A stretch of DNA of 58,324 bases, filler included, from Streblomastix strix (taxonomy: Eukaryota): NCBI GenBank assembly GCA_008636045.1. It is 2 parts of 2 records of this genome, joined end to end, with 100 filler letters (N's around TTAATTAATTAA, not from the genome) between each part and the next. Parts side by side here need not be neighbours in the genome. Positions count along the whole stretch, not along the records: positions 29,254 to 58,324 come from SNRW01000108.1; 1 more part is not named here. One strand, given 5' to 3'. Made by a program: the position numbers and the translations under genes. Each line of letters begins with the position of its first letter. Within the stretch, counting starts at the first letter, position 1. Below, one piece after another: positions 1 through 58,324 of this stretch. The notes under the pieces are model-generated. The model did no database searches, was not told the DNA's origin, and worked only from the letters and a program-made list of their open reading frames with translations.

Positions 1-3000
1 TAATATTTCCCCATCCCATTTATTTATAATATTTTAATATATGATCGATTCCTTATTTATCAATTAATTGAGTATGAATAGGAAATGAAATTGGGAATCC
101 TATTCCTGATTTGGGTAATTAGAATGTTTGGGAAATGAATTATGAGTGAGAATTGTATTAGGATTATTCATCTTGATTTTATTCATATTTTATTTGTTGT
201 TGTTATTATTATTATTCCTGATTTGGGGTTCCTTATAACAAATTATTATATTATTACCATAATTGTTTATTCGTTTCATTTACTTCATTTTGCAATCTTA
301 GATTATCCCTCTGAATGTCTTATATAAACTTACTAATGTCTTATTCTCTTTCAATATTTACTTCATTTAATCTTCTTTTCATCCAATCCTTCACTTTCTC
401 AAATTGATCAATATTGCTGCTTTATGGGAATATATCTTTAGGATTAAACTTCTTATATGTTGGTGGGAGTGTGGATCGCATTGCAAATTTGAAGATATCA
501 GGAAATCTTGTTCTATATTCAAGGAGTATATTAATAGCTATATCTGAGAACTCCCAAGGAAATAGATATTATGTTTATGAAGAAGAAGATTGCTAATATG
601 GAGAAGATTATTAGAATGGAGAGAATTGAGGAGATTATGTCTAATATTGTGAATATGAAGATTATTATTGTTTCTGATAGGGTGAATTAACTTTGTTTTA
701 CTAATTATATTACTAACCTCTCTTTTCATTCTCATTGTCCATTCCACCCCATTAATACTGCTTAAATAAAGCTCCAATATTAAATCTAACATAAAAAGGA
801 GAATGTCTCATCCATGAATTGTTGTTTATTATACAAAATGGGAGACCAATATCATATGAAACTGGGAATGATGATTATGATTAAGATTAGGATGATGATG
901 ATTAGGATTAATTCTGATTACCAGAGTCTGGTTTAACAGTAATAACAAATGGTTGAACCAAATTCCTTACAGATGATTGAGGAGTATTAATCAATTATGC
1001 AACTTCATCTAATGTGTACCAATTTAATTAATATTATGGTTAATATAATTGTTATAGTAATGGGAATAGAGTTACTGAAGGAGGAAGTACATCATATACA
1101 AGTGAAGGTAATTATGATTATTTATTCTTTTTTATTATTGGATCTTATTCATCACCTTATTAATCTTCAAATTCATTCAGTTATTCAGATTCTTCCTTCA
1201 ATGCAGCAATCTCTACAAGTTAAGGTGTTATTCCACAGAATTGAATATTCTATTATGAAGATGATAATAATTATGATTGAATTTCTACGGCTTCAAACTC
1301 AAATTCAACCAAAACTTTTGGTATTTTATCTTCGCTTTTATTATTATTATTATTTTCCTCAATATTTGTATTTTCATTTTCGATACTAATTTATTCTTAT
1401 GGATTTTAATTTACAATAATTCCACCCAATCCAATTAATGCCAATGGATGTGGAATTGATGAAGGTTTATGAGTCAAATGTATCTCTTCATATTTATGAA
1501 GATTGGAAGTTCGAGGATTTGGAGTTTTAGTTTATTTGATTTCATTTTCTTTTTCTTTTTCTTCTTTATTAACTCCATCAATTATTTATTCTTTTTCATT
1601 TTCAACTTCTTTTCTTTCAATACTTTCAACAGAAATAACTTCTATATCTCCTCCTCCAAGAATAACCTTCTTTCCAACATCATAAATATGAGTAAGAGCA
1701 ATTATACCTTCTTCATTATCTTCTTATTCTTCATTTTCTATTTCATTTTCTTATTCTTCATTTTCTATATCTTATACTTCATTAATTTAATCTTCATGTT
1801 ATTCAATCAATTATTCTTTAACATTAATGTCATCTTCTTCTGTACTGTTCTCTCTATTTTCTTTCTTTTGTTTATTTTCCTTCTCTTTCGTCACTTTCTT
1901 CTTCTTTTCTTTCTCTTTCATTTCCTCTTCTCCAGATGTCCTTATTTAATTGGCAATAATAAATCTCTTATCTGGAGCAATAGGCATTCCAGTTAATAAC
2001 TATAATGGAAGTGTAACTGCTCCTGCATAATCATATTCAGCAGTAACTGATAAATATGGAATTTGAATGTGTTATTATATTTATGTTGTTAATTTAGCTT
2101 TATTTTCATCATCATTTATTTTCTCTTTATCATCAATTGAATAAATTCCAACTTTATTCAAATCTTATCCATTTAATTTCTTCAATTCTTATTCTCTTCT
2201 TATTTCTCTTTATCTTCTTTTCCATTTCTTTGAATGTTTCTAATTAATTTACTCTTCATTAGTTTCTTCTTTATTATTATTATTATTATTATCTTATTCC
2301 CCTTATTTATCCTTCCCTTATTCATTATTTGCATCTTCATTTATATTAATCTCTTTCATAATCTGAACTCTAGTCTTGTGTTTGAGAGAAAGTGCTAACA
2401 AAGGATGTATTGAGCATAGAATAGATATTCCATCTCCACTCACTTCCTCATCATCAAGTAATCTTCTGTTGTTCATTGGTTAATTCAGTCCAGTCTTATC
2501 ATTTGCATCGGATCCTTTCCTTTCTTTAGAACCAATTTCTATTCCTCTTCTCGATAATAATTATTTCCTCACAAATTCACAGCTGCTTTTAAAGTCAACA
2601 GAATTAGATGTTACTCCAGGAACCGATCTCTTTAAAATTCTCTCTAATTACTTGGGTGATAATTATGCAATCATTTCTCCAGCTGTTTATTATATTGGAC
2701 GAATTGTCTTATTTGGTGAAAGAGTATTGGTGTTATCTTTCACATTTGAATCATCTTTATTATCATCTGGAGTGTCAATTAATTATTGAATAAGCTTCAT
2801 TGCAAAAGCAGTTTCTGATTTCTTAAGATCTTCTCTAATTCTTTCTCTCTCCAATATTTTCTCATTTCCTTTCTTCTTATTCAATAAATCGACAATTTCA
2901 CCTTCTTCCTCATCTTCCTCTTCCATCAGAGCTCCTTCATTCAATTCCCAACAAATCCCTCCTTATGCTTCAACTCTGAATATTCTTCCTGGTCTTAGAT

Positions 3001-6000
3001 GAGGCCAATTATAATAACATGCACATCCTATAAGGAATCTGAGCGCATATGATAGAGTAGGTTCTACAGATGCTATCTATTATTATGATGAGGATGGAGA
3101 ATGCAATATAATAGATTGTGCTTATGATGATGATGATGATTATACTGAATTATGTTAAATAGGAAGTATAACATCTACAGAAGTAGAAGGATTTGCATTT
3201 CTTTATTTTGTTAAATGAGGAGATGTTTAAATTAAAGATGGAATAAGTGAATCATCAACGCTTGATTTCATTAATGTTGTAGAATGACCCAAATTTGTAG
3301 AAGAAGGATATTGTTTCATTATTGGATTTGTTTTGGATGATTAATACTAATTAGAAGGCGATGAATTAGCAGCTTTTTAGAGAAGAGCTAAAACAGGAGA
3401 TTATAATTAAGTAGGTTAAATGGGACCAGCTGTTTATTTAGGTTTACTTACAGGTGGAATTAGTACAGATTAGTTATTTATTATTATAGTTGGTGGTTGA
3501 ATCTTCTTCTTACCTCCACGAAGGCTGTTACTCAGTGTTAATATTAATGATGCTTATCTACTTGCATATCCAAATACAGTCATTTTGACATCACGAACTT
3601 TTGCAGTTAACTTCACAAATCCCGTTAATGGATCAATTCCTTCTTCTTCTTATTCTTTTCTTTATTACAATTTAGTTGGTGATAATAATGAAGAAGATGA
3701 ATCACGTTATATTATTTGATTACTATTCTTTTCTTTTCCTTATTTATCTTAATTATCTTTAACATTCAATTGTTCATAGTAATTCCACTTATTAAACTAC
3801 TCTTCTTTATTCCCATCGTTTTATTTATTTTGATTTTTATATGGAACAATTGCTGGTGGTTGAGCACAATTAATGAAGAATCCCAATGTGCATGGATGTA
3901 ATGTATACAACAATGAAGGGAATCGAGATCTTAAGTAGAAACCAGGCAATAAAATGGGACGAATCAAAGATCCCGTTTCTCTCCAAAGCTAATTTTGCTA
4001 TGAATTTTCTTATGATTTATTATTAGGAAAATCTAAAGGAGCAAATTGTTGTATTAATCTTTTAATAGAGGAAATCTAATCAATTGTTTCTAATGAAGAT
4101 TCAGATATTTTCTTTTTAATTGGGAATATCTGAGTAATTCTTGGTGATTAAAGTGATAATAGTTATTAGAGATCATAGAATGCATCATTTCCTTATCTTT
4201 AATCTTCCTCATCTTCATCCTATTCATAATTTCTCTCATATCTTATTCTATCTTAATCATCAAAGTATTACTTATTCTACTTCTTCAATTCATCTCCAAT
4301 GTATCTGAATCCTAATGGGAAAGGTTAATGTGAATTAGGTTGTGCTCTCTGCATCACAATCTTACAATTAGATAGAGATAAGAATGCAGGATGTACAATT
4401 GGAGGAAGAAGAACTGTTCCTGGGAAGACATTATTGGGACGAATGAACTATTTTTGGAGTCTGAATATCTCAGATGAATCAAATTCAGTTCTATTCTCAG
4501 CTATGGATAAAATAAGCTTTAATTCTGCCTCTCTTTCTTTCTCTAATAATTTCCTTATTAATTTGAAGTCCTTATGAGCAGGAGCTCTGAATAGTATGTT
4601 TGTATTGTGTGAATTCCTTCTTGTTTCTTCTTATGATAAAAGAGGATATATTTTCTGAGCTTATTTCTCTACTTCTTTCACATTCATGAATGGAAGCACA
4701 CAAACTCCTTCCCAGGGCATATGAGCGAATTCCATATCAACTTCAAACTATAATGGATAGTATTGTATAAGAGGAGAATCATTCTCATGCATCAGTGGTC
4801 TGAATGGAGCAGGGAGTAGTGTATCTGATCCAGGAGGGAGCACAGAAAGAAGTTATTCAAATGGACGAACTGGTTTCTCTTCTTTGAATGAGAAAGTGAC
4901 TGCAATTGGAGATTGTGTGTGACCTTAATAGAAATATTCCTATCTTGTATATTTAGAGTATATTGGAGTAACTGATGTAGATTGTTGGGAATCAATTAAT
5001 GCAAAGCTTTGATTTAGAGAGGATTATTAATTCAGAGAAGAATCCAATATTGTTTGAGCAGCAATTGCTGTTAATTCGCATAAATCGCACAACAAAGGAG
5101 CATAGATATATGGATAATACCAACTCCATGATACACATCCTCTATAATAATATAGAAATACCCATTAAACAGCTTCCATATATGAACGAATAACTGATCT
5201 ATGTTCAGAATAAATTGGATCTTTTAATGCCATCTCTCTAAATGGAGCTTCAGATATGGATGTGAAATATTGAGATTGCTTTGTTTATTTTTAGGATTGA
5301 ATCTTTGTATTTTATTATTGTTTTATTTATTCTTCTTCTTATTTCTCTTTGATAACACCATGATATTCTTCATTTTATTCTTCATCATGATTAGTTTCTT
5401 CTCCAAAAAGCATTCCAGGTGATTCAAATAGATATTCTCTATTTCCATTTGTATTCTAATTATCATCTGTTATATCATCACTACATTCATGAAACTCACT
5501 TTATCCATAATCTCTTCCATTACTATTCTCAAATCTATCAAATTGGTCATTGTAACTATATCCTTTTATTCCTTATATGCTGTATAATGCATCTCTCATA
5601 TGATGTGGGTCCCATTTATTCATAATTAGTGGATCTGAAATGAATAAAGGAGGTGGATCATAGCTGAATTTATTCTTATAATACTCTTACCTCCATTATG
5701 GGATTCTGTAATGCGCTTCATCTTATGCATCTCTGAATGGTGCATATGGATTATATGAAGTGCTTGAAATGGATCTGAGATTGGACTGTTATGCTTTAAT
5801 ATCAGAATCAGAATCAATTCAATTTGAATTTGAATTGGATTGTTATTTTTCATCTGTTCTATTATCAATTAATTATTCTAATCCCTCAGTTATTCTAATA
5901 ATAGATTTCATTCTATCTTTATCTGATAATCCTTTACTCTTCTCTCCCTAAACAATGAACTCCCCATTCTTAAACTACACTTTTGGTTTCTGGATGCTAC

Positions 6001-7266
6001 TGTTACTTGAATAACTACTACTGAATGTATCTGAATCTTTCCCCCTTTCCATGAAGAATGATCTCTCTTATGAAGCAAGACCTTAACAAAGCCTCTCAAA
6101 TGAATGCCAATTCACAATACCATTCCTTACTAGATATCCATCTGGTATTGACTGTTATTATTCCTTATTATCTCCATCAATTGTCCCAGGCCTTGATGTT
6201 CCAAATGTTGGCAATAATTTGATATATAATGAAAATATATCAGAAAGTGAGCCTTATGAAATATCTAATCCTGGCATCTTAGGAATGAAGTCATTACCAA
6301 CAAAGAAGCATATCAATACGAAATCATCAATTACACGTTCAAAGTCATACGCAAAAGGAATACGGAATTTAATAGACTCAAATTCTTTCATTAGATATTC
6401 TCGTAGTATCGAAAGGTGCAAGAATTAGAAATTGATCTTTTCTTCTCCAACTCGTGATTGGTTAGTTTTCTTATTACTGTTCAATCTAAGCTCTTCACGT
6501 AAGATAACAAAATTTGGTTCATGAGTAGCGAGTGAGAGCATAATTAAGTCTGCATCTTGTCCATATATACAATGTGATGTAGCTGGGCTATAATCAGGAA
6601 GTTCTCTTTATGCTCTTATATAGGACATGATCTTATGCTCACCTTCTCCAGGTACATCACATCCAGATACAATGACTGACACTTTTTCCCATAATTTATC
6701 TGTGCTTAGTTTCATCCTTACAAAATATTTCAGCCAAACTGAGAGTCTAAACATGAATTCTGTTCCTGGGGTGATACAGTTACTATCAAAGACTTCAGTT
6801 GGAACATCTTCACCTTTCTCTTTTGCATCTCGTATTGCATCTTCACGATCACGCATTGAACGAAATCGACGTGAGCGCTGTTGGTTCAATTTCGCTCGTG
6901 GTGCTACTCCATCAATGGCAATGAAGAGCAGTTTTCGTGGCTTAACAATTTGGAAGAGCCTGTCAATGTACTGGAAAATTCCTGCTATCATCTCTTCATC
7001 AGTAATCTGCTTCTGTATACCAGCATTCCCATGTGTTGCGTTGTGGATAATACCATTCGAATCGAGATATAAATTATCTGAAGAAATATCGTCATATGTT
7101 TTTTTTCGATGATATAAATATTGCACACCAATATCCGGACTTGTAAAAGCATCGCAAGGCGACAAAATCAGTGGATAACGTTCGCTGATCCACCTTGAGG
7201 TAGAAGCAGAAAATCAAGATTTAAGAAATGTAAAAGAGCATACTTAAATAGTTTAGGAACACCCAT
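1..7266 (-). CDS. XRN1: 5'-3' exoribonuclease XRN1; 3' end runs off the window; >2,380 aa in window with TAR=Gln
   Basis: ATG at 7266; exons 7266-7244, 7193-7129, 7077-<1 (introns 7194-7243, 7078-7128). Translation: [124 protein letters not shown]. Downstream XRN1-type segments (YNWPHL, RRGIEIG, DIGL) and the length favour XRN1 over XRN2. No in-frame TGA seen in the long exon. Confidence 0.95.
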
Positions 7267-7354
7267 ATTTGTATGGATACACGGGCACGCGATGTACTTT
7301 AGAACAAAAAATAAAGAAATAAAGAAAATAATAAATGTTGAAGTCTATAAAATC

Positions 7355-7737
7355 TTGAGTTTTTCAAAGCAAATTCATCCACTTTATATTTGGGTACAAA
7401 TGAAGTGTGATCAAGATAAAATGTTTTGAAAATAATGTATAATAAATAAAATGATTATTTTCAGGTAAAATGTTTATCCTGAACTTATTGTACAGCAAAG
7501 TTGAACTTAGGGCCTTTCCTTTTTGTTCACTTTATAATATTTCGTTTTTGCGTACTTTTTATATGTTAAAATTAAAATTTAAAATTAAATATTATATAGA
7601 GCAAATATTTCTTTATCAAAAACAATTTTATCCTCCTATTCATTCATCTATTTTAAAGAGCTTCTATTATTTTTATTCTTCTTTTTTGTTTTAATTTCAT
7701 TTTCATTTTAATTATTAACTTAATCTATATTAATTAA
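7355..7737. repeat. Direct repeat copy A1 (paired with 9228-9596), upstream of XRN1
   Basis: TTGAGTTTTTCAAAG...TTTGGGTACAAATGAAGTG...TTTTCAGGTAAAAT...CCTTTCCTTTTTGTTCACTTTATAATATTTCGTTTTTGCGTAC is shared; ~250 bp near-identical core, then a divergent middle, then a shared ~48 bp tail. Boundaries approximate. Confidence 0.9.
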
Positions 7738-7829
7738 TAAATTTATAATAGTTTATTGACAATCAAAGTTCCAACACTTCTCCTGTTGAAGTTTCTTGCA
7801 AATGAAACTGTGCAATTAATATTGTATCT

Positions 7830-9151
7830 TCACTTTTCTTCTTTTTCTTCTTCATTGGTCTGTTTTATTATCTTTTGATTTATCGATTAAAACTCTTTGA
7901 GAATATTTTCCTAAATAAAATGTCAAAAGGTAGTAGTTGAAATCTAAAATATGTAGGCAAATTAGAAATCATACAATAGTAATTAAACTCCAATCTCCTT
8001 TGCAAAGCTTTTCAGTTGTCATTGTAAGATCCAAGTATGAGAATCTATATGTATATTTAGTAAGATTAATAAAATATGATTTGAAATTGTTAATTATATA
8101 ATTTACATTAAAAAATAGTATATATACCCACGTGTTTGAGTAACCAATTAATCAATTTCTGATTATTACACATTCAATCTAATTTTATGCAAGAATTTAT
8201 TTAAAAATAATTATCTTTCTTCCTCAAAAGGATTAGCAAAATATGCATGGTAATTGAATTTCTTCATGAATTATACTGGAATCTCATCAAAATTAGTTGT
8301 TGTAGCAATAATTGTTGTACCTGAACATTCATATGATTATTAATAAAATGAAATTGAATAAAAATCTCTTATATAATAATCAAAACCTTCTTTGTTCATT
8401 TGATTTTAAAGTTCAGTGATAATCAACTTCGCTCGATCAGAAGTTCCATCTCCAATCATTTTATCAATTCCTTCAATAAATACCAATCCTGGATATATCT
8501 TTTCTGCTTATTCAAAAGCGATTGAAATGTTCCTAGTTCATAAGAAAATGAATTATTATTTTTATTTAATATCATTTATGTCCATACTATACATAGTCTT
8601 AATCTTCTCATCCAGCAATTATTTCAAGAGATATTGGAATAAACAGATGATTTCCCTGAGTTGAAAGAGCTTTTGCCATCATCTTCTTTCCATTTCCTGG
8701 GTCCTTTTCAATAAGCAAAAAAATAATAAAAAGAAGAATAAATGTAATATACAACTATCGAATAAAAAGCAAATATACCCCAGAAAAGTGCATGTGGCTA
8801 TGCCTTCCTTGTTTTATATCATCTTTTAGTTTGTCTTTTATGGAATTCCGTCCTATAATGTTGTCCCAGAGAACAAACTCGTATTATAATCCAAGAGATA
8901 CCAGCTTTTCGCTATTCTCTTGCAACTTCCTTGTTAATTCTTTAATTCTTTAATTATTTTCACTAATATCCTCCTAAACGTAATATAAAATGTTGAATTT
9001 AGTTAAAATATTTATCACATACTTCAATCTTCTGTTAAGAGTCATGCTACATTTCCTTTAAATTTTATTTTAAACTGTCTTATACAAGTTCTTCAAATAT
9101 CTGATCAAAGCTTGACTTGCGGAATCTATTGTCAGCACGTAAAGCACACAT
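7830..9151 (-). CDS. Divergent AAA+ ATPase (katanin/spastin/ATAD1-like fold) with N-terminal coiled coil; one in-frame TGA at 8608-8610
   Basis: ATG at 9151, about 7 exons. Motifs: WDNIIG; Walker A-like SG/DPGNGKKMMAKALST; Walker B-like LVFIEGID; sensor-1-like IIATTTN; TRGFSYLDL; ITIENILKEF; stop TGA 7830-7832. Confidence 0.75.
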
Positions 9152-9227
9152 AGCTGAAGTGAAAACGTAATATAAAATAAAAATTACGAGAAAAAATAAA
9201 TTAGTATGTGATTGAGCCAGCAAAGTT

Positions 9228-9596
9228 TTGAGTTTTTCAAAGAAAATTCACCCGCTTTATATTTGGGTACAAATGAAGTGCGATCAAGATAAAATGAATT
9301 GGAAATAATGTATAATAAATAAAATGATTATTTTCAGGTAAAATATTGTTCCTGAATTTATTGCACAGCAAATTTGAACTTAAGACCTTTCCTTTTTGTT
9401 CACTTTATAATATTTCGTTTTTGCGTACTTTTTATATGTTAAAATTAAAATTAAAATTAAAATTAAAATTAAATATTATATAGAACAATATTTGACATGT
9501 ACAAAAAAAGCTAATTTGATTTTTCTATTTAACAGATTTTTTAGTTTAATTTCAATTTCATTTTAATTATTAACATAATCTATATTAATTAATTAA
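9228..9596. repeat. Direct repeat copy A2 (paired with 7355-7737), upstream of the AAA+ gene
   Basis: Same sequence as 7355-7737 with substitutions and an extra AAAATT unit. Confidence 0.9.
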
Positions 9597-9858
9597 TATT
9601 TTTATTAAAATTATCTATTTGCAATCAATTTAAATGAGTTTATATTCAAATAAAAACAAAATCGCATTCTTTCAATTATTAGTGTAAAATTTAATTTATA
9701 TGCGAATTATTTACAAACACACTAAATAATTATTTATATTTAACTGGAATTTTTTATGGAAAATGCTTCTATTAATAGCCAAACTCGAAACAATTTTTAT
9801 TTTTTCATTTTCTGCATTATCTATAATTAATTATCTATAAAATTATTAAATACAAGAA

Positions 9859-12800
9859 ATGTCACATCATTCTAAAAACTAAAAAAGTAAAGTTGCACCA
9901 GAAACACACCAGGTCAGACCTTTGATATTTCCATCTGTAACTTGCACAGTTCTCTCGTTATCAGGAGTTGGAATGATTGAATTGGACTTAAGAATAGGAT
10001 TATATCGTAACTTGAAAATGTTGAATCTTTCATCAAATCGAATTTCTGAAATTCCTGGGACTTAATTTTGGAAACAATTAAGCTAATTAGAATTTCTTTT
10101 CTTACATAAGAATAAGATTTCATCACTATCTAATTGTTTATGTTTAACAGCTGCATCTAAATTAAGATATTTAACTCTTTATGACAACCCAGTTGAGAAC
10201 GAGAAAGGATACAGACACATATTATTGAATAAAATAGAATCACTTGTTGCAATGGATGATATTGTAGCATCAGATGAAGAGCTAATAGAAGGAATTGAAT
10301 ATCCACAGCGATATGCAGCATTTGAGCCCAAAATGAGAGCATAAATTGGATAAAATATTTTGGAAAAACATGATGCAACACAAATATAATTAGTGAACTA
10401 TATGAATAATTTAAGAAAAACATTAACACGTATTTTATCCAAAAATTCTCCAGTTATTATAATGCAGAAATTAGTAAGAGGATTCTTAGCTAGGGTATGA
10501 AATATTATTATTTAAAATATTAATAAATTAAAACAAATTAATTATTTCATATATATTACATTCTTATATATTTTATTTTTCAGAGACGTTTATAACACTA
10601 TATATAATAAGAATAAGAATCATCAGCTCTTCTTATATAAACAAGATGGAGAGGATATTATACAAGAAAGAAATATATGGCTAATCATGTTGCTTAATCA
10701 AAGACATCATTAATTGCACAAAGTCTTTGGAGGTTTAATATTATTTATATTATATATTATTTATATTATATATTGTTGTATATTATATATTGTTGCATAT
10801 TATATATTATTGTATATAATAAGACGACATGTATGTTAGTAATTAAAGAAAGAAATGAAAGAGAGAGATATAGCAGCAAGAGTATTGGGTAATTATTATA
10901 GGATACATATGTTATATAGAATGAAGAGACTTGGATGGAAACCTGAAAATTAAGGAATGAAATAAATCACTGAAATGAATAAGAATAAGAAAAATGAGAA
11001 TAAGATTGAGAAAGAGAAATTAAATGATAATGAATAATAAGAGTTACAAGAGTAATAAAAAGATTAGAAATGTGATAATAGTGAATAATAATAATAAAGT
11101 GATCGTTGTGTTGTTTCAGTTCCTCTTTCACAAGTTTCGTAATTATTAATTATAATTGAATCAACAATTAGATAATATGTTATGAATTGGTATATCAAAG
11201 AGAGAAGTAAGAATAAATATCATAAATTCAAATTAATTAATACATAGAAACAAGCTGTAGAGATAGTTAAAGCTACAATATAAGACAAAGATATTGCAGA
11301 TAAAGCAGAAAAGTTAATTAATAATAAAAAATATGATGTTAGTTCATATATAGTAACAGCATCATATGTAGCTAATGAAGCAACATAGAAGACAATATAG
11401 GAGAAGAAGGAGAATGAAAAGAAAGAAAAAGAAAAGAAATAAAAAGGAAAGAAGGATAAAACAAAAGGAAAGAAAGAAAAGATGAAAGAAAAGGAGAAGA
11501 AAGATATTGAATAAGAGGAAGAGTAATATGATAAAGATCATTTCTAACCATAATAATAATAGAATCAATAATAACAAGAATTGAATTAATCATAATCATT
11601 ATCCTAATTCTAATCACAATTAATAAACATTTCACCTGAGCATTTACCCATTTCATAATTTCCATTCACACTTCCTCTGAGTCCTGAGTCTCTCTAAATG
11701 TAGATACAACCATATATTCAATTAAGATATCCTTCATCATCATCATTTGCATAGAAGACTAATGAATCTACTACTCCTTCTTCAATTGTATATAAAATGC
11801 CTTTTGTTTATTAATAGAGTGGTGTTATTAATATAAGTGAAAGAAGAAGAATAAAGAAGGAATTAAAAGAATAAGAAAAGAGGAGAAAAGAAGAAGAAGA
11901 AAAGAAATAGAAATAAAGAGAAGAAGAAGAAAGAAAGAAAAAAGAAGATAAAAGATATAAAACTAATCAGCTATATAATAAAAGTAATAAAAGAAGCAAA
12001 GATGTTAATAATAATTCTCAAATATAATAAGCTCCTTCATTTGACTAATAATCCTAACCTCCTTCTCCTTCTTCACATTCATAATCATAATCATAATCAT
12101 AATCATAATCATAAGAATCAAGATCTCATTCAAATATGCAGTAATATCCTTCTCCTAATTAATTGCATTAATAAAATATGTCAAATGTTGATTTAAAAGA
12201 TAGTTAATTATAATAATAACAAATGATGTAAGATTAATAATTTAAATCATCTTATTCATCATCAGCTTCTTTTAAAGTATATTTACCCACTTCATCATCA
12301 TCTTCTTCATCATCAGAATTAGAATAATAATTACCTTAATTGTTAAAAAATGATCAAAGTGAAAATAAAAATGAAGAATAAGGAAGCATTAAAATGAATG
12401 AAAATTAGAATAACAAAGATATATCATATAAATCACGTCAATAATCTTCAACTTCTGATTCTCTTTTTGATTCATTTTCATCTCCTTCATCTCCTCATCA
12501 TGATCAATTATATTATAATTAGTAATCTATTCCTCCTGATATTCTATATTCTAATTCATTATTCAATTAGAAATAGGATTTTATAGCAATTAATGATTCT
12601 ATACCTTTTGTATAAGTATTCAAATTAATGAAGAAGTTACTTCGAAATAAAGAAGATGATGAATAAGAATAAAGTGAAAGTAAAAGAGGAAGTCAAACAA
12701 AATTAGAAAATTAAATAAATAAAGAATAGAAAGAATAAGATAAAGAATCGAAGAAAAACAAATAAAAATTAAATTCGAATTAATCCATTTCATTCCCTCT

Positions 12801-15800
12801 ATTTCATAATAAATATCTTCTTCCTCTAAATAATGCATAATATCCATCTCCTCATTCAAATGAATTCTTTTCTTCATAACTGGATGAGATATTCTATACA
12901 TTAAATTAGTTGCATCCATTGATATATCCATCTTCTTCTTTTATTTAGAATATTGGAAGTGATATTGAAGATGATGAAGTAGAAAATGATAATGATAATG
13001 AGAATATTGATTTGAATCAGAAATAGAGATTATACATAAAATAATAATAAATACAATCTAAGAACCAATAAGATATTAATGTTAATTATAGCAAAAACTA
13101 AGAACACATAATTAATATTGAAAAAGATTATATGAGTTAAATGAAAGAATAAATATAATAATATGATGAATATAAAATATTATAACTTCCCAATATTCCT
13201 TCTTTCTTAGGATATTATAATCATCCTTCTCCATTTCAATATTTAACAAGGACAACTGCTTGGAGGTATTTATATATTATTAATTAATAAATATTTATAT
13301 ATTATTTTTAATACTATTAATTTATATGTTAAATAGAAAATAATGGTAAAAAGAAAGAGATGAATATAATGAGAAAACAAAGAAAGAAAGATTAGCTAGA
13401 GAAGCAAAAGAAGAGAGATGGAAAACAATGGTTGAAATGAAGAAATAAAGAGAATAGATATAATAATAATAAATGGAATAATAATAACCATTAAAGAAAC
13501 AGAAATAATAAGATGGTTAACAAATAAATATAAATGAATTGCAATTCCAATAATAATTGTAATCTACATCTTCTCCTTCTCAATCAAGAAATAATTCTCC
13601 ATCTCATTCACCTCCAAGATCCAATTCATAATCTCCTTTAATGCCAAGGACTCTATCTCCAATTAATACTAATTAATAATAATAATAATAGTAATAATAA
13701 TAATAATAACCATTTCCATTAGTTAGTTAATCTTTTACTCAATCTTTATCTAATCTTCCTCCTGTTATTCCATTATATCCATTAATTCAGGTAAAGAGAT
13801 TTAGAAATCCATAGAAGGTTCCTCTGTCCAGATATTTGACACATTCAATTGGATTTTATTAATAAGGAATTATTAGGTAAATAAATTAATCGAAAATTCA
13901 AAGAGAAACGAAGATTCATTTATTATTCTATGAAGTGAAAGAGAAATAAAAGAAGGAAATAATAAAGAAGAGCAGTTCAAGAGATAGTATATAGAAGAAG
14001 GATAGTGATAGAATGAAAGAGAAGGAGAAGGAGAATGAATAAGATATAACTATAGATATAGAAATTGAACAGGAATAAGAATAGGAATAGAAAAGTATTG
14101 TGTAAACAACAAGATCGATTCTTTTATAGTAAAACAATGAAGAATAATTTGGATATTCTATGGCTGGAGATTGGAGAAATGTATTAATTAATTATAGACT
14201 TAACATTTAAAGGGATATTTAGTAATTATAAAAAGAAAGAGAAATTGAAAGACAGAGATAATAAAGAGAAGAAGAAGAAAAATTAGACAAAATTTTAAAA
14301 GAAGAAAGTGAAATTATTGAATTAAATTCACCTAAATCTTAATTAGCATAAAAATAAATTGCTCAATAAATATTATCTTCAAATTTATCATAAAAATAAT
14401 TAAAGAGCTCACTTCGAAATTCATTTTCATAGTAATAGTATTTTGAAGAATAAGAATAACAGTAAAATAAATTAAAATAACAATCATCAAAATTGTGGAA
14501 TTAATCTTCATTATAATCATCATTAACATCATTACACACTACCTTTTCTCAAGATTCATTACAATCTTCACTTTCATAAGCATAAATGTTATAATAACTA
14601 CAATAATAATAATAACAATCATAGTCATCATAACAAACATTCAAATTGAGATCATTGCAATAATCAATATATTCTTCATTATAAAACATTCCATAGCCAA
14701 TATTCTCCTCATAAATATATGAAAGATTAGTATCATTCACTTTACCATAATAACTGCTATTCTTATTTTATGTTAAGTGCATAGAGCATAATTTGATATT
14801 ATTACGAATGATGAATTAAGATGAATATTTTGGAAACGAGAAGAGAAGATAAAGAAGAAAAGAAGAGAAAAGGAAATAAAAAGAAAAAGAGATAAAATAA
14901 GAAAAGAAAATGAAGGAGAAATAAAAATAAATAGAAAAATAAAAAGGGGATTAAATAGATATAGAAGGAGAGAATGATAATAAAGAACAAGTTAATGAGA
15001 AAGAATAAATAATAATGAATTAATAAGAATAACAATAGTTGGAAAAGTAAGAAAAAGAGAAATAAGAAAAAGAGAAGAAAGAAAGAATTTAACAGAAACT
15101 AATAGAGCTAAAAGAATAATATGGAGATCATATTGATTTGAATGAAGAATAAATAGAATAATTATGTGAAAGTGAAAGAAATAGAGAAAATGAATAATAA
15201 TAATAATTGAAATAAAAATAAGAAAATAATTAATAACAATTAACTTAATAGTAATTATTTTAAAAAAGACATTAATTATTGAGTCAAAACTCATTTGTTA
15301 TGATTCCTTCTCCTTCAAAATTAACTCTTCACCACACAAACAATAAAAGTAGTAAATCTGACAATGATAATAATTTCATTAATCCTTTTTCTTCAAAATA
15401 ACAATAATAATATCAGTTATCAAATTAAATATTGTCTGTTAAATAATAAGAAGAATATTAAATATAAAAATTTAAGTTGTAATTAAATAGATAAGAATCC
15501 GTATTAATCACCGATTCTTTATTCCAATAGTTAAAAGAGAAGAAATTTCGTAAAGCGCGATTTATTTACATTCCACTTTACTAGGCATAATTTTCTTAAA
15601 TTCAACAATTCATACGAACACCATATTTACATTCACATTCTCCACAATCATCAAATAGATCAGCATAATCACTTCCATAATATTAATAACAACATTCGAA
15701 TAGACAAATACAATAATTATCCTTCACATAAATATCTCCATATATTCTAGCATTATCTTCACTCCCTCCACCTCGTGCACTTTCTATTCGATAGTTCTCA

Positions 15801-18800
15801 TTTCAACATTATTTATCTCTATTCCCACTACACAATGCATAATTCAAATCTAGATTCATTTCAATTAATCCAATAGATTTGATTTCTTTGAGAAGAAATG
15901 CATCTGCTTTGACTATTTAATCCATATTTAGAAGCTACAGGGTGTGAAATCATTATATACAAACTAATATTTAATTTTCTTTCATTATTTTATTCTTTTA
16001 TTTGTTTAAATATTATTTGTTTAGGTTCGCACTAATTAATTTATTCATAATTAAACTTCAGGAGTTGTGGTTGATCACAATGGAATTGTTAAAATAAAGA
16101 ATGAAAAAAAGTATTTATATTTTATATTTATTTAATACAAAATATATTTCTACTATATTTTCTTATACATCAATCAGACATCCATTGGAAGTTCTTGCGT
16201 AGTAGAAATAATATTCACCATTAATTATTATGATGATTGAATAATTGAATTATAAATTAAATAACTAATATTATGAGTAATTAATTAAGGATCATAATAA
16301 AGATATTGCAAATAATATTAATAGTAAAAATTTATTTAATACAACTGTTGAAAGTTCAACATCATCAACATATAAATTATCTTAATAATAATATAATAAG
16401 AATGAAAATCGATAATCAAATAAAATAGTTTCATTTTCATCTTAAATATCAACATCTAATTCTCCATCTCATTCTCCATCAAGATCACATTCACAATCAA
16501 ATACACGATAATCTTCATCATCATAGAAATATAGATAATCATAATCATCATAGAAGTAATTTAGACAATAATTGTATGCTGAATAGTAATAATCATAATA
16601 ATCATCATTCAATTCACCTTTCTTCTTTCCTTCATCAAATATACAAGAATATATTTAATAATATATAGACCATAAACCTATTTTATATTTGTAATATATT
16701 CAAGCTAGATAACAATTATATAATTAAAAACTTAATATAAGATCAGATGAAAATACAGAAACTTAAATTGGATAAAAGTAGTATTATCAATAACTCTAAT
16801 AATATTAACAACCATATTAACACAAAAATAGAAAATAGAATAAGAAATCTCTTCTATCTTAAATAGGGCTAATACAAACAACACCAGCAAATGGAGAATA
16901 TTCATTAGTTTACTTATAATTACAATATGAATATGGCTATTTAATAAGCTAAATGAATATGTATATAATCAATGAAGATATTGAGAGAATGTATTAAAGT
17001 ATGGATAATAACACTGATAATACAAATATTAGAGGAAGAAGAAGAGAAAGAGGGCAATAAGAAGATACTAAGAAAGAAACATAACTAAACGAGATACAGT
17101 AATTAAACAATGGAATTGTAGATATGATTATTAAATTAATGAATAGAGATGAGAAGAGAAAGAAGAATGTGGAGAAAATTAAACTGAGAATGAAAGAGAA
17201 GATGAAAGAAATTTAAGAATAAGAGATTGAAAAAGATTAGAAATAAGGAAATGAAACAGAAAATGGTGAGTAAATACAACAAAAATAAATATAATAATTA
17301 AATGAGAAGATAATGAGAGAGAATAAGTAAGGATAATAATAAGGATATTAATAAGGATATAATAATTAAAGAGGAAGATCAATAAATACATAAGCATAAT
17401 TAAACTAATAAAACAGATAAACAACAACAACTTCATCATCTTAATCTCCATACTCACATTCATAATAATAATTCACACATTCACCTTTAAAAGAATCATC
17501 CATTCCATCTACAACTCAATCATCTTCACTTACTCTGACTTATAATTCTTCTATTCAATATCAGTTAATTTCTCCATTTCTCAAATCTTTTCCTTATTAC
17601 AGACATAAATAGAAGAGAAAACCAGCATATTTACAAATTAAGTAGAAATATCTGAGTAAATATGAAATGCCTCCTCCTCCTTCAATACTTGATTTAGCAT
17701 TGACAGTCAGAGCTACAATACAAATATAATGTGGATGGAGAAGACATATTGCTTCATAAAGACTTCTACTTCTTAAAGCATTGCAAGTATCAACAAAACA
17801 GATACAAAAGCCAATATTCTATTTATAAAGAGAATTGTATGAATTAATTATTGTTATATCAGACTAAGAAAAGAAAGAGAGAATTGTAGATGAAATCGAG
17901 AAAAATAGAATTAAATAGAAAAAAGAAGAAGAATAAGCAAAATAAGAAAAAGAACAAAGGAATCGTTCATGGACACAAAGAAGATAAGAATTAATATCCA
18001 AATAATAAGAGAAAGAAAGAATATTGCGAATCAGATAACTAAGAAAGAGTTAGTTGGGTTTGATTGAGAAAGATGATTATGAGAATAAAGAATAACTTTA
18101 AACAATAATGGAACAGAATGAGAATGAATCACAATATGGATTTAAAAAACAGCTTTCATCTTCATAGTTATAATAAGTATAACACTCAAAACAATAAAAA
18201 TAAGAGTTTGATGATGGTAATGCAAATAATAATGATAATAATTTAAATAATGATACCAATATTAATTAATAACAACGTTCTGAACTACTATAAAAGATTA
18301 TATATGATGATGAGAATGAATAAGAGAAACAATTAAAGTATGAAACAGAATCAGTCAAAGATAGAAGAGATTATTTCTCACCTTCACTGTTCTCAAATTA
18401 AATGAAATAATTTATATCTAAAAAAGAAGACCTGACTTTATTGCATTTATTTATTGATGAATAATTTGTGACATTCTCAATTCTTCCTCAATCAGATATT
18501 CCATTGGAAGCATATTAGGAAGATAATCATGAAGGGAAATAAGAGAAAGAGAAATAATAGAAGGAAAAAGAAAAGAAAGAAGATATGAAATAAGATAAAG
18601 AAGATAAAGATAAGAAAGAGAAAGATAAGAAATAAAATGATTCACAGAAGATCCCCAAATTAATAAAAGATAATAATAGTGATACATTAATTCATAATTA
18701 ATAGATGCCTTTAACTCCAAAACGTAATTAAACTTCATAATTGACTGCTCCACTAACTCCAAAAATAAATCAATAACGTGTTTCACCAAGATTGACTTCA

Positions 18801-21800
18801 AATTCTCCACTATTAAATTAATAATAATTATCATTTAGATAAAATAAAGAACAATAAGAATAAAGTTAAACTAGTAAATTAACATTTAATACTTCAAATA
18901 CAAATATAAGCATTATTAATGAGACTATTAAATCTGTAAGAACAAGTTAAAGGAATAAACAATCTTCACCATAATTATCATAAAGACCATTATCATAACG
19001 ATCTATTTCAAAAGGTAAATAATCACCAGCATTGAATCCTGCTCTTAATTAAAAATTTGATACTTTATCAAATAGAGAAAAGAAATAGATTAATTAGTAG
19101 TAATTACAGATACAATAATAGTAAGAATAATAAATATAAAATGTGCGAGATTCAGATCCAGCATTCTTTTTTCGTGTTGTTCAAGGACCAATAATTAGAT
19201 ACGAAAATTAATTATCAAAATAATATAGAAAAGTGAATAAAATATTGAAAAAAGGTCATTTATCGTTTCTCTCTGCATTTCTAATTGAAACTAATATGGA
19301 AAATGAAGGTGCTATTTTAGCCAGAAAGAAATAATATTAAAAGAAAAGATTGGGAACAACAATGAATTTAAATGCACTGAATAGTTCAAATATAAAAGAT
19401 AATGATACATATCGAAGTAAATAGAATGAAAGAATAAGAAGCTAAATATCAAATAGAGATGAAGATACTATTAATTCATTTGGGAAGAAGAAGAAGAAGA
19501 AAGATTTAAAACCATAAGCTTTATTGAATACATTATAAACTGTGGCTAGAATAGATAACTTATAATAATATAATGCTGTTAAAATACATATTTAGTAGGT
19601 ATAATATAAATATTTTAAATTTATACAATTATTAACTATCAATTATTCACTTTTTTATATTCCAATTTAGGCTCAATTAAATATAAATACAGATTTCAAT
19701 ATGAATACTATATCAGGAATCATTGAATAACAGCAATAAATATTATTATAACAATAAATTTTACAACAATAATAACATGACTAATAATAAGAAGAAAGAT
19801 AAGAACAAGAATAAATTATTATTGAATAACAATAACAATTATTATAATAAAAATTGGAACATTAATAAAGATATAACACAATGAAAAGTAAAAAGAAAGT
19901 TAATACAACTGTGAATAAATAAATATAATAATATAACAGTGCCAATACTAAAAATATAAGTGAATTTAATAGTAATAATTAAACTAATATAAGTATTGAT
20001 CCAAATTAGAAAGTTCATAGAATTACTCAAACGAAAACAGATAACATCTCCGATATAAATAATTAATAATAATAAATTCCTTAATCTCGATCTCCATCAT
20101 AACTTCAATCTATATTTCCTCCTTCTTCAAAATCTCCTTAATTTCCTCCAACTTAATAATAATAATAGGAAAATTCATAATAATAAAAATACAATATAAT
20201 CATAAAGGATTCAAGTTCATTTCCTTCATAATATATGTGTCCACTTTCAGATTTAATCAAGATTGGTGTTATTGTTAGAGATGTAGTTGTTGCTGAAGAT
20301 GCATATCTTGCTGGAATGCCTGAGTTATTTATGGGTACTTATTATATAGATTATTTAATGATATATTATATTTATTTATATATTTATTTCTTTTTATTAA
20401 TTCTATAAACAGGTCGAAATGAAGTAAAATGCAGATCAACACATTCACAATAAAATTAAATAATTGCAGTTGAATGTGGGTCTGTTGAAGATGCAAGATT
20501 AAGATTTGCATTACTGCTATTAAAGCTTTGGAAACCGATTAAATTAATTAATTAAAGAACTGTATTATTTAACTCTAAAAATAAAATAATAAATAAAGAA
20601 ATTGAATTAATATAAGAAATAGATATAGTATAAGATGTGAAACAACAAACAGTTAAATAATAAGTAAATAGCTTAAATAACATAAATTTAGATTCACCAT
20701 TAGCGCCAATTTCATACAAATGTATATAATTAAAAGATAGCATTTGCCCTTTTATGGGAAAAAGATTTTAAATGGTTTGTCATATTTTTCTAAAATTTAC
20801 ATTATATTTTTCCTCTAATTTATCATTTATTATAAATTTAGGCATAATTTGAAATAAACTCTATAATATCAAATCCACGATAATATCTATAAATAAAATA
20901 GTAATAATAATCATCACAAAGACCAATTGGATCTCAATTCTTCTAATTTGTTAAGAATCCTTCGCTTCCCCGTAATTATATACTTGAATCTTTCTTCCCC
21001 TTATCTTCATTATTCAACTATTATTCATTATATAGACTTGAATCTACATTAATGCTATAAGGATACGTATAATCACTTAAAGTTAGATAATAGCCACAAA
21101 TTAGACATAAATTGAAAGATAGCAGATTGAATAGATAAAAAGAATTATTAATTAGAAAAAAGAAGATGCAGACTAAATTATAGAAGAATGAATTGAAAAT
21201 TGGCGAATTTGGCATTTTAGGGCCATAAAGAATAAAGAAGGAAGTAGAAAGAAGATATATATTACATCATCCAGAATAACCTCCAAGTTTATTCCCACAA
21301 TAAAGAAAGAAAGAAGATCTCGAGTAGTTATTAAAGAAAAGAGATGAAAAAAGACAATAATTTTAATAAGGAGAATAATAAGGGATTTTAAAAGGACCAG
21401 TTGGAAGGGAAATATAATAAATATAATAAGAAGAATAAGAAACAACTGAAGAAGAAGGAGATGAAAAAGAAAATGTTGCGCCAAGAAAATAAAAAATGCG
21501 ATTATCTACAATCTCCTAATAAACTTAGAATTCATAAGTATCACAATAATCTGCATTATCCTAATAATCTTAATAATCTTCGTTATATTAATAAAGTGTT
21601 AATGACCAAATAACTTCAAGGAGCAGCTTAAATGAAGATGAAAATGAAAATAAAGGTAAATTTTAATATGAGAAACAATTATAAGAAATTATCGGTAGTT
21701 AAAATTAATTGAAATCAAGACCAAATACTTCATAGACAGGATAATCAACATTATCAATTTAAATGCCTACAGAATATGAATTTGGAAAAGCACTATTTTC

Positions 21801-24800
21801 ATTACAACAGCAACTATTGGAAGATTAACAATTAATAAAGACTTAATATAATCTTCCCTTAACATAACCTTTATTATCCAAATCATCTTAGAAGTATTTC
21901 ATAACACAATAACTCATCTATTCATATCTATAATTGCAAATTAAGAATAAAAGTTTGTAGAATGAACATTTATTACCATATATTATATATCAATGGTTGA
22001 TTAAACAATAATAAACATTTTAAATATCTGGAATAATTCCATTTGCAGGTGAATTAAATAAACAAGCAATGAAAGATATAATAAAATCAGAGTAATTAGC
22101 AACTGGGAATTCTGGATTAGAATTGAAATAAGGATAATAACAAATGGATGGATACATATTAAAAGGAGAGTAGAATCCTGATATTCAGGGAAATTACTCC
22201 GCTTTACAATTAATATAGTATTAAATAAATGAAATACTAAATCCTAATAATGAATATTAATAAAAATTAGGTGATAATTATGATGATGATAATAAATAAT
22301 TGAAATAAGCAATTAAAGACTCAATATAATAATTGTGGTAACAACAGGAATAAAGAAAAAAGGAAGAAGGAGAAGAAGAAGATATTTAAGAATAATAAAC
22401 TCGCCACAATCCACTTTCATCTTAAATATTAATTCATCATTCTCCAATTCCTAATATTTTCAGTTTCAACAAAGATTAAAAGTTTTTAAATGAATAAGTT
22501 CAATCATCTTTCGCACCTTTATAAATATCAGTTTTACCCTCAGTTTTAAGAAAGAATAGGTTTTATCCAGAGAAAATAGAGAATATGATTGAAAAAGAAG
22601 AGAAAGAAGTATAGAAAGATATAATAGAATTTGAGAAGCATTTATAGATAGAGTAAGAAAGAGAATAAAATGAATGGGAATAAGAAGGTGAAATTGAATA
22701 TGAAAATGAATAATAATAATAACAATAACAATAATAAGGATAATAATAAGAAAATGCTAAATAGTTATTATTATAACATATAAATGATAAGAATTAAAGA
22801 ATAGATCAATAAAAAAGAACTGGAATTGCTGAACTTCCTTCATCTGTATAATAACAGTAATAGAAACAATAATAATTATTATAGGGATTAAAATAGAGAG
22901 ACGAAGCAGATATATTGGTTAATACAGCTAATTAAGAGCTTTAATAGATTAATAGGAATATAATTAAATAATAATAATTACTCTCATAATAAGATCAATA
23001 ATAATCAGATAAAGATAAAATAAAAGATTTTAATAATAATCCACATGTAGTATAGGAGAAATATATTGGAAAGAGATTATCTATTACTCCGAATCCAGAC
23101 AATATAAGTTATAAAGCTCTATAATTCATTTAGACAAAATAATAATAATAATAACTGTAAAAGGAGCTTTAAGATAAAAAGAAAGAATAAGAATAAGAAT
23201 AATAATAATCATAAGAAATAGAAATTGGAAAAACAGGATAATTTGAACCAATTAAATTAAGACCACCAACTCAAATATCTGAATATGATGAGAAAGAAAT
23301 AATAAAAGATTGGAGGGAACCTTTGGATCAAAGAGAATAGTAATTATAATCATAATAAATATAAGGTCAAGTTTAATATGAATATGATTATATATAATAA
23401 TACTAACTCAAATAAGATAAAGATAAAGATTAATAAATATATTCACCATTAAATGATCCACTTTATAAATTTACTCCACAGTTTATATAAAACAATAATA
23501 TATAACAATTATAACAACAATTAGAATAATATAAAGACAAAAATAAAGATAAAGTAACTAATGAATTAACTGATGATAATGAACCATCACCCCCTACTTC
23601 TCCATCTCCTTAATAATCTCATATTAACACTCAATAATAAGAATAAATAATACAATCTCAGATACCAACTGAACATCCTTCATTCAAATATGGATCAGCT
23701 CACACTAAAGATTGGTTATTAATGCACCCAATTAAAGGGAGATTTAGAAATAAGAGAAAAGCGATAAGAAGATTAATCAGAGAATAGTTAAGAATTAAAC
23801 AGTAAAATGTATTGAAGGAAAGAAAAGAAGAAGATAAAGAGAATGAAGATGCATTTGCACATTATTATTATGATTAAGGAGGATTAGCGTCAAAAGCTTC
23901 AATATATCCATTAGAAATACAATAACTATCTAATTCATTATAATTATAATAAGTATAAGAATTAAAAGAATTAAGCTAATAAAAGATATAAAATCCAAAT
24001 ATCATTTATGATTCTAATGTATAATAACCTTCTGAATAATAATCAACATCCTTACCTACTACTCCTCAATCTTATATTCCACTAACAAAGACACAGCAGT
24101 TGTAAAGAAAATTGCAGAAATAAAAAGTCAAACAATTATTAAGATAATCTTCTTCATCACCATCATTACTGAAACAATAGTAATCTATTAAATAATAATA
24201 CTAATAAGCTCTTGCATAATATCTCCCTTCATCAACATCTCATGAAGTGGCTGTAGCAAGATAAGAAAGAAACATTTAATTGTAAATTGAATAATAAAAT
24301 AAAGAGAAAGAAGAAATCGAAAGGAAGAAATAAGAGAAATTGGGGAAACCAGTTGAATAATAATAATAATAATAATAATAATATTCACCAAATAAGATTT
24401 TATTTGATACGTAGCATCTTCCTAAAGTTACTCCAAGGACTTCTAAATTAATATAATAACAATAATAATTCTAATCATTATCCTCAAATTCATCACAATA
24501 ATAATAATAACAATAATAATTAATTTAGTCTCAATAATTATCTACTTCAGCTCCTTAAATCCGTTTCTCTAACTTAAATTACTAATAGAGAATTTAAAAC
24601 ACAAACATTCAAAGAGAGAAGGATTAATTATAGAAGAACAAATAAATAATATCAAAATCAGGGATAATTGATGCCACTAATGCAATAGGAGACATATCAC
24701 GAGCAGCTGACTGGACAAATAAAAGATATGTTTTGACTGTAAATGAGAAAATAAATGAAAAATTAAGTGAAAAAAACAAAGGAATGGATGAATAAAATCA

Positions 24801-27800
24801 AGGTGAATAAATGATTGGAATGTATTAATAATAATTGTAGTAACAGATTCAATAACAATAAGAATAATTATAAGATTAGTTGAATATGAATGACTCAAAT
24901 GTGATGAATATAGAAATCATTCCAATAAATGATATACTTCAACCTCAGATAATATAATAGTAATCATAATTATAACAATTATCACAATTGCCTTCATCAT
25001 AAATATTCCCCAATAATAAATAACCACTATTTTCAGCTGAAGTATCATCATTATAATTATCATCCTCAATATTATAGTAATAACAATAATAAAGAAGGGA
25101 AAGTAGTAGAGAATAGAAAGTAAGAGAAGAAGAAGAGGAGAAATAAAGACTATTAAATGGGTATGAAAAGAAGAAGACATTTGGATAGGATGATATTATA
25201 TTGCATTAAACATCTGGCGCTTATGGAATTGTTATTGGAGATGGAAAATAAACAATATAGGATAAAGATTTAAATGATATATAATAAAAGTATTAATTAT
25301 AATCATAGTATTCATAATAACAATAATAACTTCCTCCTCTTTCATATCATATTGGAGATGAAAATGATGGAAAATAAACTCTTCCGTCTGAATTTGCTTA
25401 AAATTATTTGTAAAGTAATAATCAATAATATGAACAATAAATAAAATAACTATAATAGCAATTTTAATTGAATTAATAATAATTATAATATCTATAGTAA
25501 TAAATAATACAATCTCAGTAATAAATAATATAAATATAGGTACAATAGTAAGAATAATAAGAAGCAATAAGTGAAGAAGATGAATGGAAATTAGAAAATG
25601 AAAAAGAAAGAGTAACAATGTTATAACAACAATTATAATAAATACAATAATAACAGTAAGTCATTTATTAGTAGCAACAATAACTATAATAATAATAAAT
25701 ACAAAATTATGATCCAATGAAAGAAAGAATAAAGAAATCATCAAGGCTTCCATCTGCAACATAATATGCAGAGGGGAGCGATGAATATGAATATATAATA
25801 AATACAAATAATCTCAATAATCTGAATATTAATAATATTGAACAAAGAAAGATGATGAAATAAAGAAAAGGAGGAAGTGCGAGTATTGCTGCAATTGCCA
25901 GAGCCATTGAAGACAAGGAAATTAAAATAAGGTAAACACAGGCAATGTCACAAAAAGAGAAAGAATTAATTTAATAGACAAAGATTAAATAGTCAAATTA
26001 ATTCAGAGCTTAAAGATTGATTGTAGCTTTTCAAAGAGAAGTTGTGTCTAAAGGCAAATAATTTAGAGATGCATAAATATCAGCAATGAAGTCAGGTCGA
26101 TAAAGAGAAGAATAAATTGAATAAGCAGAATAATAAGAGAAAGAAAAGAGATAATAAGAAAAGAAGCAGAGATTAATAGATGAGAAGAGGAGGAAATAGA
26201 AGGAAGAGAAAGAACAGGATAAATAAGTGTTATAATTGAAGGATAAAATTAAAGAATAAGGAGATATAGAATAAGGAAAAGAGAAAGTTAAATCTCTTTC
26301 TGCAGATTAATCAGAAAGAAAAACAGATAAGATAGAAACTACATCCTCATAATCAAGAGCTCATTCATAACCTTCTCAATTGTAGCCATAAAATAGTTAT
26401 CCATCAATTCCATAAGCAGAAAAATTCAAATTTTCATCTGAATTTGTTTCTTAATAATAAATGTTATCAAAATAATTGTAAAAAATGCAAGATTAAGCAT
26501 ATGCAAACAATGATTTCATTCAGAAAAAGCGGAAAGTATTCTAAATTCGAAAAGGAATTGATGAAAATGAGTATTTTAGAGTAAAAGCGCAGATGGCTTA
26601 AGCCGAATTATTGAAAAAGGAGCATTTTGCAGCCATTGTTGAAAGATAGTCAGATGTTTATTTTGAAAGGGAGAAAGAAAGGTTATTGAAACTGGGATTT
26701 GTAAGATAAGTATGTCTGATGGAGTAATAAAGAAAAGATAGAGAAGAAAAAGATCATTATTTTAATATATAATAAAATTAAAGAATTAATTAGAATTAAA
26801 ATAAAAAGTAAAAATACAGATACAATTAATAATAAGATATTAATGATGTTGAATATATTGATAATAAGGAAGGAATTAAGATAGGAGCTGAATGGTAATA
26901 TGATATTTGGAGATCACCAGGTGGATTTGTTGATATTAAATTATTAGTTGATAATAAATAAAATATTAATTAGTAAGATAATAAGAATGCAAATATAGAG
27001 GATTAAAATCAGAATTATAATAATGAAGGAGAATAACAATAGTTAGGATATAAATAATAATTACTATAAGAATAAAGATAATAGAGATTACCACTTCCTG
27101 CCCTGTTAATATCAAGAGATATAAAGGAGAAAGATTAATAGATTATTTAAGGTGAAATTATAAGTAATAAAGGATTAGATTAAGGAGAAGGTGCAACAAC
27201 ACAATAATCAAAATTATCATCTTAATCTGAATCTGAAACTGAACCACCTTCCAAATCTAATTCATAATAATAGCCAAGCTCATCAACTCGTATTATATAA
27301 TAATTAATTGGAAATGAAGTACATATCTAAATATAAGATAGAGAGATATAGAAATAAGGAAATCATAAAGGAATGACTGATTATAATATAAATAATAATT
27401 AAATGAAAGAAGGCTTATAATTATCATCACCAAGTTAAGTTGATGATCCATGGGAATAAAATTCAAATTATTTATCATAAATATCAAGGACTAATAGAAA
27501 TAAAGATTGGAATGATGAAGATTAAATATAAAGAGTTAAAGATAATGAAAAGAATATAAACATGAAATAAAATTATAATTTAAATTAAAATAAAGAATTT
27601 GATCTTCCAAGAATAAAAGGTTAATCAGCAAACTAAAATAGAAAAAATTCATTTGAAGACAATATTGGAGGTAATATTGATTAATGGAGCGTATAGTAAT
27701 CAGATAGTAGTACTGGAAGAATTGTAATTTCTTCTTCTTTAACCCCATTGAAGAATATTTCTGGTTAGAATACAAATTCAGGAAGAAAAATGAATGAATA

Positions 27801-27867
27801 ATAACCAACTTAACAACCATTGAAATTTATATCAAAACTTCCAATTGTTAAAGGAGAAACAAAGTGA
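9859..27867 (+). CDS. Giant LRR + IQ-motif protein, LRRIQ3-like N-terminus with very long Q/N/E/K-rich low-complexity and coiled-coil body (~5,800 aa)
   Basis: ATG at 9859; LRRs (LKMLNLSSNRISEI, LEFLFLHKNKISSL, LRYLTLYDNPV); LRR cap YRHILLNKIESLVAMDDIVASDEELIE; IQ motifs (SPVIIMQKLVRGFLAR, SALLIQTRWRGYYTRK, SALTIQSIFRSYR, ATIQIQCGWRRHIA). Eight phase-consistent GT-AG introns (10495-10583, 10733-10823, 13266-13336, 15942-16024, 16111-16177, 19599-19670, 20335-20412, 20775-20841). Stop TGA 27865-27867. Confidence 0.8.
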
Positions 27868-28787
27868 TTTACTCATAAGCTCAATTATATTTTCAATACT
27901 CATTTCTATTTAATTATAAATGTGTATAATATATTTTTATTTTATGAAATAATGATGGTATTGATTTTGATTAAACAATATAAAGAGAAATTAAGTAATA
28001 TCAAAAAGAAAACAATTTATTAAATCAATAAATTATTCAACAATAAAGTAGAAGTGAAAATTTGAGATGATTTTTAAAAATATTGAACGATAATAATAAG
28101 AAGATAGAAAATTCAAAAAAAAATATAAATGAAATTTTGTCACGAGCTTATGAGTAGGTTTTTATTTTATTAATATATTGCTTTCAATTACAATACAATT
28201 AATCTTTATAAAACCATAACAAATCTGCATTTGGAACTGTGCTATTTCTGCGAATCTTCCAAAGATGAATAATTGAAAATTTTTGGATTTTTATTTTTGT
28301 TATATTTCACGTTTTTTAATTAAATTTTATCATTCTTATCGCTTGCATGCGCACCCAACACAAAAATATCATGTGCGCTACATGCAAGCACAATTTAACG
28401 CTGGAAACAGAATCATAAATTTCGCAGCCATTTTCCACATTTATTTCTCTCTTATATTCGCAATTTTATATTTATTTATATGAAATACAATGCATTCTTG
28501 TCAATTTACTTTGAAAATTCATATTTTTACCCATTGAAAACTTGTAAAATTGGCGCGAAAATATTATTCCAATAAAATCAATATTATTCGCCGAGAAACT
28601 ATAATAAATATAATCTGAATAAAATTCTACATTTAAAAGCATTAATATGAGAAATTATGTACTTATTTTCTTGTTTATTCCAAGAAAAGTACACAATTTC
28701 TGAATACTTTTTTAAAATTTTTCTTTATTTTTTGCACTTTAATCAATTTTATACTATTTATTTATTTTTTGTTTGCATATATAGTCC

Positions 28788-29153
28788 ATGCCTCTTGATA
28801 AATCATCTAGACAAGGAAAAAACGGTTGTTTCAGTCGCATTAAGCACATTTTTTGTTGCTATTGTCATCGTTGTTGCTGTTGTGATCAACAATATTTGAA
28901 GTTAGATGATTAAAATCTTTAAAACGTATATTTGACATAAACCGAGGAAGCTGTAATATAGGAGAATGAAAATCATGTGGTTAATGGTGTAGAACAATAG
29001 ACTGAAGTGTTGAAGAAAGACTAGAAAAAGATTTAGAAAAAAAATTTGATTAGGAATAAAACCGAGAAAAAAAAATGGAATGATAATAATGTAGTTTAAT
29101 TTGAAAGTGAAAAAGAAAATAAATAGGAAATTAAGAAAAAAAGAAAATAAATT
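28788..29153 (+). CDS. 5' fragment of a hypothetical protein with an N-terminal Cys cluster, truncated by the assembly gap
   Basis: With TAR=Gln it reads MPLDKSSRQGKNGCFSRIKHIFCCYCHRCCCCDQQYLKL...KQEIKKKENK, open up to the N run, with the same purine-rich coding-strand bias as the other genes. Confidence 0.55.
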
Positions 29154-29253
29154 NNNNNNNNNNNNNNNNNNNNNNNNNNNNNNNNNNNNNNNNNNNNTTA
29201 ATTAATTAANNNNNNNNNNNNNNNNNNNNNNNNNNNNNNNNNNNNNNNNNNNN
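29154..29253. other. Artificial 100-nt scaffold/contig linker N44-TTAATTAATTAA-N44
   Basis: Symmetric N runs around a palindromic six-frame-stop spacer, total exactly 100 nt. Adjacency of the two flanks is not guaranteed. Confidence 0.93.
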
Positions 29254-29341
29254 GATATTATACAAATAAAAAAATATAATAAATATGTAAATATAATAAA
29301 CAAATAAATAAATAAAATATGTTTAAAAAAATTAATAAATT

Positions 29342-32300
29342 TCATACAGGAGTATTTAATTTTCCAATTTAATCATTATCACCAATTGTATCATAATCCC
29401 AAAGTTCAAAATGAATTGATCTATCTTCATTTGTCGCTGAATCGTACTCAAATTCAAATGCTATTTATAAAAAATAAAAAGAAATAAAATGAAAATAAGA
29501 AAATGAAATAAGTAAAATTAATAAATTAAATAATAAATTATTAAAAAATATAAATTTGTACTTTCATTATATTCTGCATTTAATGTATTTTTCACTTTTT
29601 TAGTTTTAAACTCATTAGTTCCATTTTTTACAACAATAAATGGATCAGATTTTCCATTAAAATCCATTGCTGCTACATCTTTAACTCCAATAACTGTTAC
29701 TTTTACTTTTCCTTTCTTAAGATCAACATCTAAATCTTATTCTTATTCTTATTCTTATTCTTATTTATCCTTTTCATGTTAATCTTATTAATTACCTTCA
29801 ATGTCAGTATCTGTTGTTAATCCAAATATATTTTTATTGTTTTCTATATCTTGATCATCTTATTATTATGATCCACTACTTTATTTAAGATGATTATCTT
29901 ATTCTTATTATTCATTTGTTTCACTCTATTAACTTCCAATTGTATTCTTCTTATCATTCACAGTATCTTCACCCCAAGTTTCATCATACCCTTTATCAAT
30001 ATCATATTATATATCCTATACATCTTAACTATTCTATTATTCATTTTCATTCTCTTAATTGTCTTAATTGTCTTAATTCTCTTTTTGATTTTCATGTTAT
30101 TCAGAACTCCCTGTTTAACTCATTCTTCCAGAATGAATGACACTCCCATGTTAACTATATGTGCTTTTAGGTTTATCAATATTAGAGGTAGTTTAATCTA
30201 TTAAATTATCTTTCTATTTCCCATCAAATGAATTAAGGCTTCCTGAATTAGCAGTATCAAAAGGATGTTTAGTTTAGCTATGAGCACTTGAAGGTCGTTA
30301 TATTTAAGTAGAATGTTGACTTTTAATACTTCCCTCCTAATCTCTTACACTTCCAGTTTATATTAATGATTTCTGACTTTAAATTTCAGATCCTTTTCTG
30401 GATATTTTATCATTCTTTTATTATTCTTATTCATCTGTGCCATTTAAATTTTGGCTATTTTAATCTTATTTATGTGAAGAGCTACTCTTTCTACTCATTG
30501 ATTAATCATTTTACTATCCAATCTTTTGATTTGTATTTTATTGAGATATTTAACTTTACTTTTCAACGTTTTAATCATCTTAACTATTAATGCTTCTTTA
30601 ATCTTATATTTCATTCCTTTCTTTTTATCCTTCTTCAAATTATTATTATTTTATATATTTCTATCTTTAAGATTCTGTTTAAGATCTCTTTTCATTAAGA
30701 CTTTATTATTCACTTTAAGGTTTTTATGTATCATCTTCTTATCCTTCAATTTATTATTACTATTACTAATCTTTAATGCTTCTTTAGCTTTAATCAATGT
30801 CTGATTTCCTTCTTTCAACAACACTTTGATGGGATTTTTTATCATCATTTTATTCATCTTATACATTTGTTGTTCTTCCTAATTCTTTTAATGATTTTGA
30901 ATCATATATGTTATAAGGTATTGATTCATGAGGTTTTCTTCTTAATGCACTTGGCATTGTATTTAATATTCCTTAATCAGAATCATTTAATTATGATTTT
31001 TGATTTGACATTATATCTATTTTAGAATTTGATAAATCTTATTATTATATATCACTTTAAGGTTTATTTATTATTTCAGTGTCTGATTTTTGTTATTCTT
31101 TCTCTTTTTTCTTTTTAGATATTTTTCCAATTAATTTTTAAGCTTCAACACCAGTAACAGAAGTACTTGAATAAGAAGAATAAGAATCTTGACTTTCATT
31201 TAATGAGTGTTTTGATTTAGCAGAAGGTGGTCCATGTTTACTAATGTGAGAGTGAGATATAGAAGGTGTATGTGAAATGTTTTATTGTTATTATTATTAC
31301 TATTATTGTTATGATTATTATTATTATTATTATTAATTAGATTATGATGGAGAAGGAATTGGAGAATGAGCATGACTTTTAGATTTAGATGTTTCTTTTA
31401 TTGATTGTGGAGTTTGTACATCTTTACGCTAAGATTGAGTTGGAGTTTATTCTTTTATTTTATTTTTATCCCTATCTTTGTCATTATCTTTGTCTTTGTC
31501 TTTATCTTTATCTAAATCCTTATGTTATTCATCATCAATATGTTTATGTTTTCTTTCTTTCTATTTTTATTTCTGCTTTTCTTTTTCTTTTTATTTCCTT
31601 TCTTCAGAATCTTCTTCTTCATTTTCTTTCCCTTCAGTTTAATTAGCCCATATTCCACCAGAACACTGTTATTATGGATGTGAATGCTTCTAAGGAGAAA
31701 TATTCTATCCATTTTCAGATGTTGATTATGTCTATGATGATGCTTATGTACTTATTGAACTTCTAAGAGAACCTTTAGTCTCCTGTTCATTATCTTTCAT
31801 ATTCTTTTGTTTTATGTTCTTTGCACATTAATAACATATTTTCTTAGTTGGGTTCTAAGATTATTATTTAATATCTTCCCATTCTTATTCACCAACACAT
31901 AATTAAAAAGGAAGAAGAGTCTCATAACTCAAATTAAGAATAAAATCAATGTTCCACAGATCTTAATCTTCATATTCATCATCATCATCATCATCTTATC
32001 CTTCATTATTCCCTTATTCATTCACTCTATCTAATATTCCTTCTTACTATTATCTTTCTCTTTCTCTTTCTCTTCTATGAACTTTCTCTCTTTTCCTTCC
32101 TTCTTTAGCTGATAGAATTACTCTCTTACTTATCTTACCATAATGTTCAACTAATTCATTCATCTATATCTCACCTGCTGCCAATAGATATGCAGCATCT
32201 GGAGTCATTATATTCTCTTAATTAATAAATACAATTGGAGTTGTTATAATACCTGGAGGAGGTTACAATAATTGTTAAGGAGATTAATCTATTTAAGAAT

Positions 32301-35300
32301 GAATAGATAATTATGTAGTTGTATTACCAGTGTTATCAAACGAAGGAATATTAGGAGTCTGAATTAATGCATACAATTCAATTGCAACAGTATGTTTAGA
32401 TAAAGAATGAATCCATTTAGAATTAACATCATGTCTGAATCTAACTGCATAATCCCAATGAGGTGCAGGTCCTTTTGATTATGGTGTTCTAGATAGTTAA
32501 AATAAAGGAGAATCAACAACAATGAATAATTATAATCCAGAAAGAAACATCAACGTCTCTGCAACTGACTATGGAGGTGGTCTGGATTAAAATAAGTTAC
32601 TGAAATAATTATCATTCTTTAATTTAGGAGATTGTTTAGATTTCTTTGTTTCCATAAATTAGTCTTTTATTAGTTACTGTTATGGAGATATTGGAGGAGA
32701 ATCTCCATCTGGACCGACATTATCAAACATTGGATCAAATGATTTAACTATTAATTATTATTATGCTCTTTATTCTTATGAATTTAGTGATGAATTCTAT
32801 GAATTGGATCTTTATTATTAGAATTATTGATTGTTATTATTCTTTATACTATTGAATGAAGGAGCTGCAGTCACACTTAATTATTTTTATGATTGAGATT
32901 ATATCATATTATCATTGGATGATCTTTGTTACCTATTTCTTTCTCTTTCTGATGAATTTTCTCCCTTTTTTATCTAAGAAGGAATATCAAGTAATGTTGA
33001 AGTGAATAGTATTGGAGTTGAATGTTAACTTTTTGTGGACTATTACTATTATTGAGATGGTGACTATTTCACTTATTTATTTTTATTCTCTTCCTTTGTA
33101 ATCTATTAATTCAATTTTGCTTAATTATTATTCTTTCCTTCACTAATAATAGGTTATTTTCTTATACCATGTTATTATTATATTTAAAGTCTTAGTCTGT
33201 TATTTCTTTAAGGAGGAGTGATATCAATATCAGCAATAAATATGCAAACAATATTCTCTCCAGGCTCCAAACCTCCAACTTCACATAATCCAGCTGCAAA
33301 TACAATGTGATTACGAATACGAGCACATAATTACAACATTTATTCTTTTTATGATTCATTCTTTATTTAAAGTTCCATTGATCTTTCCTATTCAATTGTT
33401 GTGCCTTTTCCAATCATTCCTTCAAGATGAGTAATTCTTTAATCTTTCTTTTTTTATTCATCTTATAATTATTATAATTATTTCTTATGCTATTTAATAT
33501 TATTTTATTTAGTTATAAGATATGAATAATGCTACATTAATAAACCCTATTATCCATTTAAATTAGATTATTGTTATTCATTAATTCCTTATTCAGGTTC
33601 TTTTTATAATTCTTTTATAACTGTTATAGCTTCTGCTAGTTCATCATCTTTGAATTAATCAAATTCAAAATATCTTTATTTTTCTTTTATTAACTTATCT
33701 TTTTCTTCATTTAATTGTTTTATTTTTTGAAGAAGTAATAATTTCTCTTAATCCGAAGCTTATTTCATTTCTTCCAATGCATTTTCAGTTTATTCAACAT
33801 CTAATAGAGCTTTTTAAGTCTCTTCATTTGCTTATCTTATTTTCACTTCATCTGCTTCTTATTGTTTAATTAATGCTATTTTACCTTCTTCTTCTATACG
33901 TTATTATTCATTTAATAATTATTATCTTTCTTCTTTAAACCTCTCCAATACTATTTTATCAATCTCACTCTATTTACCTGCAGCAATGAGTCTCAATCTC
34001 TCTAAATCAACAGCCAATGAAAGAGCTCTTTATCTTTCATCTTTAAGTAAACCTTCAGATCTCTTCAATTATATTGAGAGTTATTTCTTCTCTTCTTCTC
34101 TTTATTCTTCACCTGCCTATAATCTGGCTAATTCAAGCTATCTTGGGAAACATAAGGAGTGATCTGCTTTGAGAGAAGCTAATTTAGTTTCTGCTTCTGC
34201 TTATCTTCCAAGAATCACATCTCTTTCTCCACAAACAGTTGCATGCTCACGTTCCATTGCAAAGAAACGTTATTCAAGTTCTGCATATCTTCTTCTTAGT
34301 AAATCAGCTTTAGAAATAGCATCATGTAGCTTTGAATTTAATAGAGATATCTTCTATTCAAGAGCTGCAACACGCTCACTATCTATGGATACATGAACAT
34401 GCGCTTCAGCAACAGGTTAACCAGAATGTTATTACATCTCAGGTTTTTATTGGGATGATTCTTTATTTAACTGAGATTCATCTATTTTCTAATTTTTCTA
34501 TTTAATTTTATCTGTCTCTCTTACTTTTAAAGGCACTTCTGATAATGTATCATCGTCTTCTCTCTTGATATTATGATGATTATTCCTTGATTTACTTCTT
34601 TAATGTTCATTAATCTTATTATTATGTTTAGATTCTTTTTCTATTGCTGGTTATTGAGGAGCAAAAACATAATAAATCCGAGGTTATTATTAATTGATTG
34701 GTTATAATTGGTTTATTGATTATGATTGAGAAGCTGATTATGCTTATGTTAAAGGTTATTGAGAAGGTTGTGCATTATAATTAACATTAGAGTTTTGATA
34801 TTCAATTGGTTATTATAGCAACTATTATAACTATTCATTCGAGGATGAATTATCAGGAGGAATGATATGTGGTTGAAGTGAGATGGGTTGTGGTGGTGTT
34901 TAATGAAGTAGTTGAGGTGGCGTGAGACTTTACGATTCTTAGGATGGAGAATTAGGCTAGGATTACTACAAATAATTAATTATGAAACATTAAAAAAAGC
35001 AAAAATTTAAAAAGAGTGTTGTATACTGGTCTTCTCATAGCCTATTTAGGTGGTTCTGCATTTCTTCTATTGTTCTGCTTTTTATCTTCTATAAAATATG
35101 TATTAATAATAATAAAAAAATTTCAATTAAGAATACCTTGCTCCAATTACATCACTCATAATGCATCTTCTCGCATTTTATGGATGGCTGTTTGCAATCT
35201 AAAATTACATTGAACAAAATTAAATTAAAAAATTATCAAACTCTCTAATTTTTCGATCTTTCTCTATATTTTAAGCCTACAACTCTCGATTATTACCCTC

Positions 35301-35369
35301 AAGTTTGTAGAATTTGTCTTCAGCATCGCGTTCATCACCTACACGCTGCTTTGGAGCTCGTCGTGCCAT
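29342..35369 (-). CDS. RPGRIP1L/RPGRIP1 (MKS5)-like transition-zone protein: coiled coils, C2-C2_1 domain and C-terminal canonical C2 domain; one in-frame TGA at 35156-35158; 3' end uncertain next to the gap
   Basis: ATG at 35369 gives MARRAPKQRVGDERDAEDKFYKLEGNNRELQAQNIEKDRKIRELQTAIHKMRED. Also DDELAEAITVIK, GLEPGENIVCIFI, TPQSKGPAPHWDYAVRFRHDVNSKWIHSLSKHTVAIELY, and C2 motif VKVTVIGVKDVAAMDFNGKSDPFIVV...KTKKVKNTLNAEYNE...FELWDYDTIGDNDQIG. The last GTATGA may be a stop or an intron donor. Confidence 0.7.
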
Positions 35370-36035
35370 TTCAATAATAAAATCTATTAATTTATAAAGT
35401 AAAAAAATTAATCCATGATTACAAAACTACTGCAGTTCGATAAAATTTAAAATTAATCCAGAAAATGTAAAAAAATAAAAAAATATAGGTATATTATTCA
35501 TGATTAACTATAATACAGCTCAATAATATATTCAGTTAATATATTATTTGTATGAAAAATTTTATTTGACATTTAAACAATAGAACAAGACAGAAATTTA
35601 ACATGAAAATTCTTGAGATATATGATCCATAACTTAAAAGCTCTAATATTGATATAGTTTCACAATTTTGTTGGATGAAATTTCATTTTTTATTCATATA
35701 TATCATTATTAGCAATTTTATCATAAAAAGTTACTCGGATATTAACCAGCACTTCCACAATTGAAAACAAAATATTAATTTCAGATATTCAGCTATAAGC
35801 GGAACTTATGTAATTATCAAAATTATATAATTAAATATAATAATAATGTAAGAAATATTTTAATTAAGACGTAGTATAAAATACAAATTCTAGTGATAAA
35901 ATGCAAAAACAATATTTATTCTCAAAATGCTCGATTTTTACTTTCTATCGATAAATTTCCTTTTTTCTCTAATATTTTAATGCATATTTCTTTACTTATA
36001 AATTTATATATGGTTTTATGTTATGTTAATTAGAA

Positions 36036-39000
36036 ATGTACCTCATTTTCTTGCTTCTTGCTTTGCTCAAAGTAATTCATACTGAAGATTCACATATAAT
36101 ATTCCTTGATGACTTTTCTAGAGATGTTGCTGAATGTGGAACGGAAGAAAAGCCTTGCAGGTCGATTAAATATGCTGTTGATACATACTGCACCTAAGAA
36201 TACATTACAGAGATTATTGGAAATGGATCTTCATTCAATGAGCAAAGTATAAACATCAAAGATAAGAAAGTTCACTTTATTCCAAAATCAAGCTATAATA
36301 TTACTATTGCAATTGTTTCTTCACAGCAAAATGAGTCTTCATTATTTGAGATAGAGAGCGGATATCTTTCTATTGAGAATGTAACACTGAATAGTCCATT
36401 ATCTACAAAAACATTCTAACTCATAATTCTTGGATAATAAGGAAGTCTTATTCTCTCAAACTGCACAATCAAAACCAATAATGCAAATAGAGTCTTTGAT
36501 TTGAGTATTATTGACTTAAAAGGAGGAGTAACTACATTTACAGATGTTATGTTTTAATAATTCAAATTAAATTCCTATGCACTTATATAAGTTTCTGAGC
36601 TTGTATAAATTTTGACTCTGGAATAATGTTCATTCGCTCAAACAAATAGAAAAGTAGGAAATGGAGCTGCAATTGAAGCGACTCTTAGATCAGGAAGTGT
36701 AATTGAATTAATTGGAGTCTCATTTAAGAATTGTGAAGTCATTAATGGGAATGGAGGAGCTTTGAGCATTAATATGTTAACTGGATCTTCATTTTACATC
36801 CGAGATAGTATTGGATAATCTGAACCATTAAATATTCATTCTGAGTTTTAGAATTGTGTTGCTTCTGCTGATGTAATATCTCCTGGACAAAGTTTGGGTC
36901 AAGGTGGATCAATATTCATTAATTGCATTTCTAGTAGTTAAAGGGATATAAATTCTAATTAAGTTGAATTTGATATTAATCTTACTAATGTTAATGTGTA
37001 TAATAACAGAGCAATAGTAGGATAAGATTTGTACATTATTGCATAGGATCTTGATTCAGTTGCTACACATGATAGATTCAATATAATATATGATAATGAA
37101 ACTGAAGGATAACCACTTGGATCAATAGTTGGTCATAGTGATTATTATTTAGTTGGTGAATATGATTTAAAAGATTTATGGGAAATAACTCCTCCACATG
37201 TAGGAATGAATATTATAATTAATGGAAGTACTGATTAATAGTCTGGTGAATAATAAGGAAGAGATCATCCATGGTGTGGAAAGACTGAATAATATGGATG
37301 TTCTACTCTTCCATATGCTGTTGAATTATCTGGAGGAGTTGCTTCTAAAATATATATAATACAACAAACTAATATATATAAGTAAACAAATATCAGTGGT
37401 ATATATGTATTCCCAATACAATTGAAGCCTTAACCTCGTTTGAATTATAATAAACATATAAGTAATTAAGATTCAGACATTTTGATTGATATATATCTTA
37501 AAGAGAATTAATAATAACTTACTTCATAACCAAGTAGATCCCTACTATTTACTATAGGAGATACATTGCTTCATAATTTGAGATTTAATCTTCCAAATAT
37601 TCTCCCAGCATAACATTCTGCATTAATTGAATTATATTAAGGCAATATATCAATTATTCTTTGTCAGTTTATAGGAGAAACATAAACAAAGAATATTTCT
37701 CCTCTTATTGTTCCCAATTAAGGATTTAATGAAGTAAAAGTTTTGAATTATGCCTTATTTCGATAATTATATGGAGATTCGCTTATCTCAAATTGTTCAT
37801 TAACAGATGCTTCATTTGAAGACAGGTATGAATCAACAGGTGAAACTCTATCTTCAGGACCATTTCTAATTAATCTTAGATATGATTCTTAATAATAACC
37901 TTCTTCATTCAAAGCTGAAAATACATCATTTGAAAGAATAACATTACTTAGAAGTAGAATATTCTCCCTTGAATTGAGCTAAGATGAAGATTATCTATCT
38001 GTTGAAACACAAACCACTTTTCCATCTTTCTCACTTACTAACTGTATTTTCAATGATATAATTAAGCCTTCAATTAGAAGAGCATGTTTAATATCCACTA
38101 TTCATACTGATATGTTAACTTCAAATAAAAATAAAATACTAACAATTAATTCTCCAAGAATCTTATTAAGTAACTGTTCAATAACCAAATGTGGATCAGG
38201 TACAGAAGATTATACAATGAATGAAGGTTAGAAGAGTATATTAGTTACAATTGAAGGATGTTATATTGAACTAAGTCAATCTACATTCTCCAATATAATA
38301 TCAGGTAATCAAATATAAACAAATCTATCAAATAAACAAATATGTTTATGGGGATGGGATAAAGAATAATATATATCTGCATCTCCTGATGATATTACAG
38401 TTGATTTCCTCTTCATAAATTGTGATACTTTGTTTTATTCTATTAAAGTAGAGTAAAGCGAAGATAGTGGAATTGGTATTGTAGGAGGATAGTATCATAT
38501 TATAGATGCAACTTTTTCTATGATTGGATAACCTCCTTAAAGTTCAGATGAGCATGAATCTCTTAGACAACTATTCCCATCAGCTCGAAAGAATATTTGG
38601 TGTAGAAATGGATCAATCATTCTGGATAGTGTAATAGTTGATGGATAGCAAGATTCATTATGGTTTGATATTGATGGATGTTAATTAATTGGAGAATTGG
38701 GAGAGAAGATGAATACAAATTCATTATTCAAACCTTCTTTATAGAATGTTGTATATATTGACCCATAGTCTGATAATCAATCTATGATTAATAATATAAT
38801 AGCATATAAGAGTATAAATAAAGATGAAGAATAACCTGATAATTATACATTTGAAATAACTGGGAAGAACTTCTTTCCATGTGGATTGAAGATTGTCTAT
38901 CTTACTATTCATGACAAAACCAGACCAGCTGATATTTCAGATCCTCATGATATATAAGTTATTAATGAGGGATTGGCTTATTTTACTATAAACACATTAG

Positions 39001-39359
39001 ATGAATTAAAGTAATTAGGCAAGAAATGGGCAATTGCATTAGTTTATGGGTAAGAATTCAAAGAAATGTCAGAAGCCTTTTTCCCTGGAAACCTACCCAA
39101 AGATATATGGAAGGACTAATTGAAAGCTTGGTAGATTACTCTAATAATTATTGGGACGCTAATTATTATCGCACTACTTATTGTTGCAATAGCTTTGGGG
39201 ATGTATTATCATATTAAGAATAAGAGGAAGAACCAAACCCCAGCAAGAAGTTTAAAGAGGCGCTGGCGTCGTGCACGAGCTGAAGCTGATATCATGGCGC
39301 CAGTAACTTCTGCTGAAGGGGATTACAAAATAGCCAATGAAAGTACAAAGCAGCCTTGA
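36036..39359 (+). CDS. Intronless type I membrane/surface protein (1,107 aa) with signal peptide, beta-helix/Pmp-like ectodomain, one TM helix and short basic tail
   Basis: Signal peptide MYLIFLLLALLKVIHT; CGTEEKPCRSIKYA and CGKTEQYGCSTLPYA motifs; GGA(I/L)...F.NC repeats; FPSARKNIWC; GKNFFPCGL; TM segment WQITLIIIGTLIIIALLIVAIALGMYY followed by KNKRK; TGA 39357-39359. Confidence 0.85.
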
Positions 39360-39841
39360 GATAATTATTCTATAGGAAACCATTCATACTACTAGTTAAC
39401 TATTAAAATAAAAATGTTACTTTTATTTAATGTAGATTGACTTCAATTTTTAGAAATTGAAGCTCGAAGAAGAAAACGAAATCTATATTTTGGTATTCTT
39501 CTCTAAAAAAGTTTTTACACTTTCATTCAATATTTGCTAATATTTGTATCATATTATTTATGCAAAGTTGTTGTATGATATAATTCATTTTTGATAAATT
39601 AATTTTTTGTTGTGACGGAAGATATTTCGCAAATCTGTAATTTCTTTTACAATCTTCAGCTATATTATTTATTTATTCATTTTATTATTATTAAAAACAT
39701 CGTTTATTTATCTTTCATTAAATTAACTAATTTTTTCATGAGCCTAGCCAAATACATGCTTTTTTCTTTTATTACATTTTTTCTCTATGAATTTTGATTT
39801 TATTATTATTATTTTTCAGAAATATCAAAAATACATCTATT

Positions 39842-42010
39842 ATGTTTACATAACTTACACCGTAATAACGTAGTGCGCTTCGGTTCCAAGAATTTTAGCA
39901 AGATTCTGACCCTGATGCAATGAGACATAGGAGAGAAGCGGAAACTGAAGATTTTCGTCGCAATAGACGAGATACTTTACTGCAAAGGCGTCGACGTGCT
40001 ACAAATACAGATGTTATAGAGACCTAACCATAAGTGAATTAGGGTGAATATGTGATAACGTAAGAAGAAAAAGATACGATTGATGAGTTACTTCCTCTCG
40101 TTCAGAATCTTCAATCTGAAAACAAAGAAATAGTACTTGAAAACACAATTAAAATTCGCAAATTATTATCCACGAGTATATTTTCATTCCCTTTCTCACC
40201 CTATAGACAATATTATCATTGTATATTATTACAGGGAATCATCCTCCTCCTGTTTAAGGTCTCACAAGTATTGATATTGTTACTTCATTGGTTAAGAATC
40301 TGGATGATGATTCTAATACAAAGATTCAATTTGAGACAGAATGGTGTTTAACCAATATAGGTATGATTTGATATTATGATACTAGATACTATATATATTA
40401 TTATACATATTAATTAGCATCAGGAAGTACAGCAAATGCTCGTGCAGTTGCATTCTCAGGTGGAATAGAAAAAATCATAGCATTAGGATATTCATTAGAT
40501 TAGGATGTGCGTCATTAAGCAGTTTGGTGTTTGGGAAATTTAGCTGGTGATTCAATTGATCTCAGAAAATATATGCTTCAAGTTGGTGCTTTAGAGATGG
40601 CTATTAAACATGTGGACCCAAGTTTAGTAGGTATTACTTTATTATATTCAATAATGTTGCATTCTGATTTCTTATAATGGTTCAATTTCTTATTCTTTTG
40701 TATTTATTTTAGATGAAAATTAATAAAGACCCAATTCTCAGCAAGAAATAATTGCATGGGCAATATGCAATTTTGTTAAGAATTTGCCAAATGAAGAAAG
40801 ATGTTATCAAGTCTGCTAGTTCATTTATATTAATATAAACTATTTCTATTTAAATATTATAACATGTGGTACTTAAAAGGCTGTTCTTCCTCTTTGCTCA
40901 CTACTTCAAGGAAAGAATGAAGGATTGATAAGAGAAGTAACACATGCACTCTCAATTCTAACAGAAGTTGGTATTGAACCATAACAGGTGTGAATGCAAT
41001 ATTTGTAACACATTTATATATTAAATATATTTTTAAATTATATTTCTACTTCAGGAAGTTGTGAAGTCGGGTTAACTCAGGTATTTAATATAATTTGGAT
41101 CAGGTAAAGAATAAAAAATTGCTTGTTCTGTCATTAAGATTATTGGCAATTTGATTTCATGTGATGATGATAGTGTTACATAAGTTTGACATTAGTTTAG
41201 TTTCTATACTAATTGATTCTCATTCATTTTCAATATTATTCATTTATTATTAAGGCTGTATTAGATTCAGGTGGTCTAAATATGCTCCTTTCCAATTTGA
41301 AGAACACAAACGGTACAATTGAAAGAGAGACAATTTGGGCACTGTCTAATTTAGCTGCAGGTACCCAGGAATAGGTTGATTATATGGTTAGATAAGGAGT
41401 AGCATAAGCAATGATGGAAAATCTTTAAACTAGACCGTGTGAATCTAAGCGTGAGATATGTTGGCTATTAATGAATTTAAGTTGTTCAGATAAGCCCTTT
41501 ATAATCAATTCCCTTGTAGAAGCTAGAGTCTTATAGGAATTGCCAATTATGCTTAGAATTGAAGATACAGGAATGAGAATTAATATTCTTAATACAATTC
41601 TTAACATCTTAAGATTCATAATGTCTAATAATGAAGAATCTAAAGCAAGATTAAAGGAGTATCAAGATTAAGTTAACTAAGATTAAGCTTCTGACAATTC
41701 GTTCAATGACTAATTTTTGATAAATTCCACCGACGAGATCAAGTAATGGGTTGGTGCTTGTGTCAATGATATTTGTGAGCAATATGGTGATAGGGAGATC
41801 AAAAAACTTTTAACGAATCAGGCAAAGAGAATAACTCGTCGTGCAAAATTAATATACAATCAATTCATTTTACCATTTGTTAGCTAAAGTGAGGAAGTGC
41901 AGGAGAGCGGACCACTGATAACAGACTCTTTGGGTGGCAGTACAGATTCATCAAGCAGTCTTCCATTTCATTAAGGTGCAACATCTGCTCCAGACAATAT
42001 CTGGGGGTGA
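39842..42010 (+). CDS. Importin (karyopherin) subunit alpha
   Basis: IBB-like MRHRREAETEDFRRNRRDTLLQRRRR; ARM repeats IRKLLS, IQFETEWCLTNIASGST, QAVWCLGNLAGDS, IIGNLISCDD, ETIWALSNLAAGT; about 6 introns; TGA 42008-42010. Confidence 0.93.
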
Positions 42011-42199
42011 TATAGTTCTTTTTAATAAAACCAATTTACTATATATTTTAATAACGTTTGTATAACTTTGCTCATTTTTAAGGATAACATAATTGCCAGT
42101 TACTTGTACTGAAATATCACCTCGTCCTAATTTTTATTTCGAAAAAGTTAATGTCCGAATTACTCCCCCAATTTTTATTTTTTTATTCTCTTCTACCAG

Positions 42200-52656: not shown

Positions 52657-55600
52657 ATGACATTAAGATCTGGTATTAGTTTACTGCCTCCTGAAATATC
52701 CAACAAGATTTCTAGTGGACAAGTGATTCAAGATGTCAATTCAGCTGTGAAAGAATTGGTTGAAAATTCTTTAGATTCGTAACCACATAGAATCGCAGTA
52801 GATCTGAGAGAATATGGCCTAGAATAGATACAAGTCATTGATGATGGAGAAGGAATTGAAGAAGAAGATTTTAACAAATTGGGTGTCAAGCATTGCACAA
52901 GCAAACTTTCTACATTTTCTGGTCTTAATGATATCACTACACATGGATTTTGAGGGGAAGCTCTTCATTCTTTGTGTAATCTTGCAAATGTTACAATATT
53001 TACAAGGGGAAAAAGATCAAACATTGGATCAGTTATCGTTTTCAACAATAATGGAACAATTGTAAGTAAGAAAAGTGCGCAATGAACTGTATAATAATTA
53101 TGCTTTGTTATAAAATATTATATTTTATGTATCAATCATATTACCTTTTTAATTATTACAGGTTGGAACAACAGTCACCATTTCGAATCTTTTTTCAAAC
53201 TTACCTGTTCGTAGAAAATCAATAACAGAAACAATTGAAAGAGATTTTATTAAGTTAATAACATTAATGCAGGGATATGCTATAGGAAACTTGGGTGTTC
53301 GTATTTCATTCACAAATCAACTGCAAAAAAAGTATAATATATAAATTTTTTTATTTAATCAAATTAAAAGAGTAATATTCATAATTCTTTTTTTCTTCAT
53401 AAATTATTAGTCCTAATAAATAAACTATTTTATCCACAAGTGGATAATTATCTATGCTTGATACAGTAAGTGAAGTTTTTGATTCCCGTATTTTGAAGGA
53501 ATTAACACCTTTTAACTTAAGTGGAGATGGATTTGAGTTTGATTTAGTATTAATTAGTATATATTAATTCTTACTATTAATATATTTAATGTATAAAATT
53601 CAGAATTACTGGATTTATTACATTACCGTCACCACTTAGTTAGAACAAAGAACTCATTTCTCCTTAACGAACTCATTTTCAAAATTCTCAAACGAATATT
53701 CATCATCACCAATAGTAATTCTTCTTTGTAAATAAGCGACCAGTAGATCTTCCTCATATTGCTCGTGTTATTAATGAGGCTTTTGCCGAACATCAACCAA
53801 AGTTTATTAATTTACTTTTATCTTTAAATTTATTTATTTGTTTATCATTAATTATTTTTTATTTATATTGAAGAATACTTTCAAATGTTCAATAAAAACC
53901 TTTTGCAGTTGTATTAATATCAATAAATGGAAATATTCTTGATGTGAATGTATCTCCTGACAAAAGAAAGGTAATGATTGTTGATGAAGCATCCATTGTG
54001 TAATAATTGAAAGAGAAACTTGAAACTGAAATATTTATAATAAAAGACAGAATACTTTAACCTATTCTTCTTCCTCCAATAATCAGTCCTTAGATTTCAT
54101 CTACTAATAATATGGATCAATTTATTTAGTAATCTTTATTTTCTTCTCCTAATTTTTATTAATAAAGATCATATGATTAATTAAATGAAAATACAAGTTT
54201 GAATAATACTACTATTTAACCTAATGGAAATTATTCAGATAATAATGATGAATAAGTATAAAATGAACAATTAGAAAAAATTGCAAATTAACAAATATAA
54301 TAAAATATTAAATAATAGCTTCCAAATGAATATATACATACAGATGAAGATATAAATAATGAATTATTAATCAATTAATTGATAAATCCTAATGAAAGAA
54401 TTAAAAATTAGATATAATAATAATTTTTTCACACGGGATAAAATTATTAACATTAATAATTAAAATTAAACGAACCTTATTTTTACAATATTTCTTCTGA
54501 AATTGACAGTTCATGCGTTTAATATGAATCATTGGAGCATGCTCTAAATTAAATTGCGTTTGGAACATTAAAATAAAATTTTAATAAAGAAAAAAATCAC
54601 TCATTCGCTCAAAAAATCATTGATTAAGAAGAAAGTTAAGTGATAACTTTACCAGAACCACCAATGTTACCATCTTCAATTTCATTTCAGTAATCTTCTC
54701 TCATTAATTCTCTCCCAACTGGATTCCATTTCAAATAGTCAATGTTCAAAAAACTTCGAATAATTGGACAGTTTAATCTCGCTTTTATCATTGCAATTTA
54801 TGATGATGATGGAGATGATGATGAAGAAGATAATATTGAATATATGAATGAAATAGGAAATTTAAATGCTAATTCATAAGATGAACGCCATCCATTTGTA
54901 TTTATTGTCGATCAACATGCTGCTGATGAAAAATATAATTATGAGACACTCAAAAAATCTGTTATTGTTAGTAAGTAAAAACTTATAATTCCATAAAATT
55001 TATCAAAAATATTTACTATAGAATAACTCGGAATAATCAAAGATAATCTTAATTGCTTTAGATGGAATGGATTTGAAATCGTCGAAAGAAATAATTCAAT
55101 GGTAATTGACCAAAAGAATGTTTAAATAAATTAATTTGGCAAAACATTTAATAATGAAAGTGATAATGTGAACTTAATGATTAAAAAGAAAAGAAAAAGA
55201 GACGAGGAACTTGAAGTATTAACTTAATAAGTTATAACCGACAATGATGAAATTAAAAATTTATAATATAACTAATTATCTTTAGAATTCGGGAATGAAT
55301 AAGGTTAAAAGCGAAGAAAAACTGATTATATTGAATAAAATGAAGAATATGAATATAACGAGGAATTATCAATTGAAGAAATAATGTAACATGCAATAGA
55401 AAACGAAATGAAGAATGAAGAAATAGAAAAATAAAAAATTAAATAAGATTTTTCAACAGATTAGGATATTAAGGATTAATAAATTAATGATTAAGTTAGT
55501 TCATCTTATATTATTTTGCCTCAACTGACTGAATCAACATTCAATATAAATTCAGAAGCTAATTCTGATTAATAATCTTAAAGTAATTACTTTTTAGAAC

Positions 55601-56212
55601 ATTCCTCATTAAGTTAATCTCTTTCATAATATATTGATACATCATGTATTGAAGCATAACAATTGCCTTAAACAGAAGATATTCCCTTTTTAGAATCTAA
55701 CGAAGACTAAGAAAACTCGCTTTATTTGCTTTCAATTCCTCTCTTTTCGAAAGGGAATTTAACACTTGGATTGGAAGGTTAATGATTAATTAAAGGAAGT
55801 ATTAGTATTTAAATGTTTATATCATTATTTTTATATTCAATTACTAATTATGCATTACAGATATTTATGAACTAATAGATTAACTTAGAGAGTAACCAGC
55901 TTTAATGCTTCGACCAAAAAGGGTGCGAATGATGTTTGCATCAAAAGCCTGTAGATCATCAGTTATGGTTGGAAAAGCGTTGACATTAAGCGAAATGAAA
56001 TTAGTTTACTATTTTTTATTGCTGTATATTTTTCATTTCATACTCATATTAATTATTTGATTCAGATACTAAACCACATGTCGGAGTTGGATAGTTGCTG
56101 GTCATGTCCACATGGGCGACCCACTACCCACCTTCTTTTTGATTATTAGGGAGGAATAGCAAAACATCCAATAGCATATTTTCCATATCATTATTCTCAT
56201 CTCAATCCATGA
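52657..56212 (+). CDS. PMS2: MutL-family mismatch-repair endonuclease (human PMS2/yeast PMS1 type); two in-frame TGA codons (52951, 53083)
   Basis: [115 protein letters not shown]; six phase-consistent introns; stop 56210-56212. Confidence 0.95.
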
Positions 56213-56360
56213 TAAAAAGTATCGTATATTTATTTGACACTAAAATAAAATATTATCAAATCACCCTCAACAATTGATTAATGACTGCTTATTACAGAAT
56301 GAATGATTTCAGTAACAATCATCTCCATTATTTTTCATATTTTTTTAGTTTTATTCATTA

Positions 56361-58324
56361 TCACTCTTTCTTAACATCTGTATCATCACTTTGTCCAATC
56401 TATTGTCTGGGAGAAATCCTTGGTAGGTTCTTCTTTGTTCTATCTGCTTCATACACTTAATGATCATAAAGATCTTAATTTGGTGAGGATGTGCGAGAAT
56501 GTGCACTTTTCCTTCCCACAGGCAAAGTACGGACATATGCATCATTATTATCTTTAATTCTTCTACCATATTAACTTCCTCTATCTCTTTCTCTATCTCT
56601 ATTATCATTCTAGATAAGAGTTCTCTTCATTATTCCCTTAACTCTCTTTCCAATAGTCTCAGATACAATCCATACTTCATCATCACTTAATTCATCAATA
56701 AGAAGAATTATTGATTTCAATACGTTTGTTCTACCTCTCTCTTATTTAATCTAATTTCTGGGCTTATTGAATGATTTTCTATCCATTATTCTTTTATTTA
56801 TGTAATTATCTCTTTCTTCTTAATCATCTGAATAGTCATATGAATCATCATCTATTGATCTACTATCTGAACTAGTTTATTCTCTATGTTTTCTACTTAT
56901 CCTTTTTTGTCTATCTTAATATTCCCTATCTTTGTTTCTTCTTCTATCCTGTTTGTATTCATCTTCACCATGATTGATCTAATTGGAAGGTTAATCATTT
57001 TCTTCATCATTAACAATTAATCTTGTTCTTCTTTATTCCATATCATTCTTTTGCATTCTATTTTTATCATTATCATTGTTATTCGACTATTAGGGCAATT
57101 TTTAACTCCTTAACGTTTATGCTTGATATTATTGTGAAACTTGGTCCTTTATACTTTCTGCAGTTGTATTTCCTAACCTATCACTTGATCCCCACGTTTT
57201 TCTCTATCTCATTTAACCAATTCCTAATTAATCATTGGATTCTTATCCTTTTTCAATCTTTCTTTATTTGTTATCTTCATCGGTTAAATCATCAAATGAT
57301 ACTTTTTCCTGTTTACTTAACCTTCTAATATCTTCTTAATTCAACTGGTGTGTTTATGGAATAGAATCTCTAGGTATAACAGAAGTAAAAGCCATTGAAC
57401 CAGGTTTTCTCATAGAATTCAAATTTCCTTCATTCTCCTTTTCTGATGAATAAGTATTTCTCACATTTTGAGATCCATATGATTGTCCACTGAATGTCTG
57501 CGCAAGTTAATTGGGTTTTGGTTGAATTGCTGTCCGTGAAATTAACGCTGTTGAATGAAGTGGTATACTAGATTTGGCCTGCAACTAACTTTGCGATTAT
57601 GATTATAATTTATTCAATGCATTTTCTATTTTATCTAAACTCATTTCACTAATTTCAATATTGCTGTTCAAAATGTTATCTATTTCATCTTCTTCATCAT
57701 TAGCTACAAAATTATTGGAAACTATTTTGTTACGATCTTCTGGAGTAATTTATCTTTTATCAAGAGTTTTTAATGTCCTGATTTTATTAACTATTGTTTC
57801 AAAGAATCCTTTTTACAAACATATTGGATTTTCCTCCAGCCACAGCACAGTTAAACATGGAAGATTCTGAACAGGAAAAAACCAATTAATGAATAAATTA
57901 AAACAATAAATTAACATAAAAAGAAAATAATCATTACTGCTATTTCATCAATCTCATTTAAGTCATTTATCTCATTTTTTCTCAAATACAGCTCTTTTAA
58001 TTTCAAACATCCTCTGAATGATCTGAGTGATGATATCTTATTTACACTGTGGTTCAGATAAAACAGATTAATCTTATAAAAATTCTGTATTAAATAATAC
58101 ACCTCAATGAAACGACTTCTACGTTCGGCATTCTTTCCAAAACAGAAATATCTACAAGCTAATTAAAAAAATAAAATTAATAAATCAGTCTTTATATTTT
58201 ACTTTAATTCATTGTAAAGGGGGATAACGAAGTCCGTCCGAGGTCCCTACAGACAGGTGTGAATTGATCCATAATATATTTAATATATGTATATATGTGA
58301 TTGAATTAGTTGATGAAATTAAAA
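56361..58324 (-). CDS. CFAP410: CFAP410 (C21orf2)-like LRR protein; first exon probably beyond the window end
   Basis: Spliced translation LVDISVLERMPNVEVVSLSVNKISSLRSFRGCLKLKELYLRKNEI...LPCLTVLWLEENPIC...LKTLD, plus C-terminal helix NVLKSIILLIDELSDDEV typical of CFAP410; stop TGA 56361-56363. Confidence 0.85.

Follow-up and report, generated by a model that had tools for sequence, protein, structure and literature searches.

Internal TGA codons on arginine columns in Streblomastix strix: a candidate rare arginine/stop codon alongside TAR=Gln

Does TGA, which ends genes in Streblomastix strix, also stand for arginine within them? The question is raised by a PMS2 gene of this oxymonad, a termite-gut protist and eukaryote without mitochondria, in which two TGA codons interrupt an otherwise intact frame. 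We present here an analysis of the window that holds the gene, a stretch of 58,324 nt (two parts of GenBank assembly GCA_008636045.1 joined by 100 filler letters). The genomic data come from one sample, and the public NCBI annotation, apparently made on the same assembly, is not independent support for the bases. A repeat at the end of the window had no match among viral contigs.

That S. strix reads TAA and TAG as glutamine (NCBI table 6) is published (Keeling and Leander 2003, via PMC13002328 and PMC1501061), and the TAR=Gln part of the original prediction was right and already in print. The open frames of the window hold 1,390 TAR codons. In the homologue alignment, TAA is at Gln in four of five conserved columns, and TAG is at one Gln column at a looser cut-off (at the strict cut-off, TAG fell on two non-Gln columns). 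CAA/TAA and CAG/TAG vary between individuals in these data. The window resembles the published code in its organism, in TAA/TAG at Gln columns, and in TGA ending genes. It departs from table 6 in four internal TGAs in three otherwise intact, presumably functional genes, whereas the literature seen, in its excerpts, mentions no sense TGA: the available text of PMC13002328, which infers codes from tubulins only, contains TGA or UGA nowhere, and that of PMC10703272 does not mention the genetic code. A literature search reaching few subscription journals found no report of a nuclear UGA=Arg code or of sense TGA in Streblomastix.

The best reading, though not a proven one, is that TGA in S. strix is a rare, position-dependent arginine/stop codon on top of TAR=Gln; we regard the case for it as evenly balanced. 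It seems rather probable that in the nuclear code all three stops take the residues of their C-starting neighbours (UAA and UAG Gln, UGA Arg), with UGA still ending genes. For the internal TGAs of PMS2, XRN1, and phospholipase C (PLC), the finding stands as sequence, and their translation is a candidate one.

Two internal TGA codons in PMS2

The PMS2 model (Table 1) has just two internal stops, both TGA, plus its terminal TGA. Frame and splice phases are intact in the model, as originally described; the codon count is 1,039, in place of the roughly 1,050 first given. The product has what defines the PMS2/PMS1 endonuclease subunit of MutL-alpha, namely, GHKL ATPase, S5-like, and MutL_C domains (Pfam HATPase_c_3, DNA_mis_repair, and MutL_C) together with endonuclease motifs, which are kept as the original prediction had claimed (a stretch of 15 residues, and CPHGRP). 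The MutL-alpha endonuclease signatures DQHA-x2-E-x4-E, ACR, and CPHGRP are all among them. Solved structures (human PMS2, e.g., 1h7s and 1ea6) and Pfam identify a PMS2-type MutL protein, and the best match is Blattamonas PMS1.

Table 1. Positions of genes, TGA codons, and predicted elements in the window
Feature	Position	Strand	Remarks
XRN1 5'-3' exoribonuclease gene	2..7294	-	99% identical to S. strix KAA6403374.1; Pfam XRN_N, XRN_M; 3' end beyond window
XRN1 internal TGA	5819..5821	-	low-complexity linker between XRN_N and helical domain; one frame on both sides
Phospholipase C (PLC)	48802..52005	+	Pfam EF-hand, X, Y, C2; open frame; terminal TGA at 52003; 5' end further upstream
PLC internal TGA	50737..50739	+	after X domain, ahead of matched Y part and C2; one frame on both sides
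PMS2 (MutL-family) gene	52657..56212	+	GT-AG sites and homology; 7 exons, 1,039 codons
PMS2 exons	52657-53088, 53162-53331, 53411-53536, 53604-53801, 53874-55777, 55861-56003, 56066-56212	+	model
Predicted mRNA hairpin, first TGA in stem	52938..52978	+	z -3.8 vs synonymous re-coding, 1/500; z -4.0 with CGA
PMS2 internal TGA, codon 99	52951..52953	+	in GF-R-GEAL ATPase motif; CAT GGA TTT TGA GGG GAA GCT CTT
Predicted exon 1-exon 2 hairpin, holds second TGA	53054..53210	+	flanks intron 1; z -3.55, 2/500
Possible alternative donor GTAAGT	53062..53067	+	predicted; in frame; use would remove 9 codons including TGA 53083
PMS2 internal TGA, codon 143	53083..53085	+	GCG CAA TGA ACT, intron 53089-53161, then GTT GGA ACA ACA
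PMS2 intron 1	53089..53161	+	GTATAA...TTACAG, 73 nt, 15% GC; sequence and composition only
PMS2 terminal TGA	56210..56212	+	context CCA TGA TAA, identical to that of PLC internal TGA

Both internal TGAs stand where they were originally placed, on Arg columns. Codon 99 aligns to the Arg of GFRGEAL in the human PMS2 structures, and the column is Arg in 259 of 260 aligned homologues. Codon 143, which lies three residues ahead of GTT and two codons ahead of intron 1, falls on a column that is Arg in 209 of 248. The other two oxymonads, Blattamonas and Monocercomonoides, have Arg at both positions. Trp occurs in none of the 260 homologues at column 99 and is outside the five commonest residues at column 143. 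The putative arginine assignment draws on these two columns of one gene in one sample. Public annotation ends the PMS2 protein at the first TGA, after 98 aa.

A possible alternative donor, GTAAGT, would splice out the second TGA. In the predicted fold, its partner is an ACTTAC of exon 2, and the nine residues that its use would lose align to orthologues without a gap. No T-rich intron candidate was found over the first TGA.

A DNA contig from sequencing run X1 (depth, 17) covers 52270-58222, with no difference from the window at either PMS2 TGA among those listed. That the TGAs are artefacts of amplification or assembly, as by C-to-T damage in amplified DNA, is hardly credible: run X1, on which all the DNA evidence draws, may come from the sample behind the window, but its separate assembly has the same bases, three other missed conserved columns in the N-terminal part of PMS2 carry no C-to-T signature, and damage would not single out in-frame Arg codons.

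Going by its sequence, PMS2 does not appear to be visibly decaying, and its divergence seems no greater than that of its orthologues. N-terminal identity to M. exilis is 44%, against 43% between Blattamonas and M. exilis. Judged against 139 diverse homologues, the gene matches 44 of the 48 N-terminal columns that are conserved (45 if TGA is Arg), which is in their normal range (5th percentile, 89%); in a narrower set of 120 homologues, it keeps 122 of 157 columns, below the 5th percentile of 91%. A 543-nt contig from run X2, of low depth, skips intron 4 (53802-53873), which shows the gene to be spliced in a close relative. The other PMS2 introns are inferred. Four of the eight listed differences between X2 and the window in PMS2 are non-synonymous.

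Three protein searches, two of them limited to 253-2000 aa and 348-1110 aa, returned no closer copy of PMS2 among their top matches; the 98-aa model of the window itself escaped the length-limited searches, which makes this a weak absence. A metagenome scan with PMS2 exon 1 gave 60 loci, the best at 38-60% identity, none from S. strix.

Two further genes and the use of TGA across the window

Support that the original prediction had not drawn upon comes from two further genes with an internal TGA, XRN1 and PLC, and from an RNA contig across one of these sites. A stop at the XRN1 TGA would cost the protein its helical domain, and a stop at the PLC TGA would cost most of Y plus C2; each gene would thereby be deprived of catalytic domains. 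Neither site names a residue. At the XRN1 TGA, which lies within an AAT-TCA repeat, just 13 homologues align, with mixed residues. An exact look-up of four guessed PLC fragments gave no match.

The public XRN1 model avoids the TGA by a 195-nt intron (5980-5786). Run X2, from a relative ~2% divergent from the window, was taken as RNA because it skips a pair of GT-AG introns in the 5' part of XRN1. Its contig 12 (4,357 nt; depth, 33.8) retains the sequence of the 195-nt intron, and its main piece matches 2877-7077 unbroken, with 84 substitutions and two 6-nt indels. Because this transcript runs unbroken across the XRN1 TGA, the annotated intron is absent in the relative, and an intron over the site was rejected. 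Introns over the PLC and first PMS2 TGAs were rejected on composition (T, 30-37%, versus 46-62% in six PMS2 introns); at PLC, none of 31 possible GT-AG spans is T-rich. One true XRN1 intron has just 33% T.

In run X1, a contig covering 48055-51742, the PLC TGA included, has no differences from the window. A second X1 haplotype with seven differences, one of them listed, spans the XRN1 TGA, and for this reason that TGA may be private, allele-specific, or heterozygous. Far downstream of it, X1 and the window differ at seven codons, in six of them synonymously; for X2, the 12 listed downstream differences comprise 5 synonymous and 7 non-synonymous.

The original prediction suggested that TAA, TAG, and TGA may each be read as the C-starting counterpart. 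TGA proved not to be an equal partner. The long frames (13,421 codons) hold TAA and CAA at 1183:297 and TAG and CAG at 207:80, with 45 CGA, 353 AGA, and 71 TGG, whereas internal TGA occurs 4 times in ~14,000 codons (~0.03%), in three unbroken frames, against ~50 CGA. A scan of 2,593 TGA triplets for coding-like flanks ranked PLC 1st and XRN1 9th and left the PMS2 sites outside the top 30; since it missed these, further internal TGAs in short exons may exist.

The same codon serves at gene ends (PMS2, PLC, an M20 peptidase, and importin alpha) and within conserved coding sequence (PMS2, PLC, and XRN1), which is what marks a code as ambiguous. None of the four internal sites is closer than 1,266 nt to the gene end, and the stops of convergent genes are 148 and 187 nt apart. 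In context-dependent codes, nearness to poly(A) governs termination, 3' UTRs are very short, and internal stops become scarce toward gene ends. The distances from these four sites fit, and do not prove, the position rule that has been proposed for stop versus sense in Condylostoma (PMC4967479). Adjacent bases are not the switch, because the terminal TGA of PMS2 and the internal TGA of PLC share one context (Table 1).

Decoding, nonsense, and editing

Of the mechanisms first suggested, two do not hold as general rules. Editing of TAA, TAG, and TGA alike from U to C was rejected since TAR is kept in RNA: an RNA contig has 75 TAA/TAG codons, X2 has just 11 such changes in 8 kb, and RNA shows TAA and TAG at places that are CAA and CAG in the window. 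A relaxed reading that takes U for C at the first codon position was rejected, being contradicted by Tyr, Phe, Ser, Cys, and Trp columns. Among codons at conserved columns, TAT falls on Tyr in 15 of 15, TCT on Ser in 5 of 6, TGG on Trp in 6 of 7, and TGT on Cys in 5 of 7, and a lone TGT at a His column misfits this reading, which predicts Arg. UGA as Trp, a form that ambiguous codes take elsewhere, was rejected: column 99 is without Trp, and the six conserved Trp columns are all TGG, with no TGA. Selenocysteine recoding, which would call for a Cys/Sec column and a SECIS element, was rejected because the columns are Arg and a scan of the window against Rfam at gathering thresholds gave no match. 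The 58 kb likewise yielded no tRNA, and no shared hairpin was found downstream of TGA (z, 0.27, -1.11, and 0.30 at three sites).

If TGA is an arginine/stop codon, it could have arisen by AT drift from CGA, as TAA/TAG did from CAA/CAG. An arginine tRNA would read UGA, either tRNA-Arg(UCG) by G36-U1 wobble or a derived tRNA-Arg(UCA), and would compete with an eRF1 that is efficient only close to the mRNA 3' end. Readthrough would probably be incomplete, so that selection would keep TGA scarce within genes and probably absent from highly expressed ones; this would explain its escape from small cDNA surveys. UGA readthrough in yeast is known to insert Arg as a minor product (PMC5866558 and PMC4967479), and for the insertion of Gln at UAA in yeast G36-U1 pairing has been described (PMC5866558).

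Readthrough may instead be merely leaky, with UGA far from the mRNA end yielding a mixture of Trp, Cys, and Arg that linkers tolerate and of which a small Arg fraction suffices for PMS2. To this we give a small chance. It would be the default of near-cognate tRNAs, two of the four TGAs lie in linkers, and the XRN1 TGA, being in a repeat, may not stem from an Arg codon. However, two sites in PMS2 would multiply a small Arg fraction to almost nothing unless the donor at 53062 is used, and a Trp-yielding UGA is not seen at any of the six conserved Trp columns. Yeast UGA readthrough is 86% Trp and 7% Arg (PMC4967479); its mostly-Trp outcome counts against an arginine reading.

Were the TGAs ordinary nonsense, PMS2 would be a young pseudogene, and XRN1 and PLC would be null or heterozygous alleles. 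We judge this unlikely. CGA to TGA is a single transition, the classic one for nonsense; internal TGA is rare, unlike TAA/TAG; and the data, from one sample, include the second X1 haplotype at the XRN1 site. The placement of the PMS2 TGAs argues the other way. Under the substitution spectrum of X2 versus the window, TGA would result from 1.8% of substitutions in PMS2, of which 15% would land on a conserved Arg column, and the chance that both do is ~0.02. With CpG mutating 5-10 times faster, it would be 0.14-0.23; such hypermutation was rejected, as only 3 of the 32 polymorphic transitions listed, and 4 of the 46 transitions within duplicated segments, are in CpG context. The coincidence is weakened by the choice of PMS2 from many windows, a choice outside which the XRN1 and PLC sites fall, and Shulgina and Eddy caution that stops in pseudogenes give the appearance of residue bias (PMC8629427). 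On the other hand, a simple race model gives a chance of 0.2-0.45 that a second nonsense comes ahead of the first frameshift, and three genes in 58 kb are hit with no frameshift, against 21 indels to 102 substitutions in duplicated segments. PMS2 is also spliced in the relative and diverges as orthologues do, and the X1 contigs over the PMS2 and PLC sites have no alternative base among the differences listed.

CpG occurs in the window less often than expected (observed/expected, 0.44). A literature search on methylation yielded nothing on oxymonads among the matches listed.

Both PMS2 TGAs lie in predicted mRNA stems (Table 1), and unusual hairpins at both sites are something that a plain tRNA model does not predict. 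Over four window shapes, the two sites reach z -4.0 and -3.5, whereas ordinary Arg codons reach -3.5 or lower in 3 of 196 cases and -3 or lower in 9 of 196; in the synonymous re-coding test, none of 145 background windows reached z -3. The XRN1 TGA is predicted to be paired as well (z, -2.4), and TGG in place of TGA would stabilise two of the predicted folds. Such folds are what site-specific mRNA editing would call for, a hairpin around the UGA guiding U-to-C (CGA, Arg) or A-to-I (UGG, Trp) change. In the most unusual form of the arginine reading, hairpins would possibly specify Arg site by site, with U-to-C editing in the nucleus conceivable. The PLC TGA has no such structure (z, +0.2), and the second PMS2 hairpin, which pairs the exons around intron 1, also covers the cryptic GTAAGT donor. 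Because a similar predicted hairpin without a TGA flanks PMS2 intron 3, the second fold may concern splicing. TAR is unedited in RNA, X2 has no excess of A-to-G or T-to-C, column 99 is never Trp, and nuclear U-to-C editing in protists was not found in the literature among the matches listed. The hairpin test was post hoc, for which reason site-specific editing or recoding is kept as a minority alternative, and a distinctly improbable one.

Relation to known codes and annotation

Codes in which all three stops are in coding use have been reviewed (PMC11687900 and PMC10089648). Condylostoma magnum and Parduczia (PMC4967479), karyorelicts and Plagiopyla (PMC11687900), and Amoebophrya sp. ex Karlodinium (PMC6394959) are like S. 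strix in having all stops within coding sequence, UAR as Gln, and UGA as sense and stop; Amoebophrya is closest, since UGA is apparently its sole stop (PMC6394959). In Condylostoma, Parduczia, and Amoebophrya, however, UGA is Trp, whereas the informative columns in S. strix are Arg and its Trp columns hold TGG. Internal TGA makes up ~0.03% of codons in S. strix, a level similar to the 0.059% given for sparse UGA=Trp in a ciliate (PMC4967479).

The original prediction knew of no nuclear UGA=Arg code. This holds in the literature searched; for organelles, such codes have been proposed (PMC13672107). A putative UGA=Arg code is described for the Craticula vanensis mitogenome, and others are suspected in Trentepohliales plastids and Oikopleuridae mitogenomes (PMC13672107). 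As in S. strix, UGA there aligns to arginine, and the putative assignment is a computational one. UGA is frequent in the Craticula mitogenome (119, versus 341 canonical Arg codons), in contrast to S. strix, where the putative use is nuclear and rare and UGA is also the terminator. Near-cognate UGA readthrough in yeast resembles the S. strix case in that Arg can be inserted and differs in inserting mainly Trp at low efficiency (PMC5866558).

If true, the arginine/stop reading would give S. strix the first UGA=Arg code of a nuclear genome, seen early on while usage is still low. Nuclear sense UGA elsewhere, in the sources available, is Trp, Cys, or selenocysteine, and Arg would need another tRNA route. 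It would also be a natural instance of the "ambiguous intermediate" stage of code change, with ~0.03% sense use of a sole terminator. Annotation is affected already: PMS2 is cut at 98 residues, and XRN1 is given an intron unseen in the relative's RNA. Because internal TGAs mislead public gene models in this way, the S. strix gene inventories on which gene loss is judged may hold false losses.

A UGA with a structure over it, at a position where other insects have Arg, also occurs in hymenopteran SPS1-UGA (bioRxiv 10.1101/014928), which is unlike S. strix in that one gene alone is concerned and its UGA goes back to a selenocysteine codon.

XRN1: annotated introns and haplotypes

The existing NCBI annotation of the exoribonuclease gene XRN1 treats several coding-like, in-frame segments as introns, among them 5980-5786 (- strand). 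At least one XRN1 segment called an intron there falls within a stretch read unbroken by RNA. Over the 5' part of the gene (window 5500-7500), X1, a sequencing run assembled as DNA contigs and possibly from the source sample, carries two haplotypes, each at about half depth. One of these has variants in common with X2, the run of a 2%-divergent relative that we take as RNA. Unlike this region, the MutL-family gene PMS2 is covered by one X1 contig.

Predicted RNA structures

A further strong hairpin without TGA is predicted at about codons 60-75 of XRN1, after intron 2. In PMS2, introns 1 and 3 are each flanked by exons predicted to form long pairings with one another, at z about -3.5. The intron 1 pairing matches a cryptic GTAAGT donor to an ACTTAC of the following exon and may represent a splice-guiding structure.

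Features located in the window (z, predicted mRNA fold stability relative to synonymous re-codings; negative is more stable)
Feature	Window positions	Strand	Remark
M20 peptidase gene	42200-43783	+	intronless, 527 aa
TGA-free hairpin, XRN1	about 6850-6900	-	predicted fold, z about -3.9
Duplicated pair, PLC 3' end/flank	47491-48084 and 51710-52297	+	99% and 93% identical
Exon-exon pairing, PMS2 intron 1	53054-53210	+	predicted fold
Exon-exon pairing, PMS2 intron 3	about 53500-53680	+	predicted fold

Other genes, duplications and repeats

The M20 peptidase gene has a higher GC content than its neighbours, and its preferred Arg codon is CGT (14 CGT, 11 AGA); the neighbours differ. Strong expression or a lateral origin of the gene are candidate explanations. 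The 3' end and flank of the phospholipase C gene (PLC) were recently duplicated, with the copy located upstream of the gene. A high-copy repeat closes the window (58218-58324), with a summed X1 depth of about 450-680 and many variants; scanning it against viral contigs gave 0 matches. The multi-exon gene at 7294-9500 (-) contains putative AAA-ATPase-like stretches, as read from its sequence. Its flank is duplicated (86%), and the region is spliced in part in X2.
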